Source: Candidatus Micrarchaeota archaeon (GTDB lineage Archaea; Micrarchaeota; Micrarchaeia; Micrarchaeales; CABMGC01). From it: a stretch of 64,000 nt of DNA. Where the stretch lies: positions 5,623-69,622 of the forward strand of contig DAHXNY010000002.1 in the NCBI GenBank assembly GCA_027365175.1, given 5' to 3'. The position numbers and the translations under genes are program-made. Below, in pieces: positions 1-64,000 of this stretch (its first letter is position 1; every line of letters starts with the position of its first letter). The notes below the pieces were generated by a model. It was not told the DNA's origin. It saw only the letters and a program-made list of their open reading frames with translations, and made no database searches.

Positions 1-747
1 TCTGTTAAGCAGCTTCTCAAAGGACGTTTTTATACTCGCATCCGCCTTTTCAAGCATCCCATTGATCACGAATATCTTCTTCCTGCGCTCTGAGGTTATC
101 TTCTCCACAGCGCATGTAGTGTCATACTCATCCCTTCCTCTTATCCTGTCAAAAACAATCCGCGCATCCTCGCTGCTCCTCGCCATGACTCCTATCTTGT
201 CAAGAGAGTTCGCATAATCTATAAGCCCGTATCTCGATACCGAGCCGTATGTCGGGGTAAAACCGACAACGCCGTTAAGAGCGGCAGGAGTAGCTATGCT
301 CCCTCCGGTAGATTCCGCTATAGAGACATGGTACTTCATGAGAGCTGCTGCAACTGCAGCACCGCTGCTCGATCCTCCTGCAGCATACTCCTTGTCAAAT
401 GCGTTTCTTGCAGGCACCTCTGTGTTGGTGCCGAAGGTGCCGAAGCCGAACTCGTCCATTCCTGTGACCCCTGCAAACGCAAACCTTTTATCTGAGAGCA
501 TGCGCTCAACCGCAGTGGCATTGAAACTCGGCGCATATCCTTTAAGCATCTTGGAACCTGCATCTGTCTCAAAGCCCTTCACGCAGATGTTGGCCTTGGT
601 GCCGAAGAGAAAGCCGCAATCTGCATCCTTGTTAATCACATTGAATGCATGATATTCATCATTCAGCTTCTCCAGCTGTACAAAAAGATCATCGTAATAA
701 TCCTTCGGCTTCTCAATACCGTTGAATTCTTCTATATAGCTGGTCAT
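1..747 (-). CDS. gatA: Glu/Asp-tRNA amidotransferase subunit A, N-terminal 249 codons (3' part runs off the window)
   Basis: Open minus-strand frame from ATG 747-745 to the window edge. Amidase signature GGSSSGAA and ESTGGSIATPAAL. Directly downstream of gatC. Confidence 0.85.
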   Translation of the reverse strand, partial: MTSYIEEFNGIEKPKDYYDDLFVQLEKLNDEYHAFNVINKDADCGFLFGTKANICVKGFETDAGSKMLKGYAPSFNATAVERMLSDKRFAFAGVTGMDEFGFGTFGTNTEVPARNAFDKEYAAGGSSSGAAVAAALMKYHVSIAESTGGSIATPAALNGVVGFTPTYGSVSRYGLIDYANSLDKIGVMARSSEDARIVFDRIRGRDEYDTTCAVEKITSERRKKIFVINGMLEKADASIKTSFEKLLNR

Positions 748-758
748 CTGATCCTTCC

Positions 759-1028
759 TTACAATTTTGGCCCTACGATGTAACCGTTGCTGGTCTTAGA
801 CCTCTTCTTCAGGCTCTCCGCATCTGCAAATGGCTTTACAGTATCATCCCTTAGCCTTCCAGGAACATCTACAGGATGGTACGCCGGCTCTCCGCTCGCT
901 TCTACGGAAGAGATCTCGTCAAAATAAGCCATTACCTGTTCGAAATCCCTCTTTATCTGCACGCGCTCCTCATCGCTGACCCTAAGCCTTGTTATTTTCA
1001 GAAGCCTGTCAAACTCTTTATCCTGCAT
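759..1028 (-). CDS. gatC: Glu/Asp-tRNA amidotransferase subunit C
   Basis: About 90 aa with a typical GatC pattern (RLRVSDEE...YFDEI...HPV...LRDD). The ATG at 1028 is preferred over the TTG at 1037. Lies upstream of gatA. Confidence 0.8.
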   Translation of the reverse strand: MQDKEFDRLLKITRLRVSDEERVQIKRDFEQVMAYFDEISSVEASGEPAYHPVDVPGRLRDDTVKPFADAESLKKRSKTSNGYIVGPKL

Positions 1029-1093
1029 ACAGATCAAATTCTTGCCGCAATGCCATTAAAACTTTTTTGTCCAATCATCCAGAAAGAAAAGAC

Positions 1094-1876
1094 TTAACCC
1101 TCATTCTTCTTACTGTGATTCCTGTTCCTATTCAAGGATCTCTTCAGATCCTCCTTCAGCCTGTCAGCTATGTAATTCTTTGAAAAGGCATCTGCCCTCG
1201 CTGCAATCGCAAGCTTCGTTGCGTATACTCTTGCAATCCTGCCTCTGTCCTCCCTTCCTGCATTGGCTATGTCCTGCATCTTGAACAACGCGCCGTATTT
1301 AGGGGGCTTTGAACCGAACTTAAGGTGCTTGAACAGCGCCTTTTCCGCCCCAAGGAGCTGTATTGTGCTCGCAGGCATAAGTGCAAGCTTCTCCACCGAA
1401 CCTGCCTTGGCAAGCAGCTCAGCTGCAATCTTGTAATCTATAAGCGCGGTGACATTCGGCATAAGTCTCTCTGCACTCTCCTTTATGTATTCGAGAATCT
1501 TCTCATTGAGCTCTATCATCTGTATCTCATGCTCGGCTATGCTCTTCAGGAGTGCGTACTCCTTTTCCTCAGGGTCTGCTCCCATGCTGTTCTGTGCGTT
1601 TTTCGCTATAACCTCTGCATTATCGCTGAATATCTTGTCAAGGTCTGCTGCAGTTGCAGATTTCTTGTCCCTTCCAAATTCCACTACAAACATTGCATAG
1701 CTTCTCGGGCTCCCTGTCTTGAGTTCAGGGAAGTACATGCTGTACCACTCCTCAAGCTTCTCATTCATCAGGTTTATCATGCGTTCGTTCTCGGTAAATG
1801 TGGAAAATGCCTGTATAAGCGAATGGTCCATCTTAGAATAGGCTTCGCTGACGTTAATCTTCGCGTTTTCCAGCAA
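1094..1876 (-). CDS. Nop5/Nop56/58-family C/D box RNP protein, short form with NOSIC and Nop domains only
   Basis: EWYSMYFPEL (NOSIC-like) and LMPASTIQLLGAEKALFKHL...KYGALF...RGRIARVYATKLAIAARADAF (Nop domain). TTG start, with an in-frame stop about 20 codons upstream. Confidence 0.7.
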   Translation of the reverse strand: MLENAKINVSEAYSKMDHSLIQAFSTFTENERMINLMNEKLEEWYSMYFPELKTGSPRSYAMFVVEFGRDKKSATAADLDKIFSDNAEVIAKNAQNSMGADPEEKEYALLKSIAEHEIQMIELNEKILEYIKESAERLMPNVTALIDYKIAAELLAKAGSVEKLALMPASTIQLLGAEKALFKHLKFGSKPPKYGALFKMQDIANAGREDRGRIARVYATKLAIAARADAFSKNYIADRLKEDLKRSLNRNRNHSKKNEG

Positions 1877-2454
1877 ACGCTTCCTCTTTTCCTTTATACT
1901 CTCGCTTACAGAATCACCTAATGCAAAATACAGCTAACTAACATACAAGGTAAAGAATAAATAATCTATTTACTTTGAAGATTAGGATCCAGTCTGTTTA
2001 AAAATCTGGACAAAGCAACCTTTTTACTTGCAGGATCCCTTTTATGTTCAAAAAGCCTGATAAATTTCTCAGAATACTCAGCAGCAACATCGAAATTATC
2101 CATATGTCCTCTCCGTTTCACATCTTTTATTACATCCTTAAGAAATTCAAGATTTCTACCTTCAACCGTTCCCGCATAGCTTGTCTAAACAAACCCAGTC
2201 TATCTACAAAACTTCTATCTGCAAAATTCTCCAGTTTTTTAAATACCTTCATTCTATCCCCACGTACAATATGGATACACAAGCATATAGACATTACTCT
2301 CGGTACATGTTTAGAAAGTACTGCTTTCAACAAATACCTGAATTCTAATTAACCGCATGCCTAGTTGCTAAAACTCGAGCCAATGCAGATATATTTTATA
2401 TCTTGCCAACACACTCATACTGAGAAATCCTTCAGTAACTACTGAGGCATTCAC

Positions 2455-3936
2455 ATGGAAAAGAGCGAGATAAGGGCAGAGGACATAGTAAAAAGGAGAT
2501 CTATATTCTACAAGGCATTCGGAATATACGGCGAACCTGCGGGCTTCTACGATTATGGGCCGATAGGCCTTGCCATAAAGAGGAACATAGAAAGGGCATG
2601 GAGGAAGGCAGTGCCGGAGCACCCCGGATTCATAGAGATAGAAGTAACTACACTCGCCCCCGAACCTGTATTCAAGGCAAGCGGCCATCTCTCAACATTT
2701 ACCGATCCGATAATAGTCTGCAGCTCCTGCCATGCAGGCAACAGGGCTGACAAGATTCTCGAAAGCTTCTATTCGAAGAAAGATGACAAGGCAGCTATAA
2801 CTGCACTTAGGAAGATGGACACAAAGAGCATGGCAGCCGAGATAAAGAAGAGCAAGCTCAAGTGCGAGAAATGCGGCACCGAACTTACAGGCGCTGTAGA
2901 GTACTTCAATCTGATGTTCAAGACCTATGCCGGCCAGGGGACTGCAGAACCTATGTATCTAAGGCCTGAAACCGCACAGGGCATATTCATGGACTTCAAG
3001 GAGCTGTACAGGCTGAATTCACTGAAGCTTCCATGTGGCGTATGCCAGTCGGGAAAGGCATACAGGAACGAGATATCGCCAAGGCAGCAGCTTGTGCGGA
3101 TGCGCGAATTCACGCAGATGGAAGCTGAGCTCTTCTACGATCCGAAGACAGATTTCAACAATACTCCCCTTGGGGAGTACTCCAAGAGCCATAAGCTATT
3201 CGAGACAAAGATACGCTTTGCGGAGAGTGGAAAGGATCCCAAGCAGATCAGCATAAATGAATTGATAGACTCGAAGAAGGTGCCTAACGGGTACTTTGCA
3301 TTCCTAATATACAAGGACTATGAATTCATGAAGAGCATAGGCTTTGAGACAGAGGAGTACTGGTTCAGGGAGATAGAGAAGGAGGAGCTGCCGCATTATT
3401 CAAGGTGCAACCTTGACATTGAAATTGAAACCTCGTACGGAACGATAGAGGTTACGGGCATAGCAGACAGGGGAACATTCGACCTGCAGTCGCATTCAAA
3501 GCTATCTGGACAGGATCTTGCAATAATGAACAACGAGGAGAAGGTGCTTCCGAGCGTTGCCGAGCTTAGCATAGGCCTTGACCGCATACTTCTTGCGATT
3601 CTAGACAAGAAGACGGTGGACGATAAGGAAAGAGGATGGAAGTGGCTTAAACTGGAAAAGAGCATGGCACCTTACGATTATTCGATATTCCCTCTTCAGA
3701 AGGAAGAGAAGCTGGTGGCCATGGCAATGAAGATAAGCGAACATCTGAAGGAGAAGGGCCTGAAATGCAACTATTCCGATTCGGCCAGCATAGGCAAGCG
3801 CTATGCAAAGAGCGACGAGATAGGGGTTGCAAATGCAATCACTATCGATTTCCAGAGCCTTGAGGACAACACAGTTACGATAAGGGACAGAAATACTGCA
3901 GGGCAGAGGCGCGTAAAATGGGAAGAGATAGCCTGA
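2455..3936 (+). CDS. glyS: Glycyl-tRNA synthetase (class II, archaeal/eukaryotic type)
   Basis: 493 aa with class II motifs (YLRPETAQGIF, GKAYRNEISPR, SIGLDR) and a C-terminal anticodon-binding-like region. Confidence 0.9.
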   Translation: MEKSEIRAEDIVKRRSIFYKAFGIYGEPAGFYDYGPIGLAIKRNIERAWRKAVPEHPGFIEIEVTTLAPEPVFKASGHLSTFTDPIIVCSSCHAGNRADKILESFYSKKDDKAAITALRKMDTKSMAAEIKKSKLKCEKCGTELTGAVEYFNLMFKTYAGQGTAEPMYLRPETAQGIFMDFKELYRLNSLKLPCGVCQSGKAYRNEISPRQQLVRMREFTQMEAELFYDPKTDFNNTPLGEYSKSHKLFETKIRFAESGKDPKQISINELIDSKKVPNGYFAFLIYKDYEFMKSIGFETEEYWFREIEKEELPHYSRCNLDIEIETSYGTIEVTGIADRGTFDLQSHSKLSGQDLAIMNNEEKVLPSVAELSIGLDRILLAILDKKTVDDKERGWKWLKLEKSMAPYDYSIFPLQKEEKLVAMAMKISEHLKEKGLKCNYSDSASIGKRYAKSDEIGVANAITIDFQSLEDNTVTIRDRNTAGQRRVKWEEIA

Positions 3937-4784
3937 TCATAAAAGGGCCGTTTGACATAAGGAACAGCATAGAGAGCGGGCAACCTCTCGCCTTCCACGC
4001 CGAATATGCACACAGCGGCAAATCCTTTGCATTATCATACGCAACTTCCAGAGGAGTGATGAAAGCCACTCTGAAAGGCAAGCGGCTGGAGTATTCATGG
4101 CAGGGCGATTATAATCCAGGGAGTGCAAAGGAAGAGATAGAGAGGCGGTTCCGCATAAAGGACAACATGCCATCGATATACAGGAAGATATGCACAGACG
4201 AATTCATGAGGAGTGCAATATCTGCATACAACGGCATGCGTGTAACGCAGAACGATCCGTGGGAAACAACATTATGCTTCATACTCTCGCAATTCAACAA
4301 CATGAAGAGGATACGCGGCTCCGTGCGCATGCTGATAAATACGTATGGCACCGGCATTGAGGGAAGCGGAAAGAAGCTCTTCCCTTCTGCAGAACAGATT
4401 AAGGGTGCAAGCATAGAGGAGCTGATGAGACATGGTGCGGGCTTCCGTGCGAAGTACATAAAGCACGCTGCAGATTTCTGCACTGAGAATCTTGACCTGC
4501 AGTCGCTCTACAGGAAGGATTATGAAGATGCAAAGGAAGCTATAATGGAGATAGATGGAGTGGGGGACAAGGTTGCAGACTGCATAATGCTCTTCGCATA
4601 CAACAAGATGGAGGCCTTCCCCATAGACACGTGGGTCAAGAGGGTTCTAGAGACGGTATATTTCAATGGCAAGAAGAAGAAAATAAGGGAGCTGCACCAG
4701 TTTGCGTCTGAAAGATGGCCTGGAATGGAAGGATACGCCCAGCAGTACCTATTCTGGCATGCACGATCAATGAAGCTAAGGTGA
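3918..4784 (+). CDS. ogg: 8-oxoguanine DNA glycosylase/AP lyase (HhH-GPD, Ogg type)
   Basis: HhH-GPD motif IDGVGDKVADCIMLFAY...FPIDTWVKRV. Overlaps the glyS 3' end by 19 nt. Confidence 0.75.
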   Translation: MGRDSLIIKGPFDIRNSIESGQPLAFHAEYAHSGKSFALSYATSRGVMKATLKGKRLEYSWQGDYNPGSAKEEIERRFRIKDNMPSIYRKICTDEFMRSAISAYNGMRVTQNDPWETTLCFILSQFNNMKRIRGSVRMLINTYGTGIEGSGKKLFPSAEQIKGASIEELMRHGAGFRAKYIKHAADFCTENLDLQSLYRKDYEDAKEAIMEIDGVGDKVADCIMLFAYNKMEAFPIDTWVKRVLETVYFNGKKKKIRELHQFASERWPGMEGYAQQYLFWHARSMKLR

Positions 4785-4788
4785 AGGT

Positions 4789-5349
4789 ATGATAAACGAC
4801 ATAAAGCAGGTTGAAAAGAAGATACAGGATCTGGAGGAGCAGAGGGAGCAGGTCCTATCTCTCTCAAGGGAGCTTATACGCAATGCAGGAAAGGCCATAG
4901 TCGCAATGCATGCGAAGGACAACGCCAAGGCAAAGAAGCTCCTGTCAGACATGGAAGCCATAAGAAACAGACTGACGGATGTGGAGAGCGGATTCGAGTA
5001 TAATTCATTGCAGGCTCATCAGGAGTATGTGGAAGCAAGGATACTGGATGGCATAATCGCCAAGAAGAAGATACTTGGCATGAAGGAGCTCGGCGTTGAC
5101 GAGAAGGCATACACGCTCGGGCTGATGGATGTCGTTGGGGAGCTAAAAAGAGAGGCAATAGACTCTCTGCTGAACAACAACCCCAAAGCTGCTGAGACAT
5201 ATTACGCTTTTATGGTAGACATATACGATTCGACTTTGCACCTGAGATTTGCAAACGCCGTACTGCCTGATTTCAGAAGAAAGCAGGATTCAGCAAGGAT
5301 ACAGGTTGAGAATACCGCAAGCGAGATACTCAGGACAAAGCAGAAATGA
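4789..5349 (+). CDS. Translin-family protein (COG2178-like)
   Basis: 186-aa helical protein. The overall pattern (QEYVEA...YTLGLMDVVGELKR...RRKQD) resembles archaeal translin-like proteins. A GGTGA SD precedes the ATG. Confidence 0.55.
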   Translation: MINDIKQVEKKIQDLEEQREQVLSLSRELIRNAGKAIVAMHAKDNAKAKKLLSDMEAIRNRLTDVESGFEYNSLQAHQEYVEARILDGIIAKKKILGMKELGVDEKAYTLGLMDVVGELKREAIDSLLNNNPKAAETYYAFMVDIYDSTLHLRFANAVLPDFRRKQDSARIQVENTASEILRTKQK

Positions 5350-5350
5350 G

Positions 5351-5956
5351 CTATATGACCGAACCGAGGTAAGCTCCCAACGCGGCGAGTACGGGTATTG
5401 AAAGATTATCATTCACCAGATTGCCTGCATCACCGATCATGCCTATTACGGAAGAGAGTATGGCTATCAAAGCAGCTCCTGTGAGTGCATATGTGAGAAT
5501 CATACTGACTAAAATCCCCATGCATATCCCTATAAACGACCTTCTCCTCCGAAGCAATGCCTTTGTCATGCCGCTGACAGAGTCTCCAAACGTAAGGCAG
5601 ACTGTAGAAGCTATTACTATCTGGGGCCCGAAGAATGCAATTGCAAATAAGCTGCCGATTATCCAATACGGGACGCGCATCCTCTTCCATCTCTCTTTGA
5701 AGGTGCCATTCACGGTGCTTCTTGAGAAGCTCCTTAACAGGATTGCCGTGGGGGTATTGTATCCATAGCGTATTCTTAAAAACTCGGAAGAGAGCATGAA
5801 TACAAGATATATTACGTAAATAGCCAGTTCTGTGAGCCTGGAAAGGCCCAGAAATACGAAAAGAATCGGCCAGAATGTCAGAAGTACATGTGCAAGCTTA
5901 CGCCTTGCCTCAAAACCCAGATGCTCATTGGTCATTCGAAACACACCAGGCAACAC
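5351..5956 (-). CDS. Polytopic membrane protein, dolichol kinase/cytidylyltransferase family (COG0170-like)
   Basis: Six or so hydrophobic segments. N-terminal RKLAHV and FGDSVSGM motifs resemble SEC59/phytol kinase-type proteins. Confidence 0.5.
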   Translation of the reverse strand: MLPGVFRMTNEHLGFEARRKLAHVLLTFWPILFVFLGLSRLTELAIYVIYLVFMLSSEFLRIRYGYNTPTAILLRSFSRSTVNGTFKERWKRMRVPYWIIGSLFAIAFFGPQIVIASTVCLTFGDSVSGMTKALLRRRRSFIGICMGILVSMILTYALTGAALIAILSSVIGMIGDAGNLVNDNLSIPVLAALGAYLGSVI

Positions 5957-6509
5957 GGCGGCTTTTCGACCTAAGTTCTTCTTTCACATCGGTGTTGTTA
6001 TCTACTGTAAAGTCAGATTTATCTATTACGTCATTCACTCCAACGATAAGTTTTACGGAGTCCTTCCTTTCTGCCTCTCTGGTTCCGTTAACTATGCCTC
6101 CTCCTATCCTATTAGTCACTCTTGCTATTCTCTTTGACCTGTCTGCAAATACATTTACTATGACGCAGTTTCTGCCGCCAAAGCCTGTAATCATCCACTC
6201 TGCAAGCTTGTACTCGTATAAACCATCTACTATTACGCTGCCTGACTTGTAAAGAGTGTCTGCTGCCCTAAGGATAACGGGTCTTGCAGCCTCAAAGCAC
6301 TCTATTGCTCCTTCATGCCTGATGAAATCAGAAATGCCATCAAATCCATTGTCCTTTGCAAAAGAGCGCATCTCCTGCCCTATGCTGAGCACCCGGCCTT
6401 TAAACGCATCCCTAAGCATGGAAGAGAGTTCGGTCTTGCCGCTCCCTGAATAGCCTGTTACCATTATTACCTTGTTTTTTGCAGAAACTGCCATAAGCTC
6501 ACTCAACAT
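5925..6509 (-). CDS. P-loop NTPase, nucleoside/nucleotide kinase-like
   Basis: Walker A VTGYSGSGKT near the N-terminus, about 190 aa. No further family assignment is possible by eye. Confidence 0.5.
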   Translation of the reverse strand: MLSELMAVSAKNKVIMVTGYSGSGKTELSSMLRDAFKGRVLSIGQEMRSFAKDNGFDGISDFIRHEGAIECFEAARPVILRAADTLYKSGSVIVDGLYEYKLAEWMITGFGGRNCVIVNVFADRSKRIARVTNRIGGGIVNGTREAERKDSVKLIVGVNDVIDKSDFTVDNNTDVKEELRSKSRRVAWCVSNDQ

Positions 6510-6909
6510 GAAACCTTATGAAATCTCCAAGGCCTTCTATAACATCTGCATCGACGGCTTCCTCCAAGCGCATCCATGCATAATCATCATGGTCTTTGCT
6601 CATATTTATGCTTTTTCCGGAATAATCCCCTTTATAAACGAGCATCACTGCGTGGAAGTCACTGCCCTTCGCACTCATCTGCACGGTATAAACTCCCACG
6701 AAAGCCGGATCTATAATCTTTCCTCCTGTCTCCTCGTCAATCTCCCTGTTCAAAGTATCCATTACCTCCTCTCCCCACTCCATCTTTCCACCTGGGAGCT
6801 GCCATTTTCCTCCCGCCCATGAACTGCTCTTAACTCTCTTCAGGAAGAGGAATTTCCCATGTCCGTCATGGAGAAGGGCGCCTACCCATACTATTATCCG
6901 TTTATCCAT
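6499..6909 (-). CDS. NUDIX hydrolase
   Basis: Nudix box GGKMEWGEEVMDTLNREIDEETG. Confidence 0.8.
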   Translation of the reverse strand: MDKRIIVWVGALLHDGHGKFLFLKRVKSSSWAGGKWQLPGGKMEWGEEVMDTLNREIDEETGGKIIDPAFVGVYTVQMSAKGSDFHAVMLVYKGDYSGKSINMSKDHDDYAWMRLEEAVDADVIEGLGDFIRFHVE

Positions 6910-7128
6910 ATGAAAAACACCTTAATACCGCATGGGCCATACACTTACTTGCGTGTGCCATTAAATGCTGCATAGCAAGTGCATATTCCACAATGCAGAA
7001 AGATTAACTGGATGACAGCAAGATGCTTAATCTCAGTTAAATAACTATCGTTCCGGTTACCTGCCTGACAAACTCTGCCATTTGAAAACGGCATCCTGTA
7101 AAGCAGCAGATGCCTGCTAACCGAAAAG

Positions 7129-7137
7129 CTTATATAT
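7129..7137 (+). promoter_or_regulatory. TATA-like box upstream of the 7181-10198 operon
   Basis: cttatatat lies 44 nt upstream of the ATG at 7181. A partial SD (gagtgag) sits at 7168-7175. Confidence 0.35.
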
Positions 7138-7180
7138 CTAACAAGTATACATTCTTTTACTAAAGTAAAAGAGTGAGTAT

Positions 7181-7570
7181 ATGAGTATAATAAGAGAAAT
7201 CAGGATAAAAGGCACGGTGCGGAGTGTCTGCACGAAGATTCCCTTGATAGGACTGATGGCATTCCTTGCCACTGTGAAGTATACCTACGCGGCCGCGTTC
7301 ACATTCGACATAATAGGAACACTCTCCTATGTGCAGACGCTGCTGATGCATGTAGGGCCTCTGCTCAGTGCGCTTCTGTTCATAATAGCGGGAATCTTCT
7401 ACGCGCTAGGGCAGCTCTTCCCTTCATACCAGCGTGCCAGTTTCCATACGACCGCAATAGACATAATAATCGGCGCGATAATCGTCGCCGTACTATCCTT
7501 TGCATCCAATGGTTTTGCTCTTGCTTCAACGCATCTACTGAGCAACCTGACAATAGCTAATGCGACGTGA
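7181..7570 (+). CDS. Small membrane protein with VirB2/TrbC-pilin-like (or CedA1/A2-like) topology
   Basis: 129 aa with a signal-like N-terminus followed by two long hydrophobic helices. First gene of a tight four-gene operon. Confidence 0.4.
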   Translation: MSIIREIRIKGTVRSVCTKIPLIGLMAFLATVKYTYAAAFTFDIIGTLSYVQTLLMHVGPLLSALLFIIAGIFYALGQLFPSYQRASFHTTAIDIIIGAIIVAVLSFASNGFALASTHLLSNLTIANAT

Positions 7571-8631
7571 AGCCTATGGACATGCTGCCGTTTGGTGCTT
7601 ATGGCTTCAGCATAGCCGTTTACGTGATAGGGATAATGCTATCGGTAGCTGGGATATCGCTGGGGATAGGGTATGCTGCAAACAAGAGATCCCTAAAGGA
7701 ATTCGGCAAAGAGGAGATATATCAATCGGTTATAAACGGCGTTCTGGTAGGGAGCATGCTCCTTCTCTTCTCTCAGAACGGGATTGTCAACAGCATGATA
7801 AACCAGATAACACTCTACAATTCAACGAGCATAACCTGCCAGTCGTACATGTCCGGCAACGCGGCTCTCTGCCTTGCATATGATTATCTTGCAGGCAGCG
7901 GTTACACATACGCAGGCACATTCCACCAATCCATCCTCTCATCCGTCACAACTCTGATGGTCGACCTGCTGGGCTTAAATACTATCCTTGGAGTTATAGG
8001 CTCTATAAGCATCAATCTGGTTGTCGTCAGCATATCCCTGGGTTCGGTAGTCAACCCTCTGATATCCCAGATAATGTACTTCGTAAGAATACTGACCACT
8101 ATACTTACTGGAGTGCTTGTGCAGTCCTCTATACTGATATTCATATCGCTCACTGCAACTACCTTAATACTGCCAGCGGGCCTGATACTGAGGTCCTTCT
8201 ACCCCACAAGGAAGCTCGGCGGATTCCTAATAGCTCTCGCTATAGGGCTCTACGTAGTACTTCCATTGTCATACGTGATGAATGCGATGATCGCTAACTC
8301 ATATTCGCAGACACTGAGCAACAGTAGCCTAGTCAGTCTTACCTCAAGCGCGTCAGGCTTCAAGAATACCCTTACCGGCATACCTGAAATAAAGAACCAG
8401 TCAGATTACGGACGGGCACTTTCATTCCTCGGGACCATAACTAATGGCATATCTGGCATATCCGATTACTTCTCAGGAATAGTAAACTGGCTGGTATCAA
8501 GCATAGCTTACTTCATCGTATACACGTTCATACTTCCAGGATTCAGCCTTATTCTGACGATAATCTCAGTAAGGGAGCTGTCAGCTATGCTCGGTTCAGA
8601 GGCGTTCTTTGATCTTTTCAGGGTTATGTGA
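7567..8631 (+). CDS. Polytopic membrane protein (VirB6/TrbL/CedA-like candidate)
   Basis: 354 aa with about 7-8 hydrophobic segments and one Ser/Asn-rich loop. Its start overlaps the previous stop (ATGA). Confidence 0.4.
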   Translation: MKPMDMLPFGAYGFSIAVYVIGIMLSVAGISLGIGYAANKRSLKEFGKEEIYQSVINGVLVGSMLLLFSQNGIVNSMINQITLYNSTSITCQSYMSGNAALCLAYDYLAGSGYTYAGTFHQSILSSVTTLMVDLLGLNTILGVIGSISINLVVVSISLGSVVNPLISQIMYFVRILTTILTGVLVQSSILIFISLTATTLILPAGLILRSFYPTRKLGGFLIALAIGLYVVLPLSYVMNAMIANSYSQTLSNSSLVSLTSSASGFKNTLTGIPEIKNQSDYGRALSFLGTITNGISGISDYFSGIVNWLVSSIAYFIVYTFILPGFSLILTIISVRELSAMLGSEAFFDLFRVM

Positions 8632-9342
8632 ATGGAGGAGATAAACAGGTTAAACAGGCTATACTCATATGCATTCTACTCCGCGGCAGTCCTGGTGCTG
8701 ATAGCTTCCGCAATCGCAAACAGCAGCTATGCCTTGATCAGTGCGATACTGCTCCTGTTATCAGCAGTCTATCTTAACTCTGGGCACATGATAAACAACA
8801 TGCTGATCAAAAGGTCAAGAGTAATAATCATAAGGAATGGATATAAGCTTGGCAGGAACCTCTCCTCCGCAGTCATACGCAATGGCGATTCATATACTGG
8901 AATATCGATTGCAGAATTCATTGTAAACAAGCACGTAGACAAAAGTTCATTCGAGCCTATTATAAACAACATAAAGGATCCCTTTGAGTTCTCAATATCA
9001 ATGAGGGAGGTGGACAGGGTTCGCCTAATCGAATCACTAGAAACGAAGAAGCGCGTAAAGGAGATCGCCCTTTCAAGAATAGAGCCGAAGATGTACAACA
9101 AGATAAACCAGGTAAAGAAGGAGATAGAGGTGATAGAGAAGGAAATGGCAAACATAACCGGTGGCGGAAGATCCCTTGAGATATCGATAAAGGTAAAGGC
9201 GATTAAAAACTCCATGGAAAGGATGGAAGCAGAGAGCGAACCTCCAAGGAGCATAGTGAGGATTGCAAATGCCTTCTGCACCAACCTGGGCCTCGATTAC
9301 AGGATACTCTCAGGAGAGGAGCTGCTTGCAAACATAATGTGA
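8632..9342 (+). CDS. Membrane-anchored protein resembling the N-terminal domain of VirB4/TrbE/CedB ATPases
   Basis: 236 aa with an N-terminal TM hairpin and a soluble alpha/beta-looking domain. Abuts the previous gene and precedes the ATPase by 4 nt. Confidence 0.4.
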   Translation: MEEINRLNRLYSYAFYSAAVLVLIASAIANSSYALISAILLLLSAVYLNSGHMINNMLIKRSRVIIIRNGYKLGRNLSSAVIRNGDSYTGISIAEFIVNKHVDKSSFEPIINNIKDPFEFSISMREVDRVRLIESLETKKRVKEIALSRIEPKMYNKINQVKKEIEVIEKEMANITGGGRSLEISIKVKAIKNSMERMEAESEPPRSIVRIANAFCTNLGLDYRILSGEELLANIM

Positions 9343-9346
9343 TCGC

Positions 9347-10198
9347 ATGAAGGGCAAAACCGTATACTCATCAAGTACCGTCTCCAAGCTGCTGGATATT
9401 CCTTACACAGAGGAACCCAATGCATTAGAGATAATGGAAACTGTCCATAATGGCATATTCATAGGCAATTCTGGCAAGATGAACCTGCCTGTATTCCTTG
9501 ACTTTGCCTCTTTATTCAACCCTCACGTATTCATAGTCGGGATGACAGGCAGCGGCAAGACCTTCCTTATGAAAAGCCTCCTGATGCGCCTCAGCTTCAT
9601 AATGGGCGCAAATGTCATAATAGTGGATTTCACAGGCGAATACCGGGAAGCTGCAAGCCTTATAGGTGCAGACTTCCACAACGGTGCGGATAAATCCGGA
9701 AGTGCCGGACTCTCAAGAAGTTCGTACTTCATGCTAAAGAACCTGAAGGAAAATGAGAAGGTGGCGTGCGCTTCAGAGATACTCAAATCTGTGGCAACAA
9801 AGATGCGCGGCAACATCGGCAGGAAAGACAATACGTTTATCCTTCTTGATGAGAGCTGGAAGCTCATGGACAACAATGAAGACCTTGAGATTATAGTAAG
9901 GGAGGGCAGGAAATACGGCGTCGGACTGCTCCTGGCGTCACAGCTCCTTGAGGACATGAGCGATGGAATAGTCTCAAACTCAGCATCAATCTTCATATTC
10001 AGGATACAGGTAAAGAAGAGCGCAGAAAAGATAATCTCAAATTATAATCTTGGGCAGGAGTATGTCGAAAATATACAGGGCCTGGATCAGGGAAAATGCC
10101 TGCTAATAAAGCTGGATAAAAACAATAAGCGCTCAATCACGATAATAAGGAAGGTATCCGGGATATCAATAAACCCTAAAACAAGGCTGCTGCTCTGA
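9347..10198 (+). CDS. VirB4/TrbE/HerA (DUF87)-type P-loop ATPase domain protein
   Basis: Walker A VGMTGSGKTF, Walker B FILLDESWKL and the GRKYGVGLLLASQ motif typical of this ATPase clade. Confidence 0.7.
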   Translation: MKGKTVYSSSTVSKLLDIPYTEEPNALEIMETVHNGIFIGNSGKMNLPVFLDFASLFNPHVFIVGMTGSGKTFLMKSLLMRLSFIMGANVIIVDFTGEYREAASLIGADFHNGADKSGSAGLSRSSYFMLKNLKENEKVACASEILKSVATKMRGNIGRKDNTFILLDESWKLMDNNEDLEIIVREGRKYGVGLLLASQLLEDMSDGIVSNSASIFIFRIQVKKSAEKIISNYNLGQEYVENIQGLDQGKCLLIKLDKNNKRSITIIRKVSGISINPKTRLLL

Positions 10199-10220
10199 CG
10201 GATCCGGGAAACTATGCAAT

Positions 10221-11294
10221 TCACTTGCTTGCCATGTGCAATGATATATACGCACTTATGCTCTGGACCGTTACCATCCCCATAAGCTTCCCATTCTTAG
10301 TAACTGCGGCAATCCCCGGGCCGCTATTCACTTTGTTAAGCGCGTCTATTACGCCTGTCATATAATCTATGTTTGGCAAAGGCACCAGAAGATCCTTTAT
10401 CCCAACCGGATGTGCCTTCTGGACCTTCCTTATTCTTGAAAGATCCACATAGTAGTAAGATTCTCTCGTCCTTGTGAATATCCTGTGCTTCTTTGATCTC
10501 TTCACTTTGCTATAAAGCCCCTTCATGCTTATATCCGAATCCACTAGGAAGTAATCCTTGCTAACCATATCCGAAAGCTTCAGCCCGTCCGTCCTCTTTC
10601 TCATTACCGCAGTCTCCTCCTCCTGCTTCGCTCCTCCATACAGGAAGAAGACTATTATCAGCGTGTATACGAATTCAAAGGCAGCATAGTCAACAATGCC
10701 CTGATTGAAGTTCTGGCTGTAAACCTGGAAACCCATGAATGCTATGGCGCCTATGAGTATAAGACCAAGCATATACATGCTCACCTTTACTGTGAGCATG
10801 GTTGCATCATAGGCATCCATCCTCTCCTGAAGGTAGCTCTCAAGCACCCTTCCACCATCCATAGGGAAAGCCGGGATAAGGTTAGACACCCCAAGGAAGA
10901 TGTTTATTATGAACATGAATTGCAATATCTCCGTTATTATTCCAGGAGGAGAGAAGACTACAAGTATGCCGAATATCCCGCCAAGCAAAAGGCTTGATAT
11001 CGGCCCTACTACCGATATGTTGAACTCTACCCTCGGATCTATATTCAGTTCGTCTATTATGGAGGCTCCTCCTATCGGGAGCAGGATTATCTCCCTGACC
11101 TTTATCCTGTTCCTAAGCGCTGTTACAGAGTGTGAAAACTCATGGATAAGCACGCATGCAAACAAAAGCACAAAGAGCATGAAGAGGAACTCGCTTCCAA
11201 GAAGAAGGATCGCAAGCAGCATAAGTATGAAGGTCCAATGCAGTGTTACGTCTATCCCGAATATCCTGAATATGCGTATCCCAGAGAGTGCCAT
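10221..11294 (-). CDS. Site-2 protease (peptidase M50) with C-terminal CBS pair
   Basis: HEFSHS (HExxH) and NLIPAFPMDGGRV motifs in a polytopic N-terminal part, with a CBS-like C-terminus. Confidence 0.85.
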   Translation of the reverse strand: MALSGIRIFRIFGIDVTLHWTFILMLLAILLLGSEFLFMLFVLLFACVLIHEFSHSVTALRNRIKVREIILLPIGGASIIDELNIDPRVEFNISVVGPISSLLLGGIFGILVVFSPPGIITEILQFMFIINIFLGVSNLIPAFPMDGGRVLESYLQERMDAYDATMLTVKVSMYMLGLILIGAIAFMGFQVYSQNFNQGIVDYAAFEFVYTLIIVFFLYGGAKQEEETAVMRKRTDGLKLSDMVSKDYFLVDSDISMKGLYSKVKRSKKHRIFTRTRESYYYVDLSRIRKVQKAHPVGIKDLLVPLPNIDYMTGVIDALNKVNSGPGIAAVTKNGKLMGMVTVQSISAYISLHMASK

Positions 11295-11355
11295 CCAAAT
11301 TCCTTATACTAACTAAATAATACTTATTAAGTGGAAAGTTTATAATCAGTATAAT

Positions 11356-12072
11356 ATGGACATCTCTTTTATAAACGGCGAACCAGCTCTGTTCATCAGG
11401 AAGGAAAAGCAGCTTGCGGTATCCGACCTGCACATAGGGTTAGAGACAAGGCTGAGCGAATCCGGAATACACCTCTCCAATGCGGTTGACCTCCTTGCAG
11501 ACGACCTATTAAATGCATACAGGAAGAGCGGGGCAAAAGGGATAATCTTCATGGGGGATTTTAAGGAGCGCATAATGTACATGACAAAAACCGAACGGGA
11601 CTCGATGCTGAGGTTCTTTGCAAAATTGTCAGGCATAGAATGCAGGTTCATAAGGGGAAACCATGACGCGCATCTTGAAGAGATTCTTAGGAACGTGGGC
11701 ATTAGGAAAGCACTTGAGAATGAGATATTGCTTGACAAGGTGGCATTAATGCATGGCAATGCTCTGCCTTCAAGAGAGTCCATGGAGAAAAACTACCTTG
11801 CAGTTGGCCATGGGCACTTCGCTGCGAGCATAAACGGAGCTGAACGCAAGGTCTGGTTCATTGCAAAGCCTGGACCACGTGCAAAGGAGGAATATCCAGG
11901 ATATAATAAAAAGATAAAACTTGTCATACTCCCGGCGTTCAACAGGGCGATAACAGGCACGGACATAAGCCGAGGCTCAGAGGAGCACATGCCTCTGTTA
12001 AGGAATAAGGTATTCGATTTCAACTCCGCAAAGATAATGGATCTGGAAGGCATAGAATTGAAAGCGCATTAA
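11356..12072 (+). CDS. Metallophosphoesterase (COG1407-type ICC-like phosphoesterase)
   Basis: Calcineurin-like motif series SDLHIG, GDF, GNHD and GH. Confidence 0.75.
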   Translation: MDISFINGEPALFIRKEKQLAVSDLHIGLETRLSESGIHLSNAVDLLADDLLNAYRKSGAKGIIFMGDFKERIMYMTKTERDSMLRFFAKLSGIECRFIRGNHDAHLEEILRNVGIRKALENEILLDKVALMHGNALPSRESMEKNYLAVGHGHFAASINGAERKVWFIAKPGPRAKEEYPGYNKKIKLVILPAFNRAITGTDISRGSEEHMPLLRNKVFDFNSAKIMDLEGIELKAH

Positions 12073-12092
12073 TTACGCAGAAGCTGACAGGT

Positions 12093-12512
12093 TTACAATC
12101 CCTTCTTAAATTCTTCATGCTGCCTGCGGGCTTCCTTAATTACCATATCCAAGTTCTCCCTCATCTTTAAACCATCCTGCCTGATATTCACTCCCAAGAT
12201 AGTCAATCCTATTCCTGCAGAAACAAGAACCAGTCCTGCAAAATCAGCAGGATCCTTAATCAATGAGCTCAATCCCGTTCCTTCTACCACAACTCCGGCA
12301 AACACCGAGCCCAGACAGGTTAAAGAGCTGAATACGATGCGCCTGCTCGCCTGCTTATATACTGCCATGGCAGTATCATTATCCTCTCTCCTCATCACGC
12401 TTCCCAATTCCCTTAACTTAACGTGGCCGCATATGTTTTTTGAATCGAACTCAAGTATGCCGTCAGTCAGTCTCCTGACCTTTTTCCGGTGTGTCTCCAC
12501 AGTATCATACAT
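12093..12512 (-). CDS. Hypothetical protein with two central hydrophobic segments
   Basis: 139-aa ORF in a plausible intergenic context. No recognisable motif. Confidence 0.3.
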   Translation of the reverse strand: MYDTVETHRKKVRRLTDGILEFDSKNICGHVKLRELGSVMRREDNDTAMAVYKQASRRIVFSSLTCLGSVFAGVVVEGTGLSSLIKDPADFAGLVLVSAGIGLTILGVNIRQDGLKMRENLDMVIKEARRQHEEFKKGL

Positions 12513-12604
12513 ATGCAGCCTTTTCTGATTATTAAACTCTTCCTGCAGGCCCTGCGGTGAACCGGTATTTAAGGCTTTACAAACAATAAGACCATGATGG
12601 TTTC

Positions 12605-12967
12605 ATGGCCGAAGAAAAGAAGATAAACAACGAACTGGATCATGCTAACGAAGCATTCTATGCAAATGGTTTTACGCTGTGGGTAGATGGAAATGAGGCT
12701 ACCATGGACTTCAGGCAGACCTCTCCACGCAACGATGTGCTTCCAAACGGCGAAGCGTTTCTCTCAGTTACCCATAAGCACCGCGCAGTGGTGACCTCTC
12801 CGCTTGTTGCAAAAATGATGCTGGAGGTGCTGAAAGGCGAGATAGCCAAATTTGAAAAGAAGAACGGAGAGATAAAACTTCCTGCAAACTGGAAGCTGAA
12901 GCCGCCTCCGAAAGTTAAAGTCTCAAACGATGAAGGGACAGAAGGCAGTGCAACGTACATACGCTAG
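12605..12967 (+). CDS. DUF3467-like protein
   Basis: The pattern FYANGFTLWVDGNEATMDFRQ resembles DUF3467. Confidence 0.45.
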   Translation: MAEEKKINNELDHANEAFYANGFTLWVDGNEATMDFRQTSPRNDVLPNGEAFLSVTHKHRAVVTSPLVAKMMLEVLKGEIAKFEKKNGEIKLPANWKLKPPPKVKVSNDEGTEGSATYIR

Positions 12968-12994
12968 AAAACAGTTTCAGACAACGCAGCAGAT

Positions 12995-14188
12995 TCAGGC
13001 CAATCTTCTCTGCCGCGTTACCTGCCTGAGGACATTGCTGTTCTCCATCCATGTAGGTATCGGTATGGCCATCCTCTTTCCTATAAATTCTATGGCGCTT
13101 CCAACGCTGTCGAAGTGCAGCGGCTCCTTTCTCAATGCCTCTCTGACATGCTCTCTAACGTTCCATACTCCAACAGGCATGATGTATCCGGAGTGCGCCT
13201 CTCTAAGGATGGCGACCTTGGCCTGCCTGTCCATCTTGAGCAGCAACTCTGAAGAAGCGAGCCTTGCAGCATAATAGCAGCCCCCTATCTCTGCATATTT
13301 GCTCCTTCCTTTGTAAGGCTCATAGGATGAGAATATCTGTATATTGCTGCTCTCCCTGTTCCATGTGGTATTAGGGTACCATGCCTCAACAAGCTCATAC
13401 TCCCACGAGCCGGGGAACATCATTATCAGCCACCTGTTGTCAAGTGCATCATTCTGGTACACGAGCACCTCCTCAAACTCTTCGCTATCCTTCACTGTCT
13501 TCAGGTTATTCTTTCCAAGCGTATCATCCACTGCAGTTATGCTCCATCTTGTCGGGACAAGCCTGCGGTTCTTGCCGACTCCCACCGTGCCTGCTGAGAC
13601 CATCTTCTGTATCCTTGAAACCTCTATTCCTTTTGAATAAAGCTCAACCATCGCAGTGCTTGCAGTCATATCCGTGTCCGAATAAGCCTTCTCAAGTGTC
13701 TGGTTGACCTTGCCTCCTTCAAGCTCCATTCTCTTAATCACTGCGCTCGGCCCGAAGGGCTGTGTATTCTCATCGAATCTTATGCGCATGTCGGGCCTTT
13801 TGGAAAACTCCTGTCTCACAAGCTCATACCTGTCAGAAATGGCAAGCTCCTTTATCATTTCCTCTACCCTTCCATTATCTGCATTGTTGACATTGGTGCG
13901 GTGCATTCCCCTTACCAGCATCGATCTGAACTCCACTATCTCTGCAATGCTCTTGCCGACCCACTTCTCCGGAATCCCCATAATGGACGTATCCCCAATA
14001 GTCGGAGGGACAAGCGGCCCTATGTAGACATTCGGATATCCTGCCCTGCCTATGAATATATCGGGCGGAGATGATCCGTAAACCTCATTGCCTTCTATCA
14101 TGTTTAGTACTCTTGACCTGTAATAATCCTTGAGGAAAGCGGAGCTCTTCATGTTCCTGTACACGACGCCGCTTCGTACTATTTCCAT
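12995..14188 (-). CDS. Nre-family (DUF650/DUF651, COG1602) putative DNA repair protein
   Basis: 397 aa. The N-terminal YGSSPPDIFIGRAGYPNVYIGPLVPP block is typical of archaeal NreA/NreB. Confidence 0.65.
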   Translation of the reverse strand: MEIVRSGVVYRNMKSSAFLKDYYRSRVLNMIEGNEVYGSSPPDIFIGRAGYPNVYIGPLVPPTIGDTSIMGIPEKWVGKSIAEIVEFRSMLVRGMHRTNVNNADNGRVEEMIKELAISDRYELVRQEFSKRPDMRIRFDENTQPFGPSAVIKRMELEGGKVNQTLEKAYSDTDMTASTAMVELYSKGIEVSRIQKMVSAGTVGVGKNRRLVPTRWSITAVDDTLGKNNLKTVKDSEEFEEVLVYQNDALDNRWLIMMFPGSWEYELVEAWYPNTTWNRESSNIQIFSSYEPYKGRSKYAEIGGCYYAARLASSELLLKMDRQAKVAILREAHSGYIMPVGVWNVREHVREALRKEPLHFDSVGSAIEFIGKRMAIPIPTWMENSNVLRQVTRQRRLA

Positions 14189-14231
14189 GGAAAAACCGAG
14201 AGCTTATTATACTCCTTGCGGATATATCGCT

Positions 14232-14675
14232 ATGAAGGAATATAAAGCGGTAAAGGCAGATGGTGTAGTAGTGGTAATACTGCACAAAAAGCATGTTCTC
14301 CTGTTGAAAAGGAGGAACCTCCCATTCATATTTAATCCTGGCATATGGTCCTTTGTAACAGGGAGCAAAAAAGGCCATGAAAGCTATGCGAAAACTGCAT
14401 ACAGGGAAGTTGAAGAGGAGACAGGGATAACAAAGGAAGAGCTGAGACAGGTAAGGAAGCCTATACGGGTATGGATGTTTGATGCAAAGAGGCGCAAGAA
14501 ATGGCAGAACCACATGTTCTTCTTCAGTTCAAGAACAAGCAATGTCAGAATTAACATTGAGAATTCCTCATGGAGATGGGCAGTCCTCAGTGACATAGTG
14601 AAAGGCAATAATTATACAAACATATTTGTAGATAAAGACAAGATAATAACAGAGATAGCGAGATGTGCAAAATGA
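14232..14675 (+). CDS. NUDIX hydrolase
   Basis: Nudix box GSKKGHESYAKTAYREVEEETG. The ATG at 14232 is preferred because the upstream ORF part overlaps the divergent Nre gene. Confidence 0.7.
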   Translation: MKEYKAVKADGVVVVILHKKHVLLLKRRNLPFIFNPGIWSFVTGSKKGHESYAKTAYREVEEETGITKEELRQVRKPIRVWMFDAKRRKKWQNHMFFFSSRTSNVRINIENSSWRWAVLSDIVKGNNYTNIFVDKDKIITEIARCAK

Positions 14676-15757
14676 ATTCCATATCTAACAGGTACAAAAG
14701 ATTCTTTTCAAACGAAAAGCGCATAGACGCAATCATAATAATGAACACAGGATCACAGGATCCTAACTTCTACTACTTTACCGGATTCAGGAGCAGCCTT
14801 TTCGAGAACAATATACTGTTAGTGAAGAAAAACAAGGCGTATCTGTTCACATATGCATTAGAATACCAGGATGCAGTCAGGCAGAAGTTTCCTGGGATAG
14901 AGGTGGTAAAGTTCGGCAACGACGGCGAAGCAAGAAGCCTCTTATCAAAAGAAATAAAGGGCAAGGCCGTAGGAATAAACGGCGAATTCCTGCCATTAAA
15001 TTACTGCAAGCGCATCTCAAAAACATACAAGCCAAAGAGGATAATTGATATATCGGAGTCGTTGACAGATGCCAGAATGATAAAAGACAAGGGAGAGATA
15101 GAAAACATAAGGAAGGCTGCAAAGGTGACAAAGGCCGCACACAGGCTTATCCAGAAAAACTTCAAAGCAGGCATAACTGAGGCAGAACTTGCAAGAAAAT
15201 TCGATGAAATATCCAGAAACCTTGGGTCAGAAGGGCCGTCTTTCGATACGATAGTATGCTTCGGGAAAAACGCTGCGCTTCCGCACCATTCCCCGGATAA
15301 TACCAAGCTTAAGAAAGGGGACATAATATTGATAGACGCGGGAGCAAAGATAAACAGATACTGCTCAGACGTAACAAGATCATTCATATTCGGCAAGAAG
15401 AATACTGAAGACTACAGGAAAAAGAAGGAGATGTATGATACGGTCAAGGAAGCCCATGACCTTGCGCTAAAGGCGATAAAAGAGGGAAAATCCTTAAGCA
15501 GTATACATATGATTGCAGCGAACCATATAAACAAAAAGCACAAAGGAATATACAATGGGAAGTTCATACACTCATTAGGGCATTCCTTAGGAATAGAGGT
15601 GCACGATGGCCCAGGATTCTCCCCTGCATACGGCAATATAAAAGCAAAGGCAGGAATGGTAATCACCGATGAACCGGGAATATACATAAAAGGCTTCGGT
15701 GGAATCAGGATAGAGGATGACGTATTAATCACAAAGAAAGGAGCTGAAATTCTTTAA
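14663..15757 (+). CDS. Xaa-Pro aminopeptidase/dipeptidase (peptidase M24B)
   Basis: M24 metal ligand blocks DAGAKINRYCSDVTR, HSLGHSLGIEVHD, ITDEPGIY and GGIRIEDD. Confidence 0.85.
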   Translation: MCKMNSISNRYKRFFSNEKRIDAIIIMNTGSQDPNFYYFTGFRSSLFENNILLVKKNKAYLFTYALEYQDAVRQKFPGIEVVKFGNDGEARSLLSKEIKGKAVGINGEFLPLNYCKRISKTYKPKRIIDISESLTDARMIKDKGEIENIRKAAKVTKAAHRLIQKNFKAGITEAELARKFDEISRNLGSEGPSFDTIVCFGKNAALPHHSPDNTKLKKGDIILIDAGAKINRYCSDVTRSFIFGKKNTEDYRKKKEMYDTVKEAHDLALKAIKEGKSLSSIHMIAANHINKKHKGIYNGKFIHSLGHSLGIEVHDGPGFSPAYGNIKAKAGMVITDEPGIYIKGFGGIRIEDDVLITKKGAEIL

Positions 15758-15758
15758 C

Positions 15759-15831
15759 GGGGAGTTCTGCTAGCTTGGTAGGCTTCCACCTTCGGGAGGT
15801 GGCGACACGTGTTCAAATCACGTACTCCCCA
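15759..15831 (+). tRNA. tRNA-Pro (anticodon CGG)
   Basis: Hand-folded cloverleaf. Acceptor GGGGAGT/ACTCCCC, anticodon arm CCACC-TTCGGGA-GGTGG, T arm ACGTG-TTCAAAT-CACGT. No encoded CCA. One U-U mismatch in the D stem. Confidence 0.85.
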
Positions 15832-15984
15832 TTCTTTTTCTGGGGTTATATTATACCCCTCATTTCCACCGATTTCGCCTGAATATCCATTCCCGCTATC
15901 CGTGCAGATTATCCTGATGACATCACCAATTCTTAGACGCTTCACCGCTTAATCTGGTAATGGCATAAATTGATGTAAAATAAG

Positions 15985-16473
15985 TCATTTTTTATTATAA
16001 GAATCAAAATAATGTTTGCCACGCAGGACGAACTGCTTCTCTATTCTCTGCGGCTCAAAATACCTTCTGGTAAATTCTACTGCTTTTTCCTGGCTGTAAG
16101 CTTTGCAGCTGTATATATCTATGCTTATGTAGTTCTTCTTGGTTAGCGTATGGATCACTATCGAAGAGTCAGCCAGCGGCACCCATCCACTCAATCCTGC
16201 CTTATCAGGGAATGACCTCCTATCTGTTCTAAATATAAATGGCGGTGCCTGCTTCTTCATGCCTATAAAATCAACCAGCTTATCCAGGTAGCTATAGCAG
16301 TGTTCTAGTTCTCCGCAGACCTCTGGCTTACAGTCATAACAATCAAGCAATAATTCATATCCAAATACTTTTTGTTCTCTTGCCATTTTATCCATCGCCA
16401 ATACTGATGGCTTTTTTGAGTTATCTTCTACTTCTATATTAGGAACTTTGCAAATTAAATACCTTAACATCAT
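15985..16473 (-). CDS. Pyruvoyl-dependent AdoMet decarboxylase (SpeH)-like protein, divergent
   Basis: LLLDCYDC...LSGWVPLADSSIVIHT aligns by eye to the SpeH processing region (..ESHxxIHTWPE). The ES/H and WPE residues are altered. Confidence 0.55.
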   Translation of the reverse strand: MMLRYLICKVPNIEVEDNSKKPSVLAMDKMAREQKVFGYELLLDCYDCKPEVCGELEHCYSYLDKLVDFIGMKKQAPPFIFRTDRRSFPDKAGLSGWVPLADSSIVIHTLTKKNYISIDIYSCKAYSQEKAVEFTRRYFEPQRIEKQFVLRGKHYFDSYNKK

Positions 16474-16783
16474 GCTGAATCTTGGGCTTTCCCTATCCCT
16501 TTTCTGTCCTCGTAAATAGGTAATGCGGAGACTCCTAGGGCAGATACGCTGCGCTCACAGGTCGCCTTGCCAGAAGATCATAAACATAAAAAAGAGGAAT
16601 TAAGGAATAAAATACCTGAGGTTAGCGCTGCGGCGTGTGTGATTGTATGCAGCTGCCAGCTTTCCCAGGACCTGCTGAAATCTAAAGCTATATTAAGGTT
16701 TGGGGGGGGAGATATAGAATTATGCTTGAAATGCATAGGCGACAATAACGGTACAAAGAAGAGGGATTACGGAAATACTACAA

Positions 16784-17044
16784 ATGGCTAACGGTCGCAC
16801 GCCAATGTCCTTTAAAGATTTCACAACCATAGTGATAAAGCGCAGGCGTCTAAGTTCAGCTACAGTCTCCAAAAGACTTGAGGAACTTGTCGCTGCAGAT
16901 GCTATTAGGGAAGTTATAACCAGATCCAAGTCAGGTCGAAGGATAATAGCATACAAGACAACGGAAAAAGGCAGGAAATTGATGGAACTCGCAAGGGAAT
17001 TTAACAAAGCACTTACTGCATCAAAAACCCAGTTTCTGGTCTAG
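16784..17044 (+). CDS. Winged-helix DNA-binding protein
   Basis: 86 aa. LSSATVSKRLEELVAADAIREV...RRIIAYKTTEKGRKL looks like an HTH plus wing. Confidence 0.5.
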   Translation: MANGRTPMSFKDFTTIVIKRRRLSSATVSKRLEELVAADAIREVITRSKSGRRIIAYKTTEKGRKLMELAREFNKALTASKTQFLV

Positions 17045-17200
17045 AGGAAAAACCAGGCTCTGCATATGCATTTTCCTATTCGTTGTGATTTCACTGCCAC
17101 GTATGCAACAGCGTTGATTCAGCTCTATGTAACCTATCCTCCCCATGCTCTTCAGAGTATCGGATAAGCTCTTTATATTATTTCACTGCAGTATTCTCCT

Positions 17201-18544
17201 ATGCAAGGTAATCTGGGAGTCAGGCTTATAAACGGAGTGCAGATAGAGGTAGACGAGCAATTCAAGCATGTGCTTAATCTAATGGAAAGCACCAATAACA
17301 ATCTGCTGATAACCGGCAGGGCAGGCACCGGCAAATCGACGCTTCTGGAGTATTTCAGGTCAGTCACAAAAAAGAACGTCACGATTCTGGCGCCCACTGG
17401 CGTTGCAGCGCTGAATGTCAAAGGGCAAACAATACACTCGTTCTTCAGGTTCAAACCAGACATAACTGTCGATACCGTGCGTAAGATTCCTTTGCCTCAA
17501 GGACAGATATACCTTAACATAGATACGATCGTAATCGACGAAATATCCATGGTGAGGGCCGACCTGATCGATTGCATAGATGCTTTCATGAGGAAAAACG
17601 GCAAAAATCCCACACTTCCGTTCGGCGGAGCGCAGATGATACTTGTAGGTGACCTTTACCAGCTTCCTCCGATAGTGACGAAGGATGAGGAGGGGATGTT
17701 CAATGGCCCTTACAAAAGCCAGTACTTCTTCGATTCAAATTCCTTCAGAGTCATGGACGCACAGCTCATAGAATTAAAAAAACACCGGAGGCAGACCGAC
17801 GAATATTTCATCGGATTACTGAATGCGATACGCGACAATAACATAACGGAAGAGCAGTTGGCAGTATTGAATCTCAGGTTAAAAACTGATTTTATCCCAG
17901 ACCAGTCAAAGACTTATATCACTCTTACAGCTACAAACAAGGTCGCAGACATGATAAACGATCAAGCCCTAACCAGATTAAAGGCCGAAGAGCATATCTA
18001 TCTGGCGGCTTTAGAGGGAGACTTCGACAAAAAGACCATGCCTGCCGATGAGACCTTAAGAGTAAAAATAGGCATGCAGGTAATGATGCTGAATAACGAC
18101 AAACTGGAGAGGTGGGTAAACGGAAGCATAGGCATAGTCACTGAGATAAACCGGGAAATAACCGAGGATGACGTTATAACCGTCAAATTGAACGACGGCT
18201 TGGAGGCGGAGGTAAACAGGAACACCTGGGACATGTTCAAGTTTTCCTACGACCAGAAGACGCATAAGCTGCTGCCAAAACGCGTCGGCAGCTTCACCCA
18301 ATATCCGATAATGCCTGCCTGGGCCGTCACAATACACAAAAGCCAGGGAAAGACATTCAAGGATGTGATAATTGACATAAGCGGCGGCACGTTCGCAAAT
18401 GGGCAGCTCTACGTTGCCCTTTCAAGATGCACTACTCTAAAAGGCATAATACTGAAACGGGAGATTGAGCGAAGACACATACTCACCGATCATAGGATCG
18501 TAGAATTTTTCAACAAAATGAATTTTGACAGACCGGACTGTTAA
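17201..18544 (+). CDS. Pif1/RecD-like SF1B helicase
   Basis: Motifs GRAGTGKST, IVIDEISMV, GDLYQLPPI, TIHKSQGKTF and YVALSRC, in a compact 447-aa Pif1-type architecture. Confidence 0.85.
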   Translation: MQGNLGVRLINGVQIEVDEQFKHVLNLMESTNNNLLITGRAGTGKSTLLEYFRSVTKKNVTILAPTGVAALNVKGQTIHSFFRFKPDITVDTVRKIPLPQGQIYLNIDTIVIDEISMVRADLIDCIDAFMRKNGKNPTLPFGGAQMILVGDLYQLPPIVTKDEEGMFNGPYKSQYFFDSNSFRVMDAQLIELKKHRRQTDEYFIGLLNAIRDNNITEEQLAVLNLRLKTDFIPDQSKTYITLTATNKVADMINDQALTRLKAEEHIYLAALEGDFDKKTMPADETLRVKIGMQVMMLNNDKLERWVNGSIGIVTEINREITEDDVITVKLNDGLEAEVNRNTWDMFKFSYDQKTHKLLPKRVGSFTQYPIMPAWAVTIHKSQGKTFKDVIIDISGGTFANGQLYVALSRCTTLKGIILKREIERRHILTDHRIVEFFNKMNFDRPDC

Positions 18545-18570
18545 TACGAAGTAATGGCAGCCAAAGGCAA

Positions 18571-19068
18571 CTACCTCCTTCCAGCCATCTTCAATATTTT
18601 CGAACTGTCTTCTATATACGCAAAGCGCATTGGTAAGGGCGAATACAATGGAGATTCATGGTTAGTGCTTATTTCCAACCTTCTGCTTTCTCCAGTAAAA
18701 TCAGAACTGCACACTATTACATGCCCATGCCCATTATTATAAACGCGGCCTCTCTTTTTCGGAGGAAGCCCATCATAAGCATCGTCTCTTACAAGCTTGA
18801 ACGATCCATTTTCAAACAATTCACAATTCCCATCCTTTAATGTGCTGTTGTAATCTACCGCCACCCAACCTTTTGATTCGTCAAGTTCTTTCCTGAAATC
18901 AGAGTCACGCATATATCTTGATATGACGCTATCCAATCCTGCCAGTTTGAAGCCTTCTCGGTTTGCCAACTGCATCCCAGATGCAAAATCCATCTGGTCT
19001 GAGATATGCACCTTTGTGCTGTTGCCGTTAGTTTTTGCTGAATTTGCCATTTTCTCCATGTTCATCAA
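18571..19068 (-). CDS. Hypothetical protein
   Basis: 165-aa ORF convergent with the helicase. No recognisable motif. Confidence 0.3.
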   Translation of the reverse strand: MMNMEKMANSAKTNGNSTKVHISDQMDFASGMQLANREGFKLAGLDSVISRYMRDSDFRKELDESKGWVAVDYNSTLKDGNCELFENGSFKLVRDDAYDGLPPKKRGRVYNNGHGHVIVCSSDFTGESRRLEISTNHESPLYSPLPMRFAYIEDSSKILKMAGRR

Positions 19069-19156
19069 TTAATGCGTGACGCCTCTCATTTATAAAAGTT
19101 GTGATTTTGCATTATAAATCTATTTATTATTTGTCTGCATAATATCTAGGAATTAA

Positions 19157-19687
19157 ATGAAACTCATTGTGATTTACGGGCCGCCTGCTGCAGGTAAGCT
19201 TACTGTGTCAAAGGAGCTATCCAGGATTACCGGATACAAACTGTTTCACAACCATCTTGCAATCGATTTCATAGAGTCTGTACTGGACAGGAGTGATGCA
19301 AAGTTCTGGGAATTACTGGATAAATACAGGCTGGGGCTGATAGAGGCGGCTGCGGAAGGCAACGTGCAAGGCCTGATAATGACCTCCGTATACATAAAAG
19401 GCAACGATGACAAATTCATCAAGGATATTGTAGAAGCGGTAGAGAAGCATGGCGGCGATGTCCATTTCGTGCATCTTCTATGCGACAGGAAGCATCTTGA
19501 ATCAAGGCTTTCCGAACCATCGAGGAAAGAGTTCGGCAAACTCACAGACATTGGCCTATTCAATAACTTTGTAGCTTCAAACGATGTCTTTTCAAGGATA
19601 AGCTTTGTGCAATCGTATGAGATAGACAATACAGGTATTGCACCTGACGAGACTGCAAAGATGATAAAGGTGCATTACTCGCTGTAG
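19157..19687 (+). CDS. P-loop kinase-like protein (AAA_33/shikimate kinase-like fold)
   Basis: N-terminal Walker A GPPAAGK, 176 aa. Confidence 0.5.
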   Translation: MKLIVIYGPPAAGKLTVSKELSRITGYKLFHNHLAIDFIESVLDRSDAKFWELLDKYRLGLIEAAAEGNVQGLIMTSVYIKGNDDKFIKDIVEAVEKHGGDVHFVHLLCDRKHLESRLSEPSRKEFGKLTDIGLFNNFVASNDVFSRISFVQSYEIDNTGIAPDETAKMIKVHYSL

Positions 19688-20484
19688 GTGAAATCAGGCT
19701 CGGATATCGTCCTTACGATGTCAACTAATTTGTCATGAAGGAACTTATTTGAGAGTATGGCCCCCTCTATGGGCCTGTCATAGGCCTGGCTGGTGCCTGA
19801 AAGGCTTGTAACCCTGCCGCCTGCTTCAGTAACTATGACCTTTGCAGCTGCAGTGTCGTAAGGCATTCTAGCCGGATGCAAGCTTGCAGAGAGCTCTCCG
19901 GAAGCCACCAGCGCTCCCATCTGTGCTATCGAACCGAGCATAAGCACGCTCGCCCCCCTGTCTATAAATGCGCTATAAGATTCTATTATGTCACGCTGCG
20001 CGCTCTTCCACGCTGCCATGCCTATAACTGCGCCTTGGAACGAGTACTCATTGGATACTGATATCTTGTCATTGTTCAGTTTTGCTCCGAAGCCGGCCAC
20101 TCCTGTAAACATCTTATCATGGAAAGGGTCATAGATTACCCCGATGGAGCTCCTGCCATTTTCAACAAGTGCTATTGAGAAGACAGACATGGGTATTCCT
20201 TTCGAGAAGACCATTGTGCCATCAACAGGGTCACACACCCATGTATATCCGCTGTTCTTTGATTTAGGGCTGTATTCTTCTGCAAGTATGTCGTGCTTAG
20301 GATACTCCTTCCGTACCGCATCTATTACCATGCTGTTTATCCTTTTGTCAACATCAGTCACTACGGTCTTATCCTCCTTCATCTCTATTGCCAGGTCTTT
20401 CCTCACGCTATGCTTCATTATCTCCCCGGCTTCCCTGGCAAGCTCTACTGCGAATCCTAACTGTTTAGACTGCGTTTTGTTCAC
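19675..20484 (-). CDS. suhB: Inositol monophosphatase/fructose-1,6-bisphosphatase family protein
   Basis: Motifs AEE, WVCDPVDGT and a C-terminal WD-like block, 269 aa. Confidence 0.85.
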   Translation of the reverse strand: MNKTQSKQLGFAVELAREAGEIMKHSVRKDLAIEMKEDKTVVTDVDKRINSMVIDAVRKEYPKHDILAEEYSPKSKNSGYTWVCDPVDGTMVFSKGIPMSVFSIALVENGRSSIGVIYDPFHDKMFTGVAGFGAKLNNDKISVSNEYSFQGAVIGMAAWKSAQRDIIESYSAFIDRGASVLMLGSIAQMGALVASGELSASLHPARMPYDTAAAKVIVTEAGGRVTSLSGTSQAYDRPIEGAILSNKFLHDKLVDIVRTISEPDFTYSE

Positions 20485-20548
20485 TAAAGCACTAGGAATA
20501 TCTGTAAACCTGTGATATATAAAAATAGCCTAAGGTCTATGGTAAGGA

Positions 20549-21265
20549 TTAAACGAAGTCGTTCATCTTTGCCTGCCTTATTATCTGCATGGTCTTCCAT
20601 CTCTGCCTTATGAACTTTGCAAACTTCTCGTTTGCAAGATTATCCTTTATCGCATCTATGGTCTTCGAATCTGAAGGATAGCCGCTCCCTATGTCCACTC
20701 CAAGATAATCTGTTATCCTCTCTATCTCCCTGTCGCGTATGACCTTTGCAATTATGCTGGCGCTCGAGACTACCGGGTAAGTTGCGTCTGCCTTGTGCTC
20801 CGCTATCACAGATATCCTCTTAGAGCCGCTTGCCGCCATCCCATTCACCTGTTTCTTACCTGCAACCCCCTTCACATGCATATTCCTTGCCGAGAAGAGG
20901 CTTACGCGCATCCCAAACCTCTCAGAGATTACATCCGGAGAGTCGAGGAAGACCTTGTTCGGCTCTGTCTTGAGCGAGTCTATAAGCCTTGCGAAGTTAA
21001 GGGCCTCAAGCTGGTTTATAGATATATTGCTCGTTATCGCCTGGTCTATCTCCTCGCTGCTTATGCTATAGCTCCTGACCTCATCAGCTATGGATGTTAT
21101 TTCATCAAAGAGGAACTCCCTCTTCTTAGGGGTGAGCATCTTGGAGTCCCTGACCCCTATCTTGCTGAACTTTGCTTCTTTGCTCTTCTTTACACTAACC
21201 AGTCCAACAACTAAGGGGCCGAGTACCGCGCCCCTACCGGCTTCGTCTCCGCCGGCTATAATAAT
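20549..21265 (-). CDS. rnhB: Ribonuclease HII (start codon non-canonical or uncertain)
   Basis: IIAGGDEAGRGAVLGPLVV lies upstream of the first ATG (21139). ADATYPVVSSASIIAKV lies downstream. The only possible starts are ATT/ATT/ATA after a GGTGA SD. Confidence 0.8.
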   Translation of the reverse strand: MIIAGGDEAGRGAVLGPLVVGLVSVKKSKEAKFSKIGVRDSKMLTPKKREFLFDEITSIADEVRSYSISSEEIDQAITSNISINQLEALNFARLIDSLKTEPNKVFLDSPDVISERFGMRVSLFSARNMHVKGVAGKKQVNGMAASGSKRISVIAEHKADATYPVVSSASIIAKVIRDREIERITDYLGVDIGSGYPSDSKTIDAIKDNLANEKFAKFIRQRWKTMQIIRQAKMNDFV

Positions 21266-21276
21266 AAGATCACCTT

Positions 21277-21537
21277 TCAGAGACCCTTCCTGTCAACTAC
21301 GATAAGATCGTTAACAGCAACGACATTCGAGTACGGGACATGCAGCTTGCCGCTCTTTATGTTGAGCTTGTTGACATATTCGCTATCTACGTTAGGCTCT
21401 ATCACCATTACGCTGAGCTTGCCGCTTGTCTCATTTAGCTCTGCATCCTCGAACTTTCCGAGGTCAAATCCGTCGTTAGTAACGACCTGTTTACCGACTA
21501 GTTGCTCTGCAATTACATATTTTACCATGGAACACAC
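21277..21537 (-). CDS. PRC-barrel domain protein
   Basis: 86 aa. GKQVVTNDGFDLGKFEDAELNETSGKL is a typical PRC-barrel pattern. Confidence 0.55.
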   Translation of the reverse strand: MCSMVKYVIAEQLVGKQVVTNDGFDLGKFEDAELNETSGKLSVMVIEPNVDSEYVNKLNIKSGKLHVPYSNVVAVNDLIVVDRKGL

Positions 21538-21673
21538 CAGCTTTTTCTACTCATTTATCATTAGGATTAAATATTTATACCTATTCTCTTCGGCAGATAC
21601 ACGCATATACACTTGCCAGCAGGTTTTAGATTCAAAAACATCGTATTGCACAGGCTGCATCATTGGTATTAAG

Positions 21674-21682
21674 CTTAAATAT
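21674..21682 (+). promoter_or_regulatory. TATA-like box upstream of alba
   Basis: cttaaatat lies about 50 nt upstream of the ATG at 21733. SD aaggtgag at 21720-21727. Confidence 0.35.
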
Positions 21683-21732
21683 CTTGTCAGGCAATATGAT
21701 AGCAATCAGTTAGTTTTGCTTAAGGTGAGACA

Positions 21733-22035
21733 ATGGTAGAGAGCACAGAAACAATTGGAGATATGGCACAGGAGAATGTAGTCTTAATAGGCAAGAAGCC
21801 TACGATGAACTATGTTCTGGCAGTGGTAACACAGTTCAACAACGGTGCGAAGAACGTGAAGATAAGAGCAAGAGGCAATGCGATCTCACGCGCAGTCGAC
21901 GTTGCTGAGATATCGAGGAACAGGTTCCTTACCGATCTTGCCGTGAAGGATATAATAATAAATTCGGAAGAGCTATCCAACGAGGACGGCACCAAGTCAA
22001 AGGTAAGCTCGATAGAGATACTGATGAACAAGTGA
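21733..22035 (+). CDS. albA: DNA/RNA-binding protein Alba
   Basis: [46 protein letters not shown] is a classic Alba sequence. Confidence 0.9.
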
Positions 22036-22082
22036 AGAGCGCAAGCTTTTCCTGTCCATGCAGGTTTTCGTTTGTGTAGTCA

Positions 22083-22565
22083 ATGGAGATAGAAGCCGTA
22101 GGCATAGAGAAGGACGAGGAGACCCAGATAATCATAGGCCATGCTGGTTTCATCAAGACAGCAGAGGACCTTTATGAGGCCATGGCTGGCTGTGTCCCAT
22201 CTGCGAAATTCGGAATAGCATTCGCAGAGGCGAGCGGAAAGAAGCTCGTAAGAAAAGAAGGAAACGACGAGCAGCTGATATCTCTTGCAACAAAGAACAT
22301 GATGAAGGTAAGGGCCGGCCACTCCTTCATGATAATGTTCAAGGGCGCATTTCCTATAAATGTCGTAAATGCCATAAAGTCAGTGAGTGAGGTTTCTAAC
22401 ATCTACTGCGCAACTGCAAATCCCGTACAGGTTCTGGTTGTAAGGACGGAACAGGGAGCATCAATAATAGGGATAATGGACGGAAGTGAAACTGTAGGAG
22501 TTGAGACTGAGCAGGACATACGGGAGAGGAGGGAGCTGCTCAGGAAATTCGGATATAAAAAATAA
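22083..22565 (+). CDS. Adenosine-specific kinase family protein (PF04008-like)
   Basis: IIGHAGFIKTAEDLYEA...KFGIAFAEASGKKLVR...AGHSF...PINVVNAIK...CATANP. Confidence 0.7.
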   Translation: MEIEAVGIEKDEETQIIIGHAGFIKTAEDLYEAMAGCVPSAKFGIAFAEASGKKLVRKEGNDEQLISLATKNMMKVRAGHSFMIMFKGAFPINVVNAIKSVSEVSNIYCATANPVQVLVVRTEQGASIIGIMDGSETVGVETEQDIRERRELLRKFGYKK

Positions 22566-22573
22566 GTGTAATC

Positions 22574-23818
22574 ATGGATTACATAGCTGATCTTCACATA
22601 CACTCAAGGTATGCTGCTGCCTGCAGCGACAAGCTCACTGTAGAGAATATAGAAACTGCAGCAGAGGAGAAGGGAATAAACATAATAGGCACAGGTGACT
22701 TCACGCATCCGAAATGGATGGATGAGCTCAAATCCTCCCTGAAGGAAGGCCCTGCAGGAGTGTACCATGCCAACAAGGGAAAAGTGAGCTTCGTCCTAAG
22801 CTCAGAGGTCTGTACAATCTCTAATCCTGATGGCAAAGGCGCAAAGAAGGTGCATACATGCATCATTGCACCAAGCATTGCAGATGCTGAAAACATAAAC
22901 CGCTCTCTGTCAAAGCATGGCAATTTAGGAATCGATGGGAGACCTATACTGATGATGCCTGCAGAGGAGCTTGCGAATGAGATAAAGGACGCGTGTCAGG
23001 AAGCGATACTCTTTCCAGCTCACATATGGACGCCGTGGTTCGGCGCGCTCGGAGCAATGTCAGGTTTCAACTCAATGGAAGACGCATATGGCAGCGCAGC
23101 AAAGCATATATCTGGATATGAGACAGGCCTGTCAAGCGATCCGCCGATGAACTGGAGAGTGTCAAAGCTAGACAAATATGCAATGCTGTCTAACAGCGAT
23201 GCCCATTCGCTTCCGAAACTGGCGCGAGAAGCCACTGTATTTGATCTGAAGGAGCCGTCATACAAGGAACTTGCCAATGCAATAACCAACAACAAAAATA
23301 TACGGATGACCGTGGAGTTCTATCCTGAAGAGGGCAAATACCATTTTGACGGGCATAGGAATTGCAAGGTATCTCTTAGCCCTGAGCAGTCAAAGAGATA
23401 CAACGGGATATGCCCTGTATGCAGGAGGAAGCTTACCATAGGTGTCATGCACAGGGTCGATGAGCTTGCGGACAGGGAGGAAGGGTACGCCCCTAAGAAT
23501 GCTCCATCGTATGTGCACGCGGTGCCTCTTATAGAGATAATATCGCAGGTTGCAGGAAAGGGCCAGGGGACAGCGCAGGTAGCAGCAACATACGGCAAGA
23601 TGATAAATAAATTCGGAAACGAGATGAATGCACTGATAAACGCAAAGCCAGAGGACCTTGCAGCTGCGGACAGGGAGGTTGGGAAGGCGATAGAGCGTGT
23701 AAGGGAAGAGAGGATAAAAGTAACCCCCGGATATGACGGGGTGTTCGGCATTGTGGAACTATTCAAGGATTCGGTGCAGCAGAAGGCAAACGGCCAGAGA
23801 ACGATAAACGAATTCTGA
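22574..23818 (+). CDS. endoQ: Endonuclease Q-like PHP-domain nuclease
   Basis: N-terminal ADLHIHSRY PHP motif, GTGDFTHP, and a C-terminal zinc finger CPVCRRKLTIGVMHRV. The 414-aa size is typical for EndoQ. Confidence 0.7.
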   Translation: MDYIADLHIHSRYAAACSDKLTVENIETAAEEKGINIIGTGDFTHPKWMDELKSSLKEGPAGVYHANKGKVSFVLSSEVCTISNPDGKGAKKVHTCIIAPSIADAENINRSLSKHGNLGIDGRPILMMPAEELANEIKDACQEAILFPAHIWTPWFGALGAMSGFNSMEDAYGSAAKHISGYETGLSSDPPMNWRVSKLDKYAMLSNSDAHSLPKLAREATVFDLKEPSYKELANAITNNKNIRMTVEFYPEEGKYHFDGHRNCKVSLSPEQSKRYNGICPVCRRKLTIGVMHRVDELADREEGYAPKNAPSYVHAVPLIEIISQVAGKGQGTAQVAATYGKMINKFGNEMNALINAKPEDLAAADREVGKAIERVREERIKVTPGYDGVFGIVELFKDSVQQKANGQRTINEF

Positions 23819-23839
23819 TAAAAGGTATAAAAACATATT

Positions 23840-25666
23840 ATGACAAATTTTAATTACGGGAATACTATGCAAAAGACAACTCTATTATCATTGGTAGTGT
23901 TAGGATTCATGCTTGCAGGGCTTGCAAACGCTTACAGCACCCAGATCTATGATCCTGCAGTGGTAAGTGCAACATCGGGACAGCTTACAAACATACGCTT
24001 AAATGTGACAAGCGGCACAGGGGCCGTTACAGTATCGGGGCCATCAAGTGTCGCACAGGACACTCTGCAATCTGCGGAGACAGGAGCTGCATATGCCGCA
24101 AACTATCTAGGAGTCAATGAAAGCGCATACAACTTCTCATATTACATAAATGACAATAACAGTCCTGTATCAGGACCAAGCGCAGGGCTATCATTCACCA
24201 TCCTTGCCATATCCGGGCTTGAGCACAAGCCTATAATCCAGAATCTTGCTGCTACAGGGACAATATCCCCTAACGGGACCGCAGGGCTGATAGGAGGCAT
24301 ATTCGACAAGGCTGCGGCTGCAAAGGCAGCAGGCAAATCCTTCCTGATAGTCCCCTACGCACCCAATTCATCTATAGAGAGCATGTTCTACTATGCAGCC
24401 CAGCAGAACCTTGGCATAGGTATTGTAGAGGTAAAGGATGCATCAGAGGCATTGCCATACGCTTTCGGAAACAAGGCTCCCCAGCAGATGCACTTCAATT
24501 ACAGCCAGAACTACTCTATAACAACGCTTCCAAGCGCAAACCAGACGTGCAACGCATGCAACATATCCTACTTCTACTCCCTTGAGAACATGACGACTAA
24601 CATGACCACAGCTGAGATAAACTCCATGGGCGGCAACTTCTCTTCTCTGAAGCAGCAGATGCTATCTGTACTTGGAGCATACTCAGCCATAGGCGCAAAG
24701 GGCTACCTCTACACCGCTTCCGATCTTGCATTCAATGAATACATAGACGCATATACTATTGCAAGCATGAACAACGCATCGCTGCAGAACGCATCATCTA
24801 CCATTAGCAGGGTGCAGGACTACTGCAATTCGCTCTCTGCCCCGCAACTTACTACCCTTAATTATGAGTATGTAATAGGAGGGGAATTCAGACAGGCTCT
24901 TGCAAACCAGACATTAAATGAATCGGTATCAGAGTTAAACTCGTCAACATCAAGCGACGGAGTAACCCTCGCATTAAGGAACGTAGGAACAGCGTATGCA
25001 TGGTGCAAGGCGGCTTCCACAATGTATAATACTGCATACACAATGGGAGGCGCGAACGTTACATACGATAGCAGCATAAGGGACATAGCGGATAATTACC
25101 TCTCAAACGCAACTTCAAGATCAATGCCAAACACATATCTCGGCATTGCTGCACAAGCATTCAAGAACGGCAATTACTACGTCTCGATATACGGCTCCGT
25201 ATACTCAAACATATTCGGGTCAAACCTTGTAGCCAACAGGAGCTCTGCACAGGCAGCATACAGCACTGCGACAAACCAGCAGTACGGCATCTGGGCAAAG
25301 GAGTTTGATGTACAATCGGCATTCTTCCTAAACCAGGCAAACCAGACGCATAACTCCTCCATGCAATCAAGCTACTTTGTAAGTGCGTACTCCGCAGCAC
25401 TCCTATCGTCAGGACTCTCAAATGCAAACAAGCAGATAAGCTCCAATTTCGCTAACTACACCTCAGTTTATCCACAGGGCTACGCAGGCATACAGAATCA
25501 GTTGAATGAGATATTCGGCATGCTGACGCTAATATTCATAATGCTGATACTGATCTTCATCATACTGCTGAAGAATGAGATAAAGAGGCGCCCAAAGCAA
25601 GTATGGTCCGATGTCCAAGCCCCGAAGCTAGCTAAGAGAGCATCAGCCAAAAGAAAGACAAGGTAA
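23840..25666 (+). CDS. Secreted/membrane-anchored protein with Lon-type (S16) protease domain and large N-glycosylation-sequon-rich region
   Basis: Signal peptide (LAGLANA/YS), S16-like SGPSAGLSF...ATGTISPNG...GGIFDKAAAAKAAG, many N-x-S/T sites, and a C-terminal TM helix with a basic tail. Confidence 0.55.
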   Translation: MTNFNYGNTMQKTTLLSLVVLGFMLAGLANAYSTQIYDPAVVSATSGQLTNIRLNVTSGTGAVTVSGPSSVAQDTLQSAETGAAYAANYLGVNESAYNFSYYINDNNSPVSGPSAGLSFTILAISGLEHKPIIQNLAATGTISPNGTAGLIGGIFDKAAAAKAAGKSFLIVPYAPNSSIESMFYYAAQQNLGIGIVEVKDASEALPYAFGNKAPQQMHFNYSQNYSITTLPSANQTCNACNISYFYSLENMTTNMTTAEINSMGGNFSSLKQQMLSVLGAYSAIGAKGYLYTASDLAFNEYIDAYTIASMNNASLQNASSTISRVQDYCNSLSAPQLTTLNYEYVIGGEFRQALANQTLNESVSELNSSTSSDGVTLALRNVGTAYAWCKAASTMYNTAYTMGGANVTYDSSIRDIADNYLSNATSRSMPNTYLGIAAQAFKNGNYYVSIYGSVYSNIFGSNLVANRSSAQAAYSTATNQQYGIWAKEFDVQSAFFLNQANQTHNSSMQSSYFVSAYSAALLSSGLSNANKQISSNFANYTSVYPQGYAGIQNQLNEIFGMLTLIFIMLILIFIILLKNEIKRRPKQVWSDVQAPKLAKRASAKRKTR

Positions 25667-25667
25667 A

Positions 25668-26900
25668 CTACCCACGACTGAAGGTCGTGGGCTTTCCATA
25701 AGTTGATGAAATATGTCGCACAGCAACAATTGGTTCAGCAACCGCATCTGGACGGATAAGCCCGTTTACGGTGACTCGCCTATTGGAAATCTGGAAGTTT
25801 TTATGGTTAGCAATATGCTTCCGCTCCAACAGGGATTTGATGGCAATATTCATACTCGCCTTTCTATCGGAGTTCACGACAACTCCGCATTCCTTGCATC
25901 TGAACAGGGCATAATTTCTACCGTCATGTCCCTTACCAACAGCACCGCAGTGGTTGCAGAACTTCGATGTATGCCACGCATCAACTACATTCAGCGTAAT
26001 ATCCTTGTCAAAACACCTTTGCATAAGGTTACTCTTAAAAGTAAAGAAAGGAATCCTCATGACTTCACGATTAAATCGCTTTCCTTTAGGACTGAACCGT
26101 TTAAGGTTCTCAATGGAAATATCAGCATCGTATCTCAAGGCAAGGTCGGTAATGCTCCTTACGATTTCTCCTATTCGGTTCTTGACAAAATTATGTTCAT
26201 TTCGTTTAGTCCTGTTCAATGCCTTGTTTGCATAGGAACTTCCGGTATCAGCATAACTTTGGAGCAGGGACTTCCTCTCAAATATCTTCTTTCTTTTAAC
26301 CCAAATATCCTTACCGAAATAATCCTGATGCAGAATCTTCCCTTCAGGAGAGATGATGGAAACTGCAAAGCGCTTGCTATTAACATCAATTCCAAGAACA
26401 TTCTTCTTCAAAGGCAGTACGGTCTCATCTTTAGAGAGATATGCGACAATCTCCAATTTAGGAGTCAGCCCATAGGTCTTGCATGTCCATCCAGCTTTAA
26501 TCAAGTCAGAATATCTCTGGAAATTGCGATTTTGGGCAATGGGGACTGCAATGCGTTTTCATGGATAAATCCCCAGTTCAATGAATGGCATAGTCTTGGA
26601 AAAGGTCTTGCAGTTGCGTGGAACATTGAATTTGACAGTAATCCTTTTGACCTTTCCTTTACTTTTCCAAACAGCACGTTCACGGCAGGCATAAACCTGA
26701 ACGTTGAATCCAGTTCTTGCTTTGGATTTTGCAAAGGTCTTTCTGTGGAACTCCATGAATTTGGTGCAGGGGTCCCTTTCATCCCACAGGAGATTGAACT
26801 CGCCGGCAGCCTTCATGGAAAAGTCAGCGAGGAGTTTATGTTTCCTGCCAGTAATATCATCAGTTTGCAGAAGAATAGCGCGTCGCATACTGCTAACCAC
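25668..26900 (-). pseudogene. tnpB: tnpB (IS605 OrfB/TnpB nuclease) interrupted by one in-frame TGA at 26559-26561
   Basis: ORFs 26559-26900 and 25668-26504 share one frame. RuvC-like IDVNSKRFAV, zinc finger CNHCG...CKECG and NSDRKASMNIA are present. About 410 codons in total. Confidence 0.8.
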
Positions 26901-26990
26901 ATATATATGCTCCAGAAGATATATGATAATAACTACTCGACAATTCCTCCCACCCGTAAACGGCGTGGGCTTCCTTGTCGAGATTAGGTG
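25668..26990 (-). mobile_element. IS200/IS605-family element with tnpB only (no tnpA)
   Basis: tnpB-like frame flanked by same-strand hairpins CCCACGAC-TGAAG-GTCGTGGG (25671-25691) and CCCACCCG-TAAA-CGGCGTGGG (26949-26969). The right boundary is defined by identity with the 38091-38473 copy. Confidence 0.75.
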
Positions 26991-26998
26991 AGTTTATA

Positions 26999-27451
26999 GT
27001 GGACGTATTCTGCAAAAGAGACGCACTTCTGCCTACTATATTCTATGAAAATGCACACTTCATGCTAGTATACGATAAGTATCCTATAGTGAGGGGCCAC
27101 ATGCTCATAATACCAAAAAGACACGTGGAGGACATTATAGCTCTTGACGCTGAGGAATGGGAGAGCCTCAGGCAGTTAAAAGACAAAGTTCTGCCTATCG
27201 CACTAAGGCGATACTGCGGAGAGAGCATATCCTATAATGTGGCAATACAGATAGGCGAACACTCTGGAAGGGAGATAGACCATTTGCACATACATATACT
27301 TCCAAGGGCTCCCGGTGACAGTTTCGAAGGGGACTCCAGGAAGCTATACCGCAACATAGTCGAGAGGAATGAAAGACAGGACTCATCATGGGTAGAGGAA
27401 GAGGTGCAGGCTCTCAGAAAACTCCTCAAATATACGCCAAAGAAGCAATGA
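26999..27451 (+). CDS. HIT-family (histidine triad) hydrolase
   Basis: GHMLIIPKRHV and HLHIHILPR. GTG start at 26999, 7 nt after AGGTGA contributed by the IS end. Confidence 0.85.
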   Translation: MDVFCKRDALLPTIFYENAHFMLVYDKYPIVRGHMLIIPKRHVEDIIALDAEEWESLRQLKDKVLPIALRRYCGESISYNVAIQIGEHSGREIDHLHIHILPRAPGDSFEGDSRKLYRNIVERNERQDSSWVEEEVQALRKLLKYTPKKQ

Positions 27452-28310
27452 GTATTGCGATAAGCGCAAGACCCATCCCTGCCAAAGAGGTATTCCTTGC
27501 CCTTCTGTAGCCTTTCTTATCGCCAAGAAGGAAGACTACGCCTGAATTGAACACAAGTATATCCGAGATGACTATCAGCGCCCCGTAGTATATGTTATAC
27601 ATGAAAGGCTGCATATCGAGGAAGAGATAGAGCGTTATGCCTATTGCTATCATATACAGGATAAACGCCGCTGCTGCAGCCGCTCTCCTGCCTATAACCA
27701 CCGGCAACGTCCTTACCTTTCTCGCTTTCACATCACCTTCCATATCCCTTACTGTGCCGTTTATCTCACGCGCCAGCCCGCTCAGGAATATCATCGCCAT
27801 TATCAGCAATACTGCAGGCCTGATGCTGCTTGACACCACATAAGCGCCGAATATGAAGACTATCGCCATAGAGGCTGCGATATATGCATTTCCAAGCAGC
27901 AGCATGTCCTTCATCCTGTAGCTGTATACAATTGAAAGGGCAGCAAATATTATCGCTATTGCAAGGCAGTAAACATTTATCATGGCACTCGCGGCTATGC
28001 CTATTATCATCGATATCGCAGTTATGTAAAGCGCATCCTTTGGTTTAAGGCTTCCTTTCAGCAGGGGATTATTCTTCCTGTTTATCCTATCCGTCTCAAG
28101 GTCAAAGTAATCATTTATGGCAAACGCACCCATGCTTACGAATACCGGAGTTATTATACTCAGTATCAGATCCTTGATTCCCGGAAGACCCAGAGCTATC
28201 ATTTCAGCAGCCACTACTGCTATTATCAGCATAAGGCTGTGCTCTATCCGTGTAAGCTTTATTATGTCCTTTATCTTTCCCATAACAGCATACCAATTAT
28301 ACCTGCTCAA
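27426..28310 (-). CDS. UbiA-family prenyltransferase (DGGGP synthase-like)
   Basis: NDYFDLETDRINRKNNPL motif in a polytopic 294-aa protein. Confidence 0.75.
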   Translation of the reverse strand: MSRYNWYAVMGKIKDIIKLTRIEHSLMLIIAVVAAEMIALGLPGIKDLILSIITPVFVSMGAFAINDYFDLETDRINRKNNPLLKGSLKPKDALYITAISMIIGIAASAMINVYCLAIAIIFAALSIVYSYRMKDMLLLGNAYIAASMAIVFIFGAYVVSSSIRPAVLLIMAMIFLSGLAREINGTVRDMEGDVKARKVRTLPVVIGRRAAAAAAFILYMIAIGITLYLFLDMQPFMYNIYYGALIVISDILVFNSGVVFLLGDKKGYRRARNTSLAGMGLALIAILIASLAYI

Positions 28311-28318
28311 TTTAAAAA

Positions 28319-29392
28319 TCAGCTGAGTCTGCTCTGCTTCCCGTACTTCATCAGTCCGGATACCCTTACCCCTATCTTCCTGAGCTTCCTGCCCTTCTCA
28401 ACATTCGCCAGGTAAAGCTTAACTGCAGTCTCATAAATCTCCTCGGCGCTTGAAGAAGGCTTTACTGCCCTACCTTTAAGCTTTTCAGAGAAATCTCCGT
28501 ATCTTAGCTTAATAGTGACATTGCGGAAGATGAATCCCGCCTTGTTGACCTCCATAGCAACCTCGTCAGACAGCCTCTTCATGCCCTTCTCTATCTCCTC
28601 CCTGTCATAGGTGTCAGCTTCAAAGGTCATCTCCCTTCCAATAGATTTCGCCTGCGTCTCGTGCTGCAATGGGCTTTCATCCATTCCGTTGGCATAATTG
28701 TGCAGCTCAAGGCCTACGCTTCCGAATTCTGTCATGAGCTCCATCTTGTTCGCTTTTGAGAGCTTGCCTACAGTGTCATATCCCATTGACACAAGCCTCT
28801 CCTCCGTCTTCTCCCCTACGGAATAGAGCTTTCCAACAGGCATATTGTCGAGGAATTTATGCACTTCATTTTCCTTCACCGTCTTTATTCCATTCGGCTT
28901 GGCAGCGTCAGATGCCATCTTCGCAAGCAGTTTGTTGAAGCTTATCCCTACGGAGCAGTTCAGAAGAACCTCTCTCTTCACACTCTCCTTTATCTCCTTC
29001 GCATACCTTTCTGCAGCTTCAAACGACTCAACTTTACTGCTGATATCTAGATAAGCCTCGTCTATGCTCACCTGTTCAAAATCATCTGCAAACCCCTTTA
29101 GTATCTGCATCACTTTTCCAGATACCTCTTCATAATAAGGATAATCCATCGGCAGAAATACAGCATCAGGTTTTATCCTGTATGCGATTGATATCGGCAT
29201 GGCGCTATGTATGCCATATTTTCTGGCATTGTAGTTGCATGTCATCACCACTCCACGCCCCTTCCCATTCTTAGGATCAGCCCCGACAATCACCGGTTTA
29301 TCCTTTATATCATCCCTTCTAAGTTCCTCGCATGCAGCATAGAAGTAATCCATGTCCACTAGCAGTATAAACCGTCTCTCAGCCAAATACAA
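28319..29392 (-). CDS. dinB: Y-family DNA polymerase IV (Dpo4/DinB)
   Basis: ILLVDMDYFYAACEE, SIDEAYLD and an HhH-like region, 357 aa. Confidence 0.9.
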   Translation of the reverse strand: MYLAERRFILLVDMDYFYAACEELRRDDIKDKPVIVGADPKNGKGRGVVMTCNYNARKYGIHSAMPISIAYRIKPDAVFLPMDYPYYEEVSGKVMQILKGFADDFEQVSIDEAYLDISSKVESFEAAERYAKEIKESVKREVLLNCSVGISFNKLLAKMASDAAKPNGIKTVKENEVHKFLDNMPVGKLYSVGEKTEERLVSMGYDTVGKLSKANKMELMTEFGSVGLELHNYANGMDESPLQHETQAKSIGREMTFEADTYDREEIEKGMKRLSDEVAMEVNKAGFIFRNVTIKLRYGDFSEKLKGRAVKPSSSAEEIYETAVKLYLANVEKGRKLRKIGVRVSGLMKYGKQSRLS

Positions 29393-29999
29393 TCTCCTCT
29401 ATAGGTCCATCCGGAGAGAGCTCCCTGAAGACCTGCGAGGTGAACTTATGTATCTTGACGTCATCCCTCTTCCACGAATCTGCGCCCAGTCCTGCTTTCA
29501 TGCACGCATGCATAAGTATCTCCTCCTTCTTCCAATCATTCTCCGATGCTTCTATGGGGAGCACTATCCCAGTATGAAAACCATAAGTTGCAATTATTCC
29601 ATCCCTGCCCGATTTTACCTGCCTGAGTCTTGAAGCTGCACTGCCTTTCAGCTCTACAGGATCAGAAAGAACGTCTACTTCGACAACAACATGCTCTATC
29701 TCCCTATGCGATATCGGCACAAAGTCCTTGTCCTCAGCAGCTCCTACTGCAGCTTCAATCAGAGCGCTTCCAATCCCAGTTCTAGGGTGCACAAAGCCCA
29801 TGCTCCCTCTCGGAGTCCTGGTAGGCCAATGCTCTGCCCTTACAAATACACCATGCTTATCGGCAAACTTTCTCGTATGCCTTGCAACAGCCGTCCTATC
29901 AAACTTTGCACTGCTTACAAATTCTATCACTGCCTTCCTTGCCGCCCTCACCAGCTCCTCCCCTTCGTCTATAGAGTATATCTCCATTAATTTAGGCAT
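29379..29999 (-). CDS. AMMECR1 domain protein
   Basis: 206 aa. GVFVRAE...PRGSMGFV...DVLSDPVEL...GRDGIIATYGFHTGIVLP is the typical AMMECR1 pattern. Confidence 0.75.
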   Translation of the reverse strand: MPKLMEIYSIDEGEELVRAARKAVIEFVSSAKFDRTAVARHTRKFADKHGVFVRAEHWPTRTPRGSMGFVHPRTGIGSALIEAAVGAAEDKDFVPISHREIEHVVVEVDVLSDPVELKGSAASRLRQVKSGRDGIIATYGFHTGIVLPIEASENDWKKEEILMHACMKAGLGADSWKRDDVKIHKFTSQVFRELSPDGPIEEIVFG

Positions 30000-30309
30000 A
30001 TCCTACCACTATTTCTAAGCAACATCTATCTAACTGCTGCAAAACATAATAATATATCTGCAAAGAGACGCAAAACGTGCCAGATGCAGAATGTCCAGAA
30101 TGACCCAAAATCAAAACCGAATTGCTCTAAACTCAAATTCCGACGTATAAAATAAATGCTTTTTATCTAGGTTTAAGCAACATTGCCAAATCTTTATAAA
30201 GATTAATATGGAAGGTTATTCCGGCGTTTAGAGCATATCCTATTTATCCTTCCCCACCCTCTAAACGCTTTATTTTCAAAATACCAAATTAGGCGTAAGC
30301 AATCCTATC

Positions 30310-30735
30310 TTATTTCTGCTTCTTCTCCTGAAGGTATCCATAAACAGAAAGGATCAGAAGCAGAACGACCAGGATATGCACAACGGTACAGTACAGGCAT
30401 ATCGCCTTTAAGGTATACTCTACAAAGAGCAGATAGAATACTGTTGCAATTCCTATTATATTAAGGAAGACAAGATTCTCATAGCTCGTCCTGTCAATTG
30501 CAAAGAGCTCTATCGCAAAGAAGATGAACCCTATAAAGCCAAGAGGTATGCCGAATACGGCGGAATAGGGGCTGCTGAGCACCTTTGCGCAGTTTACGAT
30601 ACCTGACTCTGGGCATGCAACAGGGGTGCCAGTATAATGCGCATATGTAAGGTATGCAGTGTCTACTATGCCTATCATTACCAGAAGTAGCATCACAGCG
30701 TAAAGCTTGCCATTCTTGTTCCTGTTCTGCATCAT
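30310..30735 (-). CDS. Vitamin K epoxide reductase (VKOR) family membrane protein
   Basis: Four to five TM segments, loop cysteines (VACPESGIVNC) and a CLYC redox motif in a TM helix. Confidence 0.7.
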   Translation of the reverse strand: MMQNRNKNGKLYAVMLLLVMIGIVDTAYLTYAHYTGTPVACPESGIVNCAKVLSSPYSAVFGIPLGFIGFIFFAIELFAIDRTSYENLVFLNIIGIATVFYLLFVEYTLKAICLYCTVVHILVVLLLILSVYGYLQEKKQK

Positions 30736-30736
30736 A

Positions 30737-31561
30737 TCAGCCTACGCTGCTCTCAATCTTCTTTATGTACTGCTGGCCGCAAACGCTCTGAGGAGTGTTA
30801 TTGTCTATATTGCATATCTCAGCAGTAAAGATATTTGCCTGGCCTATTATCGAACTGGACTGCAGGGAAGAGGTGTTGTAAAGATTATTGGATATCGTGT
30901 TCCAGCTGTAGCTGTCAAGAACAGAGTATGGGTCATATGTTGCACCAACATCGACTGCCTTATTTGCGAAATCGATGAACGGTATACACCCGCCAGTCGA
31001 GCACGACGCTGTTGGACCATCATACTTGTTCAACAGCGCATTCTCAGAGGCATTCGGAGCCTGAAGCGTTGGGTAACTGCCGTTGACAGGCTTGTTTCCC
31101 AAGGTCTCTACGCTGACAAAAGAGATATACTTGCTAGTATATGTTGCATGAGCGAAGGTGAATGTAGGCGTATTCGGAGAATAATCCGTAGCGCTTGACG
31201 TCATGTACTCCAAACCTGAGAAGCTGCCGAATCTCATCAGCGCTATTATCATGGGCCATCTCTCAGCCGCACAGAACGGGCAGTACTCTGCGCCTATGTA
31301 AAGGATCTCTGGTTTTCCATCGTATGTCAGGTTGGTTCCGTTTACCTGCTGAAGAGGTTTTCCAAGACCTACTCCTACTGTGGAGCTTACATTGTCAGGA
31401 ACCACCAGCCTGTTTATCATGTATGCAGGCACAGGTACATTGTCCTGCGACGTCAGATTAAGTGTGTTCGTCGCGCTGCCTATGCTAAGATAAGCAACTA
31501 CCAGTCCTATTGCTATTATAACTACAACTGCTGCAGCCTTCTGATGCGTTGTCAACTTCAT
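30737..31561 (-). CDS. DUF929-like thioredoxin-fold protein (extracytoplasmic, N-terminal anchor)
   Basis: [25 protein letters not shown] (CxxC). Immediately upstream of VKOR, so a likely disulfide-formation pair. Confidence 0.65.
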
Positions 31562-31655
31562 ACTACCATCTATATATTCTTAGTAATCCCAGAACATACG
31601 GTATATTGCAGCGATACTTATAAAATAATATATGACTCACTAAACAAATGGTAGC

Positions 31656-32399
31656 ATGAGGATAGGCCCAATAATAATGATATATGTCACGGTCCTTGCC
31701 ATAGTGGTTCTCCTAGGCACAATCTTCGCATACGTACTCGGGCCAACCAACTTCAACGTACCTATAACAAATCCTCTTACTGCACTTTACTTCACTATAA
31801 TAACAATATCTACTGTAGGTTATGGGGACATATATCCTGTAACCCAAACCGGCATGATATTCACGATTATTCTGGTATTGGCAGGCATCAGTGCATTCCT
31901 TGGTGCAGTAACTGCCATATCGGGTGATTTTATGAGCAAAAATGTAGAGAAACTTTCTGGCAGAATATCCGGGATAGAGCGCAGGGCGCTTAGTAATCAC
32001 CATGTCCTTATAGGCACAGACTTCATAAACCAGGACATAGCTGACAAACTTAGGGCAAACAAGGAATCATTCATAATAGTGACTGCGGACAAGACTACCG
32101 TTGACCGATATGTGGAAGAGGGCATGCGCGCTTATGTCGCAGACCCGACATCTGAGCCTGATATGAGGAAGTTCCAGATGAACAAGGCAAGATCCATAAT
32201 AATAGACCTTGATGAGAATTCACTCACGGTATATGCCTTATTGATAGTCAGGAAGCTTGCCCCTAATGTACTTACGGTAGTGGTCGCGCAAAATTCAGAG
32301 ATATCAGAAAGGATATCCGAGCTAGGCCTAAGGAAGAACGAGCGCGCTATAAACGTCTCAAGGCACCTGGCAGGAGAAATCGTCAAGAGTCTGAAATAA
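31656..32399 (+). CDS. Potassium channel with cytoplasmic RCK/TrkA-N domain (MthK-like)
   Basis: Selectivity filter TISTVGYGDIYP between two TM helices, followed by a Rossmann-like HVLIGTDF. Confidence 0.85.
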   Translation: MRIGPIIMIYVTVLAIVVLLGTIFAYVLGPTNFNVPITNPLTALYFTIITISTVGYGDIYPVTQTGMIFTIILVLAGISAFLGAVTAISGDFMSKNVEKLSGRISGIERRALSNHHVLIGTDFINQDIADKLRANKESFIIVTADKTTVDRYVEEGMRAYVADPTSEPDMRKFQMNKARSIIIDLDENSLTVYALLIVRKLAPNVLTVVVAQNSEISERISELGLRKNERAINVSRHLAGEIVKSLK

Positions 32400-32404
32400 T
32401 TGTC

Positions 32405-33803
32405 GTGACATCCTCCCACCCCTGAAGGGTATGGGCTTCCTCTGCGTCATGGATTCCACTCCTTTGATGCAGAGTATGTTTTCAGTTCCTCGACTCCTGC
32501 CTCCTGTTGAGGTCTTACAAAATCTCCCTGAACGTGACTTCCCGCAAGTCCTGCAGTAGATTTGACAGCTTCTCTGTCAAAATCTGCACTCACAGAGTGC
32601 AAAGCTCTTTTGAGTATGTTTATTGATGCGTTGATGTCCCTGTCTTCTTGCAGGCCGCATCCTTCGCAGAAGTAGATTCGTTTTGATAGTGGCATACTTT
32701 GGATGTTGCCACAGTTGCTGCACTCCTTGGATGTGTTTCTTGGGTCTACTTCTGTCACTTTCATACCAGCACTTTCAGCCTTGTATGAAAGCATTTGGAA
32801 AAACTTGTTCCATGAAGCACAATTTATTGACTTTGCAAGCCGATGGTTTTTACCATGTTTTGAATGTTGAGTTTCTCGATTGTGAATGAGGTGTATCCTG
32901 AATTTACGAGTTGGTTTGTTATCTTATGAAGATAGTCACTTGTCTGGTTGTTTGCGACTTCATATTCCTTGTTCATCCTGTCCTTTGCGATTTGCCTTCT
33001 CTTTGAGCCTTTGTTTCTTCTTGCAACTTTTCTTTGCCATTTTGCGATATGCTTCTCTGCATTCTTCCTGAAGTTAGGTTTTGTTATCTTTGTTCCGTCG
33101 GATAGGACTGCGAATGTCTTTAGACCCATGTCTATCCCGACTGGGTCCATGTCTTTTATCTTTGGAGGGTTTATCTCTTTTATCGTCGTAAATATCGCAT
33201 AATACTTCCCTACCTCCTTTTTTATTGTAAGGGTCTTTATCCTTCCTTCGGTTTGCCTGTGCAATTCTATCTTCATAGTGCCTATCCTTGAGACCCTTAG
33301 CCCGTCCTTCTTTATTGAGAATGCGCCGTTGTCTTGAGGGTAGACTATGCTGTAATATCTGTCCATTGACTTGAATCTTGGAAATCCTGCCTTCTTGTTT
33401 CTTTCTTTTATTCTCCTGAAGAAGTTTTGGTATGCCTTCAGGAGCCTGAATTCTATCTCGCATCTTGTCTGTGAATAGAGTTTTAGGAACTTTTTGTCTT
33501 CTTGAATTATCTCCTTCACAAACCTATTGAACTGAGCCATTGAAACCCTTGTCTTTCCATTCGTATAGGATGCTATTGACTTCTCAAGAATCTTGTTATA
33601 GAATTGCTGTGCAAGAATCAGCCTTTCGTCTATTTCTGACTGACGTTTAGAATCAGGATAGAGCCTGAATTTATACGCTCTTGTGGAATCCATATTTTTT
33701 ATATTATCATTCATGTTTATACGCCTTACTGCGGTTCGCTTTCATCCCACCCCTAAAGGGAGCCCTCTAAAGAGGGTGTGGGATTTCCCGCTCACGTTGT
33801 TAA
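32405..33803 (-). mobile_element. Second IS200/IS605-family (IS1341-like) tnpB-only element
   Basis: tnpB flanked by hairpins at 32415-32435 and 33745-33783 of the same CCCAC...GTGGG family. Boundaries are approximate. Confidence 0.7.
32447..33714 (-). pseudogene. tnpB: tnpB with a 1-nt frameshift in an A5 run (T5 on + strand, 32847-32851)
   Basis: N-part starts AYKFRLYP. The C-part has YKAESAGMKV...TSKECSNCG...CEGCG...DRDINASINI. One extra A would give ..MVKNHRLAKSINCASWNKFFQMLSYKAE. Confidence 0.85.
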
Positions 33804-33849
33804 ACGAGGTCTGCCGATTAGACGGAAAACGAAGCTAAAGGAAAGAGCC

Positions 33850-34371
33850 TTACACAGAATATCGACTTAAGAGTACGCTCCTGCCCTTTACAAGCTCCAT
33901 GAAGCTGTCTATGTTGAGTATCGTTCCTCCCTTAGTATGTATTCCAAGATTCTGAAGTATAAATACATCCTCGGTTCTCAACCCGTTTATCTTGAAGACA
34001 TTTCTTCCTATATGCCCTGCTGCGTCAAACATGCCTGCAAGATAACTTGCAGACTTGACATCCCTTTTGGTGAATATTTTTGGAGAGCTCTTTATTATGG
34101 ACTTTAGCTGCTTTGCAATCTGTGAATGGTAGAAGCGTACATGCACATAATTCTCCCCATCTTCCACCAGTATCTTCCTGGAATCTATCTTGAAATCCTT
34201 AAGAGCTATTTCAACAAAGCGCTCCTCAAGCTCATGCATGCCTGTTTTTATCCCTATGGCATTGTTCTCCTCCTTTGTCTTTGACATCAGCCCTGCAATG
34301 TAATAAGCGCTAGGCCCTAATTTTATCTTCATAATTCTAAGTAGCAGTTGTTTTATTAAATAAGCGTGCAT
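33850..34371 (-). CDS. LAGLIDADG-motif (homing-endonuclease-like) protein, free-standing
   Basis: 173 aa. YLAGMFDAAGHI matches the LAGLIDADG consensus. A degenerate first motif is YYIAGLMSKTKEE. Confidence 0.45.
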   Translation of the reverse strand: MHAYLIKQLLLRIMKIKLGPSAYYIAGLMSKTKEENNAIGIKTGMHELEERFVEIALKDFKIDSRKILVEDGENYVHVRFYHSQIAKQLKSIIKSSPKIFTKRDVKSASYLAGMFDAAGHIGRNVFKINGLRTEDVFILQNLGIHTKGGTILNIDSFMELVKGRSVLLSRYSV

Positions 34372-34592
34372 GCCATATCTCTATGTATGGCAGCAGAACA
34401 GTGTTATTATTTTGGAAGTCCTAGTAGTAGCAGCGATTGTAATAATTATACTGTTCTTCTATTTAAGAAGCAGGAAAAGATAATCTTAATGCATGCCATT
34501 CCTGCAATCCAGCACTAATCCTTGCAGAAGATAAAATGAACAAATATGTTGCATAGCTGAAGCTATGCATCAATGAAAAAGAAAAATGTGAA

Positions 34593-34623
34593 ATGTAGTC
34601 TTGAGTATGTTGAAGAATCGCGA
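34593..34623 (-). other. 3' arm of the pre-16S processing stem
   Basis: atgtagtcttgag and gaagaatcgcga are complementary to 36195-36207 and 36171-36184. Confidence 0.6.
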
Positions 34624-34659
34624 ACAGCTTTCTACGCACACTAATGGTTTTTTGTTTTG

Positions 34660-36145
34660 AGGTGATCTATCCGCAGGTTCCCCTACGGATACCTTGTTAC
34701 GCCTTAGCCCCCCTCACAGAACCTTAATTCGAAAGCATCTTAAAGATGCTGCCTCACTAAGGCCCTACTTGGATGACTTGGCGGGCGGTGTGTGCAAGGA
34801 GCGGGGACAAATTCACCGCTCGTTAGTGACAAGCGATTACTAGGGATTCCAACTTCATGAGGGCGAGTTTCAGCCCTCAATCCGGACCGGGACTGGTTTT
34901 AGGGATTGGCTCCTCATCTCTGAGTTGCAGCCCATTGTGCCAGCCTATGTATGCCGCGTGTAGCCCTGGAGATTCGGGGCATACTGACGTACCGTTGCCC
35001 TCTCCTTCCTCCTTCTTAAACGAAGGCGGTCTTGACAGAGTGCTTGAATTATCGCTAATCCAGTGGCAACTGTAAATGAGGGTCTCGTTCGTTACCGGAC
35101 TTAACCGGATAGTTCACACCACGAACTGACGATCGCCATGCACCACCTCTCGGCTTGTCTAGTAAGGTCTTTAGCCTGACCTTCATTCTGCCGTCGCTCC
35201 AGGTAATGTTTCCGACGTTGAATTCAATTAAACCGTAGCATCCACCCCTTGTTGTGCTCCCCCGCCAATTGCTTTAAGTTTCAACCTTGCGGCCGTACTC
35301 CCCAGGCGGCAGACTTAACAGTTACCCTACGGTACTGCAACCACACGTGGCAGTTGCAACACCAAAGTCTGCATCATTTACTGCTAGGGCTACTCGGGTA
35401 TCTAATCCGATTCGTTCTCCTAGCCTTCGTCACTCACCGTCGGATACGTTCTGGTCAGGCGCCTTCGCCACCGGTAGTCTTCATAGGATTACGGGATTTT
35501 ACTCTTACCCCATGAATACTCCTGACCTCTCCCGCTCCCTAGCCAAAAGGTATCTTATGCACGTATTGGCGTCATGCGCCAATATTTCACACAAGACGGT
35601 TTTAGCCGGCTACGGACTCTTTAAGCCCAATAATAGTGAACACCACTTGTGCCGCCGGTATTACCGTGGCGGCTGCCACCGGTCTTACCCAGCACTTATT
35701 CTCCAAGCTTGCTAAACTTGGCAAAAGATCCACCGAAGTGAATCACTCAGACTCCCCCCATCACGCTTCCGCGCATTGTGGAGATTGCGCGCCTGCTGCA
35801 CGCCGTAGCGCTAGGGCCATTGTCTCAGTGCCCTTCTCGGGGCTCTTACTCTCATATCCCCTACGGGTCAAAGGTATGGTGGGCCGTTACCCCGCCATCT
35901 GCCTGATCCGACGCAGTCTCATCGTAGAGCGGTAATGCTCCAATTCGCAACCTTTTCAGTTAGGACTCATTCCAGAATTCCTATCCTATATGGTATTAGC
36001 CTCAGTTTCCCAAGGTTATCCCCTTCTCTACGGTAGATTGACCACGCGTTACTGAGCCGTACGCCGCTCACAGAAGTCTGTAAGCTGACTTGCATGGCTG
36101 TCGAAATCTGATAGCAGTGTCCTCCAGCAGCATCGACTGGAGTTA
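34660..36145 (-). rRNA. rrs: 16S ribosomal RNA (about 1.49 kb, no large insertion)
   Basis: Reverse complement starts ..ACTCCAGTCGATGCTGCTGGAGGACACTGCTATCAG and ends ..GTAACAAGGTATCCGTAGGGGAACCTGCGGATAGATCACCTCA. 530-loop and 900/1400 regions are recognisable. Ends are +/-5 nt. Confidence 0.95.
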
Positions 36146-36170
36146 TTACTTAATTATTTTTGCAATTGTA

Positions 36171-36207
36171 TCGCGAGCTTCTTCCTTTGCATTGCTCAAG
36201 ACTACAT
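36171..36207 (-). other. 5' arm of the pre-16S processing stem
   Basis: Pairs with 34593-34623 as a 13-bp perfect helix plus a 12-bp helix with a 2-nt bulge. Confidence 0.6.
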
Positions 36208-36282
36208 CTAATTCCCATTAGGAATTTTCACAACCACCTGTAGAAGAAACTACAGATAGCGCTATTTTATTATAGTGTTAGG

Positions 36283-36290
36283 TTTAAATA
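36283..36290 (+). promoter_or_regulatory. TATA box for tRNA-Val(CAC)
   Basis: tttaaata ends 31 nt upstream of the tRNA 5' end. Confidence 0.45.
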
Positions 36291-36321
36291 GGTTTCTATC
36301 GTCAGATTGACATAGCTATAC

Positions 36322-36392
36322 GGGTTCGTAGTCCAACGGTAAGACGCTACCTTCACACGGTAGAGACCGGAGTCCGACTCTCCGCGGACCCA
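36322..36392 (+). tRNA. tRNA-Val (anticodon CAC), 71 nt
   Basis: Acceptor GGGTTCG/CGGACCC (one G-U), anticodon arm CTACC-TTCACAC-GGTAG, T arm CGGAG-TCCGACT-CTCCG. The T-loop is unusual (UCC instead of UUC) and the D stem is 3 bp. Confidence 0.75.
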
Positions 36393-36577
36393 TTTTGAAA
36401 AATACTACGACAAAACAAGAGTTCGAATGCACGGGAAAAATCGCTTCGGATTTTTTGCCTGAAATGATCTTATGGAGCTAGGATACTAGTTAGTAAGAGA
36501 GCATTAAATTCAATCGTCTATGCATACCAATAAGTTTATTGGACTTATCCTGATAAGATAGATGCAATAACTACGTC

Positions 36578-37303
36578 GTGTTAACTATGCTTTCAAGAAG
36601 GATTGGTTTTTCAGTAGGGAAAGAAGCAGCTATAAGCGGCACACTGTTTACTCCTGAGCATATGGGAAAGCCTTGCCCTGCAGTTCTGTTCATACACGGG
36701 TGGTCGAGCAATGAATCAGGATACAGGCCAAGGGCAGAATCCCTTGTGAAGCTTGGCTATTTTTGTCTTACCTTTGATCTCATAGGGCACGGGCACAGCT
36801 CAGGAAGCATGGAGTCAGTTACATTAAAGGAGAACATCGAAGCCTCTGTAGCAGCGTACGACTTTCTTGCATCACAGGAAGGTGTCGACAACAACGCCAT
36901 AAGCGTAGTAGGCACAAGCTATGGCGGGTATCTCGCTGCGATACTGCCTTCAAAAAGAGATATGAACTCAATTGTGCTGCGTGTCCCTGCGATATACGAA
37001 GACGAACACAAAGGCAAGGCTAAGGAGCATAGGCAGTCGATGCACCTTGCAAATGAGCATGCCAGGCCCAGAGACAACCTTGCACTGAATTCCATATCTG
37101 GATTTGGCAAAAGGATACTACTTATAGAGGCCGAGCACGACCAGGTAATTCCACATTATATAATTGAATTGATAACAAAGGCTGCAAAACCTAATTCTCT
37201 TGAACATGTTGTTGTAAAAGGATCAGACCATCAGTTCTCAAGGCCCGAGTGGCAGGAAGAGTTCATAGAGCTGCTAATAAGATGGTTCGGGAGCGGAAAA
37301 TGA
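36578..37303 (+). CDS. Alpha/beta hydrolase (dienelactone hydrolase/S9-like)
   Basis: FIHGWSSN, nucleophile elbow GTSYGG, and a C-terminal DH pair. The start could be the ATG at 36587. Confidence 0.7.
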   Translation: MLTMLSRRIGFSVGKEAAISGTLFTPEHMGKPCPAVLFIHGWSSNESGYRPRAESLVKLGYFCLTFDLIGHGHSSGSMESVTLKENIEASVAAYDFLASQEGVDNNAISVVGTSYGGYLAAILPSKRDMNSIVLRVPAIYEDEHKGKAKEHRQSMHLANEHARPRDNLALNSISGFGKRILLIEAEHDQVIPHYIIELITKAAKPNSLEHVVVKGSDHQFSRPEWQEEFIELLIRWFGSGK

Positions 37304-37304
37304 A

Positions 37305-38084
37305 TCATAAGATATTCTCTTTCCTGAAGCTCTTTATCCCTATGTATATTATAACTGCATCAAACAGTATCAGGAACGCGAGTACTCCGTAAAAGAACGA
37401 CGGGGTAAGGTCGAATATCCCGAATATCGATGCAAAAGGCAGTACCATAACTGGCAGCACAAGCAGTGAGCTTATCTGCTGTGCCTCCTTTATCCCGCTC
37501 ACATGCGATGACACCAAGACGACTACTCCTATGGCTGCAAGTGACAGGAACGGGGAGAGCAGTATTATCAGTATCCATGATGTTGTCGGGAGTATGTAGG
37601 TGTTGAAGGTCCTGAATGCAAGATAGTTGATAGTAGATCCGTATACTGCGAATACAACCAGAGTCAGCAAAACAGTTGGCAGCAACGATGCAAATATCTT
37701 GCCCACCAGCAATTCAGAGGTCTTCACAGGCGTTGACAGCAATGCTTCAGAGGTTCTTCTCTCCTTCTCTCCAGCAAAGCTGTCAGCAGCAATGACCGAA
37801 GCTGTGAAGATAGGCATTGTCATGAAGGTCGGACCAAGAATGTAGACTGCAAAGTATGACATGAAGACAGCACCGTTGACCTTAGTGCTGGATATCTGTT
37901 CAGCAGTGCCTATTATACGCGTGGCTATTCCGCTTAAGTTATAGGTGCTTATGTAGAAGGTCAGCAGCGGAAAGAGCAGCGCGAAGAAGACAGGAACAGC
38001 AATCATAGGCATGTATATGGCCTTGCTGCTGAATACCTCGTTAAGGTCATTCATCATCACCGCATAAGATTTTCTTAGGTCCAT
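37305..38084 (-). CDS. ABC-2 type transporter permease (no adjacent ATPase gene)
   Basis: Six hydrophobic segments and the FAGEKERRTSEAL motif typical of ABC-2 permeases. The probable ATG at 38084 lies 5 nt after AGGTGA from the IS fragment. Confidence 0.6.
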   Translation of the reverse strand: MDLRKSYAVMMNDLNEVFSSKAIYMPMIAVPVFFALLFPLLTFYISTYNLSGIATRIIGTAEQISSTKVNGAVFMSYFAVYILGPTFMTMPIFTASVIAADSFAGEKERRTSEALLSTPVKTSELLVGKIFASLLPTVLLTLVVFAVYGSTINYLAFRTFNTYILPTTSWILIILLSPFLSLAAIGVVVLVSSHVSGIKEAQQISSLLVLPVMVLPFASIFGIFDLTPSFFYGVLAFLILFDAVIIYIGIKSFRKENIL

Positions 38085-38090
38085 AAGCAT

Positions 38091-38473
38091 CACCTAATCT
38101 CGACAAGGAAGCCCACACCGTTTACGGGTGGGAGGAATTGTCGAGTAGTTAGTATCATATATCTTCTGGAGCATATATATGTGGTTAGCAGTATGCGACG
38201 CGCTATTCTTCTGCAAACTGATGATATTACTGGCAGGAAACATAAACTCCTCGCTGACTTTTCCATGAAGGCTGCCGGCGAGTTCAATCTCCTGTGGGAT
38301 GAAAGGGACCCCTGCACCAAATTCATGGAGTTCCACAGAAAGACCTTTGCAAAATCCAAAGCAAGAACTGGATTCAACGTTCAGGTTTATGCCTGCCGTG
38401 AACGTGCTGTTTGGAAAAGTAAAGGAAAGGTCAAAAGGATTACTGTCAAATTCAATGTTCCACGCAACTGCAA
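38091..38473 (+). mobile_element. 383-bp partial copy of the 25668-26990 IS (LE hairpin plus first 97 tnpB codons), inverted relative to the full copy
   Basis: Matches the reverse complement of 26608-26990. Two substitutions were found in the ~70 nt compared base by base, and the rest is inferred from identical translations. Identity stops abruptly at 38474. Confidence 0.85.
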
Positions 38474-38978
38474 TACCTCTTCCATACCAATAGGCAAGCT
38501 ATCAGAAGCGGTAAGCGACAAGAGCAGGTTCATAGGCTTGCATTTTTTCAATCCTGTGCCTGTGATGAAGCCTGTAGAGGTTATAATAGGAAGCGGCACC
38601 TCGAAAAACACGGAACAAATCGCAATGCAGCTGATAAGCAAATGCGGGAAGATCCCTGTAACAGTGAAAGATTATCCAGGTTTTGTGGCAAACAGCGTAC
38701 TCATGCCTATGCTTAACGAGGCCATAATATTGCTTGAGAAGGGAGTGTCGACAAAGGAAGGCATAGACACGATAATAAAGCTTGGGCTCAACCACCCTAT
38801 GGGCCCCTTGGAGCTTGCAGACTATATAGGACTTGACGTATGCAAGGACATAATGGATTCCATCTACAACGAAACGAAGGATGAGAAGTTCAAGCCTACA
38901 GAAATGCTGGTGAAACTGGTGTCTGAAGGTAAGCTCGGAAGGAAGTCTGGAGAAGGCTTCTATCAGTACGATAAATAA
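38181..38978 (+). pseudogene. Chimeric ORF joining the tnpB N-terminus (97 aa) to the C-terminal two thirds of a 3-hydroxyacyl-CoA dehydrogenase
   Basis: After ..FNVPRNC the sequence switches to GLHFFNPVPVMKPVEVI...LNHPMGPLELADYIGLD. This is the Hbd/HADH middle and C-terminal domains, and the NAD-binding N-terminus is missing. Confidence 0.75.
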
Positions 38979-38990
38979 TGATGTGAGAGT

Positions 38991-39596
38991 ATGGACTGGG
39001 AAAGACTTGCGGACGAAGAGACATTGGAGAAGACAGCAAAAGCGCTCAAATCAAAGAACATAGAGGTAATAGTCGCAGAGAACGGCAATGAAGCAAAGGA
39101 AAAGCTTTTGTCAATGATAGGAGAGGGATCTACGGTAATGGAAGTGTCATCGACTACGTTGAAGCAGATAGGGGCGCACGACGCTATAAATGAAAGCGGA
39201 AGCTTTGTGTCCCTGAACAAAGAGGTTTCAAAGGAAAACGATTCTGCAAAAAGAGCAGAGTTGAGAAGGGCTCTGCCAAGCCCTGATTATGCAGTTGGCA
39301 GTGTGCACGCGGTCACGGAGGACGGACTGCTGCTTATAGCCTCTGCAAGCGGAAGCCAGCTACCATCCTACTCATTCACTGCAAAGAAGGTAATACTTGC
39401 AGTAGGCACGCAGAAGATAGTCAAGAATGTTGAACTTGGGATAAAGAGGATATATGAACACTCCCTTCCTATGGAAACCGAGCGCATGATGAAAGCATAT
39501 GGCATACCAAGTTCTGTTAACCAGATCCTTATGATAGAGAAGGGCATCCCGGGAAGGATAACTGTGATATTCATAAAAGAGAGACTTGGTTTCTGA
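38991..39596 (+). CDS. LUD-domain (LutC/YkgG-like) protein
   Basis: 201 aa. VGSVHAVTEDGLLLIASASGSQLPS...ILAVGTQKIV is the typical LUD/DUF162 pattern. Confidence 0.55.
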   Translation: MDWERLADEETLEKTAKALKSKNIEVIVAENGNEAKEKLLSMIGEGSTVMEVSSTTLKQIGAHDAINESGSFVSLNKEVSKENDSAKRAELRRALPSPDYAVGSVHAVTEDGLLLIASASGSQLPSYSFTAKKVILAVGTQKIVKNVELGIKRIYEHSLPMETERMMKAYGIPSSVNQILMIEKGIPGRITVIFIKERLGF

Positions 39597-39643
39597 TGCA
39601 CTATCTTAACATATATATTACTTTCTGGTATCCAATAGTGTAA

Positions 39644-40618
39644 GTGGTTGGGATGGCATCAGTGAAGGTCAATAAGAAAATTAATTCTTCAAGAACAGAT
39701 GCAAATAAAAAAACCCAGGCAGCGATGGAGTATCTGCTCTCATATGGCTGGACAACGCTGATAATAGCAGTCGTAATACTGGTTCTTGCAGTACTGGGAA
39801 TACTAAGCATAGCGTCTGCGCCAAGAGCAGAGCCTGGTGCATGCAGCGTTTACCGTCCATATGGCGCTGGCAATCCGAGCATGGCAAGTCTTGTCGGCAC
39901 CTGTTACAACGAATTACCAAGATATATTATGAAATCCAAAGGCGCTGGAGATTTTGTCTTTGTAAACGGTTCTGATAATTACACCAGCTATCTTAACATA
40001 ATCGGAAAAAACATAACTATAACTGCATGGGTATTGGTAAACGGGGCCCCTTATCACGACGTAGTTGACAAGGAAGACCAGTATGGGATGAAACTGAACT
40101 ATAACAACCAACCTCATGCGTGCGCCCCGTCATATTATGCCGGGCTCTGCCTTGAGTGGGATACCTATAACGAATGGACTGGCACCAGCTTCCCGATACC
40201 AAACGGGAATTTTGGACAGTGGGAGTTCGTTGCTGTCGAGATGAGCGGAAGCTACAAATACTGGTATGCAAACGGCCAGCTGATAGGCAACCAGTATGTC
40301 TCAAGCGGCATAAACTACGTTCCTTCCAACTTTGTAATAGGCGCAATAACCCCTGGATATTCGGGCTACGGCAGTGCAGAGTGGTTCAACGGCTCGATTG
40401 CAGATGTGCAATTATACAACGCATCACTAAGCTCAAACCAGATAAAATTGCTTTATGATGAAGGTATAGGCGGCGTACCTGTGCAGATGCGTGGCCTTGT
40501 AGGATGGTGGCCGCTTAATGGCAATGCAAATGATTACAGCGGAGATGGCAACAACGGTCATCTTTACAACAATACGTTCACAGGAAGTTTAAGGATATCT
40601 AACTATGTTATACCTTAA
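39644..40618 (+). CDS. Archaeal type IV pilin-like protein (class III signal peptide) with LamG/concanavalin-like domain
   Basis: KKTQAAMEYLLSYGWTTLIIAVVILVLAV signal/pilin N-terminus. LamG-like GSIADVQLYNASLSSNQIKLLYDEG and WWPLNGNANDYSG. Confidence 0.65.
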   Translation: MVGMASVKVNKKINSSRTDANKKTQAAMEYLLSYGWTTLIIAVVILVLAVLGILSIASAPRAEPGACSVYRPYGAGNPSMASLVGTCYNELPRYIMKSKGAGDFVFVNGSDNYTSYLNIIGKNITITAWVLVNGAPYHDVVDKEDQYGMKLNYNNQPHACAPSYYAGLCLEWDTYNEWTGTSFPIPNGNFGQWEFVAVEMSGSYKYWYANGQLIGNQYVSSGINYVPSNFVIGAITPGYSGYGSAEWFNGSIADVQLYNASLSSNQIKLLYDEGIGGVPVQMRGLVGWWPLNGNANDYSGDGNNGHLYNNTFTGSLRISNYVIP

Positions 40619-40678
40619 TGCCAAAATCCTCAACATCTTCCACATATATTTATAATAACATAATGCGCTAAATCTATC

Positions 40679-41548
40679 ATGGATTATGAGGGAGCGGTAG
40701 AGGTCATAAAACAGCTTGAGGCTGGCTCTTCTGAAGAAGGGGAATTCACCATAGATGCACTAAAGGCTATAAACAACGAGATAAAGTTCAAAGAGTTTAC
40801 AAGGCAGCAGAACGACGCAGAAGCAGAGAAGCTCATCAGATCCCTGACAAGCTCATTTTTATCCCAGCAGCAAACCGCAAAACCTGAAATAAGCGTATTG
40901 CAGCCCCAACTGAAGGTTCAACTTCCTGTCCAGTCAAAACCACAGGAACAGCTGCAGCAGGCAGATCAGGTTCAGCAAAAACCTAAACCTACATCGCAGA
41001 CAACTGCGGCAAAGGAGTTGTCCGCTGCAACAGAGGAACTGAAGAGCGCAATGGGCTATGTCTCCAAGTTAGAGCTTCCAAAAATAAACTTCAATATTAA
41101 GCCAAAAGAGGTCAAGATCCCGCCAGTTCATGAAACAAAACCTGTTCCAAATATGCCAAAGCAGCAGCCAAGCCCTGCCGTACAGGTACAGATGCCTGCC
41201 CAGCCAAAGCCGCTCACAGTTAAGAAAGAGCAGAAGAATGTTCAGCAAAAACAGGTTTCACCAACTCAGGTCTCCCAAATGCGTACAAAGACCTTCAAAT
41301 CAGTACTGGTGGGCCTGCCGCTTCACGATCAGATAGAAGAGCTTACCAAGATAAGTACAGGGATAGACAGAAGAGCATTTGACAAGGCGCACATGAATAT
41401 AATAATAAACGAGATAAATGCGCTATACGAGTACTCAATGGCAGAGCAAAAGACGACCAATGTGTTTGAACAGAGGCTTAGGGATATGAGGACCCTCAGG
41501 CTGGCTGAGGTAATGGAGAAACTCGGCAAAAAGGGTGTTGCAAGATGA
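40679..41548 (+). CDS. Hypothetical protein with central Q/P/K-rich low-complexity region
   Basis: 289 aa with no P-loop. Structured-looking termini flank about 150 aa of Q/P-rich sequence. Its stop overlaps the next start. Confidence 0.4.
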   Translation: MDYEGAVEVIKQLEAGSSEEGEFTIDALKAINNEIKFKEFTRQQNDAEAEKLIRSLTSSFLSQQQTAKPEISVLQPQLKVQLPVQSKPQEQLQQADQVQQKPKPTSQTTAAKELSAATEELKSAMGYVSKLELPKINFNIKPKEVKIPPVHETKPVPNMPKQQPSPAVQVQMPAQPKPLTVKKEQKNVQQKQVSPTQVSQMRTKTFKSVLVGLPLHDQIEELTKISTGIDRRAFDKAHMNIIINEINALYEYSMAEQKTTNVFEQRLRDMRTLRLAEVMEKLGKKGVAR

Positions 41549-42801
41549 GCATGGGCAAAAAGAAAGAGATAAAGCAGCCTGAGCTCAGGCAGATTATAGG
41601 ATTCACAAAGCCCAAGAGGATACTCTTCTTCAAGACAAGACCTAAGCCTATATACGGTGCACCGATAAAACAGCCGCAGCAGGCAGAGGCACAGCCTAAC
41701 CGGCAGGAGCAGCCTTTCGTCGTGCAGCAGCCTGGGTCTCAGCAGGTTCCGCCAGCGCAGCCGGCAGTTCAGCAGCCAACCGCCAAGCCTGCTGCTCAAA
41801 ATGCAAAACAGCCTCAGCGGCCGCAGCAGGGCTTCTTCAAAAGTAAACCTAAACCTGCTGCTGCAAAGCCTCAGCCTGAGGGAACTCCCACATACCAGAT
41901 ATTCAACCAGCAGGACGGGCCCCAAAAGCCGCAAAAGCCAGCGCCGAAGTTCCTCGATACAAGGATAAAAAAGATAATAAACAAGCAGAAGGACTTGGAG
42001 CTCTCAATGCGCGAGCAGAATATCAAGGGAACACCGTATGCATTCATACAGAAGATAATGTATGTTTCCATAGGCATAGCGGTTGCCATGGCGATAGTGA
42101 TACCTATCCTGTTTTACGAGCTAACTCTGTTTGATACTGCAGTAACCGTCAGCCCGCTTATAGGAATACTGCTGGGATTAGTCGGAGCGATTGCAGGATA
42201 TATGGTCATATTCAATAATCTTATACTGTACCCTGTAAAGAAGGCAAGGAATTCAGGAAAGGAGATAGAAAAAGACGTGCTCTTTGCAGCAAGGGATATG
42301 ATAATAGCAATGAGGTCAGGAATGCCTCTGTACAATGCAATAGTCACAGTAAGCACAGGATATGGTACAGCAAGCAGGGAATTCGGAAAGATAGTAGAGA
42401 CTGTGCAGCTAGGCACGCCCATAGAGAATGCGATAGACAGCGTATGTTTAAAAACAAAATCACCTACATTCAACAGGATAATGCTCCAGTCCAGCACAAG
42501 CATAAAGGCAGGGGCTGACGTCATAGGAGCGCTCCAGGAGGCTATAGACGAGGTAAGCCAGGAAAGGGTGATAGAGCTAAGGAGATACGGACAGAGGTTA
42601 AATGCCCTGGCCATGTTCTACATGCTTTTCGGAATAATATTTCCTAGCATGGGCATAGCAGTAGCTACTATAATGACCACATTCATAAGCATAGTGACTA
42701 TAAATAACACGACGCTCGCAATGGTTTTCGTAGGAATAGTGATCCTTCAGTTCATATTCCTGAACATGATAAGGTCTGCAAGACCTGTATACGCTACATA
42801 G
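41545..42801 (+). CDS. T2SS-F/TadB/FlaJ-family pilus platform membrane protein with Q/P-rich N-terminal extension
   Basis: One T2SSF-like domain (RDMIIAMRSGMPLYNAI...GTPIENAI...AGADVIGALQEA) between TM segments. The first ~140 aa are Q/P-rich. Confidence 0.65.
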   Translation: MSMGKKKEIKQPELRQIIGFTKPKRILFFKTRPKPIYGAPIKQPQQAEAQPNRQEQPFVVQQPGSQQVPPAQPAVQQPTAKPAAQNAKQPQRPQQGFFKSKPKPAAAKPQPEGTPTYQIFNQQDGPQKPQKPAPKFLDTRIKKIINKQKDLELSMREQNIKGTPYAFIQKIMYVSIGIAVAMAIVIPILFYELTLFDTAVTVSPLIGILLGLVGAIAGYMVIFNNLILYPVKKARNSGKEIEKDVLFAARDMIIAMRSGMPLYNAIVTVSTGYGTASREFGKIVETVQLGTPIENAIDSVCLKTKSPTFNRIMLQSSTSIKAGADVIGALQEAIDEVSQERVIELRRYGQRLNALAMFYMLFGIIFPSMGIAVATIMTTFISIVTINNTTLAMVFVGIVILQFIFLNMIRSARPVYAT

Positions 42802-42808
42802 GGGTTTT

Positions 42809-43813
42809 ATGGCAACGGTAGTATTCGAGAGATTGCTTGGAAGAGGGGTTTCCCAGTTCGTGTCAGAGGAGCTTGACCTCGCAGGCATAAAGATGACTGC
42901 AAACATGATAATAGAGATTGCAATACTCGGATCCATGGTATCTCTAATAGCGGTGGCATTTGTTCTGGCGATATACCTGCAGTTCAATCCTGTCCTTGCA
43001 TTCGTCGGAGGAGTCATGTCATCAGGGATGATAATACTCATCATATATGCAGCCATAGAGTTCAGGATTGAGCAGAGGAAGAGCTTTGTAGAGAACATAC
43101 TTCCACTCTATCTAGACCTGACTGCTGCAAACGTAAGGTCAGGTCTTGCCCTAACCAACGCAATGACCATTGTGGAAAGGCCGGAATTCAAGAAATTCAA
43201 CGATGACATAAAACTGATGGGCAAGCAGCTCTATTCCGGAGAATCAATGGAACGCGTACTAACGCAGCTCACTTCAAGGTACAGGTCCCAGGAACTGAAG
43301 AGAACCATACGTATGGTACTTGAGGCAGAGAGGTATGGAGGAGGAATGACCGATCTTCTTAAGCAGATATCAAAAGACTTGAGAAACGAGCACATCATAC
43401 AGAAGGAGGTATCTGGACAGCTGTTCATGTATATGATATTCATAGCGTTTGCTGCCCTTGCAGCAGCTCCTGTGCTCTTTGCAATGACGAGCCAGATGAT
43501 AGGCATAACGCTTACCATATGGTCCAAGATATCCCTGAATTCGCTCTCGAGCGTTCCTTCAACAGGCATATCCTTCCTCAAATTCAGCACTCCGCAGATA
43601 ACCCTTGCCGGATATCAGGACTTCGCACTCGCATCAATCATCCTCATAACAGGAATGTGCGCCTTCATAGTCTCTGCCATATCTTCAGGAAGGATGATAC
43701 GCGGTATGCGATACCTGCCTCTGTTCATACTGATGGGGCTTATAGTATACTTCGTAGTAGGTCTGGTGGTAGGAAACATATTCAGCACGATAGCTGCGGG
43801 AGGAGCAGGCTGA
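42809..43813 (+). CDS. Second T2SS-F/TadC/FlaJ-family platform membrane protein
   Basis: T2SSF-like block LDLTAANVRSGLALTNAM...LYSGESMERVL...ERYGGGMTDLLKQIS, flanked by TM helices. Confidence 0.6.
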   Translation: MATVVFERLLGRGVSQFVSEELDLAGIKMTANMIIEIAILGSMVSLIAVAFVLAIYLQFNPVLAFVGGVMSSGMIILIIYAAIEFRIEQRKSFVENILPLYLDLTAANVRSGLALTNAMTIVERPEFKKFNDDIKLMGKQLYSGESMERVLTQLTSRYRSQELKRTIRMVLEAERYGGGMTDLLKQISKDLRNEHIIQKEVSGQLFMYMIFIAFAALAAAPVLFAMTSQMIGITLTIWSKISLNSLSSVPSTGISFLKFSTPQITLAGYQDFALASIILITGMCAFIVSAISSGRMIRGMRYLPLFILMGLIVYFVVGLVVGNIFSTIAAGGAG

Positions 43814-43856
43814 GATTTATAGGATAGGCAGACTGCCTGTACAAGAGCCAATACTG

Positions 43857-44528
43857 TCAGAATATGTTCTTCACTATCGTCTTCAGTATCATGTATCCGT
43901 CGCTGAATGTGCGGAGCTTTGCCTCTCCAGCCTCCCGTTTCTTTTCCGTACTCGGTATCTCTATGACTTTAAGGCGGGCTTTCATAGCGTTTATGTTTAT
44001 CTCGGTCTCTATGCCGAAGCCATCCTCCTTTAGGGCAAGCCTGTTTATTATGCTCTTCCTGAAGCTCCTGTATCCGTAGCACATGTCACTGTATTTCGAA
44101 CCGAAGAAAAGATTGACGATGGAGACGAAGAACTTGTTCCCAAACACCCTTATCCCAGAGATATCCTCGCTACCTCCGCCAACCATGAAGCGCGATCCCA
44201 TGCAGACATCATAGCCTATTCTTATGCTCTCAACAAGAAGGTTGAGCTCCTTAGGCTCGTTAGATAGATCCGCATCCATAGAGACTATTATGCTGCCCCT
44301 GGCCGCTCCGAATCCCTTCCTCAAAGCAGAGCCCTTCCCCTTATTATCGTATATCACTCTTGCCCCCAGCTTCTTCGCTATGCTTACTGTATTGTCCGAA
44401 GAGTGGCCGTCAACAACAAGTATCTCGTACCTGCTGCTCCTGAGATTCTTCCTGATGCCATGTATGACCTTGGCTATGTTCTTCTCCTCATTAAGCGTAG
44501 GTATTACGACCGATACATACTCATTCAT
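43857..44528 (-). CDS. Family 2 glycosyltransferase (dolichyl-phosphate sugar synthase-like)
   Basis: VSVVIPTLNEE, DGHSSD and DADLS motifs. Confidence 0.85.
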   Translation of the reverse strand: MNEYVSVVIPTLNEEKNIAKVIHGIRKNLRSSRYEILVVDGHSSDNTVSIAKKLGARVIYDNKGKGSALRKGFGAARGSIIVSMDADLSNEPKELNLLVESIRIGYDVCMGSRFMVGGGSEDISGIRVFGNKFFVSIVNLFFGSKYSDMCYGYRSFRKSIINRLALKEDGFGIETEININAMKARLKVIEIPSTEKKREAGEAKLRTFSDGYMILKTIVKNIF

Positions 44529-45706
44529 TTCATGGCACCTGTAGAGAATATCTTTATAACATCGTTGTCCTTCAGGATATAATCCTTTGGTACGCGAAGC
44601 TTTTTCTTTGCATCTATGCCGTACTTCATGCCCTTCGCTATATCCGTATGTATCCTCTCTGCGAGCTGCAATGCGGTAGAACCATTATCCATGAGTACCG
44701 AATCAGGAAGCACATTCCCAAAGTGGTCGGTGAACTTGTTCTCATCCTCTACCGGATATACTACTATCTTATGGAGGATCTGGAAGACGACCTTTGACAG
44801 AATATCATTAACTCCGGTTCCGTTATGCCTCTCAAGGTATTCGTTCATAATCTGTATTCCCTGCTCCTGCTCACGAGTCGGTTTTCCTATCGTGTGTATG
44901 CTGCCTCCGGTATATCTTACGAGTCCTGCAGCTTCAGCCTTCTTTATCGCAAGTTCCATCGCACCTGAGCATCCTATAACCTCATAGCCTCTGAGCCTGC
45001 TCTTCAGCCACTCAAGCTTCTTTGCGTCAGACTTGTCCGTCTTGTTTGCAGCTATGACTATTGGCTTGCTGTCCTCAAGGAATCTTGATGCGAATCTTGC
45101 ACACTCATCCGCACTCCAGTTTATCCTATTGGATGTAAGATACTCTGCCGAGATGGCATGCCTTACCTGCTCCTGCGTGGCCCTGAATCCTGACAGGAGC
45201 ATATGCAACCCGCTTACTGCCTCGTCATTCCTTGAAAGCTGCTGCATGTGCCTTGCTATTATCCCTGCAATCCACTCGACAAGCTCCTTCCTCACCATGA
45301 TAACCTCTTCTGCCGGATCGGCCCATTCGACCCTCTCTCCGTGCATGTCGGTCTCTCCGCTGCAGTCAACAACCTGTATGAGCGCATCTGCGCCTGCAAG
45401 GTCATTCAGGAACTGGTTGCCCATTCCCTTTCCAAGATGGGCTCCAGGGACAAGGCCCGCAACATCAACCACATTCACAGGTATCTTACGTATCCCATTC
45501 GTGCAGGTGGAGTTCCTCGGCCTGCACTTGACCCCCAGCTCCAGCTCAACGCACTCCTTCGAGACATGCGCAACTCCAAGGTTGGGCTTTATGGTGGTAA
45601 AGGCATAATCTGCTATCTGTACCTCATTCATGGTCAGGGCTGAGAACATAGTCGATTTTCCCTTGTTCGGTGCCCCTATAAGCCCTATAAGCATAAAATC
45701 ATCCAA
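44525..45706 (-). CDS. Obg-family GTPase (YchF/OLA1-like) with C-terminal TGS-like domain
   Basis: G1 GAPNKGKST, G3 DVAGLV, NKTD, and a C-terminal ..LKDNDVIKI. Confidence 0.8.
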   Translation of the reverse strand: MDDFMLIGLIGAPNKGKSTMFSALTMNEVQIADYAFTTIKPNLGVAHVSKECVELELGVKCRPRNSTCTNGIRKIPVNVVDVAGLVPGAHLGKGMGNQFLNDLAGADALIQVVDCSGETDMHGERVEWADPAEEVIMVRKELVEWIAGIIARHMQQLSRNDEAVSGLHMLLSGFRATQEQVRHAISAEYLTSNRINWSADECARFASRFLEDSKPIVIAANKTDKSDAKKLEWLKSRLRGYEVIGCSGAMELAIKKAEAAGLVRYTGGSIHTIGKPTREQEQGIQIMNEYLERHNGTGVNDILSKVVFQILHKIVVYPVEDENKFTDHFGNVLPDSVLMDNGSTALQLAERIHTDIAKGMKYGIDAKKKLRVPKDYILKDNDVIKIFSTGAMK

Positions 45707-45784
45707 AAAGCAGTTATCTCAATTGCTAATGATACTATTAAAAAGCTGCGAACATATTAAAAATATACATGAAATAAGTATTCT

Positions 45785-46081
45785 GTGGTAAAGATGCCAA
45801 AGGAGAGTCTTAGTGAAAAGAGAGTTGTCGTAGTAGACCCGAAGCTCATCATGGAGCGCATGCTCCACTACAGGGAGAGGCAGCATGCATGGCATGCCTT
45901 CAAGAAGATCTACTGGGGCATATATGCCTTTATAATAGGGGTTGCCCTATTATACTACAATGCGCTCGGTCTCACGGTAAATATCTTCTTAGGGATAGCT
46001 GTACTGCTCTTCGCCGTGATGTTCATAATATCAGGGCTTGTAGAGTCGCTGCACCACAAACTTATGAAGAAGTACGGTTGA
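45785..46081 (+). CDS. Small two-TM membrane protein, hypothetical
   Basis: 98-aa ORF with two hydrophobic helices, upstream of secF. Confidence 0.3.
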   Translation: MVKMPKESLSEKRVVVVDPKLIMERMLHYRERQHAWHAFKKIYWGIYAFIIGVALLYYNALGLTVNIFLGIAVLLFAVMFIISGLVESLHHKLMKKYG

Positions 46082-46105
46082 ACCATATCTTCGTTGCTGA
46101 TTTAG

Positions 46106-47260
46106 ATGCAAATAAAGATGCCTAACATATACAATAACAAGAACGTTAAGTTCTTCATTCTGATACCAGTAGCTATGATGCTGGTTTCGATCTATCTCTC
46201 CCAGGGCATAGTGCTCGATTCCTCCCTTGGCGGCGGCATAAGCATGCTTATGCAGACAAATACGACCCTTAGCGCTTCGCAGATTGCTGCCCTGGTAAGC
46301 TCCAGGCTAAACACTCCTGCCCCTTCAATAGTCACGAGCCATGGGACCGTCGGCATAACCATAGCTGCAAACACCAGTCTCTCAAACGCCGAGGACTATC
46401 TTATAAATTTCTATTCATACAACTCAAACTATACTTCCTATTATGTCAATTACACAAACTACTCCATAGGCCTGCAGCACAATCCATCAAACGCCACGCT
46501 TCACGCCCTCCAGAACAAGACTTCGGCTGCGCTTGCCGCCAACCTAAAGGGAATGTCCGCAAGCCTTTCTTCAGAGCTGCAGGAACTCAGGCCTTTCATA
46601 GGGACTGAGAGCTACAACAGCAGCAATCCAAGCGAGATGCTCTCCGTTGCGCAGTCTGCGTATTCGAACGCAAGCAAAGTATACCAGCATCAGGTAATAA
46701 GCAAAATGCATTCCATACTGCCGTTCACCTCCTACTCATACGAGCAGGTGTCTGCCATACAGGGCAAATACTTCCTTGGCACAATCGAGCAGATAATAAT
46801 AATCGCATTCATACTGATTTCGATAGTGGTGCTTATATTATTCAGGAGCATAGTTCCATCATTTGCAATAGTCTTCGGTGCGGCAAACGACATAATAGTC
46901 GCACTTGGCGCAATGGCGATATTCAAGATACCTTTGGGAGTGACCAGCATTGCAGGGCTTCTAATGCTTTTAGGTTATTCAATAGACACCGACGTCCTTG
47001 CAGGTATAAGGATACTTAAGAGGAGCGAGGGCACTCCTGAGGACCGCGCATACTCTGCATTCAGGACAGGAATGACTATGACAAGCGCGGCAATACTCTC
47101 ATTCGCTGTGCTCTTTGCAGTATCGCTGATAGCCTATGTGCCAACATACTATGAGATAGCAGGCGTCGTCCTCTTCGGATTGATAGGCGACATATTCACG
47201 ACATGGTTCGGAAATGCAGTCATGATACTCATGTACGCTAAAAGTAAGAGGAGAATGTGA
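46106..47260 (+). CDS. secF: Protein-export membrane protein SecF
   Basis: The C-terminal six-TM block with LLGYSIDTDVL and the large N-terminal loop fit archaeal SecF. Overlaps secD. Confidence 0.7.
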   Translation: MQIKMPNIYNNKNVKFFILIPVAMMLVSIYLSQGIVLDSSLGGGISMLMQTNTTLSASQIAALVSSRLNTPAPSIVTSHGTVGITIAANTSLSNAEDYLINFYSYNSNYTSYYVNYTNYSIGLQHNPSNATLHALQNKTSAALAANLKGMSASLSSELQELRPFIGTESYNSSNPSEMLSVAQSAYSNASKVYQHQVISKMHSILPFTSYSYEQVSAIQGKYFLGTIEQIIIIAFILISIVVLILFRSIVPSFAIVFGAANDIIVALGAMAIFKIPLGVTSIAGLLMLLGYSIDTDVLAGIRILKRSEGTPEDRAYSAFRTGMTMTSAAILSFAVLFAVSLIAYVPTYYEIAGVVLFGLIGDIFTTWFGNAVMILMYAKSKRRM

Positions 47261-48846
47261 TGGCAGCAAAAAAATACCTTAAGGATTTCAGGATACTCTC
47301 GCTGATAGCGATAGTGGTCATACTTGCAATATTCGATTATCACTACGGGCTGCATCTGGGAATAGAGTTCGCAGGCGGTACGCAGATACCGATAACTCTT
47401 CAGCATCCTGTTAACCCGGCAGAGATGGCAAACATAACTGGCATTCTGCAGCAAAGACTCTCTACCTTCGGCCTTAAGCAGATACAGGTAACAGGCATAG
47501 GCGATTCACAGGTTCAGGTAGAGATACCTACCGTCTCTCCTTCAGAGATAAACAATACTATAAACATAATAAATTCACAGGGAATCTTCCAGGGTGTCAT
47601 AAATGGCAAGGAAGCAATAAATGGCTCATCCATACTGGCAGGAAGCGTTGGCGCTGCCCAGCCGATAGTCTCAGGAGGAAATGCCACATGGCAGGTAAAC
47701 TTCTACATAAATACGAACGCGGCTCAGAAGTTTGCCAAAGCCGCATTCGGACATGCAAACAAGCCGATATACTTCTTCCTAGACAGGCCTACATCCGCAA
47801 TAATGCTGCTCAACGCATCTACCATACGGGGCAATCTATCGCTCTCCAAGTCTTCAGAGCTGAGCGTACTGCAGAATACACTGCTGCTTGACAGCAATTC
47901 AATACTGATAAAGACATATGCTCCGGGACAGAACTATTCCCCGATATATGCCTTCCTGAATTCAAGCAGAGCCACTCACGACACCGTCCTTCTTGCATAC
48001 AATACTCCAAATTCTATAGTCCAGACAGCAGATTCGCTTAATTACACGCTATCATTCCACACTCCGCAGAATCTTACTCCTTCATTGGGAGTGGTGCAGG
48101 CAAACATAACCAGCACCGAATATATAGTAAACAGCTGGCCAGCTGTCGGCCTTCTATCTGCGCCCATACTGAATCCAGGAGTGACTAATGGGAATATAAG
48201 CCAGGGCTACATAATTTCCGGTGCAGCTCCAAGCACACTTCCCCTGCCTGGAAAGATAGCATACGCCGAGAACCAGTCAAAGACGATAACAAGCATATTG
48301 CAGGGAGGCGCGCTTCCTGTGCTTGTAATAGTGGGAACCCCTACAGTGACACCTCCTACAATAGGCTCGCAGTTCGAGAGCGTAAGCCTGATTGCACTCG
48401 TCATAGCAGTACTCGCGATAAGCGCAATAATAGTATTCAGGTACAAACGTTTATTCCTCATAGCTCCGATACTGCTTACAACATTTGCAGAATTATTCAT
48501 AATACTCTCAATAATAGGGCTTGTAGGGACTATAGACCTTGCAGCAGTTGCAGGAATAATAGCAGTCATAGGTACTGGAGTAGACGCGCAGATAATAATA
48601 ACGGATGAGCTGCTTGTAGCGCACGGATCTGACCCTCATATGATAAAGGCAAGGCTTGGCGATGCATTCTATATAGTCTGGGCAGACGCCGGCCTTCTGG
48701 TCATAGCGATGCTGCCCCTGTTCTTCTCAACATCCCTAATATCTGTCATAGGCTTCTCTGAATCGACTATAATAGGCGCGCTCCTTGGGGCGTTCCTGAC
48801 AAGACCCACATACGGCTCTATAATATCCAAGCACTACTCGAAGTGA
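47257..48846 (+). CDS. secD: Protein-export membrane protein SecD
   Basis: Large periplasmic-type loop, then a TM block with IAVIGTGVDAQIIITDE, typical of archaeal SecD. Confidence 0.7.
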   Translation: MMAAKKYLKDFRILSLIAIVVILAIFDYHYGLHLGIEFAGGTQIPITLQHPVNPAEMANITGILQQRLSTFGLKQIQVTGIGDSQVQVEIPTVSPSEINNTINIINSQGIFQGVINGKEAINGSSILAGSVGAAQPIVSGGNATWQVNFYINTNAAQKFAKAAFGHANKPIYFFLDRPTSAIMLLNASTIRGNLSLSKSSELSVLQNTLLLDSNSILIKTYAPGQNYSPIYAFLNSSRATHDTVLLAYNTPNSIVQTADSLNYTLSFHTPQNLTPSLGVVQANITSTEYIVNSWPAVGLLSAPILNPGVTNGNISQGYIISGAAPSTLPLPGKIAYAENQSKTITSILQGGALPVLVIVGTPTVTPPTIGSQFESVSLIALVIAVLAISAIIVFRYKRLFLIAPILLTTFAELFIILSIIGLVGTIDLAAVAGIIAVIGTGVDAQIIITDELLVAHGSDPHMIKARLGDAFYIVWADAGLLVIAMLPLFFSTSLISVIGFSESTIIGALLGAFLTRPTYGSIISKHYSK

Positions 48847-48850
48847 TTAG

Positions 48851-49486
48851 ATGCCCAGATACTGCCCAACATGCAACAGGTCTGAGGCAGAGGTCAAATT
48901 CTACGGCAACTTCTGCGAGATATGTGCAGGAGAGAAATTCTCGGAAGAGCTCATAGACAAGGTGGAGATACAGAAATGCAAGGAGTGCCATAGAATAAGG
49001 GTGAAGGGAAGATTCATAGCTGAGAACAGGACTAATCTTGAAGAGGCTCTGCAGCAGAGCTTCAAGAAGAACCATGTGCACCTTGTGGATTATGATGCAA
49101 AGGATGCGATAGTAAAGGTGTCAGTTGAAGGTCCAGAGGGCAAGCTCACAGTTGACAGGAAGATAAAGCTCAAGTACAACAAGACCCTATGCGACAGGTG
49201 CTACAAGGTAAAATGTGAGTACTACGAAGCCGTATTGCAGTTAAGAGGGGACAAGAGCAGGATAGAGAAGGTAATAAGGCATGTAAAGGCCCTCTTTGAG
49301 AGGAACAACGAGTTCATATCAAAGATGGAGTCGAAGGACGGCGGCATAAACGTATACCTAAGCAGCAAGAGGCTTGCTACAGAGTTTGTCGCATACTATA
49401 AACTATACCCAAAAATGTCATATACTCTCGCCGGGGTCAAGAACGGCAAGAAGCAGTACAAGAATACCTACGCCATACATCTCTGA
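48851..49486 (+). CDS. NMD3-family (COG1499) zinc-ribbon protein
   Basis: CPTC...CEIC...CKEC...CDRC cysteine pairs with NMD3-like spacing, 211 aa. Confidence 0.55.
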   Translation: MPRYCPTCNRSEAEVKFYGNFCEICAGEKFSEELIDKVEIQKCKECHRIRVKGRFIAENRTNLEEALQQSFKKNHVHLVDYDAKDAIVKVSVEGPEGKLTVDRKIKLKYNKTLCDRCYKVKCEYYEAVLQLRGDKSRIEKVIRHVKALFERNNEFISKMESKDGGINVYLSSKRLATEFVAYYKLYPKMSYTLAGVKNGKKQYKNTYAIHL

Positions 49487-49657
49487 ATACATGCTGTTTT
49501 GCGAAGACCACATGACAATCTCGAAGCAGCCCTGCAATGCTCCTTAAACCCCGATGGTAAAATCTGCCACTGGACAAGTTATAATCTCTTGGAACCGGCC
49601 ACGCCAATAACGCCTGGCATGAATTATAAACTCTTAAGGAACCGTCCAATAGATAAT

Positions 49658-50257
49658 TCATATTATAAAGGGCATTATCTTTTTCTTGCCTTTTGCATAT
49701 TTAAGATATTCATTTGAGAATCTCTTTTTAAGCACGTCTTCCTCCACCCTTATCCTGTACAGATAGACTGGCAGCATAACTGCAAGCATGACTACGGCCC
49801 CAATCCATGAACGAAGTATCACCGCATATCCAAACAGCATTACCAACGCGCCTGTATACGAAGGGTGCCTGACAAGTCTGTAAGGCCCGCTAGTTATAAC
49901 CGTGTGGTTCTTGTACAATCCAACTATCGGAGAGAAATATCTTCCAAGTACAAGGATTGCCCAGAATCTAAAGAGCATCCCTGATAAAAAGATTGCAAGT
50001 CCCAAGTAAGTGAACCATGGGCTAAGCAACGATATCTCGTTTACAGATATGTAAATTACAAAAACAAAGCAGGCCAAACTGCTCACGATTATCAAAACCG
50101 TAGAGCCCATGTCTTCAAAAACTATCTTTCCCTTGCTTCTTATGAACGGGGTTGTCCAGCTAAATATCATCTCGAAGAAGAACCACACGAGCCAGAGTAT
50201 GTAGAAGATTAAGAATGCAAATACGCTCGGAAACAACTCTATTATGCTAACTGCCAC
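49658..50257 (-). CDS. Isoprenylcysteine carboxyl methyltransferase (ICMT)/phospholipid methyltransferase family membrane protein
   Basis: TSGPYRLVRHPSYTGALVMLFG motif in a polytopic protein. Confidence 0.7.
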   Translation of the reverse strand: MAVSIIELFPSVFAFLIFYILWLVWFFFEMIFSWTTPFIRSKGKIVFEDMGSTVLIIVSSLACFVFVIYISVNEISLLSPWFTYLGLAIFLSGMLFRFWAILVLGRYFSPIVGLYKNHTVITSGPYRLVRHPSYTGALVMLFGYAVILRSWIGAVVMLAVMLPVYLYRIRVEEDVLKKRFSNEYLKYAKGKKKIMPFII

Positions 50258-50335
50258 AAGAATTCCCCAAAATGCAATATCTCCAATAGAAGAATGGCAT
50301 ATGTTTAATAAACATGTTACTAAAATAAAAATAGT

Positions 50336-51478
50336 ATGCGACCTATACTCAGCCAGTTCAAGGATGAAGGCTTTGCCCTCCCTGATTATAAAAACAGCAA
50401 CATGCAGATAATGAAAGAGATAGCCTATGGCAACAATAGAAGAACAGGCGAGAAGGGCAAAAAGATATTCCTGCTTATAGACGGGCTTGGATATAACTTC
50501 CTTACAAAGGTTGTTCCGAATCTTCCAGGATATCCTGAATTAAGCAGCATATCCACTGTATTCCCATCAACAACATCCGTAGTCCTATCATCCATAGAGA
50601 GCGGAATGACTCCTGCAGAACATGGTATAATCGCATGGCAGGTATATGTGAAGGAGATAGGCGGGATAATACTGCCATTCAGAGACTCATTAATATTATC
50701 AAAAAACTTCAGATTGAGCAGTGTCGGAATAAATACCATATTGCCTGAGCCCAGGATGCTTACGCGGATATCAGAAAGGAAAAAGACGCTCCTTCAGTAT
50801 CAGGAAGTCGTAACAAGACCATATGATCATATTCTAAAGAATACCGACATGAGCTATCATGCAAATCATCTGGACATGCTTGTAGGATTAAGAAGGGCTG
50901 TGCTTCAGGACAACCACGATTTCATATATGCATATACTGATGTAATAGACCATGCGCAGCACAGGTATGGATTATCGACAGAGGAGGCGGCCCATTCGGT
51001 AAAGGCGTTCTTCCATGACTTCGAGAAGATACTGCTTCCTGCACTGATAAGAAGCGACTACAATCTGGTGATAACTGCGGATCATGGCGCTATAGATGCA
51101 TCCACCAAGATATCTGTAAACCATGATGACAAAATGATGGATTACCTGATAATGCCCCCTTATGGCGACCCGAGGATAAGGTATTTCCATGTTGAGAGTG
51201 GAAAGGAGGACAGATTCGAGCGCTACTTCAACAACAAATACGGTAAATACTCCATGCTGATTAGATCAGACGATGCCATAAAGACAGGCATCTTCGGAGG
51301 TACGAACGTAAAAGAGAGCATAAGGACCAGGTTCGGAACCCATGTTGCAATCATGAAAGGGCATGGGACATTTGAATACAACTATCCCGTCGCGCCATCA
51401 AAGCATAAATGGTCCCTGGTCGGACATCACTCTGGCATGTCAGAAGATGAGATGCGGGTCCCGCTAATAGTATACTAA
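50336..51478 (+). CDS. Alkaline-phosphatase-superfamily phosphodiesterase/nucleotide pyrophosphatase-like protein
   Basis: LIDGLGYNF, FPSTTSV, DVIDHAQHRYG and ITADHG metal-site motifs. Confidence 0.7.
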   Translation: MRPILSQFKDEGFALPDYKNSNMQIMKEIAYGNNRRTGEKGKKIFLLIDGLGYNFLTKVVPNLPGYPELSSISTVFPSTTSVVLSSIESGMTPAEHGIIAWQVYVKEIGGIILPFRDSLILSKNFRLSSVGINTILPEPRMLTRISERKKTLLQYQEVVTRPYDHILKNTDMSYHANHLDMLVGLRRAVLQDNHDFIYAYTDVIDHAQHRYGLSTEEAAHSVKAFFHDFEKILLPALIRSDYNLVITADHGAIDASTKISVNHDDKMMDYLIMPPYGDPRIRYFHVESGKEDRFERYFNNKYGKYSMLIRSDDAIKTGIFGGTNVKESIRTRFGTHVAIMKGHGTFEYNYPVAPSKHKWSLVGHHSGMSEDEMRVPLIVY

Positions 51479-52135
51479 TCATTTTCTGCCTTCCCACTCT
51501 TTCATAAACCTGTCAAGATACTCATGCATGAATCTGCTCCTTTCACCGGCAATATGCTTTCCCTCCTTTGTGTGCATCCGCTTCTTGAGGAGCAATAGCT
51601 TCTCATGGAAATGGTTCACCGAAGTTCCTTCGGATGACTTATAAGCGGCAAACGTCTTGTGTAAGGCAGGCTTGATTCCAGGATCATATATCTGCCTTCC
51701 CTTGTAACCTCCATATGCAAAACATCGGGCTATGCCTATTGCACCAATCGCGTCAATCCTGTCAGCATCCTGCACTATCCTGCCCTCAAGCGTTTTCATC
51801 CTGTCCTTTACTCCCGCTCCCTTGAAGGATACATTCCTTACTATATAACATACATTATCTACCGTCTTCGGATTGGCATTTATGCTCTCAAGCCATTCCC
51901 TCGCGGCCTTCTCCCCCGCTGTCATATCTCCATCGCTGAACTTCCAGTCCTTTATATCATGCAGGAGTGCTCCAAGCTCTACAACCTCCACCTCCACATT
52001 CTTCTCGGTTTTGGCTATCTTTTTTGCCATGTTCCATACTCTATAGACATGCCACCAATCATGCCCCGTACCTTCCCCGTACATGGTCTCTTTTACATAA
52101 TCTGCAGTACGCTTGATTATATCCGGCTTATCCAT
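51479..52135 (-). CDS. HD-domain phosphohydrolase
   Basis: GHDWWHVYRV...LGALLHDIKDWKF...QDADRIDAIG. The ATG at 52135 is preferred over the upstream extension into the IS relic. Confidence 0.8.
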   Translation of the reverse strand: MDKPDIIKRTADYVKETMYGEGTGHDWWHVYRVWNMAKKIAKTEKNVEVEVVELGALLHDIKDWKFSDGDMTAGEKAAREWLESINANPKTVDNVCYIVRNVSFKGAGVKDRMKTLEGRIVQDADRIDAIGAIGIARCFAYGGYKGRQIYDPGIKPALHKTFAAYKSSEGTSVNHFHEKLLLLKKRMHTKEGKHIAGERSRFMHEYLDRFMKEWEGRK

Positions 52136-52183
52136 GGCTAAAGTACACAAGGCAACTATAAAAACCAAACGCATTGCAGTACA

Positions 52184-52229
52184 TCCTCCCACCTCTAAAG
52201 AGTGTGAGATTTCCCGCTCACATTGTTAA
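52184..52229 (+). repeat. Solo relic of the IS LE end (matches 33743-33803 with an internal deletion)
   Basis: tcctcccacctctaaagagtgtgagatttcccgctcacattgttaa versus ..ctctaaagagggtgtgggatttcccgctcacgttgttaa at the second IS. Confidence 0.6.
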
Positions 52230-52361
52230 TACTGGGGCACAGGAAGCCTGCCGGTCATACAGGACATGCATTTAAACGATCGCAGCCACCTTTATCAAGG
52301 AACCTAAACGTAAGCATATCATTTGCGCCAGCAGACTCGCCATTACCATTAAAGGTAAGCT

Positions 52362-52550
52362 TTATGCCTTCTTTACGTTCTTTGCGCGAGTTCCGCGTTC
52401 TCCTGCTTCAACCTCGTATTCTACCGAGTCGCCTACTGCAGGAAGAGCTCCTTCTACTGCAGTCTTGTGGAAATACGTATCCTTTCCATCCTCTCCCGTT
52501 ATGAATCCAAATCCTCTTTCAGAATTGAACATCTTTACTTTTCCTTTCAT
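52362..52550 (-). CDS. Cold-shock domain protein (CspA family)
   Basis: MKGKVKMFNSERGFGFI (RNP1) ...FHKTAV (RNP2-like), about 62 aa. Confidence 0.85.
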   Translation of the reverse strand: MKGKVKMFNSERGFGFITGEDGKDTYFHKTAVEGALPAVGDSVEYEVEAGERGTRAKNVKKA

Positions 52551-52752
52551 GTATATCACATTAGTTGATTATATTTTATAACTATAGAGTTTAAATTACC
52601 TCGCATTGCATCTCAGTTCCTCAAGGTGAATAAAAGAGTAGGCATGAACTCCCCTGATGCTGAGAATGCACAGATACTCTCTGACGCTAAAGCTGTCGAA
52701 TTAAAGTATGAAAAGGGCATGGGCCGGCTTAGGATAAGATTTAAAGGTTTGG

Positions 52753-52956
52753 TTGGGAGATATGAGTATGGCAAAAAGCAATAAATTCTCAGAAAATGAC
52801 AGGGCTACGATAATACTCATAATAAGCGGGCTGATAGTGGCACTTGCAGCTATGACACAAAGTGGCTCACTGGCTACTCTTTTTGTGATCATAGGGGCAG
52901 CAGCTTTCATACTGGGTATAGCATTTGCTTTACTGCGTCTATTAGGAATAATATAA
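52753..52956 (+). CDS. Small two-TM membrane protein, hypothetical
   Basis: 67-aa ORF with two hydrophobic helices. No homology is recognisable. Confidence 0.3.
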   Translation: MGDMSMAKSNKFSENDRATIILIISGLIVALAAMTQSGSLATLFVIIGAAAFILGIAFALLRLLGII

Positions 52957-53167
52957 CCGGATCTGGAGCAGGGGCAGAAGAAATTCCTGGATATACTGTA
53001 CGCCAAAAAAAGACGGTCCGAGAAAACACAACTTTAATATGGGATACTGCTAGTTGCCCGTATCGTTTCTCTGACTAACTGATGCCCTTCATTATCTGTA
53101 ATATTATGTATGACTATTCAAGGGAGTCTAACCTGATGGCATTTTGCCTTCGGAGAGACTGAGAAGT

Positions 53168-53238
53168 TGGGGGTAAGGAGAATTGAACTCCTGCTTACGC
53201 AGTGTAAATGCGTCGTACTACCACTAGACAATACCCCC
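53168..53238 (-). tRNA. tRNA-Val (anticodon TAC), 71 nt
   Basis: Acceptor GGGGGTA/TACCCCC, anticodon arm ACGCA-TTTACAC-TGCGT, T arm AGGAG-TTCAATT-CTCCT. One mismatch in the D stem. Confidence 0.8.
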
Positions 53239-54447
53239 TTACTTGTGTTTCCTGCAGAAACCATCTATTCTTTCCATCGCTTCTCTTATTATTCCCTTAT
53301 CAGGAAGCGTTACTATCCTTATATGATTATCGCTTCCGAATCCTGAGCCTCTTGTAACCTGTACGCCGGCCTCAAGAAGAAGCCGTTTTGCGAATTCAGT
53401 ATCATCCTTAATCTTTATATTCTTTATATTCAGTCTTGGGAGCACATAGAAAGCGCCATTTGGCCTTACCGCATCCATGTACCTGCTCTCATTTATCAGT
53501 TTGTATGCAAAGTTTGTCCTGTCAGCTATCTCCCTAACCATATAATTGATGGCCTTCTTATGCTCTCTAACATTCCGCATCCCTTCTGCAATTGCGTACT
53601 GTGCAGGCATATTCACGGATAAGCGCATCTGCGCATACCTGACAACACGCTCTTTGAACTCCTTTGATATCCTGTCATCCCCAGGTACTATCATATACCC
53701 TATTCTGAAGCCAGGGGCATCAAAGTTCTTAGAAGCCCCGTTAAGTATTACGTGCTTTGTGCCTTTTGCCATCTGGGCAAGGCTTTTGAACTCCGCTCCG
53801 TTAAATAGTATCTCATCGTAAATCTCGTCGCTTACGAGTATGATATCATTGTCATTAGCTATGCTCACTATCTCTTCCATTATCTTCCTGCCAAGCACGG
53901 TGCCTGTAGGGTTGTTCGGGTTGGTTACAAGCATATACTTTATCCTTTTCGAACCACGTAGCGACTTCCTCAGATGGTCAAGGTCTATCGCCCATCCATC
54001 CTTCTCATCATAGTTGCCATAAATTGCACGACCGTGATTTACCTCAAGAAGACTCTTATAAAGCGTGTAATAAGGCCTGAACAATACTGCCTTGTCTCCC
54101 TTATCCATAAGCACGCTGTTGAGGAATATGAGGGACTCGCTAACGCCGTTTGTCACTATTATGTCTTCTTCAACATTAAGGTCCAGATTATACATTCTCC
54201 TGTACCTCTGTGCGATGGCCTCGCGGAGCTCCTGTGCTCCATAGAAATACTCATACTGCGACTTGCCTTCCCTGAGCGCTTTTATGTAAGCATCAATAAT
54301 GTACTTCGGAGTCTTGAAATATACTGCAGGATCGCCTCTGCTCAGCTTTATGACCCTCCTTCCTTTTGCCATAAGCTCCTTTGCAGCCTTGTCCTGTTCC
54401 TCTACAGGATTTCCTGCGTAGTTGCTAGCTTCTGAGAAAATGCCCAT
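53239..54447 (-). CDS. Class I/II pyridoxal-phosphate aminotransferase (aspartate/alanine type)
   Basis: NPNNPTG, and SKNFDAPGFRIGY (PLP lysine block), 402 aa. Confidence 0.85.
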   Translation of the reverse strand: MGIFSEASNYAGNPVEEQDKAAKELMAKGRRVIKLSRGDPAVYFKTPKYIIDAYIKALREGKSQYEYFYGAQELREAIAQRYRRMYNLDLNVEEDIIVTNGVSESLIFLNSVLMDKGDKAVLFRPYYTLYKSLLEVNHGRAIYGNYDEKDGWAIDLDHLRKSLRGSKRIKYMLVTNPNNPTGTVLGRKIMEEIVSIANDNDIILVSDEIYDEILFNGAEFKSLAQMAKGTKHVILNGASKNFDAPGFRIGYMIVPGDDRISKEFKERVVRYAQMRLSVNMPAQYAIAEGMRNVREHKKAINYMVREIADRTNFAYKLINESRYMDAVRPNGAFYVLPRLNIKNIKIKDDTEFAKRLLLEAGVQVTRGSGFGSDNHIRIVTLPDKGIIREAMERIDGFCRKHK

Positions 54448-54495
54448 GGATACATCATATCATGATAAATAATAAAAGTTGCCGGCTGAAGCATG

Positions 54496-55167
54496 CTACT
54501 CTTTTTCTTCAAGGTGCGCCTGCTCTATCATGTATCTTCCAGTGCTCCCGTTCCACTCTGTCTTTGCCTTCTCAATGATTATCCTTTTCCTGAACATGGG
54601 TGCGTCAAGCACGAAGCTTTCAGCCTCTCCTCCCTCGAATAGCATATTCACCTTGTATCTCCTGTTTAGCTCCTGCAGCCTCTTTATTATCTCATTGTCT
54701 ATCCTTGCACCCAGAAAAGTTCTGTCAAAGCCCTCTGCAGAGACGGATGTTATTATTGCATTGAAATCAGACGCAAGTTCATTCAGTTCCTCAATGGGCT
54801 CTATGTGCCACAGAGGCGCAATAGACTCTATTCCAAGGGTCTTGCATATGTTGTTTATCCTGTCTGCCTGATACGAGCTGTATGTTGCACCGGTAACAAG
54901 AAGCCTCACATCATTCTCCTTAAGAACCCGTTCCAGGTCAGCGAGCTCAAGCTCCTTCTCACCTTTGGTATCTGCAAAGACCTGCCTTATTCCAAGGGCT
55001 TCGGCCTGCAGTGAGGTGTAAGCAGTATTGGGATAATGGAACATATAGCTGTACTGGTTCTCGGGTCGCATCGTTATGAGAAGGTCTATCTTCTTTCCGG
55101 ACCTTACTGCTTTGTGCAGTGCAAGAGTAGAGTCCTTCCCTCCGCTGTAAAGGCACGCATTGCTCAT
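54496..55167 (-). CDS. Diphthine-ammonia ligase-like PP-loop ATPase (MJ0570/Dph6 family)
   Basis: N-terminal LYSGGKDST PP-loop, 223 aa. Confidence 0.7.
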   Translation of the reverse strand: MSNACLYSGGKDSTLALHKAVRSGKKIDLLITMRPENQYSYMFHYPNTAYTSLQAEALGIRQVFADTKGEKELELADLERVLKENDVRLLVTGATYSSYQADRINNICKTLGIESIAPLWHIEPIEELNELASDFNAIITSVSAEGFDRTFLGARIDNEIIKRLQELNRRYKVNMLFEGGEAESFVLDAPMFRKRIIIEKAKTEWNGSTGRYMIEQAHLEEKE

Positions 55168-55805
55168 TCGGCATTACCGCTGCTATTGTTCCTTGCAAGC
55201 TTCTTCTTCACGTGCTTCAGGGCAGAGAAGGTATCCCTGTCAATCTCTTCAAGGCGCATCCTTATGTACCTCGTCTGCGCAAGCATGTTTGGTATGACCC
55301 TGTAATCAAGTGCATTCACCCTTCTCTTCGTCTTGTCTATCTCGATAGCTATCCTTCTAAGGCTCTGCTCCCTCTGCGCAACCTCTACCACAGAGTCAAC
55401 GGCCTTCCTGAAGGATTCGTTTATGTCATCTGCCGCAAGGCCTGTGCCCAATAGCATTGGGTTTGTCTGCTCTGCCTGAACAAGCCTGTTTATTCCTGGT
55501 ATGCGCACGCCCATGATATTCTTTATCTTTATACTTATCCCGCTCTGCGGGTCTATATGCATGGCGACCTCCTCAAGTTCGAAGTTTCCAACGTAAGCGG
55601 AAGCTATGGCAACGGTCCTGTAAGAGTTCTTTATTATCTCATTGAGTGCGCTCCTTGACTCCTTGGATTCCTTGAGAAGCTTCAGGAACTCTATCACCAG
55701 CACCTCCCTCTTCCTTTTCAGAATAGAGTGGCCCTTCCTAGCAATAACGGTCCTCTTCTTGAGGTTTATCAGATTCATCCTTGTCGGGTTTATCATCGTT
55801 GCCAT
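55164..55805 (-). CDS. atpD: A-type ATP synthase subunit D
   Basis: INPTRMNLINLKKR start typical of subunit D. Last gene of the operon. The ATG at 55805 is preferred. Confidence 0.85.
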   Translation of the reverse strand: MATMINPTRMNLINLKKRTVIARKGHSILKRKREVLVIEFLKLLKESKESRSALNEIIKNSYRTVAIASAYVGNFELEEVAMHIDPQSGISIKIKNIMGVRIPGINRLVQAEQTNPMLLGTGLAADDINESFRKAVDSVVEVAQREQSLRRIAIEIDKTKRRVNALDYRVIPNMLAQTRYIRMRLEEIDRDTFSALKHVKKKLARNNSSGNAE

Positions 55806-55806
55806 G

Positions 55807-57195
55807 CTACTTGCCCTTATCCTTTTTGTAGTACTTTGCAATGAACTCGGATTTTATCCTCGTCAGCTCCCTCTCTGGCAGCTCTGAGAGCAGGTTCCAT
55901 CCTATCGCAAGCGTATCCTCTATCGTCCTTCTCTCGTAGGTTCCCTGCCTTATGAAGTTATTCTCGAAATCATCTCCGAACTTAAGGTACATCCTGTCGC
56001 TTTCTGAGAGTGCCTCAGCCCCTACTATTGCGCTCAGGCTTTTTGCATCCTGAGCCTTTGCATAAGCTCCGTATAGCTGGTCGGAGACATTCTTGTGATC
56101 CTCTCTCGTCTTCCCCTGTCCTATCCCGTTTCCCATAAGCCTCGACAGCGATCCCAGAGGCTGCACAGGCGGATAGATGCCTTTGTTGGTCAGCTCCCTG
56201 CTCATGTAGATCTGCCCTTCGGTGATGTATCCCGTAAGGTCTGGTATCGGGTGCGTAACGTCATCGCTAGGCATCGTCACCACGTTGAGCTGCGTTATGC
56301 TTCCCTTCCTGCCTTTCACGACTCCTGCCCTTTCGTATATGCTTGCAAGGTCCGTGTACATGTATCCCGGGTATCCTCTCCTCCCAGGGACCTCCTCCCT
56401 TGCGCTTGAGAGCTCTCTCAGAGCCTCTGCATAGTTTGTCATGTCATTGAGTATTACCAATACGTGCATGCCCTGGTCATATGCCAGATACTCTGCCGTG
56501 GTGAGTGCAAGCCTCGGGGTGAGAATTCTCTCTATGCTTGGGTCGTCCGCAAGGTTCATGAACGCCACAGTCCTCTTGAAAGAACCCGTCTTCCTGAACT
56601 CGTTTATGAAGTACTGGGCATCGTCATAGGTTATTCCGATGCCTGCGAATACGGCTGCAAAACCCTCGCTCTGGTTCTTCACTGTAGCCTGTCTCATTAT
56701 CTGCGCTGTAAGTTGGTTGTGCGGAAGGCCTGAAGATGAAAAGATGGGAAGCTTCTGTCCTCTTACCAGAGTGTCAAGTCCATCTATCGATGATATGCCT
56801 GTCTCTATGAAATCGCTGGGCATGGCCCTTGCGGCAGGATTTATTGGATATCCATTTATGTCCCTCCTCTGGTCATACGCTATTGCAGGCCCGCCATCCT
56901 TTGGCCTTCCCTGTCCGTCGAAGATCCTTCCGAGCATGCTCTCTCCAACGCCTATCATGAAGGTCTCTCCCAGAAATGATACGGACGTATTATCGACGTT
57001 TATGCCGCTTGTAGGCCCGAAGACCTGCACCACTGCACTCTTGTCAGTAGTCTCAAGCACCTGCCCAAGCCTCTGTTCGCCATCATGCAGACGTATCTTG
57101 ACTATCTCGTTATACTTGGCGTTGCCTTGCTTTCCTACAACTACCAAAGGTCCTGCAACGCTTTCTATCGTCTTAAAATCTATCTCGAATTTCAT
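55807..57195 (-). CDS. atpB: A-type ATP synthase subunit B
   Basis: Strong A/V-ATPase B similarity (GPLVVV.., [21 protein letters not shown]). The start MKFEIDFK at 57195 is preferred over the Arg-rich upstream extension. Confidence 0.95.
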
Positions 57196-57199
57196 ATCA

Positions 57200-58972
57200 T
57201 CACTTTTCCTCCGCTTCCATGTATGCCTTGGAGGTATCGCTGAACTCCTTGTCCATCTCCTCAGCAATCTTCTTCTCCGTCTTCTCGACCTCATGCTCCT
57301 TAACCTCTTTCAGCCTTGCAATCTGGTCTATTATCTTCATCTTTGTTATATTGTCGAGAGGAACACCTTCCTTAAGGGAATCCTCCGCCTTCTTTGAGAA
57401 GCGCAGCATCGCCCTCAGCATGAACTCCTGTTTCTTGAGGCTCGTGTACGCATCAACCTCGTCGAAAGCACTCTGCCTCAGGAAGCTCTCCCTTATCATC
57501 TTTCCCACCTCAAGCACAAGCCTTTCATGGTCAGGAAGCGCTTCTGCACCGACGAGTTGGACTATGTCCTTGAGCTCTGCCTCTCTCTGCAGTATCTGCA
57601 TGCACTCCTTTCTCATCGAGAGGAACTCCTTGCCAAGGTTCTTCTCATACCAGCTCTCAAGCGAGTCTATGTACAGAGAGTAGCTAGACAGCCAGTTTAT
57701 CGAAGGGAAGTGCCTTGAGTTTGCAAGCGAGGCGTCAAGCGACCAGAAGGCCTTGACCACCCTTAGCGTTCCCTGAGATACAGGCTCCGAGAGGTCCCCT
57801 CCAGGAGGGGAGACCGCACCTACCAGCGTCACCGAACCTATCTTTCCGGAGAGTGTTTCAACCTTTCCTCCCCTCTCATAATATTCGGCAAGCCTCTTCG
57901 GCAGATATGCAGGATAACCCTCCTCTCCGGGCATCTCTTCAAGCCTTGCGGATATCTCTCGCATAGCTTCAGCCCATCTCGATGTAGAGTCTGCCATGAT
58001 TGCAACGCTGTATCCCATGTCCCTGAAATATTCGGCGATGGTTATTCCTGTATAAATGCTCGCCTCTCTTGCAGCTACGGGCATATTGCTTGTATTTGCT
58101 ATAAGCACAGTCCTTTCCATAAGCGGCCTTCCGCTTCTGGGATCCTTCAGCTCAGGAAACTCCGTCAGAATCTCAGTCATCTCGTTTCCCCTCTCCCCGC
58201 AACCAACATAGACTACAATGTCGCTGTCAGCATACTTTGCGAGCTGGTGCTGTATTACCGTCTTTCCTGCTCCGAACGGACCTGGAACTGCGGCAGTGCC
58301 TCCCTTTGCTATGGGGAACAGCGTATCTATTACCCTCTGCCCTGTTACTAGGGGTTCATCAGACCTGAACCTGTTCTTGTATTTCGAAGGCTTTCTTACA
58401 GACCTTCTCTGAAGCATAGTTATCTCATGGCTCTTGCCCTTGCTCTCAACTACAGCTATCGTATCCTCTACTGCAAAGCTTCCCTGCTTTATGCTCTTTA
58501 TCTTTCCGCTGACTCCATAAGGCACCATTATATAGTGCTTTATCAGCTCGGTCTCCTGCACGTATCCTAGTATCTGCCCTTCACTCACAGACGATCCTGC
58601 ATGCACTCCCTTATCGGCAACGAACTTCCATTTCTTCTTCTTGTCCACAGGATCGGCAACTATTCCCTTCTCTATGAAGACTCCGCTCTTTGACCTTAGA
58701 ACCTCAAGAGGGCGCTGTATGCCGTCATATATGTTGCTAAGTATTCCAGGACCGAGCTCCACGGAAAGAGGCAGCTTTGTAGACTCTACGCTCTCTCCCG
58801 GCCCTATCCCTGTAGTGTCCTCATACACCTGTATGATCGCCCTGTCCTTTCTCAGCTGTATGATCTCTCCTACGAGCCCGTCCTTTCCTACCTTCACCAC
58901 GTCATACATGCTGCTTCCAAGCATATCCTTTGCAACTACTAGCGGTCCTGAAACCTTTTCGATAATTCCCAT
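57200..58972 (-). CDS. atpA: A-type ATP synthase catalytic subunit A (no intein)
   Basis: Walker [10 protein letters not shown] and the non-homologous region typical of A subunits, 590 aa. Confidence 0.95.
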
Positions 58973-58982
58973 CTAAATCACG

Positions 58983-59327
58983 TTAAGCGTTTTTTGTAAT
59001 ATCTATACCGATCGCGCGCATAATCAGGCTGCGCAGCGTATCCTCTTCCTCTACAGGCTCCTTCTCTTCGGGTATCTCCACAAAGAGCGGCAGTATGCTG
59101 CTGGAAATGGCTTCCTGCAGCTTCCTGTCCTTGACAAGCTTCTTTACTCCCGAGGTTATTATCACTATGCCCGTCTCTTTATCGTCAAGAACGTTCTTGA
59201 GTGCAGCCTCTGCCGTAGCCTGGTCATAAACTTCGTATGAGCTGGCTATGCCGCCAAGCTTGAAGCCCAGGGACATGAGCCCATTGCCTATCATTACTAT
59301 TTTGTAACTATCTAATTTTTCCTCCAA
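58983..59327 (-). CDS. atpF: A-type ATP synthase subunit F
   Basis: 114 aa, KIVMIGNGLMSLGFKLGGI pattern, and position between C and A. Confidence 0.8.
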   Translation of the reverse strand: MEEKLDSYKIVMIGNGLMSLGFKLGGIASSYEVYDQATAEAALKNVLDDKETGIVIITSGVKKLVKDRKLQEAISSSILPLFVEIPEEKEPVEEEDTLRSLIMRAIGIDITKNA

Positions 59328-60355
59328 ACCATCAGCCTCTCTTTCTCCTCGTTGCTAAGTCCGTACATGCTTCCGTGTATCATCACCCTGAGCGTATCCA
59401 CCTCTATCTCCTTGAAGTAAAGGTATGCGAGTATGGAACCGAACGAGAGCACGCTGTGCCCGAGCAGCCTTACGCTGTCCTTCAGCATAGAGTTCCTAAG
59501 CGCTATCTCGAATGAGAGCAGCTCCTTGTTCTTGCTCTTCCTGTATATGTCAAGTGCATTCTGCATGTCAGCAATCTTTATGCTTTCTACAAAGGATTCA
59601 AGATCCTTGGAACCTTCATACATCTTTGAGAGCTCCTCTTTTGCAATGGTTCCATGCTCTGCGATCAGAGGTTCTATCTCTGTAAACTTCATACCTACTC
59701 TCTTTGCCTTTATCAGGAGCATGAGGTTTCTCACATCTATGCTTATCTTCAGCATTCTGGACGACTGTGGGTGTACGGTACGAAGCTTTGAAACAGTGCT
59801 CCCAAGAACCGAATAATAACCCATATCTATCGCGTTGACAGCATCAACGGTCATCTTCCTCTTCTTGTACTCTTCGGCTGCAGATCTGAGTATTGCAGTG
59901 TAAGGGGAGTTGACCATAAGTTTAGAGATCAGCGCATCAACGCTCTCTTCGGACATAGCCTCCTTGATAACCTGCCTGTTGTACCTCCCTTCATCAATCA
60001 CATACTTCGAGATTGATTCATAAGAGTCCTTTCTTCCCTTGGCCTCTATGGCAAGCTTTATGTTTGAAAGGTCCCACTTGCCCACTATGCTCCTCATGAG
60101 CTTCCTGTCAGTTGTCGGAGAGATATCCACAAGCTTTCCCAGCCTTCGCGCAAGGTTCTTGCTCAGCGCAAAGTCTATCAGTTCCTCCTTTATGCTGGTT
60201 CCGCCAAACTCCTCAAGATCCTGCCTGTAGTCTGTCTGGTAAAGAAGGGCTATTATCGCCCCTGTATCCTTGGCCTTCATTATCTCCTCCATCTGCCTGC
60301 CGTCTATCAGGAAGGACTCCATAGCCTTTACTCTAGCGTTAGAGTATCCATACAA
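59312..60355 (-). CDS. atpC: A-type ATP synthase subunit C
   Basis: 347-aa helical protein starting YGYSNARVKAM, at the expected operon position. Confidence 0.75.
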   Translation of the reverse strand: MYGYSNARVKAMESFLIDGRQMEEIMKAKDTGAIIALLYQTDYRQDLEEFGGTSIKEELIDFALSKNLARRLGKLVDISPTTDRKLMRSIVGKWDLSNIKLAIEAKGRKDSYESISKYVIDEGRYNRQVIKEAMSEESVDALISKLMVNSPYTAILRSAAEEYKKRKMTVDAVNAIDMGYYSVLGSTVSKLRTVHPQSSRMLKISIDVRNLMLLIKAKRVGMKFTEIEPLIAEHGTIAKEELSKMYEGSKDLESFVESIKIADMQNALDIYRKSKNKELLSFEIALRNSMLKDSVRLLGHSVLSFGSILAYLYFKEIEVDTLRVMIHGSMYGLSNEEKERLMVWRKN

Positions 60356-60374
60356 AGTCCTAGCCTTTATTAGA

Positions 60375-61016
60375 TCACCTTTTTCTCCCTTTCTTACTCA
60401 CAGTATGCTTCGCTGCTTTGTGCTTATCTGCAGCTGCGGGTCTCGCCTCTCCTTTATCCCTGCCGTGCTTATTTCCAAACATGAAGGCAGATATCTCGGC
60501 CCGTATGAGATCGCTGTTCTCCTCTACTATCTTTGCAGGCGTTGCATCAAGCCTTATCCTTCCGTCTTTCGACTCTATGACGAAGCCCTCTCCATCCATA
60601 TGCTTGACCTCATAGCCCTTAAGCGAAGCTGCAGCCTTCTTATTGACAGTCACTATTATCTCATCTGTCGTCTTCTCCATCTCCTTTATCGCTGATTTCA
60701 GCATCTTGTCAAGGTTCTGTTCTGAAAGCATCCTGGAGAGTTTCGGCATCACCTTTTCCATCGCACTGGAAACCGCTCCTGCCTCCGCGGCATTCATCAG
60801 CGCGGTTGTCATGTTGTCAAGGTCGGATTTCTTCTCCATCTCTACCCTATTCATCTCAACCTTGGCTTCCTCATCGGCCTTCTTCTCCATAGCAGCCGCT
60901 TCCTTCCTTGCCTCCTCTGTCATCTTTTTTGCATTCTCTGAAGCTTCGCTCTCTATCTCTGCCGCTTTCTTCTCAGCATCCTTTATGATGCTGCCTCTTA
61001 TCTTGTCAAGGGTCAT
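60375..61016 (-). CDS. atpE: A-type ATP synthase subunit E
   Basis: N-terminal Lys/Glu/Ala coiled coil plus a globular C-domain, at the expected operon position. Has a basic C-terminal tail. Confidence 0.7.
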   Translation of the reverse strand: MTLDKIRGSIIKDAEKKAAEIESEASENAKKMTEEARKEAAAMEKKADEEAKVEMNRVEMEKKSDLDNMTTALMNAAEAGAVSSAMEKVMPKLSRMLSEQNLDKMLKSAIKEMEKTTDEIIVTVNKKAAASLKGYEVKHMDGEGFVIESKDGRIRLDATPAKIVEENSDLIRAEISAFMFGNKHGRDKGEARPAAADKHKAAKHTVSKKGRKR

Positions 61017-61023
61017 GGGAACA

Positions 61024-61260
61024 CTATATTATTCCGGCGGTCAGCATTATCAGTATTGCAACTACGAAACCGAATATCAGGAGTGTTTCAGGTATTACCA
61101 GGAAGAGCAGCACTGTACCCATGCTCTCAGGCTTCTCTGCTATCATCCCCAGGCCTGCGCTTCCTATTGCGGCCTGCGCCGATCCTGTTCCTATAGCACC
61201 TCCTGCTATAGCTATTCCTGCTCCTATTGCAGCTATTGCTGTTTCCAAAGTTATAGCCAT
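61024..61260 (-). CDS. atpK: A-type ATP synthase proteolipid subunit K (single hairpin)
   Basis: 78 aa, Gly/Ala-rich helix 1, and a conserved acidic residue in helix 2 (VIPETL). Confidence 0.85.
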   Translation of the reverse strand: MAITLETAIAAIGAGIAIAGGAIGTGSAQAAIGSAGLGMIAEKPESMGTVLLFLVIPETLLIFGFVVAILIMLTAGII

Positions 61261-61282
61261 TCAAATCACGTTATTATTCTTA

Positions 61283-63151
61283 TTATTCTTTAGTATAAAC
61301 TCTTTTGTAGCTGAAGGGTTTGAAGCGGATTCCACTTCCAGTATAGAACTTGGAGAAGAATTCAACGAAGTTGAGCCTCACTCCCTGCACCATTCCTTCG
61401 AATATGGCGAGAACCATGTTGAAGAAGTGTAGCAGGATAAATATTATAATATATACAATGAACAGTGGAATGCCCATTCCAAGGTTCGGAGTGAACGCCT
61501 GGTCTATCAGCAGGGCTATTATTACGGAGCCCAATCCGAAGCCCATGATCCTCGCATAGCTCAGAGGATGCGTTATAAGATTGGTTATCTCCGGAGCCTC
61601 CTCCCTGCTCAACCCTATCGTTGCAAGTATCAGCAGTATTGCTGCGATGCCTGTAGCTGCCCCTACCGTGGCATTAAACTGGCCGAAGAAGACAGCGCTG
61701 ACAGCTATGGCCCCGAGTATTATTGCTCCTGCAGAAGAAAGCTTTGCGAGCGCATGCTTGTTATGTCCGTGCCTGCGCTGATTGATAGCGCCTATCGCAA
61801 GCCCTGTAACCACCTGCGCTATCCCTAACAGTATTGTTATAACGAGAATTGTGGTGATGTTCTTTAGCCAGTTGAATGTTGGTATAAAGCCAAGCCCTAT
61901 GTACTGGTTCAGCTGGAAGCCGAAGTATTGGTTAGACAGTATCCCGAAGAATATCACCGCTATGGAAGTGAGCCTCCATATCCTTGCGACGTTGTTCAGT
62001 AGTCCATCAGAATCAGTCTTCATTATTATCAAGCTTACGACTATCAGGGAGAGTATTCCATAGCCTACATCGGATACCATCAGGCCGTAGAATATCGGAA
62101 ATGATATTATGAATATCCACGTAGGGTCTATCTCATCGCTTCTCGGTGTGGAATAGAAATTCATGAGATAATCGAAAGGCTGTAGGAACTTAGGTCTGTT
62201 AATCTGCGTGGGTGCAAGTTCGTCATCGTATACGTGCTCTATGTAGAACCTGCCTTCTGCAGCACCGCCTATAATCCTATCGAGCTCATGGTATCTCTTC
62301 TTCGCTATCCAGCCCTCTATGAGGAAGGTCTTGTCAATTTTCTTGAATATCGCGCTCACGTTTGCCTTCTGCAGCTCTATGTCGAGCATCTCTGTCATGG
62401 AAGCAAGCTGCGAATACTTTGCGCTGCTTATCTCATGCAATTCCTTGTTTATCTCAGAAATGCGCTTGTCGTTCTGTGCCCTCTTCTTCCTTGACGACAG
62501 CAGCGTTTCCTCCGGAACCCCATGCATGTATCTGGAGTGCAGGTCGATCTCCGTAACTCCGGCATCCTTTGCGATATCTGCTACATTGCCCGGCTTTGCA
62601 TATACTATCACTCCCGATATGTGCTTTCCGTTCTTCCTTGTCTCAATAGAATAATCTTTCGAGCCCTTAAGTCTCCTAGACAGCTGCGAATAGCCTTTGC
62701 CGTCGGTATAGAATGCGAAATATCCAAACCTCTCGCTCTGCAACCTGTCATAATTTATCCCTGTTCCCTTTAGCTTTTCAGAAGAATCGATAGAATAATC
62801 AAGAAGCGCATTGTCTTCCTGGATAAGCTGCATCTCATTCCCAAGGTCGTATACCTTCTGTACTGCCTTCTCCGCTCTTGCCTCCTTTATAAGTTTCTCA
62901 AGCTCCATGTGCTTCTGCTTCTTTACCTCGTGCTTCTCAAGCAGGTGGAGCGCACCATCAAACCTTATGAGCAGCTCAGAGAGCTCCGACGCCTGGTCAG
63001 ACGGCTTGCTATCCTCTATATTTATCCTGCTCTTCCTGAGATCCATTATGCCTATGGACTGCAGGGCAGAAACAATGTTATGCATATCCTTGTCCAGCGC
63101 AATTATCCTGACCTTCTGCATCGGTTCCGTACTTAACAATCTATGCACCAA
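61283..63151 (-). CDS. atpI: A-type ATP synthase subunit I
   Basis: 622 aa with a soluble N-terminal half and a polytopic C-terminal half containing the HPLSYARIMGFGL motif. Confidence 0.85.
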   Translation of the reverse strand: MVHRLLSTEPMQKVRIIALDKDMHNIVSALQSIGIMDLRKSRINIEDSKPSDQASELSELLIRFDGALHLLEKHEVKKQKHMELEKLIKEARAEKAVQKVYDLGNEMQLIQEDNALLDYSIDSSEKLKGTGINYDRLQSERFGYFAFYTDGKGYSQLSRRLKGSKDYSIETRKNGKHISGVIVYAKPGNVADIAKDAGVTEIDLHSRYMHGVPEETLLSSRKKRAQNDKRISEINKELHEISSAKYSQLASMTEMLDIELQKANVSAIFKKIDKTFLIEGWIAKKRYHELDRIIGGAAEGRFYIEHVYDDELAPTQINRPKFLQPFDYLMNFYSTPRSDEIDPTWIFIISFPIFYGLMVSDVGYGILSLIVVSLIIMKTDSDGLLNNVARIWRLTSIAVIFFGILSNQYFGFQLNQYIGLGFIPTFNWLKNITTILVITILLGIAQVVTGLAIGAINQRRHGHNKHALAKLSSAGAIILGAIAVSAVFFGQFNATVGAATGIAAILLILATIGLSREEAPEITNLITHPLSYARIMGFGLGSVIIALLIDQAFTPNLGMGIPLFIVYIIIFILLHFFNMVLAIFEGMVQGVRLNFVEFFSKFYTGSGIRFKPFSYKRVYTKE

Positions 63152-63464
63152 TTATCTTCTCCACAAGCCTCTTGACGAGCTTATTCAATTCCGAGTCATT
63201 AAGCGTCCTCTTCCTTATCCTGTCGGCTTCCTTCTTTGCCGATGCCGAGCCCTTTTCCACAGCCTTCTCCCCTTCAGCATAAGCCTGGCTTATCCTCTTC
63301 TTCTGCTCGGCTTCCGCATTTGTCCTTGCCTCTTCAATTATCCCCGCGGCCTTCTCCCTTGCCCTCTCAACAGTCTCAACTCCCTTAGACTGAGCCTCAG
63401 CTATTATCTTTGCCGCTTCTATCTCTGCGCCCTGCATCTCCTCAATGGCACTCTTACTCATCAA
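63141..63464 (-). CDS. atpH: A-type ATP synthase subunit H
   Basis: 107-aa Ala/Glu/Lys-rich helical protein at the head of the operon. Confidence 0.6.
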   Translation of the reverse strand: MMSKSAIEEMQGAEIEAAKIIAEAQSKGVETVERAREKAAGIIEEARTNAEAEQKKRISQAYAEGEKAVEKGSASAKKEADRIRKRTLNDSELNKLVKRLVEKIIGA

Positions 63465-63584
63465 TACACCATCAATAACTCATTAATCTAAACCAAGCTA
63501 GAGCCCTGCAAAAGCGGCTCCATGTACTGATATTGATAAGGAAAAAGAGTTTAAGAACCTTGCGCTGAATCTCTATAGGTTTTC

Positions 63585-64000
63585 ATGCTCTACTTTCTGC
63601 ATCTATCAAGGAAGTTCTGGAAGAGCTCATACCAGGAACTAAGAGGCATCTGCAGCTTCAAGCCTATCGAGAGCCTTTGGGACAACCTGATAATAGAGGC
63701 GAAACCCGGCCTTCTCAGCAGTCTGAATTCCAAGGAAAACGTCTTCATATATGGGGCATTCGAGCTGTCAGATAGCTGCAGCATAGACAAAGAGGATTAT
63801 GCAGAGAGCATCTACTCTTCAATAAAAGAGCAAGCGGAAAAGGCAGACGGTAAGAGCATAATGATAGACATATACGACGTGAACAGCAAACATGGTTATT
63901 CAGGCAAGGATCTGGAGGTGCTTTTCGGCAACAGGCTTGAGAAGGATGGATTCGGTGTGAGCATGGAGAAGCCTGAAGTTCTCATCTATGCCGTTCTCTT
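63585..64000 (+). CDS. Hypothetical protein, N-terminal part (runs off window), possibly a THUMP-like RNA-modification enzyme
   Basis: Open frame from ATG 63585 to the window end, absent from the ORF track because it has no stop. The family guess rests only on a weak ..EKPEVLIYAVL pattern. Confidence 0.25.
   Translation, partial: MLYFLHLSRKFWKSSYQELRGICSFKPIESLWDNLIIEAKPGLLSSLNSKENVFIYGAFELSDSCSIDKEDYAESIYSSIKEQAEKADGKSIMIDIYDVNSKHGYSGKDLEVLFGNRLEKDGFGVSMEKPEVLIYAVL

Follow-up and report, generated by a model that had tools for sequence, protein, structure and literature searches.

Two archaeal systems are among the closest described counterparts of the locus analysed here. [quoted passage not shown] Its pilins are reported to be unprocessed (PMC9905601). 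Ted of Thermoproteales, also chromosomal, has a VirB2-like pilin, TedC, whose N-terminal signal is apparently cleaved, together with a VirB6-like polytopic protein, a VirB4-like ATPase and often a HerA-like second ATPase (PMC9905601).

We analysed a 64,000-nt stretch of DNA (the window) from a Micrarchaeote. This is a DPANN archaeon, in agreement with a sequence-only reading that had suspected a reduced, host-dependent archaeon. Four of its genes, g1 to g4, form a chromosomal, vertically inherited and domesticated T4SS derivative of the Ced/Ted kind. We give a probability of roughly 0.7 to the reading that they encode a functional T4SS-derived apparatus consisting of a pilin and a split VirB4; that this apparatus works as a Ced-like DNA importer is a far more tentative proposal.

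The locus and its upstream region

Read directly from the window, g1 (7181..7570), g2 (7576..8631), g3 (8632..9342) and g4 (9347..10198) are tightly packed on the + strand, and all four open reading frames previously proposed (129, 354, 236 and 283 aa) were found there. The g2 stop TGA (8629-8631) is followed immediately by the g3 ATG at 8632, and the letters tcgc (9343-9346) separate the g3 stop (9340-9342) from the g4 ATG at 9347, exactly as the sequence-only reading had it. Its ATGA overlap at 7567-7570 does not exist, since the letters read GTGA. The g2 start favoured by homologues is the ATG at 7576 (MDMLPFG.. versus MNILPFG.. in relatives), which gives a protein of 351 aa (354 aa if the GTG at 7567 is used) and a 5-nt gap after g1, with no overlap.

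The g4 stop lies at 10196-10198, and a convergent gene for an M50 (S2P) peptidase (10221-11294, - strand) lies 22 nt further on; on the other side lies a NUDIX gene (6499-6909, - strand), so the flanks are housekeeping genes as proposed. The DNA-repair genes OGG and Nre are also among the neighbours. The ten flanking ORFs scanned (3918-14188) include no relaxase, integrase, coupling protein, capsid or replication gene, which bears out the absences noted earlier, and neither VirD4, VirB8 nor VirB1 was found for the module. Its GC content is that of the surroundings, with no compositional deviation.

A putative archaeal promoter (7123..7137, + strand) combines a BRE-like GAAAAGC (7123-7129) with a TATA box, TTATATAT (7130-7137), about 45 nt 5' of the g1 ATG. 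All 12 Micrarchaeota loci inspected carry the same element, AAAG(C/G)TTATATAT or TTTAAATAT, at an equal distance 5' of g1, and we infer that it is the promoter of g1. The coordinate 7129, at which the sequence-only reading began the locus, coincides with this BRE/TATA box. Downstream follows a conserved leader (7143..7177, + strand) with repeat elements, AAGTATA ... TTTACT / AAGTAAAAG, and an SD-like GAGTGAG at 7171-7177. The leader is kept in the window and in loci L004, L030, L006 and L001, and is recognisable in distant loci; in L010 the repeat is a perfect palindrome, TTAAGTAAATAT-ATATTTACTTAA. The repeats are possibly an operator, for which g5, the wHTH protein encoded in the full operon, would be the candidate regulator.

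A nine-gene operon and its reduction

In about 79 Micrarchaeota genomes, g1 to g4 open a conserved operon, g1 to g9. Synteny was tested in related genomes: among 83 loci outside the window genome, all of them from Micrarchaeota, 78-83 keep the order g1-g2-g3-g4, which is far beyond chance. Genes g5 to g9 contribute a wHTH protein, further membrane proteins and another VirB4/CedD-like ATPase, this one of full length; no effector candidates are conserved in the operon. The second ATPase, g9, resembles the CD1110 VirB4 over 473 columns (probability 98, E 1.5e-13), matches CedD (1e-9) and CD1110 VirB4 among curated families, and in a tblastn search of a plasmid collection found only the conjugative CD1110 VirB4 of Enterococcus.

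The clade of the window (five genomes) has lost g5 to g9 together with the C-terminal domain of g4, as judged in the window genome from the 64 kb searched. A distant lineage (L074) was separately reduced to g1 to g4, again with a g4 of 283 aa. The sequence-only reading had taken the four genes for a minimal apparatus; they are not an original minimal system but a lineage-specific truncation, the cut-down form of an operon kept by nearly all Micrarchaeota.

The four retained genes are under strong purifying selection. All four frames are intact in the five genomes at a divergence of dS above 1, with dN/dS of 0.03-0.22 compared with 0.04-0.08 for neighbouring genes. Within the reduced clade, g2 is the most conserved (0.03-0.08); the values are 0.06-0.11 for g1 and 0.04-0.11 for g3, and g4 is under weaker constraint (0.12-0.22) but keeps an intact frame and every catalytic residue. 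The module also occupies a conserved place in the chromosome: in at least 20 loci, Nre/NUDIX/M24 lie downstream of it. The proposal that the module is domesticated rather than plasmid-borne is thus upheld by its fixed site, by the lack of a relaxase or integrase in the flanking ORFs scanned, and by the dN/dS values.

The four proteins

By its sequence, g1 is the precursor of a VirB2/TrbC-type pilin, as had been suggested. Its N-terminus, ending ..KYTYA|A, resembles a Sec-type signal; hydrophobic helices at residues 50-83 and 86-117 are joined by a basic loop conserved in the family alignment (Q/K-R-A-x-F-H), and N-x-T sequons lie at 122 and 127 near the C-terminus. The window protein matches Pfam TrbC at E 0.029; across the family, TrbC is matched by 38 of 59 members (best 4e-6) and T4SS_pilin (PF18895) by 29 of 59 (best 3e-7). 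These are two independent Pfam families of T4SS pilins. An hhalign comparison with proteobacterial VirB2 gives E 0.0019 over the helix-loop-helix.

The polytopic nature proposed for g2 stood up (about 6-7 TM helices), whereas its likeness to VirB6, TrbL or CedA comes down to a weak fold match and a common motif. A predicted extracellular loop holds two invariant cysteines (C91 and C102), family alignments show an invariant LPxGLILRxFYPTRKLGG, and a further, variable loop is rich in Ser, Thr and Asn. Sequence searches of Pfam, NCBIfam and PDB returned no match, and hhalign comparisons with two VirB6 sets were non-significant (E 0.27 and 0.11). With the AF2 model (pLDDT 83.6, pTM 0.76), Foldseek found nothing below E 1e-3; TrwI/VirB6 (7o3v_G) ranked third (E 0.15, probability 0.77, TM 0.29-0.36). 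The best-conserved motifs of g2 and VirB6 are nevertheless alike, P-x-x-(I/L)-(I/L)-...-F-x-x-T-R after a TM helix. Distant members of the g2 family lie in arrays of paralogues away from any VirB4 or pilin gene, and one such array adjoins a T2SSE ATPase, so the tie of this family to T4SS is not exclusive. We presume that g2 is a pilus-assembly platform or channel, an analogue of VirB6 whose homology to VirB6 is not established.

The TM hairpin and soluble domain ascribed to g3 were recovered: a hairpin at about residues 2-61 (hydrophobic stretch within 10-54), in a VirB3-like position, and an alpha/beta domain with a coiled-coil at about 68-236. The g3 sequence matches nothing in Pfam or PDB. 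In Foldseek searches of the PDB with its AF2 model (pLDDT 76.6), ranks 1-12 are all R388 TrwK/VirB4 (best E 4.6e-4, probability 1.0, about 150 columns), with no HerA chain among the matches; at TMq 0.36-0.38 the similarity is at the level of the fold only, and the part of TrwK matched is not specified. By hhalign, residues 100-238 align weakly to residues 233-372 of Gram-positive VirB4 (E 0.019, 130 columns), and g3 compares to PrgI/VirB3 at E 0.035. Judged by these results, g3 behaves as the membrane anchor of a VirB4-type ATPase in two pieces and as its N-terminal half.

The fourth product is a P-loop ATPase of the FtsK/HerA superfamily. The motifs listed by the sequence-only reading (GMTGSGKT, ILLDESW and GRKYGVGLLLASQ) are all present, and the whole family keeps the key residues unchanged: K71 of Walker A (GMTGSGKT), D168 and E169 of Walker B (LLDE), R185 and R188 of REGRKYG, and Q199. 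Pfam matches are AAA_10 (1e-14), DUF87 (1.5e-14) and TrwB_AAD_bind (1e-8). The best NCBIfam match is CedB (9e-19), found with 15 of 15 family members (best 3e-22), although all NCBIfam scores are far under the family cut-offs (for CedB, 67 versus 700 bits). Because their scores reach about 10% of these cut-offs, g4 and g9 are not orthologues of CedB and CedD. Matches to the PADLOC defence families HerA (1.4e-21) and mad8 (7e-20) are on a par with CedB, and HerA structures top the PDB sequence searches, which also list STIV B204 (7.5e-4). Searched by tblastn against the plasmid collection, g4 best matched a packaging-type ATPase from a virus-like element of Pyrobaculum (E 2e-5).

Residues 32-256 of g4 align to residues 417-752 of CD1110-type VirB4 (hhalign probability 99.3, E 4.7e-20), and proteobacterial VirB4 is matched at probability 96.4. 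The ATPase core by itself does not separate from HerA, so the assignment of g4 to VirB4 rests on its context and on g3. The window g4 lacks about 85 aa that form a C-terminal domain in most homologues. From these alignments, g4 appears equivalent to the C-terminal motor domain of VirB4/CedB. The VirB4 match of g3 sits just N-terminal of that of g4, in colinear order, and together with the TrwK-like fold of g3 this supports the split VirB4 that had been suggested; the split is common to the whole family and not special to the window genome.

Function and relation to known systems

Pilus formation, the partner cell, the cargo and the direction of transport are matters of inference, for which we propose the following scheme. 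The g1 protein would be exported by Sec, lose its signal peptide and then be held in the membrane as a two-helix pilin. The VirB3-like hairpin of g3 would anchor in the membrane, its VirB4-N-terminal-like domain docking the soluble g4 motor, and the resulting split VirB4 hexamer would use ATP to extract pilin from the membrane and hand it on to a platform made of g2. A hollow, probably glycosylated pilus would grow from this platform and touch another cell, either a Thermoplasmatales-type host or a conspecific. In the full operon, we take substrate handling to be the task of g5 to g9, the substrate most likely being DNA, as it is in Ced. Because these genes and the g4 C-terminal domain were lost, the reduced version most likely still makes a pilus or contact channel, with translocation reduced or altered; what is left of the machine is the part needed to assemble a VirB2-type pilus and to power it. 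As the cut-down form of a phylum-wide operon, the module is a concrete candidate for the way in which these archaea make contact with other cells or obtain material from them.

The retained genes could also form a contact pilus only, a VirB2-type filament for attachment to a host or for biofilm without any translocation, which we regard as possible if somewhat unlikely. VirB4 drives pilin extraction and pilus assembly, and substrate transfer needs additional ATPases; what was kept is a pilin, a platform candidate and a VirB3/VirB4 equivalent, what was lost is the wHTH protein and the second ATPase, the same reduction happened twice, and purifying selection shows that the remainder is useful by itself. 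However, every characterised system with VirB2 and VirB4 moves a macromolecule, to our knowledge, and the less constrained g4 has kept all its catalytic residues. Moreover, the second ATPase was looked for within 64 kb only and may lie elsewhere in the genome. Secretion of effectors or other non-DNA cargo toward a host cell seems improbable. The source does belong to the host-dependent DPANN archaea, no relaxase occurs in the ten flanking ORFs, and parallels exist in nanohaloarchaea, where VirB4/TraG-like ATPases and T4SS-like host-interaction machines have been proposed (PMC10266531), and in the relaxase-less T4SS of Patescibacteria (PMC12102498), but the full operon has no conserved candidate effector genes and encodes a DNA-binding-type wHTH protein, and the nearest curated matches, CedB and CedD, are DNA translocases.

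The PADLOC scores of g4, the HerA structures heading its PDB searches and the neighbouring OGG and Nre genes would fit a membrane-associated HerA-type helicase for DNA repair or anti-phage defence, with g1 to g3 as accessory membrane proteins. This is very unlikely, given that no NurA, Sir2, DUF4297 or other effector partner is present, g1 to g3 have no PADLOC match, g3 has a VirB4 fold and matches no HerA HAS-barrel chain, g1 is a T4SS-type pilin, and the alignments of g4 and g9 to conjugative VirB4 reach 98-99% probability. The idea that the module is left over from an integrated conjugative element or virus now in decay, its ATPase once serving transfer or packaging, is largely refuted and barely credible: truncation relative to the nine-gene form and the matches to the Pyrobaculum ATPase and STIV B204 speak for it, but the low dN/dS in four frames intact at dS above 1, the position conserved across the phylum and flanks free of capsid, integrase and replication genes or compositional deviation speak against it, and the VirB4/CedB matches exceed the viral ones by many orders of magnitude.

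The preferred reading, a T4SS-derived pilin and split-VirB4 apparatus, can be set beside four known systems. With the inner-membrane complex of R388/VirB (TrwL/VirB2, TrwM/VirB3, TrwK/VirB4, TrwI/VirB6) the module shares the g3-TrwK and the weak g2-TrwI fold matches, sequence-profile similarity being non-significant for both g2 and g3; it has no outer-membrane complex, VirB5, VirB8-11 or VirD4, and what it retains we take to be the VirB2/B3/B4/B6 pilus-assembly core of the R388 model. In monoderm MPF-FATA systems (PrgH/PrgI/PrgJ; CD1112/PrgI/CD1110), the order VirB6-like, VirB3-like, VirB4 parallels g2, the g3 hairpin, and the g3 domain with g4; g4 and g9 align to the CD1110 VirB4 at 99.3% and 98% probability, this VirB4 of Enterococcus provides the sole plasmid matches of g9, and g1-family members match PF18895. 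Unlike these systems, the module is not on a mobile element, has a split VirB4, has no VirD4-like coupling protein, relaxase, VirB8-like protein or cell-wall hydrolase, and its g2 has no detectable similarity to CD1112/PrgH.

Ted (TedC, TedA, TedB) is by description alike in its signal-bearing VirB2-like pilin, polytopic protein, VirB4-like ATPase and chromosomal location, whereas TedB is a single polypeptide, and Ted loci include ParA/VirC1-like and Rad50 genes that are not seen in the Micrarchaeota operon. The sequence-only reading had compared the module with Ced. The closest curated family of the g4 ATPase is CedB; a CedA-like nature of g2 found no support in the sequence searches, and the window lineage lacks the second ATPase, which Ced needs for import. 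In Micrarchaeota, the first ATPase is split into the membrane-anchored g3 and the motor g4, all genes are in one operon while Sulfolobus cedB is separate from cedA, and no Ups-like partner or UV induction is known for the module. Its g1 has a cleavable-type signal, in contrast to the Ced pilins, which are reported to be unprocessed (PMC9905601). Both systems are nevertheless chromosomal, relaxase-free and T4SS-derived, both combine a small two-helix membrane or pilin protein with a polytopic membrane protein and a HerA/VirB4-like ATPase, and the pair CedB and CedD is paralleled by the two paralogous ATPases of the full Micrarchaeota operon (PMC9905601, PMC11868833).

A nine-gene operon and its setting on the chromosome

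The four plus-strand genes of the window, g1 to g4, belong to a larger set that recurs across the phylum. Scanning one genome per GTDB species gave 79 loci, nearly all labelled Micrarchaeota; open reading frames were called in all loci and searched with iterative HMMs seeded from the genes of a close relative. Genes g1, g2, g3 and g4 occur in that order in 78/83, 80/83, 82/83 and 83/83 loci, which bears out the co-conservation expected by the sequence-only reading. A fifth gene, g5 (about 226 aa), follows g4 on the same strand in 73 loci, g6 (about 150–200 aa), on the strand of g1–g4, is present in 63, and g9 (about 735 aa) in about 40, some of the remaining loci being cut by contig ends; two small TM ORFs lie between g6 and g9. 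Because this order is conserved, g1–g4 are the first half of a nine-gene operon, and what had been described as a minimal stand-alone system is a shortened form of it. We found no description of the operon in Micrarchaeota in the literature searched, whose coverage was incomplete, so an earlier account is possible.

The product of g9 is VirB4-like across 473 columns (hhalign, 98%, E 1.5e-13) and matches CD1110 VirB4 and CedD, the latter at 1e-9 with 37.7 bits against a cut-off of 600; in the plasmid collection, tblastn with g9 returned Enterococcus conjugative VirB4 only. Its N-terminal region aligned with g3 at an insignificant E of 0.23 (hhalign). The C-terminal end of g5 resembles, weakly, a wHTH. 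Two loci (L028 and L033, each at 6185–7741, minus strand) have an extra gene for a 518-aa g4/g9-like ATPase, which directly precedes g1 and is read from the other strand. The 3' side of the operon faces a convergent gene for Nre, a protein associated with DNA repair, in no fewer than 20 loci, as a rule with NUDIX and M24 peptidase genes beyond it, and Nre is likewise convergent at the 3' side of the module in the window (12995–14188, minus strand); this recurrence argues for vertical, chromosomal inheritance. An OGG-like glycosylase gene, at 3918–4784 in the window, lies upstream in 11 loci; this association with repair genes may be one of function or of synteny alone.

All four ORFs are present where the sequence-only reading had placed them: g1 at 7181–7570 (129 aa), g2 ending at 8631, g3 at 8632–9342 (236 aa) and g4 at 9347–10198 (283 aa). 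Read directly, the junctions show g2 and g3 abutting at 8631/8632, a 4-nt gap (tcgc) between g3 and g4, and a convergent gene beginning 22 nt past the end of g4. The ATGA overlap reported at 7567–7570 is an error: the bases read GTGA, so an overlap of g1 and g2 hinges on a GTG start (g2 at 7567–8631). Since g2 of the relatives starts at the position of the window's ATG at 7576, we take g2 as 7576–8631, 351 aa, with a 5-nt gap after g1.

Upstream of g1 (7123–7177) lie a BRE/TATA promoter and a leader, both conserved, and the region is also strongly conserved in the 90 nt before g1 of other loci (L001, L004, L006, L008–L010, L014, L016, L023, L030 and L040). After the BRE/TATA element come repeats of the AAGTA...TACTT type, a candidate operator, and in L010 they make up a perfect 12+12 palindrome; such repeats are kept even in the lineage without the wHTH gene g5.

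The flanking ORFs are housekeeping genes, as had been supposed: HhH-GPD/OGG, translin, a small kinase-like P-loop protein and NUDIX upstream, and peptidase M50 (S2P), a metallophosphoesterase, DUF3467 and Nre downstream. In GC content the module does not differ from the remainder of the window. The rRNA genes are unlinked, as the archaeal 16S gene (34657–36143, minus strand) has no 23S neighbour; a gene for tRNA-Val is found at 36322–36392. Every g4 homologue with a source name is labelled Micrarchaeota (DPANN), which agrees with the reduced, host-dependent archaeon proposed earlier.

Reduction to four genes

The closest full-length relative (loci L001 and L007) has g1–g4 at 82, 80, 65 and 62% identity to those of the window, plus g5–g9. 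The Nre, NUDIX and M24 peptidase genes 3' of its operon are also found 3' of the window module, and are 84, 58 and 70% identical. Directly upstream of g1 in L001, as in L007, nucleotides 69–2288 encode a Dcm-type DNA methylase, a Vsr endonuclease and a MutH-like gene, a set resembling a cassette for restriction-modification or very-short-patch repair; NUDIX and kinase-like genes stand at the corresponding position of the window.

None of g5–g9 was found in the whole 64-kb window, where the M50 protease, the phosphoesterase and two small genes occupy their place, and g4 ends right past its ATPase core, the C-terminal domain of about 85 aa present in homologues of about 370 aa being gone. Four other genomes (L004, L005, L006 and L030) have exactly this arrangement, and the loss is therefore ancestral to the clade. 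Within the clade dN/dS is 0.06–0.11 for g1, 0.03–0.09 for g2, 0.04–0.11 for g3 and 0.12–0.22 for g4, at dS of up to about 2, next to 0.04–0.08 for housekeeping neighbours; these low values indicate that the reduced module is maintained by selection.

The same outcome was reached separately in a distant Micrarchaeote (L074, 1928–5139), whose g4 is 33% identical to that of the window and which has g1–g4 only: its 10 kb downstream hold purF, purD and folD-type genes and none of g5–g9. This is an independent reduction to g1–g4, and its g4 is again exactly 283 aa long, ending right after the ATPase core. In full-length g4 the C-terminal stretch of about 85 aa (e.g., L001:5450–5736) is conserved and helical, with the consensus ..LxxLIxxLIxxGADRxxxLxxxRxLG....ADAF... 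Its absence from both lineages without g5–g9 suggests that this domain links the ATPase motor of g4 with the components encoded further downstream.

Pilin, split ATPase and membrane protein

Taken alone, g1 of the window gives a weak Pfam match to TrbC/VirB2 (E 0.029; 15 bits against a threshold of 27.9). Across its family the signal is clearer: TrbC (PF04956) is matched by 38/59 members (best 4e-6) and T4SS_pilin (PF18895) by 29/59 (best 3e-7), any other Pfam family by 12 or fewer, and alignment to eleven proteobacterial VirB2 gives an E of 0.0019 over the helix-loop-helix (hhalign). Together these matches uphold the assignment of g1 to the VirB2/TrbC-type pilins. Simple hydropathy confirms the signal-like N-terminus and two helices; in the family alignment this N-terminus is variable and the mature part highly conserved, with a basic loop (KRAxFH) joining the helices and N-x-T sequons at the C-terminal end. 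The HMMER profile of the family found nothing significant among all PDB sequences.

The g4 product has the Walker A, Walker B and arginine-rich motifs reported for it, with key residues invariant across the family, and the Pfam domains AAA_10, DUF87 and TrwB_AAD_bind. Its best NCBIfam model is CedB, matched by all 15 of the 15 members tested (best 3e-22) and followed by CedD, TraC, CD1110-type VirB4 and HerA; the CedB model (NF041017) scores 67.5 bits against a cut-off of 700 and covers the ATPase core only (model positions about 247–317 and beyond), and the curated VirB4 model TIGR00929 scores 22.8 bits against 643. By hhalign, g4 32–256 aligns with positions 417–752 of Gram-positive CD1110 VirB4 (99.3%, E 4.7e-20), and the probability against proteobacterial VirB4 is 96.4. 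HerA structures came out on top in the PDB sequence search, and among the PADLOC models defence-type HerA (1.4e-21) and mad8 (7e-20) matched on par with CedB. By its sequence, then, the g4 core does not discriminate by itself between VirB4/CedB and HerA.

The discrimination comes from the gene context and from g3. Neither Pfam nor a HMMER profile run against all PDB sequences gave it a sequence-level match. Its AlphaFold model (pLDDT 76.6) has a TM hairpin, also seen by simple hydropathy as earlier claimed, and then an alpha/beta domain. Searched against the PDB with Foldseek, this model has TrwK/VirB4 of R388 in all of its first twelve places (about 150 columns; best match E 4.6e-4 at probability 1.0), and the first 50 include no HerA chain. 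The hhalign match of g3 100–238 to positions 233–372 of Gram-positive VirB4 is weak (E 0.019, 130 columns), and this segment lies directly N-terminal of the one matched by g4, so that the two genes are colinear with VirB4. Against proteobacterial VirB4 the E was 0.3 (hhalign), and g3 aligned with the PrgI family at no better than E 0.035 over 22 columns. A VirB3-VirB4 fusion is present in some plasmids. From fold model and alignments, g3 and g4 are best read as a VirB3-like hairpin and VirB4 N-terminal region, a split, and a VirB4 motor; the whole family has this split. A simple division of the homologues of about 370 aa was ruled out, as their extra 85–90 aa are C-terminal, not N-terminal. 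The split VirB4/CedB-type ATPase foreseen by the sequence-only reading is thus sustained by the TrwK/VirB4 fold of g3 and the 99.3% alignment of g4; on the question of VirB4 or HerA, the g4 core scores HerA equally well and it is the gene context and the fold of g3 that point to VirB4.

The most conserved gene of the module is g2, whose product is polytopic as claimed (about 6–7 TM helices by simple hydropathy). It has no match in Pfam (61 members and 10 distant relatives scanned), NCBIfam or PDB sequences, and tblastn against 72,556 plasmids gave nothing significant. For comparison with VirB6 we used ten proteobacterial VirB6 and four Gram-positive CD1112/PrgH sequences, drawn from R388 and 16 other plasmid regions; two of the six Gram-positive picks (L101 and L102) proved not to be VirB6-like and were left out. 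The hhalign E values, 0.27 for the proteobacterial set and 0.11 for CD1112/PrgH, are no better than those of VirB3, VirB8 and VirB10 controls, and the sole aligned stretch pairs the most conserved motif of each family, LPxGLILRxFYPTR in g2 with GPIFIxxLxFxxTR in VirB6. The AlphaFold model is good (pLDDT 83.6, pTM 0.76), yet no Foldseek match reached E 1e-3, TrwI/VirB6 standing at rank 3 (E 0.15, probability 0.77, TM 0.29/0.36). Since neither alignment nor fold gave significance, we treat g2, whose gene follows that of the pilin and precedes the VirB3/4 equivalent, as an analogue of VirB6 in position and topology, with homology unproven; of the VirB6/TrbL/CedA-like label, topology and position stand and the likeness in sequence and fold is not significant.

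By its profile, g2 belongs to a large uncharacterised membrane-protein family: 2,037 cluster representatives (746 below 1e-10) matched in a library of 1.84 billion proteins, and no Pfam model covers them. Distant relatives form tandem arrays of 6–7 paralogues on other archaeal contigs (L083:4549–11303; L084:5849–13312; L103:7786–20288; L104:5726–14202; L105:31–2185), with some members enlarged by variable extracellular loop insertions to proteins of about 600–1,457 aa. No pilin or VirB4-like gene was found within 8–10 kb of the arrays, which cautions against equating the g2 family with VirB6; the L104 array is followed by a T2SSE-family (PF00437) ATPase gene.

Proposed function and comparison with known systems

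A T4SS-type pilin gene, a polytopic membrane protein gene and a two-part VirB4-like ATPase make up one operon. Reasoning from what is known of T4SSs and of Ced and Ted, g1 would be exported by Sec, processed and stored in the membrane, from which a g3–g4 hexamer would pull it and feed it to the g2 platform, so that a hollow pilus could form and contact another cell. In the full system g5–g9, among them a second ATPase (compare CedB and CedD), would handle the substrate, most likely DNA, and the window lineage would keep the pilus-building core alone, for contact or adhesion or for reduced transfer. A bolder reading, to which we give about one chance in four, is that Micrarchaeota have an ancestral, vertically inherited conjugation-type pilus machine (VirB2 pilin, a new platform family in g2, split VirB3-VirB4 and a second, VirB4/CedD-like ATPase) that bridges to Thermoplasmatales hosts or to one another and imports DNA or other macromolecules. 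If so, the four genes of the window are a minimal working set, and the g2 family, with its paralogue arrays and giant extracellular loops in other DPANN archaea, is an archaeal VirB6 counterpart not recognised before and in wide use for cell-cell interaction. Of the sequence-only interpretation, the pilin, the split VirB4, the domestication and the host stand; its VirB6 is unproven and the larger operon had been missed.

That the reduced form serves as a pilus and nothing more is a serious variant, possible if tentative; secretion of effectors toward the host is possible, at a clearly lower probability. A HerA repair or defence system would account for the match of g4 to HerA models in PADLOC (1.4e-21), but the VirB4-like fold of g3, the pilin and the lack of partner genes make it unlikely. 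The HerA-NurA repair helicase carries an N-terminal HAS-barrel on the ATPase and has an adjacent NurA gene, usually with Mre11/Rad50; g4 has no HAS-barrel, starting about 35 residues before Walker A, and neither NurA, Mre11 nor Rad50 was found in the flanks or the operon. No PADLOC model matched g1, g2 or g3, effectors such as Sir2 and DUF4297 included, and with no partner genes the defence form was rejected.

Less likely too is a remnant of a mobile element or virus: selection, synteny and gene content all speak against it, and decay was rejected on dN/dS. Its viral form draws on weak matches of g4 to viral-type ATPases (a Pyrobaculum ECE, E 2e-5; B204, 7.5e-4). Virus packaging ATPases of the STIV B204/A32 kind are small FtsK/HerA ATPases encoded beside a double-jelly-roll capsid gene; near g1–g4 there is no capsid-like gene, and a provirus was rejected for the weakness of the match and the lack of viral context. 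The best tblastn match of g4 in the plasmid collection is a 223-aa ATPase (6179–6850) of the Pyrobaculum oguniense TE7 extrachromosomal element CP003317.1, whose gene adjoins one annotated as putative major capsid protein; the record is filed as a plasmid, but the element resembles a provirus or an episomal virus.

The operon bears on how DPANN archaea, ultrasmall and dependent on hosts, pass material to and from other cells by physical means. It offers a defined gene set, spread across the phylum, for a pilus or translocon of the conjugation type, with pilin, membrane platform and split VirB4 motor, that can be searched for in proteomes, filaments and cryo-ET of existing Micrarchaeota co-cultures. 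It also provides a natural split of VirB4 at the boundary of its N- and C-terminal domains, and reductions that arrived twice, separately, at the same four genes point to the components of a self-sufficient core.

A T4SS as defined by VirB4 has a VirB4 ATPase (N-terminal domain and C-terminal RecA-like motor), a VirB2/TrbC pilin, a VirB6/TrbL platform and a VirB3 partner. The gene logic of the monoderm MPF-FATA class, with VirB6-like, VirB3-like and VirB4 genes, is common to g2, g3 and g4, whereas its coupling protein, relaxase, VirB8 and hydrolase are all missing from the Micrarchaeota system. Relaxase-less T4SSs are widespread in Patescibacteria (PMC12102498), and nanohaloarchaea are described as having ATPases that resemble those of T4SSs (PMC10266531). 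Here neither a relaxase nor a VirD4-type coupling protein was found in the ten flanking ORFs (3918–14188) or in the g1–g9 operon, and the locus has a conserved chromosomal position, so that within this scope the module does not look like a self-transmissible conjugative T4SS; position, missing relaxase and purifying selection agree with the earlier view of it as chromosomal and domesticated, not plasmid-borne.

The Ced system imports DNA between cells, is induced by DNA damage and requires CedD for import. Scores against the curated CedB and CedD models come to roughly one tenth of the cut-offs, so g4 and g9 are not orthologues; for CedD, its second ATPase, the 64-kb window has no equivalent, and the g9 of relatives matches at 1e-9. 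In topology g1 (two helices) and g2 (6–7 TM) are analogous to CedA, CedA1 and CedA2, and neither gave a match at E≤1 in NCBIfam, in which models for CedA and CedA1 may be lacking. Unlike in Ced and Ted, the ATPase is split, the pilin signal is of cleavable type and the genes form one operon. Ced and Ted derive from T4SSs, have been domesticated and consist of VirB2-, VirB6- and VirB4-like parts (PMC9905601), Ced with the two-ATPase layout of CedB plus CedD (PMC11868833). The g1–g4 system would share their way of working without belonging to either family, and it adds DPANN to the Crenarchaeota as carriers of this kind of T4SS derivative.
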